A DNA stretch of 64,000 nucleotides, taken from the sequence record NC_048170.1; one strand, written 5' to 3'. Position 1 is the stretch's first letter. The number at the start of each line of letters is the position of its first letter. The notes beneath the pieces are model-generated. The model was not told the DNA's origin. It saw only the letters and a program-made list of their open reading frames with translations, and did no database searches. Shown here piece after piece: positions 1 to 64,000 of the stretch. The translations under genes and the position numbers were made by a program.

Positions 1-165
1 TGAAACCTGATCGGGATGCTGTGCTTCGTATTCCCGAATCGTTTTTACCAGGTTATCGTATTCTTCATCGGTGTATTTCGGTTCCGCTTTAACATGGTAA
101 TAGTAATCAGCTTCAAGGATCGTATCAATAAGTTTCAGATAGTCTGCTACTGTTGTGATTTTCAT
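1..165 (-). CDS. ligA: NAD-dependent DNA ligase, N-terminal part (runs off window; absent from ORF track)
   Basis: ATG at 165 overlaps the upstream TGA (ATGA). Translation MKITTVADYLKLIDTILEADYYYHVKAEPKYTDEEYDNLVKTIREYEAQHPDQVS fits LigA domain Ia (YY..P..D.EYD.L......E..HP). Confidence 0.8.
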   Translation of the reverse strand, partial: MKITTVADYLKLIDTILEADYYYHVKAEPKYTDEEYDNLVKTIREYEAQHPDQVS

Positions 166-473
166 TTACGTTTACCTTTGTTTCTCTGACGTTCTTCTCG
201 ACGAGCGAGTGCTTCGCGACGACGTTTCTGTCGAACTTCTTCGGGCAACCGACGTTCGAACCAATAGAACGGCCAGAAAATCGACCCGAGGGCGATAAAA
301 GGGAATGCTCCCATCATTGCAATGCAATGTGCTGGAAGCGTATAGGTTGGGGATTTGATACCGTGCTTATGTAACCCGATGATCACCGTAACCGTTTCAA
401 TTAGCCAGCCAGATAAATACAGGCAGCCGAGCATCTGTAGAATCATGTTGTCGTTTCCTCCATACGAAACCAA
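162..473 (-). CDS. hypothetical membrane protein with basic C-terminal tail
   Basis: Two hydrophobic segments followed by an Arg/Lys-rich tail; ATGA coupling to ligA. Confidence 0.65.
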   Translation of the reverse strand: MVSYGGNDNMILQMLGCLYLSGWLIETVTVIIGLHKHGIKSPTYTLPAHCIAMMGAFPFIALGSIFWPFYWFERRLPEEVRQKRRREALARREERQRNKGKRK

Positions 474-553
474 AAAATTGTCAAAATGTACATCAGCATA
501 ACGCCCGTGCCCGCCCGCGATGGGAGGGACACAGGCAATACGCTTTTATTTCG

Positions 554-1162
554 TCAAGACTTCACAACACATTCGACTTCGTCGTTCATATAAGCTTCGT
601 ATAACGACAGCACTTCCTTCATTTTAATTTCAGGTAGCGCAACGGAACGAATCGCTTTCAGGATATTCCGTGTTTGATGGTGTTTAACCTTCGCTTCACG
701 TAGTTTACAGAATTGACGGATGCAGGTATTAACCTTACCCCCTTCCGCACGTTCGAGGGCGACATGCAGTTTCAGGTCCAGTAATACTTCCGTGAGTTCC
801 TGGGTGGCAGGATCGTTACGAATAAGCCGCACTGTACGTTCATCCGGATTCAGCATCTCGAGATACTGAAGCTTGATATGTTCAGGTACGGGTTTCGTGT
901 TCATCATGATGGCATCAAGCTGTTCCTTAACACCCAACTCATTGAACACGTAACGTTCGATGTTTACGACGTGTGCTTTTCCTGACTCGCCATAAACCGC
1001 CATCGCACGATAGTCATCAAACAACACAGCATACAACAAATCCTGTTCCGGTCCGATGGTACCATCGATGAGCTTCGGCGCATGCTTCTTCAGGAAGCCA
1101 TAGCGAATCGCCTCATCCGGCATGAGCGTCCACGCATTAACGGGTTGCTTTACGAGTTCCAT
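554..1162 (-). CDS. hypothetical protein
   Basis: ORF; start moved to MELVKQ, which has a GAGGTG RBS. Confidence 0.7.
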   Translation of the reverse strand: MELVKQPVNAWTLMPDEAIRYGFLKKHAPKLIDGTIGPEQDLLYAVLFDDYRAMAVYGESGKAHVVNIERYVFNELGVKEQLDAIMMNTKPVPEHIKLQYLEMLNPDERTVRLIRNDPATQELTEVLLDLKLHVALERAEGGKVNTCIRQFCKLREAKVKHHQTRNILKAIRSVALPEIKMKEVLSLYEAYMNDEVECVVKS

Positions 1163-1457
1163 GTAACACCTCATCAAGATTATCACTTACACCTGGCGGT
1201 ACCACGATACCGGTACGAATCACAGCAGCAACTTCCTGCATGCCTTTACCTTTCAACGCGTAGGTTTCATATACCGTATTACGTCGCGTCGTTAATCCAA
1301 CAAATTTACATACAACCATGTTGTTTTCTGAAAGGTAGGCGGTGTCGAGTTCGCCGTGCAACAATTCTTTTTCTTTGGTATCAATGCCTAATAACGCAAT
1401 TTGATAAGCAGAAAGTTTCCAATAGCGCATGTTATCACCCAAACTGTTAAGAAGCAT
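1137..1457 (-). CDS. hypothetical protein
   Basis: ORF tiling the minus-strand operon. Confidence 0.6.
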   Translation of the reverse strand: MLLNSLGDNMRYWKLSAYQIALLGIDTKEKELLHGELDTAYLSENNMVVCKFVGLTTRRNTVYETYALKGKGMQEVAAVIRTGIVVPPGVSDNLDEVLHGTRKATR

Positions 1458-1863
1458 CCTGTTTAATGTCGATGACTATTTCCGTTCGAACCGGATTAGT
1501 CAGCACAGCACGCATGCGTTCAAGCATCATTGGGTTATCCGTAACCACCACATCGGCGTAACACAATGGATGACTTTCGAACGCTTCAGTGTCGCTTACT
1601 AACAGAACACCCATCACATTTACGTATTGCGGTATGCGTCCACGGATGCGTTGCCACATGTCTTGAGTAAGGTCTTCGTTTTCTAATGCGACCACGACAA
1701 CAGGACTGATGTTTACCGGGAAACGCGGGTGCACCGTACGACGAAATGTTACCCAGTTTTCGACGTGGGATAATGCAAGTTCAAGAGAACAGCATTTTGG
1801 AGAAATCTGTATGTTTATTTGCTGAATCAATGAAAGGGGGTTTTGTACAGTCGCTTCAGCCAT
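1447..1863 (-). CDS. hypothetical protein
   Basis: ORF abutting its neighbours. Confidence 0.7.
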   Translation of the reverse strand: MAEATVQNPLSLIQQINIQISPKCCSLELALSHVENWVTFRRTVHPRFPVNISPVVVVALENEDLTQDMWQRIRGRIPQYVNVMGVLLVSDTEAFESHPLCYADVVVTDNPMMLERMRAVLTNPVRTEIVIDIKQDAS

Positions 1864-2841
1864 TTACTTTTTCCTGAAAATCAATGTCGGTAAGCCGTTT
1901 CTTACAGCATAATACAACACTAAGAGGTTAATCTTGCCTGCGGATACCGTAAGCATTTTACGACGACGTGGTAAACTAACCGGTACGGTAGATGCCATCG
2001 TTGCGCTGTTCTTGAACGTTTGGGAATAACGTCGCAGCGACGCTTCACCTAACAATGGAAGGAACAGATCCTCGGTAAGAATATCATCGCAGATATACGT
2101 AATCGCAAGTAACGGCGGATTCCACTCGTTCAGGAACTCGAAAATCTCGTTTGCGATACCCAACGCATTATTAGGAAGCGGAACCTCACGAACGTATTTC
2201 TGATTGCCTTTATCCAGCAGGATTCTTGACATACAGTAATCGTGGATTATACCCGCGACGTCATCCGCTGTTTCTGCGTTCTGCATCAACGCCTGTGCTT
2301 CTTCCCAGGTCAGCTGACGTTTTGTTTCGTAGTAGGTTGGTTTCAAAACCGCGTAAAAATCATGGATCAAACGACCAACATCCCCACGAGTTTTTGTTGC
2401 TAACGCGACTGCGTACGCTTTCTTCTCCGCATCCGTTAAGATCTGATTACGCCACAGTTCGTATTCGTCTAACAGCTCGGTGTATTTGGCTGTCCATTCA
2501 GAGGAAAGATAATAACCAATACTGTCAATCAATGCGTGCGTTAAAACACCCAGACGCTCGCGTCGGGGATCGACCGACGGCTCATAGACAAAAGGTAGCT
2601 TCGGTTTTTCAAAGCCATTGGCTACGACGGTATCTGAAAAAGCGTTAGCGAAAACACCCATCGGTTTCCATGACGTAAGGAGATCCTGATATAGCATTGG
2701 ATGAACGTTATTAATCGCTGTGAGTTTATCATCGAAAAGACTTACGCTTGGATGTTCGGCATTCGCAAGCTCAAAATAAATTCTTTCGAGCAACGCCTTT
2801 ACCGCATCGCGTGTCTTATCGATTGGGCCAACAGAAGCCAT
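1864..2841 (-). CDS. hypothetical protein
   Basis: 325-aa ORF with GAGGA RBS. Confidence 0.75.
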   Translation of the reverse strand: MASVGPIDKTRDAVKALLERIYFELANAEHPSVSLFDDKLTAINNVHPMLYQDLLTSWKPMGVFANAFSDTVVANGFEKPKLPFVYEPSVDPRRERLGVLTHALIDSIGYYLSSEWTAKYTELLDEYELWRNQILTDAEKKAYAVALATKTRGDVGRLIHDFYAVLKPTYYETKRQLTWEEAQALMQNAETADDVAGIIHDYCMSRILLDKGNQKYVREVPLPNNALGIANEIFEFLNEWNPPLLAITYICDDILTEDLFLPLLGEASLRRYSQTFKNSATMASTVPVSLPRRRKMLTVSAGKINLLVLYYAVRNGLPTLIFRKK

Positions 2842-2855
2842 GTAAATTATCCTCG

Positions 2856-3122
2856 TTAAAAAGTACCCATGATCGATAGGGCAATATGGTCTTTGTTCAC
2901 ACGCGCATTTAACGACATATCGAGACCGCTTTTCTTAATATGCCAGCGTGCCACCAGTTCCGGTTGGTCAACGGAATACAGCCCTTCTCGATGTTGATTC
3001 AACCATTTAGCAATCGGATGCAATTTATCGGGATTGACCACACCCAATTCCAAGCCACCCGGGGTTAATGGTTTAGAATAAAAGTCAAGTGCGTTCCGTA
3101 AAAAGTCATCCTCGATACTCAT
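2856..3122 (-). CDS. hypothetical protein
   Basis: ORF, ATGA-coupled to the upstream small ORF. Confidence 0.65.
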   Translation of the reverse strand: MSIEDDFLRNALDFYSKPLTPGGLELGVVNPDKLHPIAKWLNQHREGLYSVDQPELVARWHIKKSGLDMSLNARVNKDHIALSIMGTF

Positions 3123-3235
3123 CGCAGCATACCCACCATGCCGATTACGGCAAACAGTATACCGACCGCACTATACGCAAGCAGCGCTTTAGCAACCCAA
3201 GATTTTATTTCCGTATACTCTTCATTATTCACCAT
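3119..3235 (-). CDS. 38-aa single-pass membrane protein (below ORF-track cutoff)
   Basis: MVNNEEYTEIKSWVAKALLAYSAVGILFAVIGMVGMLR; GAGGTG RBS; TGA overlaps the next ATG. Confidence 0.65.
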   Translation of the reverse strand: MVNNEEYTEIKSWVAKALLAYSAVGILFAVIGMVGMLR

Positions 3236-3280
3236 GTCTCACCTCGTTCGGTTATTGTCTGATCTCATACCTTTACTTAA

Positions 3281-3305
3281 GCATATCCCCGTCATTAAGA
3301 CGGGG
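3281..3305 (-). terminator. intrinsic terminator hairpin
   Basis: CCCCGTC-attaa-GACGGGG, followed by TATGC on the minus strand. Confidence 0.55.
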
Positions 3306-3311
3306 TGTTTA

Positions 3312-3686
3312 TCACCAGAGACGATTACCTTCCTCGTCCCACCAAGCAATCGCTCGTGTCGACTCGAATGTGTTAGGGCGTAACGTCATGCCCTTGCGGT
3401 CAACGATTAACCGCAACTCAGTACCGAACCACTCAATCGAGATAAACAAACCCTTCCGAATGATTGCTTGATAACCTGATAGCCGCTCAAAGAGTCGTTG
3501 AAAGATCTCATCATGCCCACACGACACTAATGCTTCTGAATAGCGTCGCATCGATTTTGCATCGCTAGGTAAACGTGTTTTACAATCCCACCATAACACA
3601 GCGTACATCAGTGCGGCATTACGCAATCGTAACGATTGAACTGGTGTTAGCTGCCGTCCTTCAACATCATCGATAATAACATACAT
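3312..3686 (-). CDS. hypothetical protein
   Basis: ORF in operon. Confidence 0.65.
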   Translation of the reverse strand: MYVIIDDVEGRQLTPVQSLRLRNAALMYAVLWWDCKTRLPSDAKSMRRYSEALVSCGHDEIFQRLFERLSGYQAIIRKGLFISIEWFGTELRLIVDRKGMTLRPNTFESTRAIAWWDEEGNRLW

Positions 3687-3692
3687 CGCATC

Positions 3693-3947
3693 TTATTCCG
3701 CGCTTGTTTCCTTAACATGGACACATTCCGCATCGATAGTCACACCGGTAGAACGATGGGTCTCGTTGGTAGAATCAAATCCGCTGTTGAACAACACTGC
3801 GAATGTGTTATTATCCATACGAGCAAAGGTCTCCGCAATACGATCGGGATGAAAATCAGTGCGGCTGATGGTCGATTTCACAAAAACTCCTATAAACAAT
3901 TTAATTATTGGTATTAAGATTAAAGCAGGATCTGCGGACAGCAGCAT
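3693..3947 (-). CDS. hypothetical protein (start uncertain)
   Basis: Fills the gap between its neighbours. Confidence 0.45.
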   Translation of the reverse strand: MLLSADPALILIPIIKLFIGVFVKSTISRTDFHPDRIAETFARMDNNTFAVLFNSGFDSTNETHRSTGVTIDAECVHVKETSAE

Positions 3948-4405
3948 GATTCGTAACCACCTTCATGCGGTAACGTATTGCTGGTGTCAGGCCAAACGAG
4001 CTGAATACCTGTAACTTTTTTACCATATCGAGCGAAAGCCGCTATCGCATACACTTCGTTGAAGGATTCAATATCCTCTATTTCACGCACGTCAAGACGC
4101 AAGGTTTCACCCGTACCTTTCAGAGTTAGATTGCCATCGAACGCGCCTAACGGGATGGTCTTTGCCTTCACCATGAAGTTACCCAGTTTGTTGATTGCTG
4201 AACCGAGAGCAGGGCAATAACCGGATACGAAGATTTCCGGCATTCCGTGTTCGGTTAGACCAACAGTATACATAAAGCCAGGCTCGTCGCTTCCCTCATC
4301 AGGAGCGACACTGATAATAGCCCACTGCTTTTTCTCGATATATTCTTCGATAAAATCGTCCAGTTTTGAAAAATTGTTTTCATTAAGTTTAACTGTGTTA
4401 CTCAT
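3920..4405 (-). CDS. DUF4262-family protein
   Basis: W.II.V.......PGFMYTVGLTEHGMPEIFVSG and QLVWPD motifs. Confidence 0.75.
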   Translation of the reverse strand: MSNTVKLNENNFSKLDDFIEEYIEKKQWAIISVAPDEGSDEPGFMYTVGLTEHGMPEIFVSGYCPALGSAINKLGNFMVKAKTIPLGAFDGNLTLKGTGETLRLDVREIEDIESFNEVYAIAAFARYGKKVTGIQLVWPDTSNTLPHEGGYESCCCPQILL

Positions 4406-4679
4406 GTTCTTTATCCTTTAATGCGTTTTCTAACCAGCGGACATAACTTTCACGATAAAGGTGAATATGTCTTTTACCGTCGCGAAAGTTAGGGTCAATA
4501 AGATGAATCGCAGCATGGGTTGAGGTCGTCGCATGCTGTAAATGTTTTCGTGTTAATCGCCCAAGTTTTACCCAACGTTGAATATACCGTGCGTCTGCCG
4601 CTAAACAGGTACGTTCATCGATGAAAGGTACCAATACCTGAACGATACTACCGTAATACACCATCGAACTGTTGAACAT
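4398..4679 (-). CDS. hypothetical protein
   Basis: ORF in operon. Confidence 0.6.
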   Translation of the reverse strand: MFNSSMVYYGSIVQVLVPFIDERTCLAADARYIQRWVKLGRLTRKHLQHATTSTHAAIHLIDPNFRDGKRHIHLYRESYVRWLENALKDKEHE

Positions 4680-4709
4680 CTGCGTCTCCGTGCAAATGGA
4701 TGGGGCGGA

Positions 4710-5018
4710 TTAGTGAAGAATTACCGTTTGCGATCCGTTCTCGTATTCGGTAAGTAACTCGTCGTACCGACGATCGACTGCCTTGATTGCATTATCAATC
4801 TCCGACGTGTCTGATACAACAGATCGTTTCGCTTCCAGTCGATATACTAACGCATCACGCATACCCTCGGCTGCAGCGAGTTCACAGGTTGCTTGATGTT
4901 TATTATCCGAAAAGACGAAGAATGGTTTGTTCTCTTCATCAGCCAAGAAGTAGTTACGAATCTCAACCAGCCTTTCATCTGGAACCAGGTTACAACTGTT
5001 TTCGTTCATTCTCATCAT
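4710..5018 (-). CDS. hypothetical protein
   Basis: ORF in operon. Confidence 0.6.
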   Translation of the reverse strand: MMRMNENSCNLVPDERLVEIRNYFLADEENKPFFVFSDNKHQATCELAAAEGMRDALVYRLEAKRSVVSDTSEIDNAIKAVDRRYDELLTEYENGSQTVILH

Positions 5019-5023
5019 CTCTC

Positions 5024-5356
5024 TTAAAGTTTTAACGTATTGACGCCGCTTATAAAGGCGTTGATTTCATTGTCGATGTTACCGGTTTGCTCGATAATCT
5101 TCTCCACCATCAATCTTGGTTTGTTATAAGCAATACTTACAGCATCGGGACCATTCCCATACATGCTCGCCACGTAAATTCGAAGTTCTTTTAAACGATC
5201 AAGTAACAACTGCGCGATTTCCAGAACTTCTTCTGTGGCGGTCTGTACATTGCATTCGCGTAACTTGTGCTCTAACAGCGATGTCGCGGCATCGAGCATG
5301 GATGTGTATTTACGGTAGTTATAAATATCAATTATAGCTGTCTGATTCATATACAC
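5024..5356 (-). CDS. hypothetical protein
   Basis: ORF in operon. Confidence 0.6.
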   Translation of the reverse strand: MYMNQTAIIDIYNYRKYTSMLDAATSLLEHKLRECNVQTATEEVLEIAQLLLDRLKELRIYVASMYGNGPDAVSIAYNKPRLMVEKIIEQTGNIDNEINAFISGVNTLKL

Positions 5357-5361
5357 GTTAT

Positions 5362-5730
5362 TTATTTATCGGGGTCTGGAAAATAGTAAAATCGCCAATG
5401 TAACATAGAAATCGCATTTCTTATTCGATTCGCACGAACACGACGTCCGAGAAAGGACTTGTAGCAAGAATCGCAATCCATAAACAACTCATGGCTCGAT
5501 TTCATCAGAACCACGATGTCTCTTATATACGAATTGCAGTACTCGATAAACGGATCTGTATCGTACGTATATTTCCTCGCACTACCTATCCCCAACTCCC
5601 TATTTAACTCACGACAATTTATCATGAGCTTCACATAACGGATAAGCCGAACGAAGTCACGTAAATTACGATTAAACCAATATCGATACCAAAATGACCG
5701 TATATCCCAAACAGTTCTATTTAACTTCAT
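5362..5730 (-). CDS. hypothetical basic protein
   Basis: ORF in operon. Confidence 0.6.
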   Translation of the reverse strand: MKLNRTVWDIRSFWYRYWFNRNLRDFVRLIRYVKLMINCRELNRELGIGSARKYTYDTDPFIEYCNSYIRDIVVLMKSSHELFMDCDSCYKSFLGRRVRANRIRNAISMLHWRFYYFPDPDK

Positions 5731-6361
5731 TGATACCTTCTATTAGTTGTACAGCAACTTCTTTTTCGGTGCTATAAAAGAACTTGCGGTGGAACTGAAC
5801 AAGAAGCTTTTCGAATTTACATTGAACGATCTTTTTGCGTTCGATGTGACCCAGGGAGAGCAAAGCACCCATGCAGCGTACCGCTTGTTCGAGAACCTGT
5901 TTCGCGGTATCGTGATCGTCCGGTAACGGTAAATCTTCCTCGTCATCTTTAGCGATAAGACGTCTAATGATATTATCGATACGTATCTCATCACCGTTAA
6001 TGAAAGCGCCTTTCTCCCATTCATCAAATCGTTGATGGATTCGACGTTGTAAGTTGGCCCTGTCTTCCATTAACTCTTTCAACTGGCTTTCTAAGTTGAA
6101 TACGGTACGGCGGTCGGTATCAGTGAAGTTTTCCGATTCTTTGTACCACCAATCATTACGCGCTTGTAAGTCACTAATGCGAGAAATCGTCCGACGACAC
6201 TCGTTAACAAACGCATCACCGTTCGATAGCTCCGTACCGAAATAGCATTTGTATTTATAACGCATAACGCGGATTAGACGTTTCGCTAGAAAACCTTGCT
6301 TTTCCAGTTTCTTCTTCAATTGCGTGTATTTCTCTTCTTTTGTTTCCGCGATATCTTTCAT
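5717..6361 (-). CDS. hypothetical coiled-coil protein
   Basis: 214-aa ORF with ATGA coupling. Confidence 0.7.
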   Translation of the reverse strand: MKDIAETKEEKYTQLKKKLEKQGFLAKRLIRVMRYKYKCYFGTELSNGDAFVNECRRTISRISDLQARNDWWYKESENFTDTDRRTVFNLESQLKELMEDRANLQRRIHQRFDEWEKGAFINGDEIRIDNIIRRLIAKDDEEDLPLPDDHDTAKQVLEQAVRCMGALLSLGHIERKKIVQCKFEKLLVQFHRKFFYSTEKEVAVQLIEGINEVK

Positions 6362-6708
6362 GCCATATTCTCCGTTATATGCTTTAAACTGTTACGTATA
6401 CTTTTCAATCGACGATTAAATCCGGAACGATAACATTTCCGTACAACCCTTGGCGCTCGCGCTTTATTCGCCTGGTGAAGCTGTTCATTCACCTGCGACG
6501 CTATACGTAAACGTTCTAATAAAGACCTCAACCGAACGACAACCAACGGTTGTTCTTTCACCTTCTCTAGTTTGAGTAAAGAGTCAATATGAAACTTTAT
6601 ATCGATAATCTGATTCCTGTTTTTGCGGTACTGATGAATATACCAGCATCGACGAAAATAGGTGATGCTAAGCATAGGGTGGATCCTCTTCAACGCTATC
6701 TCCAACAA
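6358..6708 (-). CDS. hypothetical basic protein
   Basis: ORF in operon. Confidence 0.6.
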   Translation of the reverse strand: MLEIALKRIHPMLSITYFRRCWYIHQYRKNRNQIIDIKFHIDSLLKLEKVKEQPLVVVRLRSLLERLRIASQVNEQLHQANKARAPRVVRKCYRSGFNRRLKSIRNSLKHITENMA

Positions 6709-6893
6709 TACATCGGATTAGGTGCTTTATGGCATTTATAAATACCTACTTTCTTCTGTCTACCTTTACCTGGGCCTCGTTTAACGCGTTTGTTATAAAC
6801 ACGATCCAAATATCGAGTGGCGATAAATCGGGATGAATACACCGGGTCGATATATTCTAGCGTACCTGCTTCTGTCACTTCGAGACATTGCAT
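6696..6893 (-). CDS. small basic protein (KRGPGKGR motif)
   Basis: 65-aa ORF with GAGG RBS. Confidence 0.55.
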   Translation of the reverse strand: MQCLEVTEAGTLEYIDPVYSSRFIATRYLDRVYNKRVKRGPGKGRQKKVGIYKCHKAPNPMYCWR

Positions 6894-6919
6894 TCGTAAC
6901 CTCTCTTTCCTCTAAAAAG

Positions 6920-7126
6920 TCAGTCCAACATAAGCCACGGCATCGCTTTCGCGATAGAATCCACCGCAGCATTTGCGATCCTTCGTTCAGTCGTTGGTAC
7001 CACATGCGCAACAAACCGTTTCCCTTTATTGCAACCTTTCTTGTGTTTTCCTTTGACTAAACGAACACCGATCATGTCGCTGATAACATGATTTAGTATG
7101 TGGCGCTGTAGAGAATTAATCATCAC
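6920..7126 (-). CDS. small basic protein (KKGCNKGKRF motif)
   Basis: 68-aa ORF with GGAG upstream. Confidence 0.55.
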   Translation of the reverse strand: MMINSLQRHILNHVISDMIGVRLVKGKHKKGCNKGKRFVAHVVPTTERRIANAAVDSIAKAMPWLMLD

Positions 7127-7262
7127 TTTTACTCCAGGCTGAGAAGATTCTCGGTTTTAGTTCTATCTGTCCACATATCCAGGTGTATCTCCATTTACCT
7201 TTACGAGGACCTTTCTTATTTTTAACACCTATCAGAATACGGTAGGGGTACGACCAAGTCAT
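7116..7262 (-). CDS. 48-aa basic protein (KKGPRKGKW motif; below ORF-track cutoff)
   Basis: MTWSYPYRILIGVKNKKGPRKGKWRYTWICGQIELKPRIFSAWSKSDD; AGGAGG RBS. Confidence 0.6.
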   Translation of the reverse strand: MTWSYPYRILIGVKNKKGPRKGKWRYTWICGQIELKPRIFSAWSKSDD

Positions 7263-7291
7263 TCTAACCTCCTAAATAAATCTCAATGTTC

Positions 7292-7618
7292 TTAATGCAG
7301 TTGCTTCTTAAAACCTAATTTAAGAAGCGTCATTCTCTTGTCGATGGTATCTAATGCTTCCAGCAAGGATTCACGCTGTTCTTTCGTAAGCATATCGACG
7401 CGTAGACGTTCGTTAATTTCTGCTTTAAGCTGTATAGGAAGGGTTTGTGTAAGTATGCTATCAGCCTCCATCTCGTAACTATTTTTCGGTATGGGTAATG
7501 CTTCAGTAACACCAGTGAGATAAAAACCGATAGTGGTTACTCGTTCATCCATTGCTTCTAACAGTTCAGAACTTACTTCATCCACGATAGTCCTCCGTAT
7601 TAGGGTGGGCGTACCCAC
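7292..7618 (-). CDS. hypothetical protein
   Basis: 108-aa ORF. Confidence 0.6.
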   Translation of the reverse strand: MGTPTLIRRTIVDEVSSELLEAMDERVTTIGFYLTGVTEALPIPKNSYEMEADSILTQTLPIQLKAEINERLRVDMLTKEQRESLLEALDTIDKRMTLLKLGFKKQLH

Positions 7619-7632
7619 CCTCAGTTGTTAAT

Positions 7633-8652
7633 TTACACCGCCACCTTAGCCTTGATAGCGGGGTGTGATTGATATCCGACGAACACAAAGTCTTCGTAAC
7701 GGTAATCCGTAATACTTTCTGGTTTACGTACGATTGTTAGCTTCGGTAATGGATACGGCTCACGACTAAGTTGTTCTTTAACCTGTTCGAAGTGGTTGTG
7801 ATAGATGTGACAATCTCCACCCGTCCACACGAACTCACCAACGTCCATATTCAGCTGTTGGGCAAGCATGTGTGTCAGCAGTGAATATGATGCGATGTTA
7901 AAGGGAGTCCCTAAAACTGTGTCCTGTGATCTTGCGAGTAGCATGCATGATAAGGCGCGTGTCGGTACGTTGTGTGTATTCAACCAAAGTTCCGTTTCAC
8001 TGTGTCGTACATCATCCGTAACCCACTGGGTTCTTAATACGTCGTTGCGTTGAACATAATCAACACGTTCATCGATCGTGAGCTCGTGGGTATAGAACTG
8101 ATAGAAACTGTGGCATGCGGGAAGCGCCATATCGTCTAAATCACCTACGTTCCATGCGCTAACGATGATCCGTCGAGAATCAGGGTCTTCTTTAAGCTGA
8201 CGCATCACGTTTGCGATTTGGTCGTGGTGTTTAACATACAAGAGATGTTTGACCATACCGGCGTCAACAACACCGCAATACTCATAGCCGCGTTGCATCA
8301 ACTCACGAGTACGTTCTGTATCGTGCGGAACAACCACTTTGTAGTCGATCCATTCCCGCCATTGTTTGCCGTAAATCGGTCCTAGATTCCCTTCTTCGTC
8401 AGCCCATTCATTCCAGATACGAACACCGTTATCTTGAAGATAAGCAACGTTTGTGTCGCCGTTAAGAAACCAGAGCAGTTCGTGGATAACGCTCTTAAGG
8501 TGAATCTTCTTGGTGGTTACCAGCGGGAATCCTTTCTTCAAGTCAAAACGCATCTGACGCCCGAATACGGAACGGGTCCCGGTGCCTGTACGATCAGCTT
8601 TATCGCGACCGTTATCCATGATGTCTTGCAAAAGGTCCAAATACTGTTTCAT
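7633..8652 (-). CDS. thyA: thymidylate synthase
   Basis: [61 protein letters not shown] (catalytic Cys) and PFNIASY. Confidence 0.97.
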
Positions 8653-8852
8653 TTTAATCCTCTAAGTGTTTCAAGTAGTTCCTGAAATTTATAACGATAT
8701 TTAGGATCGCTTAACGTGTAGCAGCAACCATGTAACACGTTATACGCGTAATCGGCTTGTAAACCACGAACCTTCGGATCCAATGATAGATTCAACGGTG
8801 CATCATCAAAAATCCACGCTTCAATGTTCTTCTTGGATTCCTTCGTTAACAT
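8649..8852 (-). CDS. hypothetical protein
   Basis: ATGA-coupled to thyA; GAGGTG RBS. Confidence 0.65.
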
Positions 8853-8977
8853 CGTTTTTCACCTCGTCGTAAAAGTAAATAGAGTTTTGTCGAGACGCCC
8901 TAATTACTTACAACGTCGGTTCTCCCGGCTTCAGAGAATTCTTAAAATCCGTTAGTTTTGATAGATAGGGTAAGACG

Positions 8978-9005
8978 GCATAAAAGCCTCCCATTACGGG
9001 AGGCT
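8978..9005 (-). terminator. intrinsic terminator
   Basis: AGCCTCCC-attac-GGGAGGCT hairpin, then TTTTATGC on the minus strand. Confidence 0.7.
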
Positions 9006-9017
9006 CTATTAATCAGC

Positions 9018-9566
9018 TTATTTCACAAGAACAGCGAATTCGAGAACATGAATAGCTTCATCGTCCATCGGATTTGTCGTGGTATAACCGACGAAGCAAT
9101 AGCCCATATCCACGATAAACTCTCTAAGTTTATCGATGACTGATGCCCCGATACGATCGTCAACAGACAGGCGACATTTACGGGTTATGTTTTGCCCGCG
9201 AGGAACGCCAGCTAACACGGATAGGAAATGTACGATCCGGTTATTGGTTGCGAACTGCTTGAAATCATCGTAGTGCTTAAGGTCTTTCATCGCAGACTCT
9301 ACCGTCATACGACGACCAGGCGACACATACTCAGAATAAGAATAAGCTGCAATCGTGCGGCGGTCTTCAGTGAGGTAAGTATTCCCTTCGGGATGATAGC
9401 TCTCGATTGTTCCGTCTTCATAAGCGACGGTCACAACAGGTGCGCCGTACTCGTCGCGACCGAAATCAATTTTACATTTATCCGAAAGCGGTAGAACCGT
9501 GCAAGGTTTTGCGTTGTTCTCATCAGGGAGATCGTAACCACTCATCATTTTCAAGAACATAGACAT
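9018..9566 (-). CDS. two-module hypothetical protein (module A plus module B of a local paralog family)
   Basis: N-half aligns with 9653-10186 and C-half aligns with 10263-10562. Confidence 0.75.
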   Translation of the reverse strand: MSMFLKMMSGYDLPDENNAKPCTVLPLSDKCKIDFGRDEYGAPVVTVAYEDGTIESYHPEGNTYLTEDRRTIAAYSYSEYVSPGRRMTVESAMKDLKHYDDFKQFATNNRIVHFLSVLAGVPRGQNITRKCRLSVDDRIGASVIDKLREFIVDMGYCFVGYTTTNPMDDEAIHVLEFAVLVK

Positions 9567-9652
9567 AATAGAACCTCATGATAATAGATAATAGAAATGA
9601 TAGATAGTACAACAAATTGAGGGGGTATTATCCCACCCCCTCGTAGGGATTA

Positions 9653-10186
9653 CTACTTAACGATCACGATGATTTTTCCGCCCGCACCAGCGTAATATGC
9701 CGTTAAATTACCAGTAAACAACTCTTGTAAAAGACGATTTACGTGACTAACAAAGTTAGGATTGTCTGATTTTACAAACTCGATATTGCGCGTTTGTTTT
9801 ATATCACGATCGATTAAGCGTATTTCCAACAACGCACAAATAAGGCGATCGTCAAGTTTACCACTTGCATCCAGCACTTCTCCATACTTCGTAGCACGGA
9901 CGTCTGCATACATACGGTCAACATCATCCTTCCCAAAACCACAGGAATAGGCGTACGTTGCGATGGTATTACCATTGTCCATCACATAAACGTTACCGCC
10001 TGGGTAATCGATGAATCGTTGATCCTTATCACCATGAGCGACGAACTCCAGTGTCGGTCTACCTAGTGAATCGCGATTGAATTCGATTGTGGTCAAACGG
10101 TCAGGCACCACATGCAATGTAAACGGTTTCGCATTGTTACGATCGCTAGTATCGCAGTTAGCCATTACTTTTACAATAACACTCAT
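9653..10186 (-). CDS. hypothetical protein (module A plus a divergent C-half)
   Basis: Shares NNAKP, F.RD..G.P, P.GN.Y and TIA.Y.YS with 9018-9566. Confidence 0.75.
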   Translation of the reverse strand: MSVIVKVMANCDTSDRNNAKPFTLHVVPDRLTTIEFNRDSLGRPTLEFVAHGDKDQRFIDYPGGNVYVMDNGNTIATYAYSCGFGKDDVDRMYADVRATKYGEVLDASGKLDDRLICALLEIRLIDRDIKQTRNIEFVKSDNPNFVSHVNRLLQELFTGNLTAYYAGAGGKIIVIVK

Positions 10187-10262
10187 GTTTATTCCTTAGT
10201 AGTCCTAGTAGTAGTAGTATTGAGGAATTTCACCTCATTAGATAATCAACTTTGGTAATGTT

Positions 10263-10562
10263 TTACTGAAACAAGACATTAAATTCGACGAGATACCCAT
10301 CGGATCTATCACCACGATATCTGTTGCAGAAAACACCGAATTTCATCAAGAACGCACATAACTCTTCGGCTTTGTATAGCGGAATACGATTTTCGTCGAG
10401 CAGAGGGCACTTATGGCTAACCCGCTCCGACGAATCAACGCAACACAAATAAAGAAGGAACCGAACGATAGCCCGGTTCTTAGTGAAGCTCTCGAATTCA
10501 CCTGCAGTTCTGAACTCATCGAGGAGCTTTGTCGTTTTCTTCAATCGTTCACGATCAAGCAT
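10263..10562 (-). CDS. hypothetical protein (module B only)
   Basis: Start moved to MLDRER (GAGG RBS) because the track start lies inside a terminator. Confidence 0.7.
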   Translation of the reverse strand: MLDRERLKKTTKLLDEFRTAGEFESFTKNRAIVRFLLYLCCVDSSERVSHKCPLLDENRIPLYKAEELCAFLMKFGVFCNRYRGDRSDGYLVEFNVLFQ

Positions 10563-10578
10563 GTTAACCTCAACACGA

Positions 10579-10615
10579 ACATAACCCTCCTCCAACCCGT
10601 AAGGGAAGGAGGAGG
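10579..10615 (-). terminator. intrinsic terminator
   Basis: CCTCCTCC-aacccgtaaggg-aaGGAGGAGG hairpin; the 18-nt core at 10592-10609 is identical to 50274-50291. Confidence 0.6.
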
Positions 10616-10626
10616 TGATTATGCTG

Positions 10627-10941
10627 TTATTCTGTTTTAGGTGATGAGCCGTTCTTCTTGAAGTCGGATTCGTATTTCACGTTAGAATCGAGAACCTCAC
10701 GAACGGTTTTATCCGTACAGCCACGAGCGATGTATGCATTAAGATCATCACGTAATTTACGCATCGTTGTTTTATCCGCATCAGAAATATCTGACTTGGT
10801 AAGACGGAATGCGATTGCATCACGAATTTTATTCAACGTTGCTGGGTTATTACGCTGCTCTACAAATACCGCTTTGATGAATGTACCGCTATCTTTCGAA
10901 GCGATGGCTGCATCAAGAATCTCAATATGCTTTTCAGACAT
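10627..10941 (-). CDS. hypothetical protein
   Basis: 104-aa ORF with AAGGA RBS. Confidence 0.7.
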   Translation of the reverse strand: MSEKHIEILDAAIASKDSGTFIKAVFVEQRNNPATLNKIRDAIAFRLTKSDISDADKTTMRKLRDDLNAYIARGCTDKTVREVLDSNVKYESDFKKNGSSPKTE

Positions 10942-10992
10942 CTTCTTTCCTTTAATAAACGATCATCGTCATATTCATTGCGCAGGACGCTA

Positions 10993-12222
10993 TCACTTCG
11001 GAAGCTTAGAGGCCGCCATGCTTCGCGCCTTCGCAACGTCATACGCATCCATGATTGCATCACCGATAGCGGTATGACGGATCAACGGAATACCCATATC
11101 TGGATACTCTTTGGTACCTAAGATGGATACCGGTTTGTCTTGATATGCGGCAATCATCGAACGGATATCCTGAACCTGGTTATAACGACAAACTGGCTTA
11201 AAGCCTGCTTTACGGAACCAATGCTCTAATTGAGGCCAATCTGTTTCACCGCGAGCAAGATAATAGAAGGTATCCTTACCGTAGTAATCAGTAAACACTT
11301 CACGAATTGTGTTAATAAACTCGTTTACTTCGGCGATGGCTTCTTTATAATCCATCACTTTACTATGTTGAAAACAATAGTCACGCGCTTCCTTCGGTGC
11401 TTTGGTTTGCCACCATTCTACCGTTGATTCACTGATACGACCACCGTCGGCGATTTGACCGTGAACGTCAGGGAAGATATCTATACGTGGACCGTTAGCG
11501 ATGGATTCCGGATTAGCTAGATCAAAGAACACAATACCGATTTCCAGCAGTACCCCGTTCTTTTCCAGACTGAGATTCTCAACATCCAGACAAAAAGCGG
11601 GTTTCTCTACCGTTGAAAGATCAAAACGTCCCTCATATCGTGGTGCTGGCTCGGCACCAAGGAACGTCTCTCGGATGAACTGGGAGAATGTTATATTCTC
11701 TGCTACTAAATCAATACCCAATTTACTTAACAAAGGTATAAGTTCACGATCGTTCTGCTGAATTAGCAACATTACTTGGTCGTTGACACAACAACTAATT
11801 GAGTAAAAGAGATGAACGATATCTAACGGTTTGTACGGAGCCTCAAAAATATGTGTCTGGAACGATTGGGCTAGCGCCTTATGCGTTTCTTCACGATGAT
11901 TCATCAGTTGGAAAATAGCACAGCGCAGATAATGTCGAAGTGTTATCTCGTGAAGATGCGACGTATCTTCTTGAAATAACGTCATGAAACCGTGATACGT
12001 ATAATACTCTCCTCTTTTAATTTCTTCGTGGAGTTCTTTGTTCCCCTTTATTTCTTCTGGCGTTATCGGGTCGATCTGATCACGGATAATGTTGAGTAGA
12101 TCATCGCCGTGTACCTTAAACAGTTTTTCAACGTCAAGATTAGGTAATGTCGCAATCGCCGCGTACATTAATGTTTCTGCGGGATTAAGTTCTTTATTGT
12201 CGATTGTGGTGGTTAAAGCCAT
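10993..12222 (-). CDS. DEDDh 3'-5' exonuclease (Rv2179c/DUF5051-like) with a long N-terminal extension
   Basis: C-terminal FCLDVENL (D-x-E), LLEIGIVFFD, ARGETDWPQL, YNQVQDIRS and HTAIGDA motifs; start set at MALTTT (GAGG RBS). Confidence 0.8.
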   Translation of the reverse strand: MALTTTIDNKELNPAETLMYAAIATLPNLDVEKLFKVHGDDLLNIIRDQIDPITPEEIKGNKELHEEIKRGEYYTYHGFMTLFQEDTSHLHEITLRHYLRCAIFQLMNHREETHKALAQSFQTHIFEAPYKPLDIVHLFYSISCCVNDQVMLLIQQNDRELIPLLSKLGIDLVAENITFSQFIRETFLGAEPAPRYEGRFDLSTVEKPAFCLDVENLSLEKNGVLLEIGIVFFDLANPESIANGPRIDIFPDVHGQIADGGRISESTVEWWQTKAPKEARDYCFQHSKVMDYKEAIAEVNEFINTIREVFTDYYGKDTFYYLARGETDWPQLEHWFRKAGFKPVCRYNQVQDIRSMIAAYQDKPVSILGTKEYPDMGIPLIRHTAIGDAIMDAYDVAKARSMAASKLPK

Positions 12223-12266
12223 TTTATTATACCTCATCGAAATCAAATTAGTTCAGTTCTGGTTTA

Positions 12267-12602
12267 TCATTCCGGTCTATCAGCAGTCAGACCAAGTCCA
12301 GTCAACATCACGTAGTCGTACCAAGCTTTTACTTTTGCTTTCGCCTCATCTAAACTGAATGCGTTGATGTGTGGAAACTCATCGTTGACTGGGAAAGGTA
12401 AATCGCAGTCGTAGCTTGTATAATCCTTCCAACCTTTCCACTCGATAGTTAGAGAACCAAAAACGGTCTCAGCGACAACATGGTTATAGCGACATTCTTC
12501 ACATGGCGAGCGCTCTTCCGACCAAACAAGCTCATGCTGCGCTAAAAGTTGTTGTATGACCGATAACGGTTGCTCTTCATTAAGTTCGATGCTGTCTATC
12601 AT
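12267..12602 (-). CDS. hypothetical protein (CxxC-containing)
   Basis: ORF; ATGA-type coupling to the upstream gene. Confidence 0.65.
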   Translation of the reverse strand: MIDSIELNEEQPLSVIQQLLAQHELVWSEERSPCEECRYNHVVAETVFGSLTIEWKGWKDYTSYDCDLPFPVNDEFPHINAFSLDEAKAKVKAWYDYVMLTGLGLTADRPE

Positions 12603-13195
12603 CGCATACCCTCCTTTTCCTTATCGTAATCGCTGCAAATATTGACAAACGCAGTATTATCAGACAGCGTGGCGACCATCTGACGGATTGCGTCCAACGG
12701 TTCAAGTTTAGGATTGATTGATTCACCGGTCAACGCACTTATTGCTCGTGTGATCTCAACCAAATCGACGTTCGGGTCTTTGTCATCAATAATGAGTAAA
12801 CTCTTCGCCGGTTTCTGACGACGTTTGATAATTAACAGATACGTGATGAGATTCTCACGCCAAGCGTCAGAATCCAGATTGCGTATTACGGTTAACGCAC
12901 GACGTTCTTCCGCCCACGATGGTTTCTCACGGATAACAGGCATGTAAGATAACTGCTCAGCAAGCCCTTTCAAACTGACACGGTTGGTGCCACCGGGATG
13001 CTCACTAATCCGCAACATCTCGGCTAACAGACGGACATAGGCGGCTGTTGTCGAAACACCCCGCAGCGGCAGGAACACATTATGTCCTGGAACCCCATCG
13101 TGACTCAGCGGTGCGATATACGCCATGAATCGCCGAATATCATCATCGGTCTGTTCTCCAGCAACGAACTTAAACGCTTCACGTAAAACGCTCAC
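12599..13195 (-). CDS. hypothetical protein
   Basis: 198-aa ORF with GGAG RBS. Confidence 0.7.
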   Translation of the reverse strand: MSVLREAFKFVAGEQTDDDIRRFMAYIAPLSHDGVPGHNVFLPLRGVSTTAAYVRLLAEMLRISEHPGGTNRVSLKGLAEQLSYMPVIREKPSWAEERRALTVIRNLDSDAWRENLITYLLIIKRRQKPAKSLLIIDDKDPNVDLVEITRAISALTGESINPKLEPLDAIRQMVATLSDNTAFVNICSDYDKEKEGMR

Positions 13196-13481
13196 TATGA
13201 AGTCTCCTTAATGTTTCTTGCATACGTAGTCTCTTCGGCAGAAATAGACGTTTGTATAGATCAATTAACAGATAACGCATAACAGAAGCGACCACCAGGT
13301 ATTCACCTTCAGCTTCCGAATAACGTATCATGTTAATTGGGTAATTCAAATAAGAATAAGAAAAGAGATCATCGTTGGTAAGGTGATGATCTTCAAGATA
13401 CTGACGAAACAATTTTGCTAAGGCATCGTACTCCATTCCGTAGTAACACAACGACACCTGTCTTGCAGATAGTCGTTTCAT
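13179..13481 (-). CDS. hypothetical protein
   Basis: ORF in operon. Confidence 0.6.
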   Translation of the reverse strand: MKRLSARQVSLCYYGMEYDALAKLFRQYLEDHHLTNDDLFSYSYLNYPINMIRYSEAEGEYLVVASVMRYLLIDLYKRLFLPKRLRMQETLRRLHSERFT

Positions 13482-14320
13482 GCTGGGTTACCTTTTAGTT
13501 TTCCACGTATCATGTCGACAACGCGTGAGGGATCAGAAATAACACTGGCGATAAGATGATCGATAGGTAGGTCGAGAATGATATTCTTCAGCTGGAAAGC
13601 CGTATCTTTACGGCGCACGCCGTAGAACACGCCATCTTTAAACACAACCTCGTACGAAATGGGGAGCTGGCTAATAACCGTGTTAGCGTAATCACCCAAC
13701 CACATCGACCCCGCCATCAGATGCGCACAAACCGCATGACTAATACGCACATCTTTGTTCTTCCGGCTAACGTCTTTGGTTTTCGACATGGTAACCAGAA
13801 GCTCACCGATCTTACTCAGCATATCGTCGTATACCCCAAAGAACTTAATCAGTTGTCGGGCACCTAACGATATATATGTTTCTCGTGGTAAGACACAACA
13901 CACCTGCGGTAACGTTCCAACCCCATAGACACAACTGTGTGGTGATAATGGAAGCAAATCAGCAACCGCGTTCTTGATGTTGTTATACTCAACGATATCG
14001 TTGAACGGCGAAAGACCTTTCGTAATCGGTTTATCAATCGCCACATCGAACTCCGCGAACGTCCATGCTGCTTTACGTGGTTCCCCTTTCTGGTACGGTG
14101 GAGCCAGCACCGCGACAACACGAAGTCGATGTTCATGGGTATCACGTAGCTTAAGTTGGATACCCTCACCGTCACCCACACGCACAAGTGAGTAGCGGCT
14201 TGCGCAGTCATCACATACCACCGTTGGTTCGTGTTGACCGTATGCTGCAAGCATCGGTTTACTAAGATCTTTATCGCAGTGTTTACAGCGATGATCCTGT
14301 TCCTGATAACTGATTTTCAC
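13478..14320 (-). CDS. Zn-ribbon-containing hypothetical protein
   Basis: N-terminal CKHC...CDDC. Confidence 0.7.
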   Translation of the reverse strand: MKISYQEQDHRCKHCDKDLSKPMLAAYGQHEPTVVCDDCASRYSLVRVGDGEGIQLKLRDTHEHRLRVVAVLAPPYQKGEPRKAAWTFAEFDVAIDKPITKGLSPFNDIVEYNNIKNAVADLLPLSPHSCVYGVGTLPQVCCVLPRETYISLGARQLIKFFGVYDDMLSKIGELLVTMSKTKDVSRKNKDVRISHAVCAHLMAGSMWLGDYANTVISQLPISYEVVFKDGVFYGVRRKDTAFQLKNIILDLPIDHLIASVISDPSRVVDMIRGKLKGNPA

Positions 14321-14335
14321 ACCGAGACCCCTTTG

Positions 14336-15292
14336 TTAATGCAAGACACGATCTGCTGGAATTATCGAGGCATTGCTGTCGGACAGATTCGTCGCTTTAC
14401 GATCAGGACTGAATCGACGAGCGTTCTCTTCATGGTAGTTGACGGGGTTATCCTGTTTTAACAGTTCCATTGCCTCATCAAACGTTAGTTCCCGAAATCC
14501 TCTTGGATAGAGGAACAGGGGTTCATCAACATCCAACCCTTTAACAAACCCGTGCGACAACCAGACGCTACCATCAGCACTGTAAAGAACCGGCTCAACG
14601 TCATAATCCAAGACGTATTGATACCAATAATTAAACAGTTGGGCAATCCACCGATTACGTAATAAGTAATCGATCATAACCGCACTACGCACGCTGTGGC
14701 ACCAGCCGATCTTGCCATCAACTTTCTGCAACAACGTACCCTCATTTGCTTGATGAATAACCGCATTAAATAACCACGCGAGATCGGTTGCGAAAAGTGC
14801 GGCTTCTTGAATATCGCTAATGTAACGCACGGGTATCGTCAAATGTGTACGGTAATGCGACATCGCCTCTTCGTAGTTGTCTCCTTCGATGCAGAGAGTC
14901 CCGTTTGGTGACAGATGCCCCTGATTCAACGACTGACCAATATAAAGATCAGCGATCGCGTTAATATATTCGACGGTGCCCAAGGTTAACTCAGACATAA
15001 AACAATCGACATCAACAGCCATCGATGTACTGGAAACAAACGGATTGGTTGGGTGAGTTGTATTAGAGAAAATAATCGACCAAACCGCTTCATGTTTTTC
15101 ATCCGACGGCAAAAACGAAATATGGCGTTCTGCGCTATTATCGACAACAAATACCTTTACGGTTTTCAAACAGCTAGTACAAACATAGCACGTGTTCGGC
15201 AACGGCATATCCGAAAACATATCGTAACGAATCGATGCCAGCGAAATGTCATATCCGCAATGAGGGCATGTCGTATCAATAAGCGTTTTCAT
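14336..15292 (-). CDS. Zn-ribbon-containing hypothetical protein
   Basis: N-terminal CPHC...CTSC. Confidence 0.7.
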   Translation of the reverse strand: MKTLIDTTCPHCGYDISLASIRYDMFSDMPLPNTCYVCTSCLKTVKVFVVDNSAERHISFLPSDEKHEAVWSIIFSNTTHPTNPFVSSTSMAVDVDCFMSELTLGTVEYINAIADLYIGQSLNQGHLSPNGTLCIEGDNYEEAMSHYRTHLTIPVRYISDIQEAALFATDLAWLFNAVIHQANEGTLLQKVDGKIGWCHSVRSAVMIDYLLRNRWIAQLFNYWYQYVLDYDVEPVLYSADGSVWLSHGFVKGLDVDEPLFLYPRGFRELTFDEAMELLKQDNPVNYHEENARRFSPDRKATNLSDSNASIIPADRVLH

Positions 15293-15522
15293 TATTGAAT
15301 TCCTTTTGATAAGAATAACTGAATATCGGTAAACTGTTCTTCAGGAACATCGTCAGCGGCCGTTAGAACCTTAGGACCGTGTTCATTGAGGTAAGCTTCC
15401 CGTAGACAATGGTGACGTCGATTGGCCTCCTGGAACTCAGTGTCCGTCATGTAAACCAGCGTAAACTTCGAACGTTTATTCGGATTATATCTCTTATTAC
15501 GTTTCTTTGGTTTCTTCGCCAT
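15292..15522 (-). CDS. small protein with basic N-terminus
   Basis: MAKKPKKRNKRYNPNKR; GAGG RBS; TAATG coupling to the next gene. Confidence 0.6.
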   Translation of the reverse strand: MAKKPKKRNKRYNPNKRSKFTLVYMTDTEFQEANRRHHCLREAYLNEHGPKVLTAADDVPEEQFTDIQLFLSKGIQ

Positions 15523-15570
15523 AATAGCCTCGTGAAGGTGGATGGATACACCCATCCACCTTCCTCCATG

Positions 15571-16092
15571 TTAAAGTGCGTTCAATTCTTCAGGTGTACG
15601 TACAGTACGCGTGTTGGGATCAACCATTGCTGGCACGCCCGCTGGGCATTTACGGACATCGATTCGCATCTCTGGTTCGATCGGACGAACGCGATAAGTT
15701 TTACCGTCGTCGGTTAACACCGAAATGGTCAACGCCTGATTCAATTCACTAACGAAGTTCACCAAACGCTGTTGTCCACCCTTCGACCAGAAGTTAAGAT
15801 CGGTTTCTCCATTGAAATAACTGATTCCATCAGCGGTTCCAATCGTGATTTTAACGATACCCGGATAGTCACGAAGAAGAGGTGCCTGATAACCTTCATC
15901 TTCCGTATCCAGTTTTACCCACGCGCCTCCCGTAGACAAACAGTTAACTTCCAGGGCGGTTGGTGCGCTGACTTCCGCCGATGACCAGGTATACATCGTG
16001 CCCAGTTTAGCGTGTCCGGTTTCCAGTTCGCTATAATCCCAAGCATGTGCTGATGCCGTAATAAATAAAGCCGCAAGAAACAACTTTTTCAT
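15571..16092 (-). CDS. exported or periplasmic protein
   Basis: Sec-type signal peptide MKKLFLAALFITASAHA|W (A-x-A cleavage site). Confidence 0.7.
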   Translation of the reverse strand: MKKLFLAALFITASAHAWDYSELETGHAKLGTMYTWSSAEVSAPTALEVNCLSTGGAWVKLDTEDEGYQAPLLRDYPGIVKITIGTADGISYFNGETDLNFWSKGGQQRLVNFVSELNQALTISVLTDDGKTYRVRPIEPEMRIDVRKCPAGVPAMVDPNTRTVRTPEELNAL

Positions 16093-16147
16093 TCTTTTCG
16101 ATTCCTATTAAAAGTGACCGATTTCTGTGGTCGAGATTGCTAATAAA

Positions 16148-16609
16148 TTAATTCCGGTTTTGTTTCCGTATTGCACGGTTACGTTTACGTTCTTGGTCTT
16201 TGATGGCACCAAGAAACTTCTTTAATTCTGACGGTTCGAGCGTACCCTCACGTACCACACCGTTTTGTTCGATATGGTACGACCAATAACCAACTTCAGC
16301 CGTTAAGGATAACGTTGTCGGCTGCTCATCGGGTAACGATCTGGGTGAGAAAATAAAGAGTAATTCAAAAGGCGTTTCTCGGCTGATGGTGGGACGGATA
16401 CTAACGTCAAGCCCCTCCCATCGCTGAGGTTTAAATATTCCTCCAGCCGCGACGATTGTCTCCGAGCGTTGTTCTACAAGCTCGGCTAATTCACGATCGT
16501 CATTGAAATAAATATCGTGAAGGATATCCGTATCGATAAAAAACCCGCGATCCGAATCGTGACGAACAATGGAATTCTTCATTCTAACGCCTTTGTTGTT
16601 TGTTTTCAT
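16148..16609 (-). CDS. hypothetical protein
   Basis: 153-aa ORF. Confidence 0.65.
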   Translation of the reverse strand: MKTNNKGVRMKNSIVRHDSDRGFFIDTDILHDIYFNDDRELAELVEQRSETIVAAGGIFKPQRWEGLDVSIRPTISRETPFELLFIFSPRSLPDEQPTTLSLTAEVGYWSYHIEQNGVVREGTLEPSELKKFLGAIKDQERKRNRAIRKQNRN

Positions 16610-16656
16610 GTCCTATACGAACATGAAAAACCGTTAATTTTTACCATAGTCGTGTG

Positions 16657-16932
16657 TTAAAAATCCACACCGCGACCCGTCATCGACGAAGGAACCGCGC
16701 GATAATAGAAGTAGATGTAATGGTCACGATGGCTAAAATAGTTTTTGCAAGCATAGAACTCTCCAGATCCAATGAATGATTTAATACGTGTAACTTGAGG
16801 GTGTCGTGCGATTAACGCCCGTATAACGATTTCCATTTGGTGTGCGCTCAAGCCTGGTCGAGCGGCAACATGATAATGAAGCTCCCTAAGAAATTGTTTC
16901 CATGGGTCGGGGTGTGTCGATGATCGAGACAT
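16657..16932 (-). CDS. hypothetical protein
   Basis: 91-aa ORF with AAGGAG RBS. Confidence 0.65.
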   Translation of the reverse strand: MSRSSTHPDPWKQFLRELHYHVAARPGLSAHQMEIVIRALIARHPQVTRIKSFIGSGEFYACKNYFSHRDHYIYFYYRAVPSSMTGRGVDF

Positions 16933-16963
16933 CTTTATCTCCTTAACAGGTGCTGGTAACGCA

Positions 16964-16988
16964 GCATAAACCCTCCCCGAAGGGAGGG
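16964..16988 (-). terminator. intrinsic terminator ending the HD/phosphoesterase operon
   Basis: CCCTCCC-cgaa-GGGAGGG, then TTTATGC. Confidence 0.75.
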
Positions 16989-16998
16989 CGGTTGGCGA

Positions 16999-17556
16999 TT
17001 ACTCCATCCATACTTCTTCGTCGTAATGATTCTCTATCGCATTACGCCAAAAACGCACGGTGTCCAAACTAATCGGTGCGTAAAAATGTTGGTCAACGCC
17101 AACGTTAAGTCCGTTGGCCTTCGCTAACATACAGCGATGAATATGCCCGAATAGATTAAAGTAACCTGGGTTTCTTTCGCTGGGCTTATGGCATAGCCAG
17201 TAGGATTCGTCATTGCTAATCGGCAACACCAACGGGTGTTCATAAACAGCAGCAAACCCCATACCGAGCAGTTTATCACGCCACGCTTCGAAGCTTAATC
17301 CTGTCGCTTTGTATGCGTCTTCGTCCCAATTCCCCATTACCAATTGAACCTGGATATCAGAACGAATGGCTTCCACGAACTCAAACTTACCCCAATCACC
17401 TAAATGCCATAACACACTGTTCTTTGGAAGCTTGTTGATGGCTTTCAGCATATGCTGGTTCATATCGGCGACGCTTGCGAACGGACGGCGTGAATACGTC
17501 CATGTACGCTCGCTATCAAAATGGGTATCCGACATAAAGAAGATGGGTGGGGTCAT
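16999..17556 (-). CDS. calcineurin-like metallophosphoesterase
   Basis: SDTHF, HLGDW, MGNWD (variant of GNHD), LCHKP and FGHIH motifs. Confidence 0.85.
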   Translation of the reverse strand: MTPPIFFMSDTHFDSERTWTYSRRPFASVADMNQHMLKAINKLPKNSVLWHLGDWGKFEFVEAIRSDIQVQLVMGNWDEDAYKATGLSFEAWRDKLLGMGFAAVYEHPLVLPISNDESYWLCHKPSERNPGYFNLFGHIHRCMLAKANGLNVGVDQHFYAPISLDTVRFWRNAIENHYDEEVWME

Positions 17557-18035
17557 TGATCTAATTGCTCCAGAAATGCACGACCCGATTTACTTGCTTT
17601 TAAATGCTGTTCTGCGGAAGTAAGCAGAAGATCGGTTGGCGTGTATGCAGCGCTACCTTTCCACTCTGTTTTCAGTTTACCCTCTTCGATACTGAACTGA
17701 ATCAGTTGTTGGGTGCCGAAGTTAAGCGTGTTCGTCGCAGCGCTAAATACACCACCCATCATGCTGTAACCAAAGACTTTCACGTCTTCCGTGTAGAAGT
17801 CATTGTCGATCAATTTGTTCTGGAGTTCGAGTTGGTCGGACGGCAGCAATCCCCCATCAAAGACGCTTAAAATACCCGCCAGGCGATACATACTCACCTT
17901 TCCTGAAACGCCCACCACGTAATTGCCGTACAGTGTCTCTTCCAGTTTAGCAACAACGGTGCGATCGTCGGAGGTTTTCATCGAAACCTCAATACCATCA
18001 CCAACTTCTGTTAACGTTAAATCAACGATACTCAT
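17553..18035 (-). CDS. hypothetical protein
   Basis: 160-aa ORF between the two hydrolase genes. Confidence 0.7.
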   Translation of the reverse strand: MSIVDLTLTEVGDGIEVSMKTSDDRTVVAKLEETLYGNYVVGVSGKVSMYRLAGILSVFDGGLLPSDQLELQNKLIDNDFYTEDVKVFGYSMMGGVFSAATNTLNFGTQQLIQFSIEEGKLKTEWKGSAAYTPTDLLLTSAEQHLKASKSGRAFLEQLDQ

Positions 18036-18057
18036 TCATTATTCTCCGCTTTCATGA

Positions 18058-18744
18058 TTAACACATGATTTCACCATGTTTCTTTTCAACATACGTATAA
18101 ACGTCATCCAAATAAGCAATGAGTTTATCACGATCCGCACAGAGCGATTTAATCACCGCAATCTCTTTCATATAAAGCTGCTGACCTAACGCCGGATATG
18201 TAATCCACGCGTAGCCGTCAGGCGCAAATTTAGAAATAAGATAATCAGCGGTTTCCTGTAATGCGAACTCTTTACTCATCTGGCCGTAACGATGTTCGAT
18301 TGCGCGGATACCAAAACGTTCGCTATCGAGACGGCCCATATCTGCCAGACGAAGCACCTGAGAAGCAACCGAACTACGTGGACCAGAGTACGAGGCACGA
18401 TGTTCAGCAATAAGTACGCGTATCTCCTCGATGTCCTCCGGTGTGAAAATATGCTGCTCGTTACGAAGCAGGATAACCGACGCACGAATACCCCCGATAA
18501 GGTGGTGGTATGTTCTGTTTTCGTGGCAAGCGATATCATGCATAAAAGCAGCGGTTAATAGACGACGACGTTCCGTGGGTCTGATGATCCCAACCACATC
18601 AGCAAGTTCATTTGCCAGTTCAACAACAGCAAGCACATGTTCTTCTTGATGTGCAAGATCGTTCTTCCGAATATTTTCAATTACTTCGGTGCGTGTTTCC
18701 GGAGATAAGAAATTTAAACAATCCAACGAATATAAAGATTTCAT
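18058..18744 (-). CDS. HD-domain phosphohydrolase
   Basis: H(V)LAV...AFMHDIA...HH..G...EH...LADM motif spacing. Confidence 0.85.
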   Translation of the reverse strand: MKSLYSLDCLNFLSPETRTEVIENIRKNDLAHQEEHVLAVVELANELADVVGIIRPTERRRLLTAAFMHDIACHENRTYHHLIGGIRASVILLRNEQHIFTPEDIEEIRVLIAEHRASYSGPRSSVASQVLRLADMGRLDSERFGIRAIEHRYGQMSKEFALQETADYLISKFAPDGYAWITYPALGQQLYMKEIAVIKSLCADRDKLIAYLDDVYTYVEKKHGEIMC

Positions 18745-18784
18745 CGCACGTACCTCTTTGAATCTATTAATAAATTTTCTTTAC

Positions 18785-18809
18785 TCACGTAAGTAATATA
18801 GCCGTGAAA
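18785..18809 (-). promoter_or_regulatory. putative early (virion RNAP) promoter
   Basis: TTTCACGGCTATATTACTTACGTGA, identical to 42054-42078; TATATTAC core as described for phiKZ early promoters. Confidence 0.7.
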
Positions 18810-18952
18810 GGATTTGTGTTGGTCCGTCTCGATGCCCATCGTATTTTATGGATTGTCGAATGACGTCATTTTAAGGGACATCCCCGGCCTCCTCCCCAGG
18901 AAAGGTGTGGGGAGGAGTTTTTATCATACATTCTATTAAATCGAGCGCGATT

Positions 18953-21034
18953 ATGTTGGATAGAATCAATCGTTTAATGAACCGAATAACGGTTAAAAAT
19001 CAGAGTAACAATAGCGTGCATATCGGGGGTATCGATGCCTGGCGTCTTTCAGATGACATTCAGCGAATATGGGGTACCTCCCGATTTATGAAACATATGT
19101 TTCGTAATTTCTCTTCTAGTGGACTCAGTCTCCACAACTTTTACCTTCTCGATTTCGTTTATATTCTCGAAACGATCGTCGAAGCAAAGAATACCCGCAG
19201 TAATAAACGCATGCTGAAACACCTTATTGAGGTACTGCTGCAGGAAACCTGGTTGCAAAATACCACAATCGAGCAACCTGCAATCCTCGATAAAGCACGC
19301 ATGAACAAAATGCTAACGCTCTCCCTGTTCGATTATCAAGATGAGTTTATCGACATCTATAACCGTAACGTACCTAAATATCGACTGAAAGGATACGTGT
19401 GTGCGATGGGTGCGGGTGCTGGTAAAACAATCACCGCATTGGCTTTAAGCGCCGCAATGAACGTCGACGTATTTGTGGTCTGCTGTCCTAAGAACACCAT
19501 GCGTTCAGCATGGCAATCCGATGTAAACAAAGCCATCGTTGACCTCGCGACAGAAACCGCATTCTGGTCAGATACAATGCCACCATCACAGCTGCAGAAA
19601 AGCGATAAGTATTATTTTCTGCATTACGAGTCGATGGGTTTATTAAACGATGTAATGATCAAGCATAAACGCACCGCGAAGCGCGTGTTGATCGTGGTTG
19701 ATGAAAGCCATAACTTCAACGACAAGAACAGCCAACGTTCCCAACGACTGGTTGATCTCGTACAGACGATGCGTCAGACCATGAATGCGGATGTGCATGT
19801 CTTGTTTATGTCGGGTACGCCCGTTAAACAGATGGGTTCTGAGATGATCCCCTGTTTAGGTTGTATCGATCCGATGTTCCAAGGACAAGTGGTCGATAGC
19901 TTCAAAGCAATTTACGGTTTAACCAGCAGTCGCGCTAACGATATCCTCAGACATCGTCTTGGGTTCATGATGCATGTCGTACCTAAAGAGGCTTACCGTA
20001 AAACCCGTCCGGAAGTTCAGGATGTTTACGTGAAGCTTCCTAATGGTAGCGATTATACCATCTCGAGTATCCGCGACGACATGGCGATATTTGTACGCGA
20101 TCGGGCGAAGTATTACAAGGATAACTGGGGGCATTACAGAAAGATTTTTGATGACGCCTTGGACTACTATCGCAAGACTATTCGTACCGATGGTGAACGT
20201 AAAGAGCTATCTCGATACGAATCGATTGTTGCTCGTTTCCAGAAAGGTTACGACCCCGTCAGAGACAAAGAAGATGCGATGTTCTGCAACGTGTTTGAAA
20301 AACGAGCGATCATGCCGGTTCTTCCTTCTGATTTAAGGGTTGCTTTCAAAGACGCCAAGAGCGTCATCAAGTACGTTGGGTTGAAAATTCAGGGTGAAGC
20401 GTTGGCGCGTGTTCTAGGTGCAGCCCGCATTCGGTGTCATGTCGACATGGTGGAGTACATCGACTTCGAAGGGTACATCAACAACGCTGAAGCCAAGGTG
20501 TTGATCTTCACGTCGTACGTTCAGGTGGTTGAGCGCGTCGACAACATGCTTCGTGATGCGGGTTTCTTACCTGAACCCATTTACGGGAAGACCAACAAAA
20601 ACATCAACCAGATACTTGCTCGTCTACGCGATGATCCTGACAGCGGTCCCGCTATCGCAACATTTGATAGCTTAGCTGAAGGGGTTCCGATGCTGATGTG
20701 TAACGTCGGCCTTTTCCTGAACAATCCATGGCGCTCATCCGATGAAATCCAAGCCATCAGCCGTCTCGACCGTGTCGGGCAAACGCAGCCTGTTCGGATT
20801 TATCGTTTCATGTTGGATACAGGAAGCGAGGGTAACGTTTCTACACGTAGCCACGAAATCATGGAGTTAAGTCGACAGCTTGTTGAAGAAATCACGGGTG
20901 TCAAATATGTAGTGAACAAGCAAGACGATGTTAACTTGCAAGAAACGTTGGCGATGGAAGGATACGATCAATACGTTACCGTAAACACCACGGAATACGA
21001 TATTAAACCGCGACCTGCATTCTTGGAATGGTGA
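18953..21034 (+). CDS. SNF2-like superfamily 2 helicase/ATPase
   Basis: MGAGAGKT Walker A, VVDESH, MSGTP and QAISRLDRVGQ motif VI; the track GTG start at 18905 lies within a hairpin. Confidence 0.85.
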   Translation: MLDRINRLMNRITVKNQSNNSVHIGGIDAWRLSDDIQRIWGTSRFMKHMFRNFSSSGLSLHNFYLLDFVYILETIVEAKNTRSNKRMLKHLIEVLLQETWLQNTTIEQPAILDKARMNKMLTLSLFDYQDEFIDIYNRNVPKYRLKGYVCAMGAGAGKTITALALSAAMNVDVFVVCCPKNTMRSAWQSDVNKAIVDLATETAFWSDTMPPSQLQKSDKYYFLHYESMGLLNDVMIKHKRTAKRVLIVVDESHNFNDKNSQRSQRLVDLVQTMRQTMNADVHVLFMSGTPVKQMGSEMIPCLGCIDPMFQGQVVDSFKAIYGLTSSRANDILRHRLGFMMHVVPKEAYRKTRPEVQDVYVKLPNGSDYTISSIRDDMAIFVRDRAKYYKDNWGHYRKIFDDALDYYRKTIRTDGERKELSRYESIVARFQKGYDPVRDKEDAMFCNVFEKRAIMPVLPSDLRVAFKDAKSVIKYVGLKIQGEALARVLGAARIRCHVDMVEYIDFEGYINNAEAKVLIFTSYVQVVERVDNMLRDAGFLPEPIYGKTNKNINQILARLRDDPDSGPAIATFDSLAEGVPMLMCNVGLFLNNPWRSSDEIQAISRLDRVGQTQPVRIYRFMLDTGSEGNVSTRSHEIMELSRQLVEEITGVKYVVNKQDDVNLQETLAMEGYDQYVTVNTTEYDIKPRPAFLEW

Positions 21035-21039
21035 TTAAG

Positions 21040-21067
21040 AAGCTCTGCCTGACATCAGGCAGAGCTT
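21040..21067. terminator. 13-bp inverted repeat (terminator-like)
   Basis: AAGCTCTGCCTGA-ca-TCAGGCAGAGCTT immediately after the helicase stop. Confidence 0.55.
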
Positions 21068-21133
21068 CATGCTGTATTTGTTGCAAGATCGTATGACGTA
21101 TATGCGTCGTACTTATTTAATAGGACAGAATAA

Positions 21134-22585
21134 ATGAAACTCAAACAAAGCTGGAAAGACGAACTCCTTGCGCTAGTAAACAGCAAAAACAGCTTACAAC
21201 TGACGTTAGACGATGTAAAATTTGAACTGACGGCACCGGTAAGCGAAGTGCCTGGAACGGTTGTTGTTACGATCAAACCGAACGACGATAGCCGTTACTT
21301 TAACGAGCAATCTCTGACCTACGTTCGTCGAGACATCGCTAAAAACTTCACCGGGATCCCGTTACGGGTTATCGTTAAAAATGATACCGCCGTAAGGGAT
21401 ATCATCAATACGATCGCTGAACGTTACGGATTAGTATTTGACACAACCGTCGACTTCCTCGAATCCGAGCTGAATAAACAAATTACGTTCGCAGACACCG
21501 GTATTAAAGACATTACGGTTCCGGTTGCAAACACGTCTTATGTTTGGGCGGGTAATCTTCAGTTCAATATCGCTAACGATACGTTGAGCTTGATTACGAT
21601 CATCAAGCAAACCAATCTTACGAATCTGGTTTATCTGGATGGTGTTGAAGCTGACACATCGGGTTCGTTACTATTAGCAACAACCTCGGTTATCGGCGAA
21701 AACGGAAATGCCGAAACAACTGAAGGTGTCCTTGACGCCGCGTACTTCCAGAATATCCTGAACGTCATGGTTCGTTATGGTGATATTAACAGCGAACAAA
21801 TGCAACAAGCAATGCAGACAATTAACCAAAGCGAAGACGCTCGTAGAGTAGAAGTGCGGTCATACGGTGACGCCGAGTTACTGGTAACCACCAAGAAAGA
21901 TTGGGTTATCGGTAGCCTTAAGGGTGCTATGGTTGTTGGTCACGCTTCACCTAAACCGATCCAATACGTTCTTAAAACAAAAGGCGGCACCATTATATTG
22001 TCATTAGATGGTTGGACAAATGTCAATATCGATTGGGGTGATGGGAATAAGACGACGCAGGACTCAGGCGATAATGAATATCAGCACAATTATGCTGACA
22101 CTACAGAACGTACAATCGTCGCTACGGGTACCCCTACCAACACTGAAGATACAGACGTACAGCAAAGCTTCACCGGTGGTAACATCACTGAAATCGTTGA
22201 CTGGAACAACGGATTACCTAAGGCCCCATCATTCCTTGCGGCGAACAGTTTAATTAAGGTTCCCGATTATATCCCGGCATATTGGACGTCGTTAGAAAGT
22301 ATGTTTACGCGATGCAGCGCTATTAACGACGTGAGCATCACCAAATGGAACACCCGCAACGTTACTTCAATGAAGGACCTCTTCTACGGTTGCGCTACGT
22401 TCAACCAACCGATCGGTTCGTGGGATGTTTCGTCTGTTAAGAATGCAGACAATATGTTGTCTGGGTGCTTCGCGTTCAATCAGGATCTGAGTGGTTGGAC
22501 ATTCCCGGCAGGCACTTCACACATCAACTACGACGGCATGACCGCCGCATGGCAGCCTGATCACAAACCACGCTTCACCGAGTAA
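21134..22585 (+). CDS. probable virion (tail-associated) protein with PKD-like and BspA/DUF285-like C-terminus
   Basis: N-terminus resembles phiKZ-like virion protein modules (LTY.RRDI). IDWGDG is followed by WNTRNVTSM..LF.GC..FNQPIGSWDVSSV..M..GC..FNQDLSGW repeats. Confidence 0.7.
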   Translation: MKLKQSWKDELLALVNSKNSLQLTLDDVKFELTAPVSEVPGTVVVTIKPNDDSRYFNEQSLTYVRRDIAKNFTGIPLRVIVKNDTAVRDIINTIAERYGLVFDTTVDFLESELNKQITFADTGIKDITVPVANTSYVWAGNLQFNIANDTLSLITIIKQTNLTNLVYLDGVEADTSGSLLLATTSVIGENGNAETTEGVLDAAYFQNILNVMVRYGDINSEQMQQAMQTINQSEDARRVEVRSYGDAELLVTTKKDWVIGSLKGAMVVGHASPKPIQYVLKTKGGTIILSLDGWTNVNIDWGDGNKTTQDSGDNEYQHNYADTTERTIVATGTPTNTEDTDVQQSFTGGNITEIVDWNNGLPKAPSFLAANSLIKVPDYIPAYWTSLESMFTRCSAINDVSITKWNTRNVTSMKDLFYGCATFNQPIGSWDVSSVKNADNMLSGCFAFNQDLSGWTFPAGTSHINYDGMTAAWQPDHKPRFTE

Positions 22586-22600
22586 AAAAAAAAATAGTTA

Positions 22601-22640
22601 GCATATCTTCCTCCCTACCCATAACGGGCGGGGAGGAAGG
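22601..22640. terminator. bidirectional terminator between convergent genes
   Basis: CTTCCTCCC...GGGAGGAAG hairpin; TTTATG on plus, TATGC plus an 11-nt T run (22584-22594) on minus. Confidence 0.65.
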
Positions 22641-22656
22641 TTTATGACGATTTAAT

Positions 22657-22995
22657 TTAGAACCAGAGTTCTTTCATGAAGTAGGCTTCCACATCGTAGA
22701 TAAGCCATTCGTCAGGGATTTCTAAAGGATCGTCTTCGGTTAAGGTCAGCATGTGTAAGGCGAACGCACGCTTAATATCGTTCAGCAGTTTCTCGTCGTC
22801 GTAACCTTCTGGTAGTTTACGGTCTACCAGCTGGGTTTGTTTATAGACATCGCGGAACGCTTCAGGGTTGTGTTTATCCATCGGGAATTGTTCAGCAGCC
22901 TGAACCATCGAAAGCGTCCAGCTTACAACATTGTAACGCTCACCGTTAATTTCACTGAACTGATCATCGATTAAACAAATTTGTTGTACGTTCAT
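22657..22995 (-). CDS. hypothetical protein
   Basis: 112-aa ORF with ATGA coupling. Confidence 0.7.
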   Translation of the reverse strand: MNVQQICLIDDQFSEINGERYNVVSWTLSMVQAAEQFPMDKHNPEAFRDVYKQTQLVDRKLPEGYDDEKLLNDIKRAFALHMLTLTEDDPLEIPDEWLIYDVEAYFMKELWF

Positions 22996-23912
22996 TCATT
23001 TTCTCCATTCTTATCTTGGTCGCAATCACACTCTTCGACGTCTTTCTTACTTAAACGTAAGACACTGAGTGCAGCACGCTTAAGTTCTTGCAACGCGCTT
23101 TTCAGCTGACCTTCTTCATCGAAATCAAAATACTTCTCGTTGTAGCTTAATGCTGGAATCATATTTACGAGAGGTTCGATGGCGGGCATCAGCATTTCAA
23201 TGACGACCTTAGGATCAACAAAGCGTTCGAACCCTTCAGGAAGTTTGCTCGCTACAACCTTATCGTTTTTGATGTAGAATTTGTTCTTGAACAAATCGTC
23301 AAGAATAGCATTCTCTTCATCCGTACGTTTTGCGTGAGGACGATCGATCATCTGCACAAACACATCGCTCAACGCTTCAGGCAACGTCGGATTTTCACGA
23401 AGATAAGTTCCGGCCGGAATTTCAATATCGATCTTCGTCCACTCAACAACCTGGTGGTCTCGCGTATAGATGACGTCAACTTCCCATGCCAGGCCATCAG
23501 CGCTTTCTACGGTGTAACGTGTTTTCGCCTGGCCTTCAGGAGCCATGCGCTCGATCGCGTCAAACATCTCGACTGGGATTTCGACTTCGCTTTCCGTTGC
23601 ATCACCTGGACCACGATACACCTTCGTGGTCATGATGTATTTCGGCTCTTCGTTATCGATCTGTATCGCACGTGCGCGCACCTGACCTTTCACACCACCA
23701 ACGGCTGTGTTATCAAACAACCATTGATGTTGCACCATATGTTCGATTTTTGATGCGACTTGACGAAGACGTTCAACACCGTCTTCAGCCAGTTTACCAA
23801 AGAAGACCAGCTCACGTTCCTGCTGTGTCTCACCACTTAACATCATTAGATTGGCGATTTGTTTCACGCCTCTTACTTGTGACATACATGCTCCGGTTAT
23901 AAGGGCCTGCAT
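22992..23912 (-). CDS. CYTH/triphosphate tunnel metalloenzyme-like protein
   Basis: ERELVF, VRAR, MTTKV, ESEVEI, KTRY, WEVDV and KIDIEI match CYTH motif order. Confidence 0.65.
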   Translation of the reverse strand: MQALITGACMSQVRGVKQIANLMMLSGETQQERELVFFGKLAEDGVERLRQVASKIEHMVQHQWLFDNTAVGGVKGQVRARAIQIDNEEPKYIMTTKVYRGPGDATESEVEIPVEMFDAIERMAPEGQAKTRYTVESADGLAWEVDVIYTRDHQVVEWTKIDIEIPAGTYLRENPTLPEALSDVFVQMIDRPHAKRTDEENAILDDLFKNKFYIKNDKVVASKLPEGFERFVDPKVVIEMLMPAIEPLVNMIPALSYNEKYFDFDEEGQLKSALQELKRAALSVLRLSKKDVEECDCDQDKNGENE

Positions 23913-23953
23913 CTAGGCCCTTCATTGATTTTTGATTCCACCAAACGCTATCG

Positions 23954-25528
23954 TTACAATTCAAAATCTTCATCGATAACACGCTGGGTAAGCACCTTGT
24001 CGCTGAAGAACTCCACCTTGCGCTGATGGTATTTACGGTGCGCTTCGATAGATGTACATACCAGATACCAGAACGTTGGTGTCATTCCTTCGAACTTCCC
24101 TTTCAGCTGACGTAGGCGTCCCAATACCTGAATGTTACCGGTTCGTGACCCCATCGCTAACGTCATGAACGTCATCACCAAGTCAGGGAGGTCGATACCT
24201 GTACCTGCCGATTTCACCGTCGTAACGCTGATATCGTTATCCAACAAGACCATGAAATCTTCTTCAGCAGTATAAGGACCAATCTCTAACTCAGGAATAC
24301 GTTCACTGAGATAATGCGATAACGACTTACACATATCAACGGTTGCACAATACACCAGCATCTTCATGCCTTCCTGATACTGGTTCATGAAACCTTTGAT
24401 GATAACGGTATAGATAAAGTTGAAATAGGCGAGTTTGAGTTGCTTGTTCTTCATGATAGACTGTTCGAATATCGTGTGAGAATAAGAACCCCCAAAGCCT
24501 TTGTATCTGACTTTATCTGTACTGCGTAATCGATACGTTACCGCATTTACCGCAATGTATTTCTTGTATTCGCATTTCGCATAACGTGCTTCTTTCGGAT
24601 ACATCAAATACAACATCCGTTCGATGAACGGATCGTCGGACACTGCCGTTGCTGACAGATAGATGATTTCCGGAATATTCGCGTAACACTTCACTTTGAA
24701 CAAGAAATGCAATGCTTCGTGACATTCATCATGGATTAACAACCCAATGCCTGTTTTCTCCCAGAACTCGACAGGATGGAAAACATAAGGTGCGACACAG
24801 TTGTTCTTTTCATAATCGGTTATGTATCTCTGAAACATGTTCAGCGAGAATAACGCAATTTTGAAATCCAGCTCACCTTGTTCCACCAACGTCTGGAATT
24901 CCAGCATGCTGTAACGAGGAATGTCTGGATGTGGTGGGTCAGATTGAGCTGTGCCACGTATCTCGATAACATCGCCCGGTTCCATACCGAAGAAACTTAG
25001 CAGTGAGCTACGCCAACCAGGCATGTATCTCGGTGACAGGATAATACCCGTCCGTACACCGCGTCGGAAGGTGATCTCCTGCGACATGGCTGTTTTACCA
25101 GACCCCGTGCCTGCGGTGTTTAAGCTCATTCTGAAGGGGGTATCCTTACCCCCGTCCATGTACTCCAACCATTCTTGTTGATCTTCACGCCACGGAAACT
25201 TCCATTTCTTTACGAACTCCACTTCCTTACCTGGCACTGGATCGTGATAAACGATTTCCAACCACTCTTTTCGGATTCCTCGAGAGAAGATAAAATCCAA
25301 AAACGATTTCAACTGTTCGCGGAGTAAGTATACCTCGCTATAATCGCTTCTCGCTGCGGCATACGTGTTTATGGTATCGGTAACCATTCTCCGTGTACGA
25401 GGGTCACGCCGTTTCCTCAGATGCAAACAACGGTCTCGAAGGTAATGGCCGATAAGATGGGCAAATCGAAGTCCGTATCCGCTCAGCCTCATGCCATGCG
25501 AGAAGACGTCGATACGAGCTAACTTCAT
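23954..25528 (-). CDS. SF2 (DEAD/DEAH-like) helicase, phiKZ gp75-like
   Basis: AGTGSGKT, IHDECH, LSATA, GTGIDLPDL and QVLGRLR; follows nvRNAP beta'-C. Confidence 0.88.
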   Translation of the reverse strand: MKLARIDVFSHGMRLSGYGLRFAHLIGHYLRDRCLHLRKRRDPRTRRMVTDTINTYAAARSDYSEVYLLREQLKSFLDFIFSRGIRKEWLEIVYHDPVPGKEVEFVKKWKFPWREDQQEWLEYMDGGKDTPFRMSLNTAGTGSGKTAMSQEITFRRGVRTGIILSPRYMPGWRSSLLSFFGMEPGDVIEIRGTAQSDPPHPDIPRYSMLEFQTLVEQGELDFKIALFSLNMFQRYITDYEKNNCVAPYVFHPVEFWEKTGIGLLIHDECHEALHFLFKVKCYANIPEIIYLSATAVSDDPFIERMLYLMYPKEARYAKCEYKKYIAVNAVTYRLRSTDKVRYKGFGGSYSHTIFEQSIMKNKQLKLAYFNFIYTVIIKGFMNQYQEGMKMLVYCATVDMCKSLSHYLSERIPELEIGPYTAEEDFMVLLDNDISVTTVKSAGTGIDLPDLVMTFMTLAMGSRTGNIQVLGRLRQLKGKFEGMTPTFWYLVCTSIEAHRKYHQRKVEFFSDKVLTQRVIDEDFEL

Positions 25529-27531
25529 AACGTGATTACATCCTCCGGTTTAGGTTCTTTACGCGGTAAAAGCATGTAGTCGATCGGATGATCCGGCTTC
25601 ATGGTTGGGATATAACTGTTCGGGTTTTGGAACGCATCCAGTTGCTCTTGGTGAGCGAACTTCATACTCAAGGAGCGCATGTTCATGTTCTTCTTGAAGG
25701 TACTGAAGTATCGTGTTGTTCCCTGTTTCGGCATGCGATAATCTTTCGTGTGTGGTGAACGAATCATGCTGGCGTAGAGAATAACATCGAGATGCGAAAG
25801 GTTCATTCGCAGACGCTGGGCACACAGACGATGCCAATAGTACAGCACGTTTGCAACTTCTTCCGGTGTCGCTTCGTCTTCCGAAAGGAATCCGGCACTG
25901 AAAGAACCTTTCCCGAATTTGAATTCACGTTCGATTTCTTTTGCGTATTCCATCATGTTTTTGTGGATTAACGGCATCTGGAATAACGTACGTGAATTGT
26001 CCCAATGTTTCAAGTCGAAAATCACAATCCCGTCAGACGTCACTTCCCAGCTATGGCGTTTAAGATAACGGATAAACGCTTTACTCGGGACAACGGGACG
26101 TCCACAGAAATCGAAATTGACTTTGAGCTTACGGTAGCTTTCATCTTTCCTGTCGTAAATCTCCATATCACAAAGCGTCATGTTAAACAGGCGTTGCGGT
26201 ATCAGCGAACTGATTTCTTCCGCTTCCGCTACATCGTACAACATGTTCGCAAGACCTAACTTCATCTTAATCAGCACGTGTTTACCTTTCAGCTCACGTG
26301 CGAGTTTGATGTCGTTCATATTCTGGCTGTAGCGAAGGATATGTTGATATTCCGGTGGGATTGGTGCTGTGGATACCGTTGACGAACCATCATGGTGTTT
26401 GGTAGAAAGAATGTTCTGCGTTACCTGTTGCGAACAGGTACGCGCTGCGCCATCGCCGACATTATCGGTTAGTGCGAAGTTATGACTTAATTCACCGTAA
26501 CACGTCGTACATACCCCAGCAGGATCGGGATGATGACAATAGTTAACGGAGCGCATACGCACTGTGGTGCCGATCAATTCTTTCATGTGTGGTTGTATCG
26601 CTACCAACGAACCGTCATCGCGAATAATGAATCGACCGTGGAAGCCACGCAGGTCGGTCTCATCACGGATTGGCATCGGGATGGTCTCTTTACTACCACA
26701 ATCTCCAGGATGGAGTCGTTGTACAACCGCTGTCGCTATCTGAAGTTCACGACCGAAATATTCAGACTTCTTGATCTGCTCTTTGTTGAACAGCAACGAC
26801 TTCGCCGCAGAACGACTTTCTTTCAAGCTGTCGGGAAGAGAGATCAAACCTGCCGCGTACGACCGCATTACTGGATCACGGAATATCTCGGAGTTAATAT
26901 CGGTCAAGAATCCACGCATCCCAATACACTGCAGCACCTGCCCAATCGAAACGTGTTCGGTTCGTACCGCACGCGCAATAGGGTTTGCGTGTAACGTTTT
27001 ATCGGTGCTCAGTACCTTGGTCAGTTTCTTGTATGCGCTTTCGATACCTTCACGGGTGGGTTCCGCTTCGGCGATGATTTTCTTAACTTCAGGATGTACG
27101 GTAATCTGATAAAAATCATCCGCGCAAATAGTCGTTACGTATTCCTCCAGCGCATACGTAAAGAAGTTATATACATTGTTAAACATATCGAACAATGCTT
27201 TCCAGAGAACCTCACGATTCTCTTGTGGATAAGCATACATGCATTGACGATACGCGGCGCTTTGCAACGCAACCGACGAACCAGCAGTAAACTTGCGTTT
27301 ATCGACCAGGTTCTCTTTTGTCAATGGTGTCTCAGGATACATGCGATGCACAGACCAGTGCATGTAACTAAAGAAAATGCGTCGCGCACGCAATTCATGA
27401 ACGCCATCGTCCATCTCGATATATACACGGTCATTAGGCTGTGCCCACTCGAATACTTCATCAACCGGCCAGTGCATAAGCTCGCGTGCCCTCACACGAC
27501 GTTTCGTGGTGGTCGTCTGTGTTATAGTCAT
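25525..27531 (-). CDS. non-virion RNAP beta'-like subunit, C-terminal part (phiKZ gp74-like)
   Basis: QCIGMRG, ESRSAAKSLL, DCGS, C.HPDP.GVC.TCYG Zn site and QNILSTKH trigger-loop region. Confidence 0.9.
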   Translation of the reverse strand: MTITQTTTTKRRVRARELMHWPVDEVFEWAQPNDRVYIEMDDGVHELRARRIFFSYMHWSVHRMYPETPLTKENLVDKRKFTAGSSVALQSAAYRQCMYAYPQENREVLWKALFDMFNNVYNFFTYALEEYVTTICADDFYQITVHPEVKKIIAEAEPTREGIESAYKKLTKVLSTDKTLHANPIARAVRTEHVSIGQVLQCIGMRGFLTDINSEIFRDPVMRSYAAGLISLPDSLKESRSAAKSLLFNKEQIKKSEYFGRELQIATAVVQRLHPGDCGSKETIPMPIRDETDLRGFHGRFIIRDDGSLVAIQPHMKELIGTTVRMRSVNYCHHPDPAGVCTTCYGELSHNFALTDNVGDGAARTCSQQVTQNILSTKHHDGSSTVSTAPIPPEYQHILRYSQNMNDIKLARELKGKHVLIKMKLGLANMLYDVAEAEEISSLIPQRLFNMTLCDMEIYDRKDESYRKLKVNFDFCGRPVVPSKAFIRYLKRHSWEVTSDGIVIFDLKHWDNSRTLFQMPLIHKNMMEYAKEIEREFKFGKGSFSAGFLSEDEATPEEVANVLYYWHRLCAQRLRMNLSHLDVILYASMIRSPHTKDYRMPKQGTTRYFSTFKKNMNMRSLSMKFAHQEQLDAFQNPNSYIPTMKPDHPIDYMLLPRKEPKPEDVITL

Positions 27532-27676
27532 TATTGCTTTCCGATTTAAATGGTTTTATCATACGGTTTACCAAATCCGTTGGACTTTACTATCGTTGTG
27601 ATAGCATTGGGAATCCCTTCCCTTAGGTTATGTAGGTGTTAATATATCTCCACTGCTGACCTTTATGTCGGCAGCA

Positions 27677-28162
27677 TTATCCAGCTTTCTGTTGTAAAGC
27701 GTATGGATCCATAGCGTCTGACATATCCGCAAAAACGGTGAGAATAAACCCCTTTATCTGTCTCACCTCGGTTACACGAAGCCCTTTATCATTGCGATAT
27801 ACGTTTTCTTCACCGACTAACTTTGGTCGAATAACATAAACTCCATCAACAAGCGGGAATGTCGGATACGGATAAATACCAATACGAATGATGTTTGGGC
27901 GATCGCCTAGAAGGTCACGTCCAAACTTATCGACTCGACCATAAATCGCCCCATCCGCACCTTCCACCTCAATGAGATCGTTTCGAATATCCTGAAATAG
28001 CTGCTCTAACGTGTCGGCGGGATACGCATATGCGACGCCTAACGCTGGATCCTCAATGGTTTTGACACTGAATCCGTTAAGCCAAACAATCCGTTCATCC
28101 GCCCATGTTTCTTCATATACCGTTAATCCATCGCCGTATATGTTGGCGTGTGCTATCTCCAT
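27677..28162 (-). CDS. hypothetical protein
   Basis: 161-aa ORF. Confidence 0.7.
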   Translation of the reverse strand: MEIAHANIYGDGLTVYEETWADERIVWLNGFSVKTIEDPALGVAYAYPADTLEQLFQDIRNDLIEVEGADGAIYGRVDKFGRDLLGDRPNIIRIGIYPYPTFPLVDGVYVIRPKLVGEENVYRNDKGLRVTEVRQIKGFILTVFADMSDAMDPYALQQKAG

Positions 28163-28319
28163 AATCTCATTTCCTCTTATACGTTAGGATAGATGACATG
28201 TTTGATATACGTTGCCTTTGCATATATTGCTTTATTTCCGTCAGAAATAACGGAAAATAAAAACAACGACATAGTTCCCTCCCACCTCCACATGGGAGAG
28301 GGAGGGCTATTCGTGTTTA

Positions 28320-28682
28320 TTACTCTATGCTGTCTTCTTCAGCACAATCCTCTTCTGAACCATCGAACGTTTTCTGCACTGCAGTGGTATCCCAGTTGGC
28401 AGCGTAATCAGCCATCGCTTCGCGCAGTGCTTCCTCACCAGCATCACCGGCCAGGTCAAGTACAACCAAACCTTGCGCGACGTTTTGAGCGACAGTATCA
28501 ATAACGGTCGCATCTTCTTCAAAACTACGTACCGGTTCAATGGTGCCTACATCAACAGCATAGTTCGTGGTCGCTGTAAGCACGGCGACTTGTAGCGCAT
28601 CACTATCTTCATCGTGCAATGCTGCTTCAATACCGATTGGACGGGCCAGTTCTTGTAGTGTTAATTTGCGAATTAAGTTCAT
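28320..28682 (-). CDS. acidic hypothetical protein
   Basis: 120-aa ORF with GAGG RBS. Confidence 0.7.
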   Translation of the reverse strand: MNLIRKLTLQELARPIGIEAALHDEDSDALQVAVLTATTNYAVDVGTIEPVRSFEEDATVIDTVAQNVAQGLVVLDLAGDAGEEALREAMADYAANWDTTAVQKTFDGSEEDCAEEDSIE

Positions 28683-28704
28683 TATGTTTTTCCTCAGGTG
28701 AATG

Positions 28705-29055
28705 TTAGCAATCGTTTAAAACTTTTTCGATACGATGGTTGACGAATTCATTGAACGACTCTTCGGCTTGTTCGATAATTTCATCAACATCGATATCTAA
28801 TTGTTGGGGTTGGATGACATGCTCTTTCATGGTTTCTAGCCAGTATTCGGCTTTAACCATAACGTTAGCGACTTGTTCGACCTGACTGCGTATGTCGACG
28901 ATCTGGCAATCAGGATTGTTAATATCGATGATGTGTCCGTGGTGTTTGATAAACCCTAACTTATTCGACGCCCTTACCGCATCGCGGGCAAGCTCTTGCA
29001 AGATTAAATTATTTACATAGTTCACTGCTATGGAACGACTTTCTTTATCACTCAT
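28705..29055 (-). CDS. hypothetical protein
   Basis: 116-aa ORF. Confidence 0.7.
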   Translation of the reverse strand: MSDKESRSIAVNYVNNLILQELARDAVRASNKLGFIKHHGHIIDINNPDCQIVDIRSQVEQVANVMVKAEYWLETMKEHVIQPQQLDIDVDEIIEQAEESFNEFVNHRIEKVLNDC

Positions 29056-29124
29056 ACCAGGGATCCTCTTTTAAGTGTTCACATTCTAGTGTTAAGCAGT
29101 TAAAATAAACCGTCCCTTTAATCA

Positions 29125-29163
29125 GCATAAACATCCTCCTCCCACCACATGGGCAGGAGGAGG
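29125..29163 (-). terminator. intrinsic terminator
   Basis: CCTCCTCC...GGAGGAGG hairpin, then TTTATGC. Confidence 0.65.
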
Positions 29164-29174
29164 CGTAATATGCA

Positions 29175-29585
29175 TCAGAAAGGAGGACGATCTTTAAATT
29201 CTAACAACGTGTCTTCGAAGCAAGCGATGAGTTCAGACTGTAATTCGGTACGGCCTTGTTCACCGAAGAGTTCCAGCAACATTAACCCCCGAGCGGTCTT
29301 CGTAGCAACCTCTTCGCAGATGCGGAGATCGTGAACTTCATCATCGTTGACATCTTTACGCAACTGTGCCGCAATGGGCTTAAGATTGCCGTTTTCATCG
29401 TGTTCGTCACGAAATGCATCATAAGCCGCATCGATGTTCGCGATCCGTGTCAATCCTTCAGAATCCCGCCAATCTCGATATAATCCAAGAAGACGATTAT
29501 GATTCTTCGTTTTGACGTTCGGTGCTGGAAGGTTGCGCAACAGATGTGGCGTAATCATTGCTATCACGCTATCCGAATGATTCAT
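29175..29585 (-). CDS. hypothetical protein
   Basis: 136-aa ORF with GAGG RBS. Confidence 0.7.
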   Translation of the reverse strand: MNHSDSVIAMITPHLLRNLPAPNVKTKNHNRLLGLYRDWRDSEGLTRIANIDAAYDAFRDEHDENGNLKPIAAQLRKDVNDDEVHDLRICEEVATKTARGLMLLELFGEQGRTELQSELIACFEDTLLEFKDRPPF

Positions 29586-29596
29586 CGTATACCTCG

Positions 29597-31765
29597 TTAG
29601 CTTTCGCAGTCATCTGCGTCGATGATTTGTCCGCCAGCAACGTTCAGCTGATGATACAGAATCCTCAACGCACGGTTGCCACCAATGGGATACTTCTCGA
29701 AGTTGGTTGCAATAGGAATCGCTGACGGCTTATCGGTCGCATAGATACTTTCAGTGATGCTATCCACCTGTTTTGGATTGTTCGCATAATCCATAAAGAC
29801 GCTTGCGAACCATCCGCCAGCAAAGGCGGTAACTTCGCGATGTTCAGATTCGCCACAGTAACGAGTTGGTTGCTCTTTACCCGGAGAACTGTATTTATCG
29901 CTATTACTGAGTTTCGACGGTAATCCATGCGCTTGCAATTTAGGAATACCCACAGCCGACCAATCGTTCGCCGTCTTCTCCAACATCATGATGTACGTGT
30001 CACCGATCGCAATATCGTTCTTGGTTGTCCGCCACTGCCCAGAACGCCCACGGTATCGTACAGGACCTTTCTTCAACGGGAACTCACGAATCAGATTCTC
30101 CATACGTTCTGAACCTGCTGCGATACTGTCCGTCGGGATATAAACTTCCGTACCGTGGCGTTGTACATACCGTAAATGATCCCATTTATCCTCATCCGTG
30201 ATACAGTATTTTTCAACAACCTGTTCCACGAATTCAGGACTGACGATATAGTAGTAACGCATTAGTGTGTTCCAAGCGGTCTCCAGATCGCCTGCATCCA
30301 TCACTGGTTTCAGTTCACGCATGATCTGATCGCCAACACCGTTGATGTAAGGTGCATTAACACGACTTAAACTCATCCTTTTGATTACCGTGCTATCGTC
30401 AAACATAAAGTCTGCAACGTTACCCCATTGGTCAACCGGCATCTCATCATCTTCCATGATGTCGGTTACGACGAATTTATCACCCGCCATACCAGTGAAT
30501 TTAAACCCGATACCTGGAACAACGTCGTACGTGTACGTGATGGTCACACGCCAATCATCGAGATTCTCTTTGCGGTAATCGCGGGTCGGTAACACATGAC
30601 GTAGCTGTCCATTAGGATTGCGGATATCAATACCATGTTCAGCATCAGCCAGGTTCAACCACCACATCACCGTTTGATGATGACGTATCGGCGTACCAAC
30701 GCGTTCACGTTCATACTTACGAACAGCATCCTGAATTCGGGTGTAAAGCAAACCGATTGCGTTCTCGTATTTCAGGAATTGACGATACGGAGGACGCATC
30801 TTCTCTTCCATCATAATCGCACGCTCGCGGGCTTGACGTCCAGAACGACGATGCCGGTCGCTGACAACATCGATATCCGTTACACGCGCATTCGGTTCAG
30901 CGTAAGTGAGGTCATCGTAAACATAATCCACACGCTGAAGATTACACGTCATCATGTCAACAACGCTGAGGATAGGATCTATTTCGCGTGTTGCTGCAAG
31001 TAACCCATCTTTACGAATACGCTCACCGTTCTCGGGTATTGCTTGATATACCTCATCATCGCCGTAGAGATTGATTGGGTATCGCGATTTACCTGATGTG
31101 ATTGTTCGCTTCTCAATGCCGGTACTGGTGAAATGTTTCAATACACCACGACGGGCAACACCACCATCCTCGATACACTGATAGAAGCTACCGAAACACA
31201 CTTTACAATCGCGACCGTAACCCCACTCGCGTGTTTCTTGATTGATCGCTGGGCTTTCCATCAAACGAGAATATCGCGGTACGATCTGGCCTCGACGGAG
31301 GGAATGGAACAAGTTGGTTGGTCGAAAACGGAAACCGTACTGCTGATGCATGATGTGATGCTCAGGCACTTCAAGCAAGCGTAGTTCGTGGCGGTTACCA
31401 TCCTCTTGGTTTTCATACAGCACGTAATGCATCGTGTTTGTTTTGATGCTGTTTGCTGTATGCCCCGGTTGGAAACGTGGGATGATATCTATGATGCGAG
31501 ATTCGACTGGAAACTCTACTGACCAAGTGTTCTGTCCGTACTGGTATTCAATCCCCGTCGTTAGTCGGGACGGTTTCGCATCTTTGATAACCAACGCTTG
31601 GCTAAGATGTCCACCAAACATCGCAGCGCGCTGTGCTGAGTTATAATGCAATAGCCCGTTAAGTCCAGTCCCTACGCCAGTATACTCCTGTTTAATGGGA
31701 ATGATTTTACCTTCAGCGATTGCCTGCTTCACAGATTCATAAAGAGGTTTTTCTTTATAATGCAT
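29597..31765 (-). CDS. non-virion RNAP beta-like subunit, C-terminal part (phiKZ gp71-73-like), uninterrupted here
   Basis: NSAQRAAMFGGHLSQA, EDGGV, GFKFTGMAGDKFVV, YIMMLEK and GESEHR; start set at MHYKEK (AGGAAG RBS). Confidence 0.9.
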   Translation of the reverse strand: MHYKEKPLYESVKQAIAEGKIIPIKQEYTGVGTGLNGLLHYNSAQRAAMFGGHLSQALVIKDAKPSRLTTGIEYQYGQNTWSVEFPVESRIIDIIPRFQPGHTANSIKTNTMHYVLYENQEDGNRHELRLLEVPEHHIMHQQYGFRFRPTNLFHSLRRGQIVPRYSRLMESPAINQETREWGYGRDCKVCFGSFYQCIEDGGVARRGVLKHFTSTGIEKRTITSGKSRYPINLYGDDEVYQAIPENGERIRKDGLLAATREIDPILSVVDMMTCNLQRVDYVYDDLTYAEPNARVTDIDVVSDRHRRSGRQARERAIMMEEKMRPPYRQFLKYENAIGLLYTRIQDAVRKYERERVGTPIRHHQTVMWWLNLADAEHGIDIRNPNGQLRHVLPTRDYRKENLDDWRVTITYTYDVVPGIGFKFTGMAGDKFVVTDIMEDDEMPVDQWGNVADFMFDDSTVIKRMSLSRVNAPYINGVGDQIMRELKPVMDAGDLETAWNTLMRYYYIVSPEFVEQVVEKYCITDEDKWDHLRYVQRHGTEVYIPTDSIAAGSERMENLIREFPLKKGPVRYRGRSGQWRTTKNDIAIGDTYIMMLEKTANDWSAVGIPKLQAHGLPSKLSNSDKYSSPGKEQPTRYCGESEHREVTAFAGGWFASVFMDYANNPKQVDSITESIYATDKPSAIPIATNFEKYPIGGNRALRILYHQLNVAGGQIIDADDCES

Positions 31766-31796
31766 AGGACTTCCTATTATCGAATTGAGGTACGTC

Positions 31797-32150
31797 ATGT
31801 CTAACACGCCCCTGAACGACTTTCTTAAGACAAACCCCGATGACCTCATCCACGATCTTGATTTCAGGAACGTTGTTGAGATGCATCTGGAATATTTCAA
31901 AAATGCCGGACTGGTCTCTACGATAGACATACCACCCGAACGCGCCTACGAATTCGATGGTAACTTTTATGGATTGTGTCGTGTTCTGCTCGGCGAGGGT
32001 AGCGAACCAATGCACTGGATCACCCTGAGACTCAATGGTTATCGCGACCCTACGGAATACACCGCCGATGTTCTAACCATGAAGATTGTCGATACAAGCG
32101 CAATCAACACATTAAAACAACAGTACCGCACAATCCACTACAGCGCTTAA
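31797..32150 (+). CDS. small conserved protein, possibly T4 gp53/LysM-like baseplate-type fold
   Basis: GAGG RBS before ATG 31797; Y.F.G.FYGL......HWITLRLNG..DP..Y pattern. Confidence 0.55.
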   Translation: MSNTPLNDFLKTNPDDLIHDLDFRNVVEMHLEYFKNAGLVSTIDIPPERAYEFDGNFYGLCRVLLGEGSEPMHWITLRLNGYRDPTEYTADVLTMKIVDTSAINTLKQQYRTIHYSA

Positions 32151-32155
32151 GATAA

Positions 32156-32192
32156 CCCTCCCGCAACGTAAGGCGTAGGGAGGGCATTTATG
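32156..32192 (+). terminator. terminator between convergent genes
   Basis: CCCTCCC...GGGAGGG, then cATTTATGC on the plus strand. Confidence 0.6.
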
Positions 32193-32215
32193 CCGTCGTT
32201 CGATGACTTAATACA

Positions 32216-33496
32216 TCAGAAACGATTTACAGTACGTCCTGTCCACGCGCTCAGGATGTTGTTACGTTCCATCTCAGCACGACGACGTAAACCGTTTGGC
32301 GACTGCGGTGCTGGCGGCATCCCCCATCCGGCAGGTTGCATGCCCATGCCCGGCCAAGCAGCATTATTGAACATCGTACCGTTACGTTCCGCAACACGGT
32401 TCATCAACGCATCAAACGTGCTATTACCTGCCGGTTGGTTACCACCACTTTCCCACTGATTAGGTTGGACAGGTGCGGTTTTACCTAACAGGTTATCGAT
32501 CACACTGCCTGTTGCAGCAGGACGCGGTTGCATACCTTCATGTGCGGCTGCCGATGGATTTGGCTTAACCGTCGGCTGTGGACGACTGTTCAGCGTTACA
32601 CCCATGTTGTATTTCGCTGGCGGAATCTGACCACGATGCTGATTAATCGGTTCAAAATCCTCGACCCAGGTAACATCGCAATAACCGTTCTCTTTACCGT
32701 CGTACTTATCACCAAACAGTTTGATGAGATTGTTCAGCGGTTCCATCAGCTTAGCGAAGCTGTGGATAAGACAGTCGAAATACGGAGCATGGGGATCGCT
32801 TGACCCAGCGTTGTACGTTTCGCTTACTTCACCCGCGTGCGGGATAACATACTCAACCAGGTTTCTCAGCATGTTAAGATCTTTCTTGGAAATCTCAACA
32901 CCACACCAATACGTTTTCTTATCTTTCGTGCTGATGTGTTCTTCTTCCATGAACGGGAAAGTAACGACCGCAACGCGGGTCATCTTCTTACCCATGTAGG
33001 TTGCACCAGTACGACGAAGATAAATTTTGGACAGCGTATACGGCGTATCACGTTTCAGCCAAACGGTGACCAGTTTGCCCAGGGTCGTTAGTGTTTTATC
33101 GCTGGCGTCCGCAAGGATGTTGAAGAACTCTTTTTGCTTCGGCCCGAAACGTTTTGCTTCTTTAGGATTGATTGCGGTTTCAACCATCCAAATCAGCATG
33201 GAGCATAGCGTGGCATTAAAACGAACAACCATCGCACGACGCAGGAACTGAAGGACTTCCGATTCGCCGTTCATCACGTCTTCACTTAGCGGATGGAACA
33301 ACACGCGTTCAGCTAACTGATTTCCGGTACGAACTTCAGAAACCGGCATCAACAACGGCATGCTTTCCACGGTAGCGGCAACTGCAACAACTTTACCATC
33401 CCCATCCGTAAAACGATATTCTAATTCGTGGGCGTCATTCTCAAAATAGTTAACGCTCTGTAGTGCTTTGCGATAAGCTTCGATAAGCTTCGACAT
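32216..33496 (-). CDS. conserved chimallivirus core protein (phiKZ gp70-like position)
   Basis: 426 aa; FHPLSED...GES motif; low-complexity C-terminus; synteny. Confidence 0.6.
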   Translation of the reverse strand: MSKLIEAYRKALQSVNYFENDAHELEYRFTDGDGKVVAVAATVESMPLLMPVSEVRTGNQLAERVLFHPLSEDVMNGESEVLQFLRRAMVVRFNATLCSMLIWMVETAINPKEAKRFGPKQKEFFNILADASDKTLTTLGKLVTVWLKRDTPYTLSKIYLRRTGATYMGKKMTRVAVVTFPFMEEEHISTKDKKTYWCGVEISKKDLNMLRNLVEYVIPHAGEVSETYNAGSSDPHAPYFDCLIHSFAKLMEPLNNLIKLFGDKYDGKENGYCDVTWVEDFEPINQHRGQIPPAKYNMGVTLNSRPQPTVKPNPSAAAHEGMQPRPAATGSVIDNLLGKTAPVQPNQWESGGNQPAGNSTFDALMNRVAERNGTMFNNAAWPGMGMQPAGWGMPPAPQSPNGLRRRAEMERNNILSAWTGRTVNRF

Positions 33497-33551
33497 ATTG
33501 TATTTCCTTTTCTTTACGTCAACGGTCCCCCTACAACAGGGGACCTATGGA

Positions 33552-35138
33552 TTAGAAGTTGCCTTTGGTAGTTACCGCATCCACCAGGTTAAACAAATCA
33601 ACACTCAGCTTATACACCTCCTGCTGGCTACGGTTGAGCAGCGGGCTGTATGCGGATGGGTTGATGTTCGGCATGGTGTACGGAATAGGTGCAGAGCCGT
33701 CAACGCTGATCTTGAACTGGCTGTCCAGGAACAGGTTAATCGCGCCGCTCACCATAACCGCATTCGGGTTGTTACCCAACATGGAGGGTAGGATATTGGT
33801 AATCATGTCAGAACGCATTTGTTCAGCAGCACGGTTACAATCGTATCCTTTAATGAACGGTACAGCGTCGGTAACCGCAACCGCCCACTGACCAGGCATG
33901 ATACCGAGTTCTGGGTGACCATGGTTGTCAGCAATGAAACGGAACGACTCCAACATGCGATACGTCATCGCAGCAGGCATCATCGCAGCAAGCGATGAGC
34001 AATACAGCGTTGGATAATCGATCACGTCCCAGCTCTGGCTGTCGGTCGGCATCCAACCAAACTCGGTGGTTGCTGATGTACCACGACGAGCTTCCACATA
34101 CGGGAATAACGTTAAGACGTCACGGATATGTTCACCGAACATCCGTTTCATGTCAGCCCAACTCAGGCTGCCGCTGAAAGCGAATCCTTCATCACGCATA
34201 ATCGCACCGAATACCGGATGTGCAACCAGCGGTTCTTCACGAACAGCTTGAGCGGCTTCTACGTAAATATCCTCGTTCTCTGCGCTACCTGGATGAGACC
34301 CGCTTTCGTACGTCTGACGAATAGCCCCAACATTATCGAAGGCTTTTCTCAGATAGATGGTTGGGATGTTCGTATCGGCACTAGCTGGTTTGATTTTCTC
34401 TGTTGCGAAACACATTGCTGCTTCCACACCACGGAAAACCGGTTCCGGTTGCGGTGGGTAGGATGTACGATGAACCACGTCAGCGTAGGCGGGATCGAAC
34501 TGCTGCATTACGTTCTGCATGGCTGGGTCCATGAACTGGTTATCAAAACCACCATTGCCCACCCAACGTGCTGTCGATGCATAAGTCAGCGTATCCTGAA
34601 CACGAGTACTGAACTGAACATCGCGATTAACAGGGTCGTACGCACCGGTCAAAAGGTTCGTTGCGTCCATCGGGGTCGCGCGAACGATTTGCTTACCGAA
34701 CATGTCCGTTGTGGTTGTTTCGGTTACCTGGATTACGTTCGTGAAGAAGAACACCAGTTCATTCGGCAGATCGATAGCACGCGTTGTAAACGCATCGAGG
34801 CTTACAGAATGGTCGGTGTATCCAGAAATGTAATGGACACGCTTGGTTCCTGGTGCAAGGGCCAAGGATTCTTCTACAGCCATCATGAAATGGAAACGAC
34901 GTGTGCCCCAACCATTCGCAATCTCCGAAACCCCCTCAGGTTCTGCAGACTGCTGCAACAAACCGGTTGCAAGCTTATTGATTGCTGATGGTGTTGTTGC
35001 CGTACCGAACCGCGTCGTGTTAATAAAGTCTTCGATGCTACGCATGCTATCTGCGTGGAATCGTAGTGGACGACGTTGTACGTTGTTGTACGGTGCGGTT
35101 TCAACCATCAGTATTTCACGAACATTCATCGGGATCAT
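33552..35138 (-). CDS. picA: putative phage-nucleus protein import factor PicA/Imp1 (phiKZ gp69-like)
   Basis: Synteny only: directly downstream of the gp68-like subunit and upstream of gp70/71; size is compatible. Confidence 0.6.
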   Translation of the reverse strand: MIPMNVREILMVETAPYNNVQRRPLRFHADSMRSIEDFINTTRFGTATTPSAINKLATGLLQQSAEPEGVSEIANGWGTRRFHFMMAVEESLALAPGTKRVHYISGYTDHSVSLDAFTTRAIDLPNELVFFFTNVIQVTETTTTDMFGKQIVRATPMDATNLLTGAYDPVNRDVQFSTRVQDTLTYASTARWVGNGGFDNQFMDPAMQNVMQQFDPAYADVVHRTSYPPQPEPVFRGVEAAMCFATEKIKPASADTNIPTIYLRKAFDNVGAIRQTYESGSHPGSAENEDIYVEAAQAVREEPLVAHPVFGAIMRDEGFAFSGSLSWADMKRMFGEHIRDVLTLFPYVEARRGTSATTEFGWMPTDSQSWDVIDYPTLYCSSLAAMMPAAMTYRMLESFRFIADNHGHPELGIMPGQWAVAVTDAVPFIKGYDCNRAAEQMRSDMITNILPSMLGNNPNAVMVSGAINLFLDSQFKISVDGSAPIPYTMPNINPSAYSPLLNRSQQEVYKLSVDLFNLVDAVTTKGNF

Positions 35139-35139
35139 T

Positions 35140-36726
35140 TTATTTTTTTCCTCTTAAATTTACTACGTGTTCATTTAATCGAACAACTAATTGCACAAGC
35201 TGCTGACGGATATCTGCTGGACAAAGCATCAATCCTTTACGGTCAGCTGGGACTTTCTCAAGGATTTCCGGGCCTGCTGCTGAAACATCCCAGTCCCATT
35301 CACAAAACGCATCGGCCACCATGTTAATACCGACAACCGGTAAAGTTGTACGTTCATCTTCATACATGGCGTGTGGATACAATTTATTGACAGTAATGAT
35401 CTCCTGTGGTTTTAATTGGTGGATAATCTGATAAACATCGTCGCGTTTAACCTGGATACCTACGGTCAGCGCTGCCAGTTGAGGAAAACCCCAATGGTCT
35501 AATAAGCAAGCTGCAATCGCTAACGCTTTTGCTTGATGCACGGCTTCAATCGGTGCCAGACTTCTCGCCGGAAGATGGCTATCAAGCAACCATTGTGCCA
35601 GTGCTCGGCATCCGCGGTTGATTGGTTTTAACTCAACGGTGTCATCATGTTTAGCGTACGTGTATCCGTCGTAACGTTTTGCGATACGCGCATACATGTC
35701 TTCAACTTTACCGTAAGGTGCTGTTTCGTCGACGTCGTGTAACACACGTTCCATCTGGGTAAGATACGCGATGTCAAGAATGAGTACACGCGGTGAACGT
35801 TTATCTTTCACCATCAACGCATCAATCACGCCTTGACTGTCTTCATCTTGCGCGTTCCCTCGTGGGGTTTTCTCACGAATCGGTCCGCTGAAACGTCGTT
35901 CCGTACAAAGGTTATTCACGTAGCTAAAGATCAGTGTTACCAGATGCGTACAACTCACCAACACCCCATCTTTAACGACAGGCTGTACGGCTTGGTCCAA
36001 ATCGCGTACGGCGAGACGGCGGACGATGGCTTGTGAACGCAACCAGCCGGGCACTTTCTCCGTCGACATGTAATCCACGGTCATCGACAGCGTGATCTTT
36101 TTATCACCCGTCTGTGCGCGGATATAGTCTTCCAGTCGGTCGTAAGCGGCGATATCATGAATGCATGTTTTATACATCAACGACATAGCCACTTCTTCTT
36201 TACGGACTGTCCCGTACGTTTTCCCTGCGTCAATCAGAAACTCCGCCCAAATCGGCACCATCAGACGGACGTAGATCGCTAACGCCGTTAACTCAACGTA
36301 ATCATTTCGTAAATAGGTTTTCTCAGGTATGTCATCCTCACCTAATGTTGTTTTCATGTCCGGTGGTAATTTTACCCAACCTGGGGTATTACACAACGCC
36401 AGAATCTCTTCATACACAACCGGTTTGTAAATTTCACCAACAGCGCGACTCAACTCCTCCATTTGTTGTTGTGGAGCAATGTAGTTATCCATCGCTTCAC
36501 GTGCTTTAACGAACCCTTCGAAGATGTCGTCAATTCGACGTGGGTTCTTTTGTTCTATCCAGGCGAGATACTTGTTAATCTCCCGCATCTGATTGCTAGC
36601 CATATCCCCATCAATCTTGATGTAACCCTGGCCTGAAAATTCCACAGTACGTCCATCACGATGTTTGATGAGATAGTGATCCAGCTTTTCTTTTCCTTGC
36701 GTCGTAATGACGGGCACTATGTGCAT
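35140..36726 (-). CDS. non-virion RNAP specificity (sigma-like) subunit, phiKZ gp68-like
   Basis: Synteny; about 528 aa; start set at MHIVPV (AAGAGG RBS). Confidence 0.65.
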   Translation of the reverse strand: MHIVPVITTQGKEKLDHYLIKHRDGRTVEFSGQGYIKIDGDMASNQMREINKYLAWIEQKNPRRIDDIFEGFVKAREAMDNYIAPQQQMEELSRAVGEIYKPVVYEEILALCNTPGWVKLPPDMKTTLGEDDIPEKTYLRNDYVELTALAIYVRLMVPIWAEFLIDAGKTYGTVRKEEVAMSLMYKTCIHDIAAYDRLEDYIRAQTGDKKITLSMTVDYMSTEKVPGWLRSQAIVRRLAVRDLDQAVQPVVKDGVLVSCTHLVTLIFSYVNNLCTERRFSGPIREKTPRGNAQDEDSQGVIDALMVKDKRSPRVLILDIAYLTQMERVLHDVDETAPYGKVEDMYARIAKRYDGYTYAKHDDTVELKPINRGCRALAQWLLDSHLPARSLAPIEAVHQAKALAIAACLLDHWGFPQLAALTVGIQVKRDDVYQIIHQLKPQEIITVNKLYPHAMYEDERTTLPVVGINMVADAFCEWDWDVSAAGPEILEKVPADRKGLMLCPADIRQQLVQLVVRLNEHVVNLRGKK

Positions 36727-36775
36727 AACAACCTCTTTTCGCGGTTCCCTGTTAAAACGTCTTCTGTGACGTCTA

Positions 36776-36800
36776 CCACAAAGGTAATATAAGCGTGAAT
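36776..36800 (-). promoter_or_regulatory. putative early promoter (copy 4)
   Basis: ATTCACGCTTATATTACCTTTGTGG; 18/25 identical to the 25-mer at 18785; 50 nt upstream of the gp68-like start. Confidence 0.6.
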
Positions 36801-36814
36801 AATTTTGGATTCCG

Positions 36815-36928
36815 GCTGAGTTATCGCTCAGCATGCAAGGCATCCCGCCGAAGCGAGACACCTTGCACTAACGGAAAATATTCGCGTTACCTTCTGAATC
36901 GAAGACTCAGAATGCGATGCTAAAGCAT
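36815..36928 (-). other. cluster of consecutive RNA hairpins 3' of the putative chmC gene
   Basis: 8-bp stem (CUUCG loop), 15-bp stem with C(UUCG)G and 6-bp stem; no U tract. Confidence 0.5.
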
Positions 36929-36930
36929 TA

Positions 36931-37719
36931 TTAGAACGCTAAGCCATCAAAGGCTACGGACGGATCATCATCGTCGTTTGCGCTTGGCGCATCCCAACGG
37001 GTATCAGGGGCCGCTGAAGCCGAACTTGATGCGTTAGAGTTACCGTTGTACTGGCCGTTACCAGCATTACGGTTACCGCCGCCGTTGTTATTGTTACGGT
37101 TATAGCTATTGTTGCCATTACTTACGCTACGGCTTTCACCGTCGAAATTGGTTGCGAGGATGCTCGGCAACACCGCACGATGAATACGTACAAATTCCAA
37201 CGCACAAAGCGGAGAAACAACCCCGATCTGTAAAGGTTGCCCAGACTCATCAACCAGAGCGTGGAAGCGCGGTGGCTTGAATACGAATTGGATGTTCGGT
37301 TTTTGGTACGCCGTTACAGCGATATATACCGAACCATCATCGTTCTTACCAACCCATGTTGTACTTTCGGTAATCTGTTTCTTCTTACCTGGGTTATTGC
37401 GATCGTCGATAACCTTTTCGTTCTTCATCGCAAAACGTTGGCCTGGTTTACCCTTAGCAACCTGCTCGAGGATCGCAAGCAGGTTATAGAACGCGTATGA
37501 GCTCATGCGTGCCCAAATGCTTTCAGCGCGACCCTGCTGGTCTTTACGACCGGTGTAAACCGTGATACGCGGTTGATTCTTAGCAACGCTAATTTTCAAT
37601 GAGGGGATTGAATTACCGCCCTCAACCTTTTCGTCCGCCCACAGTTTCCAGTTGTTGTCGTCATACGCTGTAGGAATAATGTTTCCTTGTGGTTTACTGC
37701 CCGAATTCCAATTGCTCAT
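36931..37719 (-). CDS. chmC: putative ChmC nucleus-associated RNA-binding protein (Whirly-like core, N/G-rich disordered tail)
   Basis: Two genes upstream of putative picA; beta-rich core plus NNNNGGGNRNAGNG...DDDD low-complexity tail. Confidence 0.6.
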   Translation of the reverse strand: MSNWNSGSKPQGNIIPTAYDDNNWKLWADEKVEGGNSIPSLKISVAKNQPRITVYTGRKDQQGRAESIWARMSSYAFYNLLAILEQVAKGKPGQRFAMKNEKVIDDRNNPGKKKQITESTTWVGKNDDGSVYIAVTAYQKPNIQFVFKPPRFHALVDESGQPLQIGVVSPLCALEFVRIHRAVLPSILATNFDGESRSVSNGNNSYNRNNNNGGGNRNAGNGQYNGNSNASSSASAAPDTRWDAPSANDDDDPSVAFDGLAF

Positions 37720-37791
37720 TTTCAGCCTCGTTACGTAGTTGAATCAATTTCTGGTTCAGATGATAGTTAATATTAGTTAAAAATTACAGCC

Positions 37792-38589
37792 TCAGCGGAA
37801 CATGTCCAACAGAAAACGTTTTGCAAAGGGGTCGCGTAACTGGTTGACACCGAAGCGTGTACGGTCTTCCGTTGTTAATGGATTCCACTGACTCTGTTTC
37901 GCAAGATCTAACAGCATCCTTTTTATTTTCACCGGCCCACTGTTAAACTGTACGGCTTGGTCACCGAACGTTCCCAAGGTCATCTTTGTAAATGGAAGAT
38001 TCGCAACCTCTGGACGATCCCCACCAGTAAGTTTAGTCGACCACTGATGTTTTCGTTTCAAGGTTCCGGTATGGCTCTCTACCAAAATAAGTTCACCAAA
38101 ACCGGTTCTTGCCAACAAGTCAGAAACATAGTGCGTGGTGATATACGATGTCTTGGTTATCGCGGGTAATTTACAATCCATCGATTCGATATTAGGGAGT
38201 CGATCTACAGACGCCATCAACCCACGATAAAGTGTAGCGAGTCCTTTTTGTTTTTCGGTGTGTGGCTCCTTATGTATAGCGTGCGGATAAACACGCTTTA
38301 TTGACGCATAGGTTGGCGCATATATCCGCAAGCGAATGTGGGGAACGAGTTCATTCACCAACTGTCTTAGCTGCAGTAACTCGTTTTGAAAATCCCCTGT
38401 TATCATCGATAACGGTAATTTATGTTGTTCAACGTCTTCAAAGCTTTCAACGAAATTGCGTGCTAAAGTACGCAGGTTGAACAACCAATCCATCGGTGTT
38501 TCTGGCTGTTGCTGTACTGCTGATAATGTTGCTGACGTCCCTACCGATAAAGGATAATCACCTAACGTGCGGGCGTACATATCGCTCAT
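37792..38589 (-). CDS. conserved core protein, putative 5'-3' (FEN/PIN-like) nuclease
   Basis: LFNLRTLARN, THY..DLL, ESHTG and FGD motifs; adjacent to SbcD-like gene. Confidence 0.5.
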   Translation of the reverse strand: MSDMYARTLGDYPLSVGTSATLSAVQQQPETPMDWLFNLRTLARNFVESFEDVEQHKLPLSMITGDFQNELLQLRQLVNELVPHIRLRIYAPTYASIKRVYPHAIHKEPHTEKQKGLATLYRGLMASVDRLPNIESMDCKLPAITKTSYITTHYVSDLLARTGFGELILVESHTGTLKRKHQWSTKLTGGDRPEVANLPFTKMTLGTFGDQAVQFNSGPVKIKRMLLDLAKQSQWNPLTTEDRTRFGVNQLRDPFAKRFLLDMFR

Positions 38590-38608
38590 ACCCCACAACT
38601 CCTTCTTA

Positions 38609-39751
38609 TCATGGCAACGTATCAAGCCAAGCAGAAACCTTTAAGGCATCAACGTTCGGGTATTTATTACGAATGCGTTCGACCAACAAACGCTTAACGT
38701 TGTCCTTTGTCAAGTCTCCACCTTTCTCGATAACGTTATTGACAAAACTGTTCTTTAATAGCGACTGGTTGTTCTTGGCATCCGTTTTAATTGACCAGAC
38801 AAAACCTGGATACAAAGAAGGAATAGAACGAAACGTTTTCGCCGCATCGTCTTCCTTATCGCAGCGTATTCGAATATGATCGCCCTTCTTCAGTGGAGCC
38901 AATTCCCGTTCCAACACACGGACAATTTCATCTCCAACAAGACCATGCAGTTTTATCGTCTTATAGACATCTGCTTTCTTGTTCTCAACAAATTCCCACT
39001 GGTCGTTAAACGATTCTGTTAACGTATAACGGAGATACCCCTTTGGACCTTCTTCGCCGTGCGCCAAGCGACCAAACGAACCGCCAACCATGATACGTCC
39101 TTTCTGGGATTGTAAGTGGATGTGCCCGCTCACAATCCATCCCTGGGTCTTCTCTACCATTGCGTTATACGCATCACTGCTATGAACACATGTTGCTTTT
39201 AACGCTTCTGGTGGAAGCTGATATTCGAACGCGCCATGCATCAGAATAAAGTCTGGCGATCCCTTCTCATCAATAAGTCGGTTCACGGCCGACAACGTCA
39301 CATCCGGATCGTGGCTGTAGTTATCTGGAAGATAAAGCACTTTTAAACCAAAGTCTTCATCAACCATGCAGAGGTCATCGTAATAACGAACTTTCGCTCC
39401 TATCTCCATGACCTCGTTCTGTTCAACGAACCACTGACTTTGCTTCTGGTCGTGTAAATTGGTACCCTCAAGAAAGATCAACGTAATATCGTGTTTTCTC
39501 GCATACCGTAACAACCAGGTACCCCAGGCACGAACAGCAACCACATCACTCGTCACAAATGTCGTAATACGATCGAAGACATCGCCACTGAACGTAATCA
39601 CATCAAGCAGCGCAGGATCTTCTTTTGTAATGTAATAACGCAGTTGGCTAATCAGGTTTACTGTCGGTGTTTGACGATGGATAAAGTGAATATCCGACAA
39701 ATTGATTCCACGTAATACCCCAGGCGTTTTATTTCGACTGAAGTCTCGCAT
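38609..39751 (-). CDS. SbcD/Mre11-like nuclease
   Basis: LSDIHF, SGDVFD, EGT.LHD, MHGAF and SGHIH. Confidence 0.85.
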   Translation of the reverse strand: MRDFSRNKTPGVLRGINLSDIHFIHRQTPTVNLISQLRYYITKEDPALLDVITFSGDVFDRITTFVTSDVVAVRAWGTWLLRYARKHDITLIFLEGTNLHDQKQSQWFVEQNEVMEIGAKVRYYDDLCMVDEDFGLKVLYLPDNYSHDPDVTLSAVNRLIDEKGSPDFILMHGAFEYQLPPEALKATCVHSSDAYNAMVEKTQGWIVSGHIHLQSQKGRIMVGGSFGRLAHGEEGPKGYLRYTLTESFNDQWEFVENKKADVYKTIKLHGLVGDEIVRVLERELAPLKKGDHIRIRCDKEDDAAKTFRSIPSLYPGFVWSIKTDAKNNQSLLKNSFVNNVIEKGGDLTKDNVKRLLVERIRNKYPNVDALKVSAWLDTLP

Positions 39752-40533
39752 CAGAATTCCTCTAGGTTGCTGCTGCTAATAGTCCCCGTCGTAGACGGCA
39801 TGTTTCTACTGCTCGCTGACGCTGTTGTTGAAGAAGTTCTGGCTAGATTCAATCCATTTAATAACCCACGCTCTTTTACCGTACGACGTGAACCATCACG
39901 AACGTCGTAAAGGGGTACGTTATAATGGTCAAAAATCCGAAGCCATTGCACGTAATCAGCAACAACATGGTCTTTGCTTTCATTCGGGGCAAAGCGATCA
40001 AGCTGATGGTCGACGTAAGCTTTAGCGCTTTCAGGATTGAAGTTATACTGTCGACGTGCTTTGTCCACCATCGCGAGGAAACATGTGTTGGGGTCACGAT
40101 TGATGTATGAACGTGTCCGGATAAAGATAGCCGGTACCGTAAACAGAACCTTGTTGTTATTCCCATCAGCAACGATGTTAACCGCGCGATGTGGTTGGCC
40201 TGCTATCTTGCACCAATCGTGAACAATGGTACTATTACTCAGCATCTCCGCGTATTCAGGATCCTGTGAAAACATTCCTGCGAACGGATACAAGAAATGT
40301 TTAACAAACAGCGACTCAGGCAGGATGTTGGGACGCGTCATCTCTTGTAAACCTTTTCGTAGAAGCTCGCTGTTGTCTACCAGCTCCTGCCACATGTCTG
40401 GTCGTGTTTTCGGGATGGACGGATCCTGAGCGCGGCGAATGCGCTCTTCCTCATTTACAACCACTACCCCAGCCGGATACCCCAATAAATCCGTTCCTTC
40501 GCTAACGTTGCTGTTAGTTTGGCGCGCCTTCAT
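39751..40533 (-). CDS. conserved hypothetical protein
   Basis: 260-aa ORF in the core block. Confidence 0.7.
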   Translation of the reverse strand: MKARQTNSNVSEGTDLLGYPAGVVVVNEEERIRRAQDPSIPKTRPDMWQELVDNSELLRKGLQEMTRPNILPESLFVKHFLYPFAGMFSQDPEYAEMLSNSTIVHDWCKIAGQPHRAVNIVADGNNNKVLFTVPAIFIRTRSYINRDPNTCFLAMVDKARRQYNFNPESAKAYVDHQLDRFAPNESKDHVVADYVQWLRIFDHYNVPLYDVRDGSRRTVKERGLLNGLNLARTSSTTASASSRNMPSTTGTISSSNLEEF

Positions 40534-40921
40534 TTACTTCCTCCTGCCACTTGATAAAATTACCACGCTCGGATCGCAGAACACCACCCAAATCGTACGA
40601 TATACCTTTCTCTGTGACAATCCCACCAATCTGGAGATCAACACGTTCCGTCGTCGGATCGATATACTTGACGCGGACTTTCAATTCCACGCGATCGTAA
40701 TAACGCATTAAATAATCATACAACATCCGGTATGTCGCATCTTCCAATTTGGGTGCGCTATACTGCGATGTTGCAATGAGGTACGGTAATGAAACGATAG
40801 AGCCTTGGTAGCAATACGACTGGGAATAATTCGATATTGCAAAATTGGTCATTAACCCATCCAGCTTTTTTCCCGACGCGGTTAAAAAGCTTGACAGCCC
40901 AGGTAATGGATTCGATGCCAT
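40514..40921 (-). CDS. conserved hypothetical protein
   Basis: 135-aa ORF with GAGG RBS. Confidence 0.7.
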   Translation of the reverse strand: MASNPLPGLSSFLTASGKKLDGLMTNFAISNYSQSYCYQGSIVSLPYLIATSQYSAPKLEDATYRMLYDYLMRYYDRVELKVRVKYIDPTTERVDLQIGGIVTEKGISYDLGGVLRSERGNFIKWQEEVNEGAPN

Positions 40922-40934
40922 GAGGAACTCCTCT

Positions 40935-41384
40935 TTAAGCGTAATTCATTCCAACCAATCTATCGTAGTTAGGCATATGTCCTAACTCCAGTTCGACAGG
41001 CATGGATACATTGGTGCGCGGCGCGTAAAATGTTCGCGTATGCATATCGATATACCCACAGTCCAAATAAACAATATCGGACAACTCCGTCGGATGTTTA
41101 GGCGCGGGAATCTTTAATCGATTATAACACTCAAGCTGCCACCAGGCGTGAAAAAAGTTATTGTAGGCGTACGATTTACTGTTAGCAATTTTAAGACCGT
41201 AGATCACCCATAACGCCGCCATGAAGTTGGTCGCGTTAATTCGCATCGGTTGTTCATTATTGAGCATGTACGTGTAGGTAAATAACGGTGTGTTACCATC
41301 ACCGAAACGTCCGACCAGGGTATTGTTCGTGTGTTCGACCTCAAAGGAAAAATGCTGGCTGCTATTGCCATCAAAATGGATCAT
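40935..41384 (-). CDS. hypothetical protein
   Basis: Start set at MIHFDG (GAGGAG RBS). Confidence 0.65.
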   Translation of the reverse strand: MIHFDGNSSQHFSFEVEHTNNTLVGRFGDGNTPLFTYTYMLNNEQPMRINATNFMAALWVIYGLKIANSKSYAYNNFFHAWWQLECYNRLKIPAPKHPTELSDIVYLDCGYIDMHTRTFYAPRTNVSMPVELELGHMPNYDRLVGMNYA

Positions 41385-41464
41385 TCCGTTCTCCTCAAGC
41401 TTTTTCATTTCATAGAGTGGTGGAAATTCGTAGAAAGTTACAAAAATAAAAAAGAATGGGCAGC

Positions 41465-41490
41465 CCCTCCCCACCCGAAGGTAGGGAGGG
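41465..41490 (-). terminator. intrinsic terminator
   Basis: CCCTCCC...GGGAGGG hairpin followed by a T-rich tract on minus. Confidence 0.6.
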
Positions 41491-41503
41491 ACCGCAAATA
41501 TAC

Positions 41504-41989
41504 TTAAACCAAAGCTGCGATAACGTCGTTAACATTACGGCCTCGCAACTCTGCCGCTAAACGAATAACTTCATCCAGGGAACGGTTTGTACGAATCTTG
41601 GCCACTTTCCAATTTTCAGGATACTGTTCGAAGTTAAGCAACCAAGTCATTACCTTTGCTTGTTCCATACCGTTGAGTTTGATTGTCGTGCGCGGATTGG
41701 CTTTGAACCACTTCTTGCTCAGCTGTGCCATACGGCGAACAGGGTAAGCGTAAGCGCGAGTCCAGTCTTTGGACAGATTGTCGAGTAATTCACAGTAGCT
41801 GTTGTCGTAGTCTTTGTTGATACGACGTAATAACCAGTTGGCGGTCATCTGATAAAGTTTATCATCTTCACGTAACCGCATACCCGCTACTGCTAAATAA
41901 ACGATAAGACCTGCGCCCAGGATGAGAGACAGGATAAACAGAATTTGGGTTTCTTGTGCTAAAGTCATTTTACTATCCTCGGATTTCAT
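41504..41989 (-). CDS. N-terminally membrane-anchored protein
   Basis: ILFILSLILGAGLIVYLAVAGM transmembrane segment. Confidence 0.7.
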   Translation of the reverse strand: MKSEDSKMTLAQETQILFILSLILGAGLIVYLAVAGMRLREDDKLYQMTANWLLRRINKDYDNSYCELLDNLSKDWTRAYAYPVRRMAQLSKKWFKANPRTTIKLNGMEQAKVMTWLLNFEQYPENWKVAKIRTNRSLDEVIRLAAELRGRNVNDVIAALV

Positions 41990-42053
41990 TAGGATTTAAT
42001 TTCCAATATAAGGGCAATGTGATATGCCTTATACAGTCGATTGATGTTGTACA

Positions 42054-42078
42054 TCACGTAAGTAATATAGCCGTGAAA
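42054..42078 (-). promoter_or_regulatory. putative early promoter (copy 2)
   Basis: Identical 25-mer to 18785-18809. Confidence 0.7.
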
Positions 42079-42087
42079 AATGTTGGA

Positions 42088-42885
42088 TTAACGTGTTCTC
42101 CTATCACGATGCGTATACGACTGAAGACCGATGTCCATATGCGGTAACGTCAGCGTCTGCCAGATCTGTCGTGCGTAACGATCGAGCGTATGATCATCAG
42201 TAACACAATCGACGGGTTCGATGAGGTGAGTCGTATACTGGCTTTTCTCAGAGAAAGGTTCGATGTTAGCTGTATCTCCTAATCCGCTTTTCACCGTGAA
42301 GACAAGACGTGTGACTACCATCGCCTTATGCTGCTGTTCATTATAGCGAAGGCTACGATATACCGCATAGCTCCCTCCTTTTAGGCTTCGGGTATAACGA
42401 AGGTCGGAGGTCGTCTCGGAAATCTGATACAGCATCCAGTCCAACGTATCACGCCAGTACGCATCATCCACATCAGGAACTGTAATACCATACCGCGTAG
42501 GCAGCAGTTCTAAAAGCAATTTATAAAGTCCGCGACGCAAGCCATGCTCTTCTGTTTCCGATAAACCGTTTCCAACATAACGTGAAATACGCGTACGTAA
42601 ATACGTACGGATGAACATATTCGCCATCAGTGTTTTCACTCTGCTACTGGTATCCTCAAAGCGATCAACGCTGAAACTCGTTTCAATCAGCCGTCCATTA
42701 AAATACAATGCGGCAACATACATCGCATTACTGCTATCACGTTCAATGTTTAAACGTCCGCAGATATTGGCTGCGTCGTTCATGGTAAATTCTAACTTAT
42801 CGTGTTCGATACGATAGATAATATCCTCTTGGGTTGCTAGGCTCGCAATACGACGATAGCCCGGAGAAGTACGTTTTACACTCAT
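42088..42885 (-). CDS. hypothetical protein
   Basis: Start set at MSVKR (GAGG RBS). Confidence 0.7.
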   Translation of the reverse strand: MSVKRTSPGYRRIASLATQEDIIYRIEHDKLEFTMNDAANICGRLNIERDSSNAMYVAALYFNGRLIETSFSVDRFEDTSSRVKTLMANMFIRTYLRTRISRYVGNGLSETEEHGLRRGLYKLLLELLPTRYGITVPDVDDAYWRDTLDWMLYQISETTSDLRYTRSLKGGSYAVYRSLRYNEQQHKAMVVTRLVFTVKSGLGDTANIEPFSEKSQYTTHLIEPVDCVTDDHTLDRYARQIWQTLTLPHMDIGLQSYTHRDRRTR

Positions 42886-42920
42886 GATTGTCCTCGTTTT
42901 CAATTTTAAGATTGCATGCG

Positions 42921-42952
42921 GCATAAACCCTCCCCGCCTTATGCAGGGAGGG
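42921..42952 (-). terminator. intrinsic terminator
   Basis: ACCCTCCC...GGGAGGGT, then TTTATGC. Confidence 0.7.
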
Positions 42953-42967
42953 TAGCCATTAAATGGA

Positions 42968-43606
42968 TTAACCTAATTTACCACCGGCGATGTTGGTGAA
43001 ATCTTCGCCATCAGGAACTTGCAGTAGGATACGTGCCATGTCCCAGTTGGTTAATGTGATTGCTTTATCATCGATACTCAGTTCTGGTAGGTCGAGTTCA
43101 TGATCATCAAACTCGTAGGAAATACTCCACGTTTCGTCTGTTTTAGGATCGGTTATCAACACACCGTCTGTTACACGCATGTAGTCCGGATGCAGTTCAT
43201 TACTGAATGTGCTGAACGGATCGGTGTAACATTCAGCATACCCCTCGATCTGCTGACGCTGTGCCTTCGTACGTAATTCAGGGCATGCCATGATCAGTTG
43301 TCGAGATATGCCGTTTGCGGCACGGAAGTCTTCCACGGTGTTACATGGCATAACCACATCGTCATGGAAGATGTTCTCCGATTGTCTCAGCAAAGTCTTA
43401 CGGAGTTCAGCATAGTTTATCTGATTGAATGCATCGAACGTTGCTAACGATTCAGCGTAAAAATGCTTTACGTGTTCGCTTGCACCGCCGAGACTATTCA
43501 TCAACTTGTGACCGTACTCCATGAAACTTTTATCGAGACCGGAGGACATTTCTCCGAACCTCAGTGCACGATAACTGTCTCGTCCACCTGTAAATATTTG
43601 CGCCAT
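42968..43606 (-). CDS. conserved chimallivirus protein downstream of nvRNAP beta'-N
   Basis: 212 aa; AAGGAGG RBS; core-block position. Confidence 0.7.
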   Translation of the reverse strand: MAQIFTGGRDSYRALRFGEMSSGLDKSFMEYGHKLMNSLGGASEHVKHFYAESLATFDAFNQINYAELRKTLLRQSENIFHDDVVMPCNTVEDFRAANGISRQLIMACPELRTKAQRQQIEGYAECYTDPFSTFSNELHPDYMRVTDGVLITDPKTDETWSISYEFDDHELDLPELSIDDKAITLTNWDMARILLQVPDGEDFTNIAGGKLG

Positions 43607-43621
43607 TACAGGCGTCCTCCT

Positions 43622-43858
43622 TTAGCAATGGGTGTTAGTTGCTTCTATTTCGTCAAGATAAGGTTCTACGTCATCGCCCTCCACGAATTCGTTGAACCAG
43701 CAGTCAATGGTAGAAATAACCGGTGACTGGTGTTCACATTTCTTAGATACCTTAAAAGGTACGTTATTATCCATCATACCGAGTTCGGGTCGAAAACGCC
43801 CGAAATGTTTCGCAGTCCAAATGTCTGGGACGATATGGTTGTTCATCGTGGTGTTCAG
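43622..43858 (-). CDS. nvRNAP beta'-N subunit, exon 3 (LNTTMNNH...)
   Basis: Begins CTG AAC right after the terminal G of intron 2; completes DFDGDA|LN in frame. Confidence 0.82.
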   Translation of the reverse strand: MNTTMNNHIVPDIWTAKHFGRFRPELGMMDNNVPFKVSKKCEHQSPVISTIDCWFNEFVEGDDVEPYLDEIEATNTHC

Positions 43859-44201
43859 CATGAGTCGCTACCTCATACCCGCAGCTTTACCTGCAGCTTC
43901 CGGTGTTACCGGAATGTCCAGAATACATCTTATCCATATTCCAAATGGAACGTAGGACTTCCGCGCTGGATCTCGCTTGAGACCACGTATTCGTTGAACG
44001 TTCTCCTGAACGGAGCTTCGCTGCTGATCGAACATTGTCGCGTACGGTAGGCGTCCCCGAAGGGATTGTCATTGAAGCCGCGTACATCCGCTACCTTGTT
44101 TCTACCTTATCGGTTCCTCTTACGAGGCGTAGCGGCCTTAGCCCTTCCCAGCAATTCACGGAATCCAAGCTCTTCCTTTCGGAAGGCAGGGCCTATGATT
44201 A
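43859..44201 (-). mobile_element. group I intron 2 (343 nt, ORF-less, IA-like)
   Basis: 5' splice site after U, terminal G. P AAUUGCUGGGAA (44145-56), Q GAUCAGCAGC (44020-29), R GUUCAACGAAUAC (43987-99), S AAGAUGUAUUC (43921-31). P3 GGAUUCCG/CGGAAGUCC; P9 hairpins present. Confidence 0.85.
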
Positions 44202-44214
44202 AGCGTCACCGTCG
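44202..44214 (-). CDS. nvRNAP beta'-N subunit, 13-nt micro-exon 2 (C GAC GGT GAC GCT, giving F-D-G-D-A)
   Basis: The only way to restore NADFDGD; pairs with P10 of intron 1 and P1 of intron 2. Confidence 0.85.
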
Positions 44215-45654
44215 CTTACGTGCACCGACGTTTATTAACTCATGGTTATCCACTGAAATACGGCGTTAGGGAAATAATCCTTCTTGCCGCGTTTTGAGAT
44301 TTGCAATGCCATATTACTCGGAGACAATCTGTAATGCCATGCTGCTTCATCGATAGAACTAAACTTCTTTGTTTCACCGTTATCAAAGATGATTTTCAAC
44401 GCCAGTTTAGGTAAATCGTCTTCCGTTTCTACTAATTCGAAAGAATCGATATTCTCTGCCAGCGTCAACGGATCAACTGGTAATATCAGCCAACCAGCAC
44501 GCTGCAATCCTCCACGTAGACTAATTTGTTTATTCAACGCAGGGGTAGCCATGCCAACTAACTTAGCAGCCAGCTTGCGGTCTTTAATATAAAGACGATA
44601 ATCTCCGGTATTATTAATAGCATACACACCAAAGTTATTGAACGATACCTTTCCAGCATCGGAACTAGTAAAGCCTACAAAGTCGTGGCTGTCGGTAGCC
44701 ACGTCGTATTTAAATGCTAATGGCTTGTTTCGACTGCCGCTAAGATACTTCTTGGCTGTAGATACCGATATGTTGAGATATCGTCCAATAGCATTCAAAC
44801 TTTCTAGTTCGATGATTTCTCCTGTCAATATGTCCTTTAACCGAACATTACCCATCGGTATTGGTGGTTTACCGACATAACCCAATTCACGATATGCGTG
44901 TTTCAAGTTATCTGAATCAGTAGCCCATTCCAAATTTTCTAGTCTGTTATCCCAACGCACCCCATTAAGATGATTAGGGACACGACGGATTATACCTGAC
45001 GTCGGATCTGGGTTAAATGTTTCAAGGACAATCTGATGATGGTATTTCACTTTATTGTTCCTAGTGAAAGCGCGATAGTTGTTTTTGCCCGACTTGGGTG
45101 GTTCAGTACGAAACAACACTGTCAGACTAGACACATCTACTATCGTACCGTTCTTATTAACAACGATACCATCAAAACCATTAACAGGACGATAATCAGA
45201 CAAACAATCTTCAGAAATTGCCTGTCCAACTAAAGGTTCACTCAATTTGACCTCCTTTATAAAAGAAGTCGGTGCACGTAATTATCGACTATATCTTCAT
45301 CCTCGTTGCGAGGAGTCTCCCGTTTTGGTCTGTGTTTAACAGAGCCTACTCTACTCGACATCGCGTCTTTCGATAGTCTGTGAGCACACATCTTAACGAA
45401 CATTCGTGGATTCCTAAACAGGTGAACGTTCTTGTTGAGATGCTTCGCTGCGGATTATTCCCGTCCTACCTCTTTTACCCTACCCAGTTCATTACGCTGG
45501 CCCTCATCTGTGTCACCACGATGAGTTGGTGTGTAGTCCGATTACAGAAACTTCCCGTCAATTAGAGAGTTTTAACTACGTTCCTGTTACCAGAAACCCG
45601 ACTCCGACGATATCAATAAATCAACGTAAGTTATTGATTTAATTGAAGAAACTG
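44215..45654 (-). mobile_element. group I intron 1 (1440 nt) carrying an HNH homing endonuclease
   Basis: Internal guide AUCGUCG-GAGUCGG (45598-45611) pairs with exon 1 CCGACUU (U.G at the splice site) and exon 2 CGACGGU. P 45552-63, Q 45447-56, R 45371-85, S 45288-98. A 14-bp P9 stem (45268-81/44216-29) encloses the ORF; terminal G at 44215. Confidence 0.9.
44235..45245 (-). CDS. intron-encoded HNH homing endonuclease (NUMOD4/I-HmuI-like with C-terminal HTH-type DNA-binding repeats)
   Basis: YHHQIVLETF...NHLNGVRWDNRLENLEWAT..DN..HA; TTG start with AAGGAGGT RBS. Confidence 0.9.
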   Translation of the reverse strand: MSEPLVGQAISEDCLSDYRPVNGFDGIVVNKNGTIVDVSSLTVLFRTEPPKSGKNNYRAFTRNNKVKYHHQIVLETFNPDPTSGIIRRVPNHLNGVRWDNRLENLEWATDSDNLKHAYRELGYVGKPPIPMGNVRLKDILTGEIIELESLNAIGRYLNISVSTAKKYLSGSRNKPLAFKYDVATDSHDFVGFTSSDAGKVSFNNFGVYAINNTGDYRLYIKDRKLAAKLVGMATPALNKQISLRGGLQRAGWLILPVDPLTLAENIDSFELVETEDDLPKLALKIIFDNGETKKFSSIDEAAWHYRLSPSNMALQISKRGKKDYFPNAVFQWITMS

Positions 45655-46910
45655 AAGTCGGCATTATAACCTTTGAGGATCATCACGCTTAACCCGATGG
45701 TGTTATCCTGCGGATCGCGTTTAACCTTGGTGATTTCAAGACATTGGTTACTGCTTCGGTCAAGTGATGGGTTTCGAACAAAGCCACACACAATCCCATC
45801 GAACGGTGTATCAGCAATAAGCTCATCGTGCAGCTCGCTCATCATCGGATGATAATTACGGACATGTTCCGCAACGAACGCACGTGCTGCTCTCGGTGAA
45901 TAACCACGATGGAATAACTTGGATTGGATATGTTCTTTATTGGTTAAAGTAAATGGTGCGTATGGGAAATGCAGATGATAATAACGATGGTTCGCTGTTA
46001 TCGAACTGATTACAGTACGCGTGGTGAATGGATGTAATGTACCTAATATGTTTTTACGTGTAATACCTTTCTTCTTACCGATGAACTCATCGAAAATCGC
46101 CGCGTGGTATTGCAGCAGCTTCAATTGCACTTTCGCCATCCAGTTTTCTTTCTTTCTGGCGCTCAAAGGTGTTGTTGGATGATAGATACTATTCAACGTA
46201 CCGATAGCATCGATCGCACCTTCCATTTTGCTATCTGCATAACGACCGGTCGGCGTATTTTCGATAACGAACATCATGGCCGCAGGAAAGCTGATATACT
46301 GACTGAAGAACTTATCACGATGGATTCGGATGAATTCTCGTAGCGTGTCAACTTTCTCCGTGTTCTTCGGTCCACGTAACGTAGGTCCTTTATACAAGAT
46401 CTCCATGATGCGATCGAAGTTCTGTATAAAGCTATTTACGCCACGACGTATCCCGAATACATCGAATTGCTGCTCCAGATAGTTCTTGAGTTCGATGGGT
46501 CGTTTTACATTTGGACGGTAACTGGCATCAATGAGCCACGTCATCGTTTCAAAGCTTTTGATATTCAACTCGCTTGCCAGCACGAGATGGACCAACGGGT
46601 TAATGAACGCATCGATTCCTTCAGGAACACGCGCCCAAACCGTCGAACGAATCTCTTGTTCTGCTGGGTAGGTTACAACCGTTTTACAGTTTGGACACAC
46701 CGTGCCGAGTAGCTCACCACGATTGTAGAAACCACAACCACATTGTGGTGTGATATCCAACGTATCGCTGGAATAAACACGGGTGATAAAACTGTTTAAT
46801 TTCTTCTTCTCTTCGACGACTTTTGTATCGTAATCGTTCAACAAAATCGGCGTAAAAGGAAGTTCTGCGAGCTGTCTATCGAAACTCACGATATCGAGCA
46901 TGATGGCCAT
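45655..46910 (-). CDS. non-virion RNAP beta'-like subunit, N-terminal part (phiKZ gp55-like), exon 1; spliced product 501 aa
   Basis: CGCG/CPNC Zn ribbon, KKGITRKNILG, RTVISS, RNPSL; ends GYNADF at the intron. Exons total 1256+13+237 = 1506 nt, in frame. Confidence 0.92.
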
Positions 46911-46952
46911 GGGGTATCTCCTACAAATGAAAAAGAACGTTAGGACGTATAA

Positions 46953-46976
46953 GGGAGGGAGGTTGCCCTCCCTCCC
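46953..46976 (-). terminator. terminator after chimallin
   Basis: Perfect 10-bp stem GGGAGGGAGG/CCTCCCTCCC with a 4-nt loop. Confidence 0.65.
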
Positions 46977-47002
46977 GTCAGATTACATCGAACGTTCTTC
47001 CA

Positions 47003-48898
47003 TTAGAACAGGTTGAATGCCCCACCCATGTTGTTAACGCCAACATTCGGACGATCGCTACGTGCGTAGATGTTACCGGAGATGTTACCCAGACCACGAG
47101 CACGTGCTGCCATGTTACCACGAACAGCGGTACCTGCCAGATGCTGGATGTTCTCAGGACGGATGGTGAAGCCAGCATCAGCAGCGGCTTCGATCAGCGC
47201 CTGCAGTGCTAACGGATCGAAGTCGTAACGCATTGCCCAGCCGGTTTGTTCCCAGCTACCAGACAGAACACGATCGATGATTTCGTGACGAGCGACAACA
47301 CGCTGAGACATCGTCATATCGGTACGGTCGAAGCTGTCTTCCCAAGCTTCTACGGTATCCGGGTTAGTGATGTTCATCATGTACAGATCGTCCATATCAC
47401 GAATATCGTGACGGTGACCATCCTGGTGGTTGTAGTGACCCAGCGGGATACGGTTACCGGTAGCGTAGACCAGCGGTAAGCCGTATTGATATTTCTTGCT
47501 GAAGCAACCCAGGGTAACATCATCGAACGCACGGTAAAGCGCTTTGTAACCTTCGGAGATTTCACGGACTTCACCTTCAACTTTGCCCGTATAGATCTTC
47601 TCAGCCGCCGGGATCATACGCAGCAGCCAGCTGTACTCACCTTCTTCCGGTACGTCGATAGAAATCAGCAGAGACGGATACAGTACCTGTTGCAGGAACT
47701 TGTAAATCTGCTCGTTGGTTTGAGTGGACAGATCCAGCGGTGCGGTAACTTCCGGATCCAGTACCATCGCCAGAGCACCCGGGTTATGCGGACCAATACC
47801 ACGGGCAGCGTTGCTGATTAAAGACTGTGCCCACGCCATACCGCTGTTCAGCGTAGCGATGGTGCCAATCAGCCCCAACACGAAAGTGTTCGGCGTGAAC
47901 GCATCCAGCTCCAGCGGGTAAGCGCTGGTCATCACGTAACGCGGCTGGTATTGTACAGTCGGCGGTACCGGATAACCGTTAACCAGAACAGGGCCTTGGT
48001 TGAAGGTCGGGTTCTGCGGGCTGTAGGTCAGGTCGATGTAACCGGTGGTGGCGACCAGACGCTGTTGACTATCGTAATCGCTCATCGCTTGACGGATACG
48101 GTTAGAGATAGTTACAGTGATGTCAGAACGCACAGGGTTACCAACAATATCGCTGTCCTGCATACCGCTGGTGTTATACTGAACGCTGCTGATTGGCTGA
48201 TCGCTTGCCATCATGCCCAGGTTGAACTGCGGCAGACCCAGTTTATCACCGAGACGGATTTCGATCGCGGTTTGGATTGCGTTATCTGCAGCAGACAGCA
48301 GGGTGGTTGCCAGATGCGCAGATTCAGCGGTGATTTCATTGGTCACCACAGCCAGACCAGCGATACGAGCAGTACCATTAGACTTACCGCCAATAGCTGC
48401 ATACATTGCCGCCATGACTTCGTTGATGAACGTACCGTTCAGGTTATCAACCCAGGTACGCGGTACCAGAATGTTACCATGCGGACCTTGTTCTTCACGA
48501 CGCGGCAGCGGAGCCAAACCGGCAACCAGCGGAAGCACATAACCAAAGAAGTGGTTATGGTCACCAACTTTTGCACCACTCATAACGACCAGGGTCGGAT
48601 ACGGTACGCTGTACTGGTTCGGGTCAACCGCAACAAAGATGAAGTCGTCTTTGAACCGGGTATCTTCCAGATATTTCTCCATCAGACGACGGAGATTCAG
48701 TACCTGCTCGGAGCCAGTATTACGGCTAATACGACGGCTCAGTGTACGGTTGATCGTACGCATCGTATGAGTTACTTTAGGCTGGCCAGCAAAATCTGCA
48801 GCGGTTTCCAGCGCCTCATCAGCACGTTGTGCGGTGCGGGTTTCAGCTGCACGAATTTCTACATTATCGTTACCGTTATTACGTACGTCTAAGCCCAT
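47003..48898 (-). CDS. chmA: chimallin, the major phage nuclear shell protein
   Basis: 631 aa; directly upstream of the gp55-like RNAP subunit (phiKZ gp54 position); sequence recalled as matching Goslar-type chimallin; codon choice typical of high expression. Confidence 0.92.
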   Translation of the reverse strand: MGLDVRNNGNDNVEIRAAETRTAQRADEALETAADFAGQPKVTHTMRTINRTLSRRISRNTGSEQVLNLRRLMEKYLEDTRFKDDFIFVAVDPNQYSVPYPTLVVMSGAKVGDHNHFFGYVLPLVAGLAPLPRREEQGPHGNILVPRTWVDNLNGTFINEVMAAMYAAIGGKSNGTARIAGLAVVTNEITAESAHLATTLLSAADNAIQTAIEIRLGDKLGLPQFNLGMMASDQPISSVQYNTSGMQDSDIVGNPVRSDITVTISNRIRQAMSDYDSQQRLVATTGYIDLTYSPQNPTFNQGPVLVNGYPVPPTVQYQPRYVMTSAYPLELDAFTPNTFVLGLIGTIATLNSGMAWAQSLISNAARGIGPHNPGALAMVLDPEVTAPLDLSTQTNEQIYKFLQQVLYPSLLISIDVPEEGEYSWLLRMIPAAEKIYTGKVEGEVREISEGYKALYRAFDDVTLGCFSKKYQYGLPLVYATGNRIPLGHYNHQDGHRHDIRDMDDLYMMNITNPDTVEAWEDSFDRTDMTMSQRVVARHEIIDRVLSGSWEQTGWAMRYDFDPLALQALIEAAADAGFTIRPENIQHLAGTAVRGNMAARARGLGNISGNIYARSDRPNVGVNNMGGAFNLF

Positions 48899-48962
48899 TT
48901 GGGATTCCTCTTTTCTTAAACTTTATTAAATGACGTCATTGAATCAGCTTCTACTCGCTCAT

Positions 48963-48987
48963 TCACCTAGGTAATATAACCCTGAAA
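48963..48987 (-). promoter_or_regulatory. putative early promoter of chmA (copy 3)
   Basis: TTTCAGGGTTATATTACCTAGGTGA, 21/25 identical to copies 1 and 2. Confidence 0.7.
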
Positions 48988-49152
48988 TTTTTTTCAATAT
49001 TGGTGTAACCACATTGAACGATATAAACCCCTAGGCGAACGCTGCCGAGAAGCAACATTCTTTCTACATATAATCAGGATATGTCTGTAAACTTTTACTT
49101 CTCTTATTGAGAGTAATGTCATATCCGTTTACTACCTTCTTACGGAGTTCGT

Positions 49153-50247
49153 ATGTTTCGTGTTTTAAATAACCTCCCGCGAACATCATCGGGTGTGCAA
49201 CCCGTCCCTCAGAAAGACTATCTAATACGCGAAGTTCAAAGAAACCTACAGACAATCCAGAACCACTATCAAGGTTTTACCTTCGCGGTTCAGAGCGATC
49301 ACATCCTTGCGTTGCTGCTCGCACAGCTCCCTATGAGATACGACATCTCAGTACAAACTTACTACGACATGATTCTCGATCTTACCCCAGAATTGGGTAA
49401 TCGTGTCAAGTTGACAACATCAAGATACGCGGGTAAGTTATTCGACGGTGCTTTCTATCCGGGACTGCACGAAGCTATTATCGCAACCGGTGAAAGTCGT
49501 CTTATTTCACGTGATGTTCTTGACAACTGGCGTAATTGGTCACCAGTTAGAATCGTGACGCACCCATACGCAAATCTTCGTTACATTCCTCTTCACCAAA
49601 AGCAGGTTGAAGAAGGACGAGGTTTTGCGGTCATTATGGTTGATGTGCCTTTGTTAGCGCTACAGTATCGAATGTGGTCTTTGGTCATGGGTCATAACGT
49701 CGACGGTAAATGGGTGGTTAAAGAACCGGTTACAAGCTTCCTTGCGAGTTTTCCGTTGGTTAACGCATTATACTCACACAACGATGTTGTTATACGCAAT
49801 CGTTGTTTGTGGGTATCACCGGCTAAGAATCCACTCAAATCACCAATTTACGTTAACGACCTTGATAACGTATTCAGCCAAGTCGTTCTGTCCGTACAGC
49901 ATCATTTATTACGAAGAAGACGAAGCTACACCGATATGCTTAAACAGATACCGAGTTTATACGGGGATCAGTACCAAGCAACCCGAATGGGTTACACCGT
50001 CGATCTTCGACAAACACGATGGGCAAGGGATCTGGGTTGTCTGTCATTATGGCAACAACTCGTCACATTGCAAAACGTATCTGAAAGCGTCGGGTTCAGC
50101 AGTCAAATCGATAACGACCTGTACCGTGCTGCTGACCGTAGTCTAAAAGAAGGTAACTGGGAGTCCTCTCCGTTACCTGGCGATTTAAGACGTGAAGTTA
50201 TCGCACAGGTTGCCGACCTCTTAAAAATTCTTCCCGCCGGTGCATAA
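49153..50247 (+). CDS. conserved hypothetical protein (probably late/virion)
   Basis: 364-aa plus-strand island between chmA and DNA polymerase, as in phiKZ-like genomes. Confidence 0.7.
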   Translation: MFRVLNNLPRTSSGVQPVPQKDYLIREVQRNLQTIQNHYQGFTFAVQSDHILALLLAQLPMRYDISVQTYYDMILDLTPELGNRVKLTTSRYAGKLFDGAFYPGLHEAIIATGESRLISRDVLDNWRNWSPVRIVTHPYANLRYIPLHQKQVEEGRGFAVIMVDVPLLALQYRMWSLVMGHNVDGKWVVKEPVTSFLASFPLVNALYSHNDVVIRNRCLWVSPAKNPLKSPIYVNDLDNVFSQVVLSVQHHLLRRRRSYTDMLKQIPSLYGDQYQATRMGYTVDLRQTRWARDLGCLSLWQQLVTLQNVSESVGFSSQIDNDLYRAADRSLKEGNWESSPLPGDLRREVIAQVADLLKILPAGA

Positions 50248-50267
50248 TCACCCCCCTCTTCCCTTGC

Positions 50268-50297
50268 ATCCTCCCAACCCGTAAGGGAAGGGAGGAT
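50268..50297. terminator. terminator between convergent genes
   Basis: ATCCTCCC...GGGAGGAT hairpin. Confidence 0.6.
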
Positions 50298-50313
50298 GGG
50301 GTGGTGGGTTATG

Positions 50314-52467
50314 TTATTCTGCGGTTTCTTGCTTCGGTAAATAACTTGCTGCAATGTCTTGGGCTAACAATGTATTGTTTTTATTCGAGATGAAAATACC
50401 GTAACTTTCCATTAACGCGTAATACGAACGAACGAGCGTAGAGATCAATCGACGAATATCCATACCTTGAATAAAGATATCAGGAAGCCCGGAGGCTTCG
50501 ATCACCGGTAATGGTATCGTTAAGTTGCTTATCGTTTTCTTATCGTTACGTACAATCCAATCACGGAAACGTTGTTGTAACCCTTTATCCTCCCAGGAAT
50601 CAATCCAATCGTTAAGAAGCGTTTTGTTCTTCGTCGCCAACGGCACACGAACCCCAACATAGGGCGGTTCCTGGCAATGGCCGTACGATTGAGCAAACAC
50701 CTCTTCCCACATATCGTAAGACTGTTTCGTTACCGCAACATGTGGCTTCACTTTAACACGTGTTAAGAAATCGGGATCACCTCGTTTCATGGACTCAACG
50801 ATTTCGTTTTCTAACGAGATAATATCATCAAGAACCAATCGAATGCTGATCTTCTCGTTACGTAACAGCTTATCCATGATACCACACATCATGCGTTCAA
50901 CACGTTTGACGATCATTTTTGGTGCTGACGCGTCACGCATAACCGGACCTTTCAATTCCAGCTTCGGTGGGTTGATAGGAACCCCCTCACGCATGGTCAT
51001 GTAACCGTAATAGTTTTTACCCATCGAGGTTAACGACAGAATCAAGAACATATATTCGTTCTTCATTTCCATCACGTACATATGCTCTTTCGCTACACCG
51101 ATATTACCAGAACACATCGCCATCAGATGAACCGTAATCTGCGTAACCAGATAGATAAGCGTATTTGCTAAGCGCGTCGAAACTGGATTGATCTCCATAT
51201 TTCCAAATCGCCACTGCACCCACTCCTGGCAGGTAAACACCGTCGAGTCGGTATCAGACAACACACCCACTTCACGGATTGCTGATGGGAAAGCATAAAC
51301 GCCAGCCGGTTGGTTCTCGGTACGCCAGAATGCCATAATCAAATCTGCGTAGCTTTGAATACGCTGTAGCATTAATTTTGTCGTCGCCGCAGTAAGACGA
51401 TAACCAAGTTCATTTCCTTTTTCTAGCGCTACGTAAATCGCTTCCCCGTTCAAGAACTCCGTGCATTGTGCTGTAATCCAAGCGACCGTGTTGTTATCCA
51501 TGGAAGCAATAATGGCTTTAGCCTCTTCCATCGTTTCAACAGGTTCGGATGCCAGCTCACATAACGAGTCAAGAAAATCTCGAACAAATTCAGGATTAAG
51601 CTCACGTAACGAGTACAGGTTATTGCTGTACATGTAGCAGGCACGTTCCAACGGTGTTAAACCGGTAATTAACTCCCGGATAGTCAGTTCTTTCTCTGGG
51701 TCGAAAGTATATCGATGCAAGCATTTCGATACGTTAGCCCAAACCTCTTCCGGCGTAGGGTAATGTAGTTTGTATTTTACCATTACCTGCTCAATGGCTT
51801 TGCGATCGCTGTTACGAACAATACTTACGATGTTTTCAATTGCGATATCACAATCGTAATAATGGAAATTGCCCGCAAGGAAGCGTTCGTTGTTCGCATT
51901 GGCTGAACCTGAAGCACAGCGACATGTTGTCGTTAAACTTGGATGCGCGATCGGATTATAAAAAGGGTTAAACTTGGACGCCTGGGTTCCTGACAAACTG
52001 TTGTTGTCTAACTTGGTGTTGGTTTGTCGTTTATCGTGTAACTCAGCTTCGTCTTTACGTCCGTGTGCTTGCGCTATCGACATTTGTTTCTTTTGTTTCT
52101 TACGCAACTTACCGTTTTCAACCGCGAAGTCGCTTAGCACACTGGAACGTGTTTCACGTGGATAACAGTTAGCCCATACCGGCGTGATAATTAAATTATT
52201 TTCTTTAATATCATTGAAGTATTGGCTGAACTTGATGACTTCTTTTTCACGATTTCCTTCGGTACGCTGTGTTAATACAAGACAGTCGGGATCAACCATC
52301 CCGTATTTTCCACCGGGACGAACCGTATCAAGGACAAACTGCAACGCTTCCTGCTGTGATATCCCACGCATGCGCATTAAGAACAGGGTATAATCCTGTA
52401 CCGCTTCTTTGGTCATATCCAACGTACGACCATATCCGTTTTCATCGTAAAAGAACGGATTTTCCAT
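50314..52467 (-). CDS. family B DNA polymerase, polymerase-domain subunit (phiKZ gp50-like)
   Basis: KQTNTKLDNNSLSG (motif B), LSDTDSTVF (motif C), KNYYG and LELKG. Confidence 0.9.
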   Translation of the reverse strand: MENPFFYDENGYGRTLDMTKEAVQDYTLFLMRMRGISQQEALQFVLDTVRPGGKYGMVDPDCLVLTQRTEGNREKEVIKFSQYFNDIKENNLIITPVWANCYPRETRSSVLSDFAVENGKLRKKQKKQMSIAQAHGRKDEAELHDKRQTNTKLDNNSLSGTQASKFNPFYNPIAHPSLTTTCRCASGSANANNERFLAGNFHYYDCDIAIENIVSIVRNSDRKAIEQVMVKYKLHYPTPEEVWANVSKCLHRYTFDPEKELTIRELITGLTPLERACYMYSNNLYSLRELNPEFVRDFLDSLCELASEPVETMEEAKAIIASMDNNTVAWITAQCTEFLNGEAIYVALEKGNELGYRLTAATTKLMLQRIQSYADLIMAFWRTENQPAGVYAFPSAIREVGVLSDTDSTVFTCQEWVQWRFGNMEINPVSTRLANTLIYLVTQITVHLMAMCSGNIGVAKEHMYVMEMKNEYMFLILSLTSMGKNYYGYMTMREGVPINPPKLELKGPVMRDASAPKMIVKRVERMMCGIMDKLLRNEKISIRLVLDDIISLENEIVESMKRGDPDFLTRVKVKPHVAVTKQSYDMWEEVFAQSYGHCQEPPYVGVRVPLATKNKTLLNDWIDSWEDKGLQQRFRDWIVRNDKKTISNLTIPLPVIEASGLPDIFIQGMDIRRLISTLVRSYYALMESYGIFISNKNNTLLAQDIAASYLPKQETAE

Positions 52468-52531
52468 AAATCCTCCAAAAGTTATTTAGTCTGTCTACAT
52501 CATCTCGTATATCTGTTAAAAAAGAAGGACG

Positions 52532-52570
52532 GCATAAAAAAGAACCGATCCAGCCGAAGCCAGATCGGTT
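52532..52570 (-). terminator. intrinsic terminator
   Basis: AACCGATC...GATCGGTT, then TTTTTTATGC. Confidence 0.7.
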
Positions 52571-52765
52571 AAAAAGGATAATAACTGACAGAAAGATATC
52601 GATGATGTTCGTGAAACAAGATCTTCTCTCGTGTACAATGATGCTAGATCAGAGGGAGGTTGTAACACGAGAGGTGGTTCGCCAAAGAAGGAATAAAAAC
52701 ACGAACCTATCTTATTTCACTGATGGCACTAACCACTCAAAATATATAGTACTGTATGTAAAAGT

Positions 52766-53179
52766 TTACTGATTAATCAAGTCGTTAGCAACAATCTTGG
52801 TGTAACCTGCCTGATTAAGAATCTGATTAATTTTCGTTACGTCGGTCGCATCCTCAATAACGATGCTGGGTTTATAGATCAGCGTCTTGGTAACGACGAT
52901 TGTACTCTCCTTAATCCAAGGAATCCCTAGAATCACATACTCGCCATCGGCTGTAATGACCTCGACGTAATTGTATTTCGTCGGATCGTTCGGTACACTA
53001 GACGGGAGCCGGGAATAAATCTGTTGGTGAATGGCGTCTACATCACGGCCGTTGCGCACAGCCGTACGATAGTTGTACACGGCGCTAATTTCTACTCCGT
53101 TGAAGTTAACCCCAAGTTCTGGGGCGTATACATCAAAACTCACAACAGAGCCAATCTTTTCTAAATCAGAAGCTGGCAT
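52766..53179 (-). CDS. conserved small beta-rich protein (phiKZ gp49-like position)
   Basis: 137 aa; AAGGA RBS. Confidence 0.7.
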   Translation of the reverse strand: MPASDLEKIGSVVSFDVYAPELGVNFNGVEISAVYNYRTAVRNGRDVDAIHQQIYSRLPSSVPNDPTKYNYVEVITADGEYVILGIPWIKESTIVVTKTLIYKPSIVIEDATDVTKINQILNQAGYTKIVANDLINQ

Positions 53180-53190
53180 AATAGCATCCT

Positions 53191-53589
53191 TTATTTAAAA
53201 ATGTATTCGTATCCGAAGGTCGTCGCCGACCAGACCCGGATAGATGATAGTGTTCCGCCACGATAAAACGTTTTTGTGAATTCCATATCCTGGGCAACAC
53301 GATAATAAACACGTCCGATAATACGCACGATAAGGTTTCGTGATAACGATCTCTCCTCGCAGTATTCATCGATAAAGTCATCGTCGATATCCGATAAGAC
53401 AACATCCGCAATTTCTTGCAGTAGGTTCCTCATCAGCATCTGCCTTCCTTCGGTACCCCACCCAGACAAACAGTAATCGTCTTCTGCCTGACTATAGATG
53501 TCGTTAACCGCCTGTTCGAGCAGTTGCTCAAGATAGTAGTCATCGCGTTTTATAACGTGGCGACGGCGCTCAGTGGCGTATTTTTCCAT
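53191..53589 (-). CDS. hypothetical protein
   Basis: Start set at MEKYAT (uncertain). Confidence 0.6.
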   Translation of the reverse strand: MEKYATERRRHVIKRDDYYLEQLLEQAVNDIYSQAEDDYCLSGWGTEGRQMLMRNLLQEIADVVLSDIDDDFIDEYCEERSLSRNLIVRIIGRVYYRVAQDMEFTKTFYRGGTLSSIRVWSATTFGYEYIFK

Positions 53590-54038
53590 CCTGTGTTTCT
53601 CTTGTTCGGCGTATGTATTAACGACGCCACAGTCTTTTCTGGATCGTCCCACAATGCACGACGAAAACTGGATACTACCATAACGGTAGGATAGATTTGT
53701 ACAACCTCCCATCCGTAACGATGTGCGTTAGTCGTACGTCCGACATTGAACAGACATAGCTGATTTAAGAAACAGAGCTGCATCTTCGTAAACAACACCA
53801 TGTCTTCACGTTTAACGTATCCGAGGATATACGCATTCTCGAACGCCTCGCGTGACAAGACGGGACGATTAAGATACCGCAACGACAGTACCAACAACGT
53901 TGTTATGCGCAACGGATCTTCTGGGTCATTCATGGTGCTCAGCTCTGCTTGTAACCAGTCAGGGATAGTAACCGTCAGACGATAGGTATCTGTTCCACGA
54001 TCAACCACATTCAATGTTGAAAAAGGCAACATATCCAT
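53550..54038 (-). CDS. hypothetical protein
   Basis: 162-aa ORF. Confidence 0.65.
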   Translation of the reverse strand: MDMLPFSTLNVVDRGTDTYRLTVTIPDWLQAELSTMNDPEDPLRITTLLVLSLRYLNRPVLSREAFENAYILGYVKREDMVLFTKMQLCFLNQLCLFNVGRTTNAHRYGWEVVQIYPTVMVVSSFRRALWDDPEKTVASLIHTPNKRNTGWKNTPLSAVATL

Positions 54039-54495
54039 GAATTCCTTCTAGCTCGAGGTTGTTCTCGCCGGTCTTCGGTAATAACCCACTGGCCGTTAAC
54101 ATCTGCGTCATCGAGTAGTCAAAGCACGGAAATATCAGGTTAACGGTTTCCTGGATCGCGTCAACATAACTATAAATGGCTTCATAATACTCACCGTCAT
54201 GATCTACGCTAACCAGTTCCTGACACAGTTCTTCGCTTATCATTTCATATACCGGTGGATACCACGATTGAAATGGTCGCTGCATACGTAACGACCAATA
54301 CTCGTACGTCGTATACTGAAGCACGTCATAAGCCGATACGTTAATGCGGTCGAAGAAAGCATACTTGTCCATATGCTGATACAACATCGCCAGCACGGTT
54401 TCCAAGCACACCGATATCCGCACGCCGTCATCTTTCCCGTTAAGAAAATTAGGTTTCTGCCGATAACGCACAAATGCCGACGGCTTTGATTGCAT
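54001..54495 (-). CDS. hypothetical protein
   Basis: Start set at MQSKPS via TAATG coupling. Confidence 0.65.
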   Translation of the reverse strand: MQSKPSAFVRYRQKPNFLNGKDDGVRISVCLETVLAMLYQHMDKYAFFDRINVSAYDVLQYTTYEYWSLRMQRPFQSWYPPVYEMISEELCQELVSVDHDGEYYEAIYSYVDAIQETVNLIFPCFDYSMTQMLTASGLLPKTGENNLELEGIHGYVAFFNIECG

Positions 54496-54980
54496 TATTC
54501 CACCACCAACCATAACGTCATACTCGTATCTAACGTAAAATTGAAATGCCACCAATCTTCTACACGTGGAATCCACGTACGAAGGATTTGGTTAACTTCG
54601 CTTCGCATCACCGATAAACGACAACGAAAATCGAACTTCTCATCATGACCGTAGTCTTCATGCATGAAAACTTCATCCAAAACGAACTCAAGTTGCATGT
54701 CGACATCACGGCCAGAGATATTCCGTTTGTACAAATACAACTCAATCGTGTCGTAAAGCAACGTATGAATATCATAATTTCCGTTCGGTGAGAAATAAGG
54801 TAATCGCTCATCGAGCATCGAAAACAGATATTCACTGTAGTTTAATAACGGGATGATGTACCGACGCCCTGTCTGTGGTGTGCGAATATGTATCGAAACC
54901 TGACTTGGGCGCGGAATAACCGACGGCTTAGAATCGTCTCTCTGAAATTGCTCTAAAGATCGCAACAAAGGTGGCCGCAT
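54495..54980 (-). CDS. hypothetical protein
   Basis: Start set at MRPPLL (uncertain). Confidence 0.6.
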   Translation of the reverse strand: MRPPLLRSLEQFQRDDSKPSVIPRPSQVSIHIRTPQTGRRYIIPLLNYSEYLFSMLDERLPYFSPNGNYDIHTLLYDTIELYLYKRNISGRDVDMQLEFVLDEVFMHEDYGHDEKFDFRCRLSVMRSEVNQILRTWIPRVEDWWHFNFTLDTSMTLWLVVE

Positions 54981-55323
54981 TGTAACTCTCCAACGCCCAA
55001 TTGTAAGGCCCTTCCAACATGTGTTCCCATACGTGAATAAACTCACTACCGAAGACAGGCTCTAGTGCCATAGTGAGATTCGTAAGTTCTGACGCGGCCG
55101 CATGGTAAGCATCAACATGTCTTTCCATTGACGGATCGTCTTCATTGAAAATACGTTCTGTATCGCCAGCGCGCTCAATAAGTTCGGTAATGAGATCTGT
55201 CCATGTCTCGTGACACGTCATCATTTCCTGTTCTCGACTTAGTATGCCGATGTCTGCGTGGACGCTGGACTCGAACCGGTCTAAAAGGACCCGAAGAACG
55301 TGCACCTTGTCGATGTATTTCAC
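54928..55323 (-). CDS. hypothetical protein
   Basis: In-frame GTG at 55323 (KYIDKV...) minimises the overlap; the open frame extends to 55557. Confidence 0.55.
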   Translation of the reverse strand: MKYIDKVHVLRVLLDRFESSVHADIGILSREQEMMTCHETWTDLITELIERAGDTERIFNEDDPSMERHVDAYHAAASELTNLTMALEPVFGSEFIHVWEHMLEGPYNWALESYNAATFVAIFRAISERRF

Positions 55324-56152
55324 CGTTATCCAGGAAAGCGGTTGCCACCGACTCAGCATCCATCCGGTACTCGGGAACCCCAAACTCATATAGTACGGGT
55401 TGCACCGGACCGAAGACGGAGCGACGTTGTTTAAATCGCTCCTTAAGGGCAAGGCCTTGTTTAATATAAACGGGTTCATTGGCGAGCTGTTCCGCTTTTC
55501 GTTTTGCGTGAGCCAATCGAAGTTCTTCCAATTGCCCAAGCCATTCAAATTGTTCATCTGTTAGCTCCTGGGGACGTTCAACAATCGCGCCAGATGGGCA
55601 GACATTGATCGTGATGTTAATTGACGGCATCGCCATCACTCGAGGATTACTATTACGTACGCGGACAACGTGTTCGGTTGCTGATTTACGATCGACGCAA
55701 TACTCTGTTTCTTGGAACTCAAATGCTTTTAACGGTGTTGGTTTTGTTTGACGTTTAGGAACGCGGCCAAGATCGACAATATAGGCATAATCGCACACAC
55801 GTTCTATTCCGTAAATACGGTTATCCGACCAGTTCTTACCAAACAGCTTGTTGTGATGATAAGACAAATATTCGGTTACCATACCCTGGACAACATCGAA
55901 GTCTTCTCGAAATTCAGGTTGGTACCAAATCGGGCCGAGAATATCTGCGAACGATTCATGACGATATCGAGGATCATGTCGAGTCCAGGTCATTCTCTGA
56001 TTAAGATCGAAATCCACCAACAACTCGGTTAATTGCAATTTTTCCTTCGGAGAAAGCTGGCGTTGATGATGCAAACTCAGGCAATCGATAAGCGGTAATG
56101 AAACCCACGATGCTAATGTGTACAAATCGATCCTGGCTAATCTCTTGGTCAT
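55175..56152 (-). CDS. hypothetical protein
   Basis: 325-aa ORF whose 3' end overlaps the next gene. Confidence 0.65.
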   Translation of the reverse strand: MTKRLARIDLYTLASWVSLPLIDCLSLHHQRQLSPKEKLQLTELLVDFDLNQRMTWTRHDPRYRHESFADILGPIWYQPEFREDFDVVQGMVTEYLSYHHNKLFGKNWSDNRIYGIERVCDYAYIVDLGRVPKRQTKPTPLKAFEFQETEYCVDRKSATEHVVRVRNSNPRVMAMPSINITINVCPSGAIVERPQELTDEQFEWLGQLEELRLAHAKRKAEQLANEPVYIKQGLALKERFKQRRSVFGPVQPVLYEFGVPEYRMDAESVATAFLDNGEIHRQGARSSGPFRPVRVQRPRRHRHTKSRTGNDDVSRDMDRSHYRTY

Positions 56153-56243
56153 ACTCTTTTCCTAAGTCCCCATTGTTTATACACACGATATCTGGGAATA
56201 GTTAAAATATACGGCGTAAAACGAAGCAGGAGAGTTTCTGACG

Positions 56244-56564
56244 TCATTTTCTCCCTCTTCGAATACCACCGATACCTCTTTCGTCTAAGACGTCCCAAGC
56301 ACGCTTTATTTCATCCTCCGTTGCTCTGGTATCTGGAGGGACAACCATAACACAGTCGTGGAATGGCCAATGTGTAGGTCTGGGGTTAGCGAACAAATCA
56401 TCCCATTCAAATGTCCATTCTTTCTTTGAGCGATTGTAGTAGAGCGTAAGGTACGTGTTGGTATACGCCGGATAACCACGCATAACTTCAATATCCTTAC
56501 GATCTTGCCGTTCCTGATTCCAATCGTTAAACCGCTTTCTTATTTTCTCCCACCACTTTCCCAT
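56244..56564 (-). CDS. hypothetical protein
   Basis: 106 aa; AGGAG RBS. Confidence 0.7.
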   Translation of the reverse strand: MGKWWEKIRKRFNDWNQERQDRKDIEVMRGYPAYTNTYLTLYYNRSKKEWTFEWDDLFANPRPTHWPFHDCVMVVPPDTRATEDEIKRAWDVLDERGIGGIRRGRK

Positions 56565-56579
56565 GCTTTCTCCTACACG

Positions 56580-56607
56580 GCATAAAAGCCTGCCCCGAAG
56601 GACAGGC
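56580..56607 (-). terminator. intrinsic terminator after the phuZ unit
   Basis: AGCCTG...CAGGCT, then TTTTATGC. Confidence 0.65.
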
Positions 56608-56617
56608 TCGATAGAAC

Positions 56618-56818
56618 TTAATAACCATCCAATTTCAATGAAGGATGGTTGACGATATGTGCGTGTTTTGCTGGGTCATATAGCTGATATGGAAAATAGC
56701 CATGCCATTGACGGCCTTGGCATTTCGTACACAGGAACTGACCAACACCTTGTCGATTCTCGTAAGCGAGTTCGGTACTATCAACATGTCCGCAACGTTC
56801 GCAGATAAACAGCGACAT
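56618..56818 (-). CDS. small Zn-finger protein
   Basis: CERC...LCTKC...WHG.F. Confidence 0.65.
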   Translation of the reverse strand: MSLFICERCGHVDSTELAYENRQGVGQFLCTKCQGRQWHGYFPYQLYDPAKHAHIVNHPSLKLDGY

Positions 56819-56855
56819 AGCGCATCCCCATTCACTTGAACCTTTTGGTTCGGCA

Positions 56856-57836
56856 TTAGAAAAGCAAGAAACCGCTATTCTTCGCTTCCGCTACAGTTTC
56901 GTCACCAACTTTCGGTGCTTGTTGACGTGCGTTACGATGTTCGATGTAACGTTTCGCTTCGTCAGCGATTTGTTTGATAATACCCCCTAAACGATCGGTA
57001 CTTAAAACAAACGACGTCGCTTCACGAATCGGGCTGCTTTCAGGCACAAAACCATCACAGCTATAAATAGCGCTAACACCCATGACTTTTGTCGCGTCTT
57101 TCGGATAAAGCGTACAGAAAGCAATCGGGCTATCGTTCTCTTTCGTCCATTCGTATCCCATGAACGTATTCAGTTCGGTGATCGTCGGTTCCAAACCGGT
57201 AACACGTGGATGGTTTAAGAAGTTTTCCAGGTCGGCGCTGTCAAGACGACGGTTCTCGCCAGAAAACAGAACACAAAGCTGGCTAATAACAACCTGCACG
57301 TCCAGGTTGACATCCTGCTCCGATTTCCCATTTTCGCCATTCATGTGATAGCTAACAATCACTGGACGTTTCAACCCTTCTGCAGCCGCCATCAGTCCTT
57401 TGAAGGTGCGATCGGCGTTGATCGTCTGGCGCTCATCATCGAACGAGGCAACGATACAACACACCACACGTTCACCGCGTTCCAGCAGGTTAGCAACCAA
57501 CGCAGGACCGGCAACAGAACCTGAACCACCGCTCAAACTAAAGACCACGATATTAAATTTACCTGGCGTATGCTTATTGAGAATACCTGGGATTTGTGAA
57601 CAGATCAGTTCAGCGTTCTCATCACGCTTCTTACCAGAACCGTCTAACTCACGACCAGCTGCATCTTTAAAGATGTAAATATGATCGTCGCCCAGTGTGC
57701 TATCGCGTAGGTTAGCGCGGCTGGTATCAACATACGTCATGCTGTGTAATCCTTTCGCGACTTCGCCTTCAAATGCTGAGCCGATTTCGCCACCACAACC
57801 ACCGACAGCCCAAATATGTACTTGGTTCTCTTGCAT
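56856..57836 (-). CDS. phuZ: PhuZ phage tubulin (spindle)
   Basis: AVGGCGGEIG, DTS..N, GSGKKR, SLSGGSGSV tubulin signature and D.ADL..F; short C-terminal tail. Confidence 0.93.
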   Translation of the reverse strand: MQENQVHIWAVGGCGGEIGSAFEGEVAKGLHSMTYVDTSRANLRDSTLGDDHIYIFKDAAGRELDGSGKKRDENAELICSQIPGILNKHTPGKFNIVVFSLSGGSGSVAGPALVANLLERGERVVCCIVASFDDERQTINADRTFKGLMAAAEGLKRPVIVSYHMNGENGKSEQDVNLDVQVVISQLCVLFSGENRRLDSADLENFLNHPRVTGLEPTITELNTFMGYEWTKENDSPIAFCTLYPKDATKVMGVSAIYSCDGFVPESSPIREATSFVLSTDRLGGIIKQIADEAKRYIEHRNARQQAPKVGDETVAEAKNSGFLLF

Positions 57837-57900
57837 GTGAACTCCTAATTTAATATGTATTTAACGCACAATGAATCTTTCTTTGCTAAAGGGGTGACCC

Positions 57901-58743
57901 ATGGGTGCTATTGACTACAGTGTAGATCGTATCTGTCGTACAATACCGGCAGACATCCTACAGTATTGCTATATCGATCGCTACGACTGGCGTAATCGCT
58001 ATCCTCGTTCCGTAGAAGACATCATTACCGATTGGGTAATCCGTAAACGGGTTATCGGCGACATCGATATCTACGGGGGACTACAAACCGTTATTCCCCT
58101 TGATGATGCCGGTGTCACTATCGAAGAAGTCACCATCAACTGTTATGTTTTCCACATTCCGTTGGAAGCCACGCAGGGACGTTATATCACGTCTGCATTA
58201 TCCATTATCTCAGGGAGCGTGAACAACTACGGAATAAACTATAACGGGCAATGGGGCGCTTTCAACCAAACCCAATTTCAACGTCAGCTTTGTGGGTGGA
58301 ACCCCGCAAGCAACACGTTACAGCAAGGGATGAACGCGTTCGGTCCCATGAACGTTCTTAGTACAGCCAACGTTGATATCATCGCACCTAACACCATCAT
58401 GGTGAACAACGTCACGCCGGTACAATTTCCCCTGAGCCTACGCTGTTTCCTTGCCCACGATCCGGAACTTACCAACCTCAGCATGGAGGTTTGGAACGAC
58501 TTCTACAAACTCTGTTTATACGCCACACAAAGTGACATCTACAACAGAACCGTTATCCGTCTCGATAGAGGTGTTACAGCACAAGGACAAGAAGTCGGTG
58601 CATTCAAGGAATACATCGATCGCTTTGCCGATGCTGAAAACACATATCAGGAATTCCTGAACGAAACGTGGGCTGGCGTTGCTGCCTGGAACGATCCACA
58701 AACTAAACGTCGCGCCATTCGACTACAAACCGGTTACTTCTGA
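57901..58743 (+). CDS. conserved chimallivirus protein (probable virion component)
   Basis: 280-aa plus-strand gene divergent from phuZ. Confidence 0.7.
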   Translation: MGAIDYSVDRICRTIPADILQYCYIDRYDWRNRYPRSVEDIITDWVIRKRVIGDIDIYGGLQTVIPLDDAGVTIEEVTINCYVFHIPLEATQGRYITSALSIISGSVNNYGINYNGQWGAFNQTQFQRQLCGWNPASNTLQQGMNAFGPMNVLSTANVDIIAPNTIMVNNVTPVQFPLSLRCFLAHDPELTNLSMEVWNDFYKLCLYATQSDIYNRTVIRLDRGVTAQGQEVGAFKEYIDRFADAENTYQEFLNETWAGVAAWNDPQTKRRAIRLQTGYF

Positions 58744-59270
58744 TTAACGACAGCTTCCTCCCTCGGCGTTTTCGAGGGAGGTATTTGCCGTTTGAACACT
58801 TTCAGCATGTTCGCAAAATCAGCAGCAATAATACAGGCCGAGCTTGATAGCTTATTGCTGAAAATGAGATCGTCCGGTAAACAATCGAACTGAATACCGT
58901 ATTGCGTCTTTGTCTCATCAACGATCAATGATGGTGTCGATCTTGTCTTCGCGATGTCGGTGATATACAAACGTAAAAATAATTCACCGTCTTCGCTATC
59001 CATAAAACGATAAGCGTTACCAGAAAACGCAGCATGCGGCGTAACGATAAATTGAACACGATCGTCGGTCGGATGGATATTTAACCAACGTTCGATATCA
59101 TTACTACTCACATTTCGCATATTTACTACGGTAAAAGCAAATAGCGTATCGTGATGTTTGGAATAATGCAGCACATACGCCGCATCTTTCTTTCCGTGAA
59201 TCCCTTCAATGTATTCTATTGTCGTATAGCCGGATTTATATAGCTTTACTTGCGGTTTATCACTCATCAT
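58734..59270 (-). CDS. hypothetical protein
   Basis: Start set at MMSDKP via ATGA coupling. Confidence 0.65.
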   Translation of the reverse strand: MMSDKPQVKLYKSGYTTIEYIEGIHGKKDAAYVLHYSKHHDTLFAFTVVNMRNVSSNDIERWLNIHPTDDRVQFIVTPHAAFSGNAYRFMDSEDGELFLRLYITDIAKTRSTPSLIVDETKTQYGIQFDCLPDDLIFSNKLSSSACIIAADFANMLKVFKRQIPPSKTPREEAVVNQK

Positions 59271-59566
59271 AACAACCCTTCCCGTTTCATCGCGGCACGC
59301 ATACTTGCGTAAAGCGCATTCTTCATTGCACCCGGACGCAACGGATAACAAATCTCATATCGACGTCCTTGTTTTACAGCAATTTTCCTTCCGTTCAGAA
59401 ACAACGTGCCGTTATCCAGCAACAACTCACCTTGTAGTACCATGAGTCCTGCTTTAACATGACGTCCTTCTTCTTTAGTTAAGACCTTATAGCCGTGTTT
59501 ATCCAATAACCACAATTCGTAGATACCGTGCGCAGCCTTCGGCATTACTTTCTTCTTCGTCGTCAT
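59267..59566 (-). CDS. hypothetical basic protein
   Basis: 99 aa; GAGGA RBS. Confidence 0.7.
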   Translation of the reverse strand: MTTKKKVMPKAAHGIYELWLLDKHGYKVLTKEEGRHVKAGLMVLQGELLLDNGTLFLNGRKIAVKQGRRYEICYPLRPGAMKNALYASMRAAMKREGLL

Positions 59567-59578
59567 GGAAGATCCTCC

Positions 59579-59953
59579 TTAAACTCCTTGTCGGATCATC
59601 ACCAACCGGAGCATGTTGTATTCCAATGTAGCGCTTTCTAATTCGAATTCATATCGATACCAGAAATTCGGCTCTAATTGACCTACAACACATTTACGAA
59701 CATCTGTCTGCACCTTCCTCGACAACACCTGTAACAGTTGTGTTATCTCCGGCTTGAAGTAATACGCCAAACCTAACTGATCAGAATAAAACAGGCCACA
59801 ATCAAAGATGGCCTGTAAAATAACATATTCAACCATCAGGTGACGCGCATCGGGGTCAGGGAATGGCGAACGTAAAGCGAGGTCTAACACATCGACAATT
59901 GGGCCGACATAAATGGCGGCACGGTACTCACGAATAACACTGATGTTATCCAT
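59579..59953 (-). CDS. hypothetical protein
   Basis: 124-aa ORF. Confidence 0.65.
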   Translation of the reverse strand: MDNISVIREYRAAIYVGPIVDVLDLALRSPFPDPDARHLMVEYVILQAIFDCGLFYSDQLGLAYYFKPEITQLLQVLSRKVQTDVRKCVVGQLEPNFWYRYEFELESATLEYNMLRLVMIRQGV

Positions 59954-59966
59954 GATAACCTATTCG

Positions 59967-60791
59967 TTAACTGTCGCTTTCTGATGTATCGACGTAGTTG
60001 AAAATACGATCCCGTAAACACTCGTAACGAGGCAACGCACTAAGAATGATCATCTTCAGCTGCATCGCGATCGATACACGTTCTTCATCCGACGCATCGT
60101 CTCCCCATTTACCCGGCTTAACCTGAATGGGTTCGTGCGGATCCTGCGGGAATATAAAACTTAACAACAGATAATCCGTACGGAACTCCCATACTTCTCG
60201 ACCGTCGTTATCGGTTTCTTTACGCAACGTGAAGAGTTGGCGTTCGGTGGTTGGATCCAGCATCAGCGGTCGGCCACGAACAATCTCCAGTTTACGTGGG
60301 CTGACGAACGTCGTACGTTCAGGAAGGTATTTTTCAACATCATCCGTATCCAACAAGAACAAAATGATATCGTCGAAATACTTCGGTGCGTACGTGTGTA
60401 TCGGTTCGCCGTCGCTATACGAAGAGATCTCTTGAAGTATTGGTGTCTTACACGAAAAGTTCTGGCACGAACCACGGGTTATCGGTAAGGTGGTCCATTG
60501 ATGTTCTGTAGACAATTCAACAGGCACCAACGGATAATCATCGATGAAGACCACGCACGTTGTACTAATGGGTATTCTTCCATCATTACCTGGTTCAAAA
60601 ACCAAACGTATCTTACCGGTAATCAGCGCCATCTCATCTGGCATTAAATGGCTTGCTGAACGAGCAAGTCTGAAACCGCTCGCCTGTTTATAAGGTTCGG
60701 GTTTATAGCCACGGACAATAAGAGAGACATCCGCAAGTTCAACGCTCACGAATACATCTTTGGTGTCTTCATTGTTCGTCGTTAACGTCAT
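59967..60791 (-). CDS. hypothetical protein
   Basis: 274-aa ORF. Confidence 0.7.
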   Translation of the reverse strand: MTLTTNNEDTKDVFVSVELADVSLIVRGYKPEPYKQASGFRLARSASHLMPDEMALITGKIRLVFEPGNDGRIPISTTCVVFIDDYPLVPVELSTEHQWTTLPITRGSCQNFSCKTPILQEISSYSDGEPIHTYAPKYFDDIILFLLDTDDVEKYLPERTTFVSPRKLEIVRGRPLMLDPTTERQLFTLRKETDNDGREVWEFRTDYLLLSFIFPQDPHEPIQVKPGKWGDDASDEERVSIAMQLKMIILSALPRYECLRDRIFNYVDTSESDS

Positions 60792-61806
60792 TGTTCATTT
60801 TCTCCATTGCAACAAATCGTTCAAGCTCGCGTAATAAACGCTCTTTTAACGCAGTATCAACTTCCGGAGCATGTTTATCACGATACCACTCTGTCCCGTT
60901 GTATTGCAGGCTAACGTGCCATGTTCCTAACGGGCTTTCCTCTGCAGCAGCAATGAAATTCTTAACGCCGGTTTTGGTAGGATACTCCATGATAGGAACA
61001 GCCTGCTTCAGATCCATTACGGTAAGATCCTGGAAGTTATAATCCAGAAGCGTTAATGCACGTTTGTCGCGTAACAGTAACCCGCAATCTAAGATAGTGA
61101 AATCGATACCCCAAAATTGTAGCTTACCACCCGTACTGATAGGAATATGACCGCGATAGACCGCGAGATAGATCTCCCCTTTATCGGTTTCTTTATTGTA
61201 TCCTGCGATGAATGCTGCGGTAATTAACGGCTGATCGCCTTTCGCAAAGAAAACAGGATGCGTACGATAAAGCCAATCATTACGAATTAAATCTGATACT
61301 TGACCTAAACGTGCCGTAGGCACCATTGTCGATCCTAAGTCACCATTACTAACTTCGAATTGGTAATATTCAAACAGAACACCGTCGACTTCTTCTTTGG
61401 CGTATGGCTCACGAGCCGGGTTAGCGAGTAGGTAACGCAACTTGCTATCGATTTCGGTTACGCGTTCCTCATGGGTATCCATACGACTAGCGACGACGAA
61501 AGCGGCCAGATTACGTACGCTAAGGAACACGTCGTCTTTCTCTTGGTCAGTTAGCCCTTCTTCATCTGCTATCGTTGTCCAATGCAGTGGTCCCTCCACC
61601 ATCTTTAACCATTTGTCTTCACGTTCTGGGTAAACAAAGGGTTTATGTACAGGAACATTGGTATGCTGAACGCGCAATAGTAACGAACAAGGGGATTGCA
61701 TTATCGACTCCCATGGCACTATACCACTCGTGACAGCGATGACGTGACGATTAAGAACAAGAGAAGCTGAATAGGTGATGTTATCTAATCCTGGTAATTG
61801 ATCCAT
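60769..61806 (-). CDS. hypothetical protein
   Basis: 345-aa ORF with AAGGA RBS. Confidence 0.75.
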   Translation of the reverse strand: MDQLPGLDNITYSASLVLNRHVIAVTSGIVPWESIMQSPCSLLLRVQHTNVPVHKPFVYPEREDKWLKMVEGPLHWTTIADEEGLTDQEKDDVFLSVRNLAAFVVASRMDTHEERVTEIDSKLRYLLANPAREPYAKEEVDGVLFEYYQFEVSNGDLGSTMVPTARLGQVSDLIRNDWLYRTHPVFFAKGDQPLITAAFIAGYNKETDKGEIYLAVYRGHIPISTGGKLQFWGIDFTILDCGLLLRDKRALTLLDYNFQDLTVMDLKQAVPIMEYPTKTGVKNFIAAAEESPLGTWHVSLQYNGTEWYRDKHAPEVDTALKERLLRELERFVAMEKMNNDVNDEQ

Positions 61807-62114
61807 GATAGGAATCCTTAGTATGTTTGATATGTTGTTTAATTGACATATTAAGTTTAAAAGAGGTTATGTTTTACGTAATGTTAATAACGTATTCTTA
61901 TCTCTATTAAGTTATGTTCTATCTAAAGATAGTAAACAGATATAATGCTCCCCACCTCCCCATTCTCCCAAGTAATACTGGCCTACCGGCCCTCTCCTTT
62001 TTAAGGGAGAGAGTAAGCATTCAGTATTGCTCAAATGAATAAGCAAAACAGTATAAACTTACCGTCTCGAGACAACTCGAGACGGCGTAGTAGTATCTGT
62101 TTATCTCTTTTATG

Positions 62115-62453
62115 CTAACAGCCTATTTCTGCATGAACCTTTAACGATTCGAATACATCTTCCTTCTTTGTCATCGTCTTGTATAAACGCGATTGAGCGA
62201 TGATCTTTATCCATTGTTGGGGATCGTGTAAATTCACATTTTCAAAACGGGGTGGGGTATTATCTCCGTCGAGTCGGATATACCCTAAGAGCAATCCTTC
62301 ATGGTCTCCTCGACGGATTTCGATATGTGGTTTGAGGAAGACACGATTGTCTGGTGGATACCAGCTTACGGTGTAGTAATGGTTTCCTGAAACAACGAAT
62401 TCGTGAACGATTTTTGTCTCATCGTCAATGACCGCATTTACGCTGGGAATCAT
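62115..62453 (-). CDS. hypothetical protein
   Basis: Start set at MIPSVN via TAATG coupling. Confidence 0.65.
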   Translation of the reverse strand: MIPSVNAVIDDETKIVHEFVVSGNHYYTVSWYPPDNRVFLKPHIEIRRGDHEGLLLGYIRLDGDNTPPRFENVNLHDPQQWIKIIAQSRLYKTMTKKEDVFESLKVHAEIGC

Positions 62454-63052
62454 TAATTTTTGAAGCATGGGACATAAACCTCCATCAACATCGCATAAAG
62501 CGCACCAAGCCCATGCAGGACTTGGTTAGGTGCAAAGGTCGGAGTGTAACATACTTGTTCGGTTGGTGCTTGTTGACGTAAGTCTAACGGATCTCCGTTG
62601 ATAAGCATCTGCAGGAGATCAGCATCATCTTGCAATGTGTCTTCATCGATATACGCATCAACACAAAGCAGTCGGTGTAACTGTTCGGGTTTAATTGAAA
62701 TACCTACAACCATGCAGTTGTTGTAGGTGGCGTTGTCCAGAAAGAAGTGGATGACGCCTGCTTGAGGATCGCCACCGTAGTGAAGCCAACGCGTAAAACC
62801 AGCCGACATCATCCATAGCGGGTTGTGTTGTAACGCACTGACGACACGGGTCTCGAAATCCAAACCAAACTTCTGGAAGATTGCACCCATCTGGAAACGA
62901 TCTTCATCGAGACGGTAGCGGAATATACAGGCATCCGATCCCGTTGAGTTATCGTACACCGAAAGATACCCACGATGGATTTCCACGGTAACATTGTTAT
63001 CGTCAAGCGTAGCGCTCGCAACGCCGTTAGAAAAGGTTGGAACAAAGCTCAT
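62453..63052 (-). CDS. hypothetical protein
   Basis: 199 aa; AAGGA RBS. Confidence 0.7.
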   Translation of the reverse strand: MSFVPTFSNGVASATLDDNNVTVEIHRGYLSVYDNSTGSDACIFRYRLDEDRFQMGAIFQKFGLDFETRVVSALQHNPLWMMSAGFTRWLHYGGDPQAGVIHFFLDNATYNNCMVVGISIKPEQLHRLLCVDAYIDEDTLQDDADLLQMLINGDPLDLRQQAPTEQVCYTPTFAPNQVLHGLGALYAMLMEVYVPCFKN

Positions 63053-63600
63053 CTTGTAATCCTTAATTTACCTGAATGAATTATCGTTGATGGGTCCACG
63101 ACGCGACCATATTTCGCGTTACGTAATACACGATGCCCAAAGAAGTCAGCGGTTTCCAAAACAACCGTATAACAACCCAGCTGATGTTGATGTCCCCAAA
63201 ACCGTTCAATGGGAATCCAGCAGGGCGACATGCCTTTGTGTCGCCAATCCGTAACACAGCCGAATTCAGCAAACTGTTCAGTAAACCACTCGTCAATGTC
63301 GGTATCCGTAAAGAGAAACACGTGGTTTTTAACCAGATAAGCGAACCCAGGATAAAAAAGCTGAGGGTCATCTGGGTCACGGAGATAAACACGAAGTTTG
63401 TCTAGCGTACCCTCGACAACGATCGTATCGGGTAATCCCGGCGGCGTGAACCGAAGTTGGAAGTTATCCTCGTTTGCCGAGGCGTTAACCAAATACCCCA
63501 ATTGAAGGGGCCGATGCAATTCGAAAAGGTTAAACGTTAATGCATATTCGATATACTCTAATCCTATATTCATGTCTGACCTATGTGGTATGGACGGCAT
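63049..63600 (-). CDS. hypothetical protein
   Basis: 183-aa ORF. Confidence 0.65.
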   Translation of the reverse strand: MPSIPHRSDMNIGLEYIEYALTFNLFELHRPLQLGYLVNASANEDNFQLRFTPPGLPDTIVVEGTLDKLRVYLRDPDDPQLFYPGFAYLVKNHVFLFTDTDIDEWFTEQFAEFGCVTDWRHKGMSPCWIPIERFWGHQHQLGCYTVVLETADFFGHRVLRNAKYGRVVDPSTIIHSGKLRITR

Positions 63601-63711
63601 TGCATTGCCTTCCGCGAGTGTAATCAGGAAGGTAATGTAGGTTTATTTTAATCTCCATTTCGCGATGATATGACAGTCTTTATTACGTTTACCATCTGAG
63701 GGAGCATGCTC

Positions 63712-64000
63712 ATGTCTTCTATTTTACAGGTGTTTAATGCGCATGCGGAAGGCATTGACATCGACGAGTATTTTGTTAATCAGGTTATCCGTTACGCGAC
63801 ACGCTTCCGTACGCAAGACCAAGAACACATGCGTTTTTTCGGTGGGGTTCTGTTAGGTGTACAGAAAATCCGATTCACAACAAGACATAACGATACATGG
63901 TTTTCAGACGTCTTGATGATGGATGAAGAAAGCTTACGACGCGATTTGAGTAAACTACCCTTCTACAATACGCAGACCAACCGTGTTGCCTCAAACGCCT
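63712..64000 (+). CDS. conserved chimallivirus (probably virion) protein, N-terminal part; runs off window and absent from ORF track
   Basis: GAGGGAG RBS; MSSILQVFNAHAEGIDIDEYFVNQVIRYATRFRTQDQEHMRFFGGVLLGVQKIRF... is open to the window end. Confidence 0.7.
   Translation, partial: MSSILQVFNAHAEGIDIDEYFVNQVIRYATRFRTQDQEHMRFFGGVLLGVQKIRFTTRHNDTWFSDVLMMDEESLRRDLSKLPFYNTQTNRVASNA

Follow-up and report, generated by a model that had tools for sequence, protein, structure and literature searches.

The NADFDGD codons of the nvRNAP gene of Escherichia phage vB_EcoM_Goslar are very probably split by two independent mobile group I introns in tandem, with a coding micro-exon of 13 nt between them. The NADFDGD loop is the Mg2+-binding catalytic motif of multisubunit RNAPs. 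The stretch analyzed here (the window) is 64,000 nt long and shows 100% identity to MK327938/NC_048170. The gene (Goslar_00188) encodes the nvRNAP beta-prime N-terminal subunit and is the homologue of phiKZ gp55; the chimallin gene lies upstream of it. All features are located on the minus strand and are given in window positions.

Exon 1 (45655..46910) ends with GGT TAT AAT GCC GAC TT, the micro-exon (44202..44214) is CGACGGTGACGCT, read as C GAC GGT GAC GCT, and exon 3 (43622..43846) starts with ATG AAC AAC CAT and comprises 74 codons and the stop codon TAA (43624-43622). This structure can be read from a contig in public data, L029 (Logan SRR32224763, 8818 nt), which consists of window 47128-45654, the micro-exon and window 43846-36516 with 100% identity. 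Its flanks are 100.000% identical to the window, both introns are exactly absent, and the 13 nt are the sole sequence between the exon blocks; the exon 1 ORF is contiguous in L029 to 45655. The contig, on which the case for ligated RNA rests, is probably an RNA-seq assembly. A DNA origin, from a Goslar variant free of introns, is conceivable; in that case the boundaries would still be fixed, but splicing would be unproven. The dominant cDNA junctions predicted from this structure are GCCGACTT / CGACGGTGACGCT / ATGAACAAC. The micro-exon completes a Phe codon and then codes for D-G-D-A of NADFDGDA, and the spliced product of 497 aa (1256+13+222 nt) reads ...NADFDGDAMNNHIVPD, with the NADFDGD loop as GYNADFDGDAMNNH. 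A preliminary description of the window had proposed two tandem group I introns around a 13-nt micro-exon that supplies the (F)DGDA codons. This layout is supported, together with the ends it gave for exon 1 (45655), the micro-exon (44214-44202) and intron 1 (45654-44215), and the start of intron 2 at 44201.

The 3' end of intron 2, however, had to be corrected. The preliminary description placed it at G43859, so that exon 3 would start with CTGAAC and the protein would have 501 aa and contain NADFDGDALNTTMNNH. This model has some attractions: the CUGA directly after G43859 is able to pair with the UCA of the guide loop, the 501-aa frame stays open, and the sole substitution in the 12-nt stretch (ACC to ACT, in L003) would be synonymous. 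However, L029 joins GCT directly to ATGAAC, and the alleles without intron 2 read GACGCTATGAAC; the relatives L009-L014, in which this intron is exactly missing, run across GACGCT/ATGAAC unbroken (CGACGGAGACGCTATGAAC). Exactly the 497-aa sequence is present in a public protein collection, whereas the 501-aa sequence is absent from it. The four-residue insert after DGDx is absent from the homologues and from phiKZ gp55, and the 12-nt tail of intron B (UUGAAGAUAUUG) would code for LKIL rather than LNTT. Moreover, covariation places G43859 within P9.2, where its partner is U43877; of the 15 members of the intron-2 family, 9 have A and 6 have G at the equivalent base, and paralogous introns carry A or U there. 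As the source of the main product the G43859 model is already refuted, and we consider it very improbable, although a minor cryptic 3' site at G43859, with CUGA pairing with part of the guide, may yield a 501-aa form. Intron 2 thus ends at G43847 and exon 3 starts with ATG AAC at 43846. Owing to the 12-nt displacement, the predicted cDNA junction (...GACGCTCTGAAC), the predicted MS peptide and the 501-aa length were all wrong. The proposed cDNA comparison therefore held for the first junction and failed for the second, which joins ATGAAC and not CTGAAC; GACGCT/ATGAAC encodes D-A-M-N, and the peptide is GYNADFDGDAMNNHIVPDIWTAK, without LNTT.

The public annotation misses the twin-intron layout, as had been stated. 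Both Goslar records in GenBank contain one Intron_gpI, which corresponds to intron 1, an ORF of 423 aa and, as a further entry, a ‘hypothetical protein’ of 79 aa, and intron 2 is unannotated; the ORF list likewise gives a six-frame ORF truncated at 423 aa. Taken literally, this would mean a 423-aa protein ending in NADFSFFN and a separate 79-aa protein, with an intron-like RNA but no joined CDS. In favor of this model, both records are annotated in this way. However, the 423-aa product would lack DGD and hence the catalytic aspartates, and the 79-aa ORF begins (ATG 43861) inside intron 2, a ribozyme backed by covariation. Furthermore, public data contain the joined 497-aa protein, which aligns from end to end with the intronless homologue P0002 and with phiKZ gp55. 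L029 and the intron-less alleles refute the two-protein model, to which we give practically no credence. The correct Goslar nvRNAP subunit is the 497-aa protein, which is needed by anyone expressing, knocking down or modelling Goslar nvRNAP.

We also compared the spliced subunit with its homologues. Exon 1 shares 64% identity with P0002. In turn, P0002 matches phiKZ gp55 (PDB 7OGP_A) at an E-value of 2.8e-79 and also matches bacterial beta-prime. Pfam detected PF00623 (RNA_pol_Rpb1_2) on P0002 and on the L029 product, and found no match for exon 1 alone. The intronless P0002 and P0003 read NADFDGDAMNHH and NADFDGDEMNNH, and phiKZ gp55 (7OGP) has the same spacing (NADFDGDQLNLTLMPD). An alignment with intronless homologues had been suggested as a check; after DGD they continue as DGDAMNHH and DGDEMNNH, in agreement with an exon 3 that starts with ATGAAC. 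A tblastn search of phages with exon 3 alone found only Goslar, so the homologues were compared via full-length proteins found with exon 1. The 74-aa ORFs starting with MNNH in the relatives match exon 3. By homology, the spliced Goslar subunit is a gp55-like beta-prime of a multisubunit RNAP with the NADFDGD loop, which in this class lies in a double-psi beta-barrel.

Intron 1 (44215..45654) is a group I, IA-like intron of 1440 nt (CAGTTTC...CGTAAG) with the omega-G at 44215. The internal guide read from the sequence (45598..45611) contains AUCGUCG (45611-45605) for P10 and GAGUCGG (45604-45598) for P1. The latter pairs with the exon 1 sequence CCGACUU and places U.G at the splice site, and AUCGUCG pairs with nucleotides 1-7 of the micro-exon (CGACGGU), as the preliminary description had it. 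P1 covaries: relatives with CAGAUUU in the exon carry the guide GGAUCUG, with two double compensatory changes. RF00028 matched intron 1 over the full length of the model (1-253, at 45645-45269) with 46.9 bits (E 3e-10), slightly less than the gathering score of 50; in L003, the ORF-less copy of intron 1 scored 47 bits and intron 0 scored 31 bits.

Near its 3' end, intron 1 contains a 336-aa ORF (44235..45245) with a TTG start preceded by AAGGAGG. The GenBank name of its product is ‘NUMOD1 domain protein / HNH endonuclease’, and Pfam gave HNH_3 at 31.1 bits (cut-off 24.8) and NUMOD1 at 24.0 bits (cut-off 22.8), as well as I-HmuI_NUMOD-like at 16.9 bits, under the cut-off of 27. A PDB sequence search with this ORF gave no match. 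The ORF thus putatively encodes an I-HmuI-like HNH homing endonuclease with NUMOD1. It is enclosed by a 12-bp stem, formed by the 5' arm ACGUGCACCGAC (45268..45279) and its partner GUCGGUGCACGU (44229-44218), which ends three bases ahead of the omega-G. ORF-less versions of 376-380 nt occupy the same site in relatives. They end with ...GUCGAUAACAG, whereas the Goslar intron ends with ...GUCGAUAA followed by stem, ORF, stem and AAG; the terminus is accordingly ...CAG in the ORF-less alleles and ...AAG in Goslar.

Intron 2 (43847..44201) is an ORF-less group I intron of 355 nt, which begins with TAATCATAGG and ends with ...CUGAACACCACG before AUGAAC, with the omega-G at 43847. Its P1 is formed by GCU/UA with UAGGC (44195-44191) and uses, as had been described, the last three nucleotides of the micro-exon. 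The remaining helices are P3 (44163-44157 with 43965-43959), P7 (43992-43987 with 43926-43921), P9 (43914-43908 with 43904-43898) and P9.2 (43878-43872 with 43864-43858). As in intron 1, the 5' splice site follows a U paired with G, and the last base of either intron is G, which also agrees with the initial reading. The search with RF00028 that had been recommended was less informative here, giving a weak match of 16.7 bits (E 0.32), far under the gathering score; at gathering thresholds, Rfam gave no match in the whole window, and the introns surface only at E-value thresholds. The fold is borne out by comparison within the intron-2 family (15 members): in 88 pairs, including the P3/P7 pseudoknot, 99.1% of the cells are paired, and both sides have changed in 34 pairs, compared with at most 3 in slid controls. 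These changes involve three of the six P7 pairs and all six P7.1 pairs, and P3 and P4 are invariant. The terminal base, before ATGAAC/GAC, is G in 15/15 members, and in intron B of the L005 type C-G replaces the U.G pair at the 5' splice site. In other strains, the family is also found at a second site, which lies 18 nt upstream. CUUCA in the P5 region may be the partner of the conserved 3' tail YUGAAS; this pairing shows no covariation, and therefore we make no call on it.

We then considered Goslar-like phages that are about 98% identical at the nvRNAP locus. They carry intron 1 alone (L014), introns 0 + 1 (L009-L013), introns 0 + 1 + 2 (L003, L019, L023, L024, L025 and L028), introns A + B (L005-L008 and L020), intron A alone (L021 and L026), intron 0 alone (L027) or introns 0 + E (L015). 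Five insertion sites occur within about 30 nt of the NADFDGD motif, one to three introns are present at a time, and the micro-exons are 11, 13, 13 and 18 nt long. Eight arrangements in the relatives, when spliced in silico, gave the identical peptide GLSVMILKGYNADFDGDAMNNHIVPDIW, which is far beyond chance. The micro-exon shows synonymous variants (GGG GAT and GGA GAC) that keep DGDA, and identity between the L015 and L027 ORFs in intron 0 is just 55%. Such divergent ORFs in similar ribozymes, like the presence/absence polymorphism, are compatible with intron mobility, though indirectly. A sixth insertion site was found in a lineage with 39% identity, and P0002 has no intron. A pattern scan of genome contigs gave no match, nor did complete E. 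coli genomes. We also tried other descriptions of the locus. A twintron was rejected, given that L029 retains the 13 nt between the introns, which code for conserved residues, and that either intron can be found on its own among the relatives. We likewise rejected a single large intron and a division of the protein into two polypeptides.

From these features, introns 1 and 2 fold separately and would be removed by the usual two-step guanosine-initiated splicing. In intron 1, P1 would choose the 5' site and P10 would align the micro-exon. In intron 2, the 5' site would be set by the last three bases of the micro-exon (GCU with GGC), which would then be joined to ATGAAC at 43846, probably with the assistance of a 4-bp P10 (AUGA with UCAU) with one bulged base. 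The mature mRNA would encode the 497-aa protein with an intact ...GYNADFDGDAMNNHIVPD... loop, so that, as a practical consequence, both splicing events would be required for active nvRNAP.

This requirement raises the question of whether the layout is a selected device that gates or times nvRNAP production through ordered or conditional splicing, or through exon skipping with an inactive product; the preliminary description had named a gate, an imposed order and an inactive exon-skipped product as possibilities. Skipping of the micro-exon would give ...NADL*, and tandem group I introns of the phages SIOphi and Twort are documented to cause exon skipping (PMC11878797). In addition, chimalliviruses keep transcription apart from translation (PMC12908238), so that splicing cannot rely on ribosomes as it does in T4. 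However, the layout is not conserved among close relatives and is missing from the 64%-identical homologue. Intron 1 (with P10) and intron 2 (with P1) do share out the micro-exon, as had been noted, but these pairings have no bases in common, and pairing alone therefore imposes no order. The protein collection holds neither a single-spliced (...DFDGDA*) nor an exon-skipped (...NADL*) product, although this is a weak negative. The gate is thus unsupported and seems improbable to us. Given that the number and sites of introns vary among phages that are about 98% identical, the twin-intron layout is a population trait rather than a conserved device, and the pattern points to mobile selfish introns that pile up at a conserved target. 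The conserved catalytic stretch would be a favored landing site for homing introns, which would explain why the two-intron arrangement exists; the layout would be a by-product of repeated invasion and co-conversion among co-infecting Goslar-like phages.

A more tentative extension, which we regard as possible though doubtful, is that the ~30 nt coding for K-G-Y-N-A-D-F-D-G-D-A-M are an arena of intron-versus-intron conflict among co-infecting Goslar-like phages, with target spoilers and forced cooperative splicing. It is based on the at least five sites and the sixth in the 39%-identical lineage, on three ribozyme families and on at least two HNH endonuclease families. If this is true, the ORF-less introns would be ‘target spoilers’ that split the recognition site and shield the genome from a rival nicking endonuclease, analogous to the interference competition of PhiPA3 and phiKZ, and the bases of the 11-18-nt micro-exons, almost all committed to the guides of two ribozymes, would make neighboring introns splice cooperatively.

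We found no published description of a twin-intron micro-exon arrangement, but several known systems share some of its features. That phiKZ gp55 is spliced had been cited as established, and this is confirmed by the name of PDB 7OGP chain A (PHIKZ055/PHIKZ056.1) and by PMC11512511, which cites Ceyssens 2014. As in Goslar, a group I intron that encodes an HNH endonuclease (gp56) interrupts this orthologous gene (gp55/gp56.1, one subunit); however, it has one intron and no micro-exon, in contrast to the two introns of Goslar. Alignments of the phiKZ type break off about 35 codons short of NADFDGD, and the insertion site inferred from this end seems to differ from that of Goslar. Tandem self-splicing group I introns with short internal exons that homology annotation misses also occur in an essential gene of the phages Twort and phiNIT1 (PMC11878797). 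In Goslar, unlike in those systems, the exon has 13 nt (relatives: 11-18 nt) and is part of a catalytic motif, P10/P1 guide pairings involve all or most micro-exon bases, and up to three introns lie within about 30 nt in a nucleus-forming jumbo phage. Mini-exons of less than about 4 codons between group I/II introns ‘occur regularly’ in organelles and, as in Goslar, are routinely missed by annotators (PMC10352661). However, they belong to fungal and protist mitochondria and are often aided by maturases, whereas the Goslar case is a phage gene whose introns are polymorphic in near-identical genomes. The gp210 intron of PhiPA3, a group I intron that encodes an HNH endonuclease, adjoins the catalytic aspartates of a chimallivirus RNAP gene, as in Goslar, and its endonuclease makes the phage more competitive during co-infection (Birkholz et al. 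2024, PMC11620839). Nevertheless, this is a single intron in the gene for the beta subunit of the virion RNAP, unlike the two in the nvRNAP beta-prime gene of Goslar.

With 13 nt shared by two ribozyme cores of about 355-380 nt, the micro-exon puts the splice-site choice of group I introns to an extreme natural test under crowded conditions, and the relatives have two such exons between three ribozymes, in a phage with transcription apart from translation. Likewise, eight arrangements at one catalytic motif in near-identical phages offer a natural system for the study of homing, co-conversion, ectopic transposition and intron/endonuclease competition. The IA-type polymerase-gene introns of the Bacillus phages SPO1 and SP82, which reportedly encode the HNH nicking endonucleases I-HmuI and I-HmuII (work of Goodrich-Blair & Shub from 1994 and 1996), resemble those of the Goslar-like phages in that similar ribozymes carry very divergent ORFs. 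However, they occupy one site per gene, whereas the Goslar-like phages have several adjacent sites and ORF-less paralogues.

The region at 43600-46950 on the minus strand of the window is 100% identical to positions 167600-170950 of MK327938/NC_048170 (Escherichia phage vB_EcoM_Goslar), and the 631-aa ORF upstream of it (47003-48898) encodes chimallin, the nuclear shell protein. In the public Goslar records, four separate features are annotated on the minus strand across the gene for the N-terminal part of the nvRNAP beta-prime subunit, the homologue of phiKZ gp55: a 423-aa 'RNA polymerase beta subunit / hypothetical protein' (46910-45639), an ncRNA labelled Intron_gpI (45645-45269), a NUMOD1/HNH protein (45245-44235) and a 79-aa hypothetical protein (43861-43622). 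Neither a joined CDS nor a second intron appears at this gene in the annotation of the two records. The annotated 79-aa protein (Goslar_00185 / HOV27_gp185) starts at an ATG within intron 2, so that MLNTT, its first five residues, comes from intron sequence; the counterpart downstream ORFs in relatives are 74 aa long and begin with MNNH.

A preliminary description had proposed that the catalytic loop is encoded by a 13-nt micro-exon between two tandem group I introns. On re-reading of the window, the sequence quoted in its support was correct: exon 1 (46910-45655) ends with AAT GCC GAC TT at 45655 and CAGTTTC... follows, ...CGTAAG directly precedes the micro-exon CGACGGTGACGCT (44214-44202), and intron 2 starts with TAATCATAGGCC at 44201. 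Intron 2 had also been taken to end at G43859, giving a 501-aa product with NADFDGDA-LNTT-MNNHIVPD, which is four residues longer than any of the homologues compared here. Two full-length, uninterrupted homologues found with exon 1, P0002 (496 aa, 64% identical) and P0003 (491 aa, 62% identical), read ...GYNADFDGDAMNHHSAPD... and ...AYNADFDGDEMNNHIPPD..., respectively. The P0002 gene lies directly 3' of a chimallin gene, the same order as in Goslar, and its product has matches to phiKZ gp55 of the nvRNAP structure (7OGP chain A, 'PHIKZ055 | PHIKZ056.1'; E 2.8e-79) and, around the NADFDGD motif, to bacterial beta-prime. A 3' splice site after ...CACCACG (G43847) gives NADFDGDAMNNHIVPD, an exact fit to P0002, P0003 and phiKZ gp55, whose motif region is NADFDGDQLNLTLMPD. 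The intron-less homologues and phiKZ gp55 carry no four-residue insert between DGDx and the part encoded by exon 3 (43846-43622).

We also built both splice variants in silico and searched ~15 billion public proteins for exact copies of their translations. The variant with intron 2 ending at G43847 (497 aa) is present as P0025, whereas the 501-aa product had no exact match in this collection. P0025 is encoded on an 8818-nt Logan contig (SRR32224763_123, here L029) that is 100.000% identical to window positions 47128-45654 and 43846-36516, with only the 13 nt CGACGGTGACGCT between them; an Rfam search detected no group I signal in it. Three features of this contig, namely identity to Goslar at every base, an end in mid-gene and the exact absence of both introns, make it more likely that it was assembled from transcripts of Goslar-infected cells than from a DNA genome, and RNA-seq data sets for Goslar do exist. 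The homologues, this contig, the intron-2-less alleles and the covariation described below all place the end of intron 2 at G43847, 12 nt further than first thought, and with this one 12-nt (four-residue) correction the original observation is real and well above chance. The mature mRNA would read GCCGACTTCGACGGTGACGCTATGAACAAC across both junctions, and the junction-spanning peptide of the mature subunit would be GYNADFDGDAMNNHIVPDIWTAK. Both splicing events would be required for an intact catalytic loop; skipping of the micro-exon in silico gives ...NADL and a stop.

At Rfam gathering thresholds there was no match anywhere in the window, and the introns appeared only with E-value thresholds. 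An RF00028 match was obtained for intron 1 (45654-44215) over the whole model at 45645-45269, albeit below the gathering score of 50 (46.9 bits, E 3e-10), and was weak for intron 2 at 44163-43959 (16.7 bits, E 0.32). The intron-1 guide 5'-AUCGUCG GAGUCGG-3' (45611-45598) pairs with CCGACUU of exon 1 in P1, with a U.G at the splice site, and with CGACGGU of the micro-exon in P10. Relatives in which the exon reads CAGAUUU have the guide GGAUCUG, that is, two double compensatory changes. The 6-bp P10 core CGACGG/CCGUCG is kept in most alleles, except for a G.U at one position in Goslar and L024 and a C-U mismatch in L023. ORF-less intron-1 alleles end 8-10 nt past P7 (...UAUAGUCGAUAACAG). At this position Goslar has an inserted 12-bp stem (45279-45268 with 44229-44218) that bears the endonuclease ORF and lies three bases before the terminal G (44215); this ORF has HNH_3 and NUMOD1 domains and a TTG start preceded by an AAGGAGG ribosome-binding site.

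For intron 2 (44201-43847), we aligned 15 distinct family members, comprising site-d copies (Goslar and L005 types) and site-b copies, which show 73-84% mutual identity and only ~55-59% identity to other introns. The scored group I fold contained P1, P2, P3, P4-P6, P7 (as a pseudoknot), P7.1, P8, P9, P9.1 and P9.2. In this fold 99.1% of cells were paired, and 34 of the 88 pairs change on both sides, compared with 1-3 pairs when partners were slid by one to three columns; the covariation score was reached in none of 500 shuffles. The P7 helix of Goslar is GAAUAC/GUAUUC, that of intron A GAUCAU/AUGAUC and that of intron B GAGUA/UACUC. A P7.1 hairpin, located between P7 and P3', is the hallmark of subgroup IA in the Michel-Westhof classes, the usual phage type. 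G43859 is the second base of the P9.2 3' strand, paired with U43877; in its column nine members have A and six have G, whereas all members have G as the last base of the intron. The 12 nt read as LNTT (43858-43847) belong to a conserved 3' tail, YUGAAS...G. A candidate 4-bp P10 is available at the G43847 site (AUGA 43846-43843 with UCAU 44198-44195), compared with only UGA with UCA at the upstream site. Introns 0, A, B, 2 and E, although they differ elsewhere, have in common a conserved 3' module in which a GUAGCGA-loop hairpin is followed by the tail YUGAAS(N)5-7G. Intron B, at the Goslar intron-2 site in L005-L008 and L020, has its 5' splice site after C, so that its P1 has a C-G pair there (GCC with GGC); a U.G wobble at this position is almost universal.

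The pre-mRNA would bear two independent ribozymes with the 13-nt exon divided between them without overlap, a partition already recognized in the preliminary description: bases 1-7 would dock on the intron-1 guide for the second splicing step, and bases 11-13 would be the 5'-exon strand of intron-2 P1. Since these pairings do not overlap, base pairing does not impose the splicing order that had been suggested, although steric interference between the two introns is conceivable.

The 90%-identity cluster of the protein has 159 members, whose ORFs end variously at 423, 449, 434, 421 and 422 aa and are paired with 79- or 74-aa downstream ORFs. We fetched the contigs of relatives, cut the region between fixed exon anchors and obtained eight arrangements. 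Five insertion sites span ~30 nt. Intron 0 occupies site a, which follows GGGT; intron A occupies site b, following AAYGCT; intron E, site e, following GCAGAT; and intron 1, site c, following GAYTT. Site d, following GAYGCY, is used by introns 2 and B. Goslar has introns 1 (with HNH) and 2. Single introns without a micro-exon occur in L014 (intron 1, ORF-less), L021 and L026 (intron A) and L027 (intron 0, with HNH). Introns 0 and 1 flank a 13-nt micro-exon ATAATGCAGATTT in L009-L013, introns A and B an 18-nt one GACTTTGACGGTGATGCC in L005-L008 and L020, and introns 0 (with HNH) and E an 11-nt one ATAACGCAGAT in L015. Three tandem introns, 0, 1 and 2, equivalent to window ~45680-43840, are found in L003, L019, L023, L024, L025 and L028, with two 13-nt micro-exons, ATAATGCAGATTT and CGACGGGGATGCT (CGACGG(G/T)GA(T/C)GCT); the first supplies its bases 7-13 to the intron-1 P1, and its bases 2-6 can form the intron-0 P10 (UAAUG with CAUUA). 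Spliced in silico, every allele gives the common peptide GLSVMILKGYNADFDGDAMNNHIVPDIW, and strain differences in the micro-exon are synonymous only (GGT/GGG/GGA, GAC/GAT), as coding sequence should show. Because intron-2-less alleles read ...CGACGGAGACGCTATGAACAAC unbroken, the ends of Goslar intron 2 are 44201 and 43847.

It had been suggested that the twin introns could gate polymerase activation. However, phages that are ~98% identical at this locus differ freely in which of the five sites are occupied, and the 64%-identical homologue has no intron, so that, judged from these comparisons, the arrangement most likely arose as mobile introns repeatedly invaded a highly conserved target, rather than as a conserved regulatory device. 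Three observations fit such invasion. Introns A and B/2 are paralogues, each after an AYGCY matching its own 3-nt guide GGC, and their sites fit ectopic transposition, which may have occurred by reverse splicing or illegitimate homing. In L015 (GCA_021016215.1, a Shigella sonnei assembly), introns 0 and E, separated by the 11-nt micro-exon, share an identical ~70 nt CGCCTACGGGCGTTAGGGCCAAGCGGCGTGGGAAACCACCGGTTGCAAGACCGCCGAAACGGGAAGCCCC (segment positions ~1231-1300 and 1590-1660), which suggests that the tandem introns recombined or underwent gene conversion. Moreover, the endonucleases of intron 0 in L015 and L027 share only 55% identity, while the ribozymes around them are alike, the same pattern as is known in the SPO1/SP82 family; they show ~22-24% identity to the Goslar intron-1 endonuclease over the C-terminal half of the latter. 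Both intron-0 HNH ORFs lie within the P1 loop, after the 5' splice site and before the guide GCCC. The underlying mechanism is most probably group I splicing and homing of the ordinary kind.

An HNH-bearing group I intron at the catalytic residues of a chimallivirus RNAP gene has been reported in PhiPA3 gp210 (PMC11620839), and HNH group I introns at RNAP catalytic residues are also known in phiKZ gp55/56, gp71-73 and gp178-180 (PMC11512511, citing Ceyssens 2014). Since alignments with phiKZ-type gp55 (fnug, SL2, PA_ZH1, PhiPizzaParty) end ~35-38 residues before NADFDGD, near an RNPSLxR motif, the phiKZ gp55/56 intron may occupy a different conserved site. Exon skipping has been described for Twort and the Bastillevirinae, together with a 'small exon between two introns' and single genes that hold several tandem group I introns (PMC11878797); in mitochondria, mini-exons of fewer than ~4 codons are a common feature (PMC10352661). 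Our literature searches on Goslar and the chimalliviruses turned up no description of the Goslar second intron, the micro-exon or the multi-site hot spot; in one paper the gene is called nvRNAP beta-prime(1) and its transcription start is mapped, with splicing unmentioned. The Goslar arrangement is an unusual, so far undescribed variant, and the population data on intron arrangements make Goslar-like phages a good experimental system.

In a more distant chimallivirus (L030; ERZ2648042 NODE_116, 187 kb), the locus of a 39%-identical homologue (5250-6640) is interrupted once, by an HNH-bearing group I intron that follows GAC GGT (DFDG^D), which makes a sixth site in the motif. In the distant homologues P0004, P0006, P0007, P0009 and P0010, the ORF also breaks within NAD(F)DG. 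Contigs of 235-247 kb that represent near-complete Goslar-like genomes occur in many draft assemblies of enterobacterial isolates, and none in complete RefSeq E. coli genomes; L005, L006 and L015 are from GCA_008101945.1, GCA_015324645.1 and GCA_021016215.1, respectively, and cluster members are named for Salmonella, Shigella, E. coli and Enterobacter hormaechei. This suggests carriage of, or contamination by, lytic jumbo phages. Finally, the spacer that separates chimallin from the nvRNAP gene contains a strong GC-rich hairpin, GGGAGGGAGGGCAACCTCCCTCCC (46950-46975, minus strand), which is probably a terminator or attenuator and is read through by L029.
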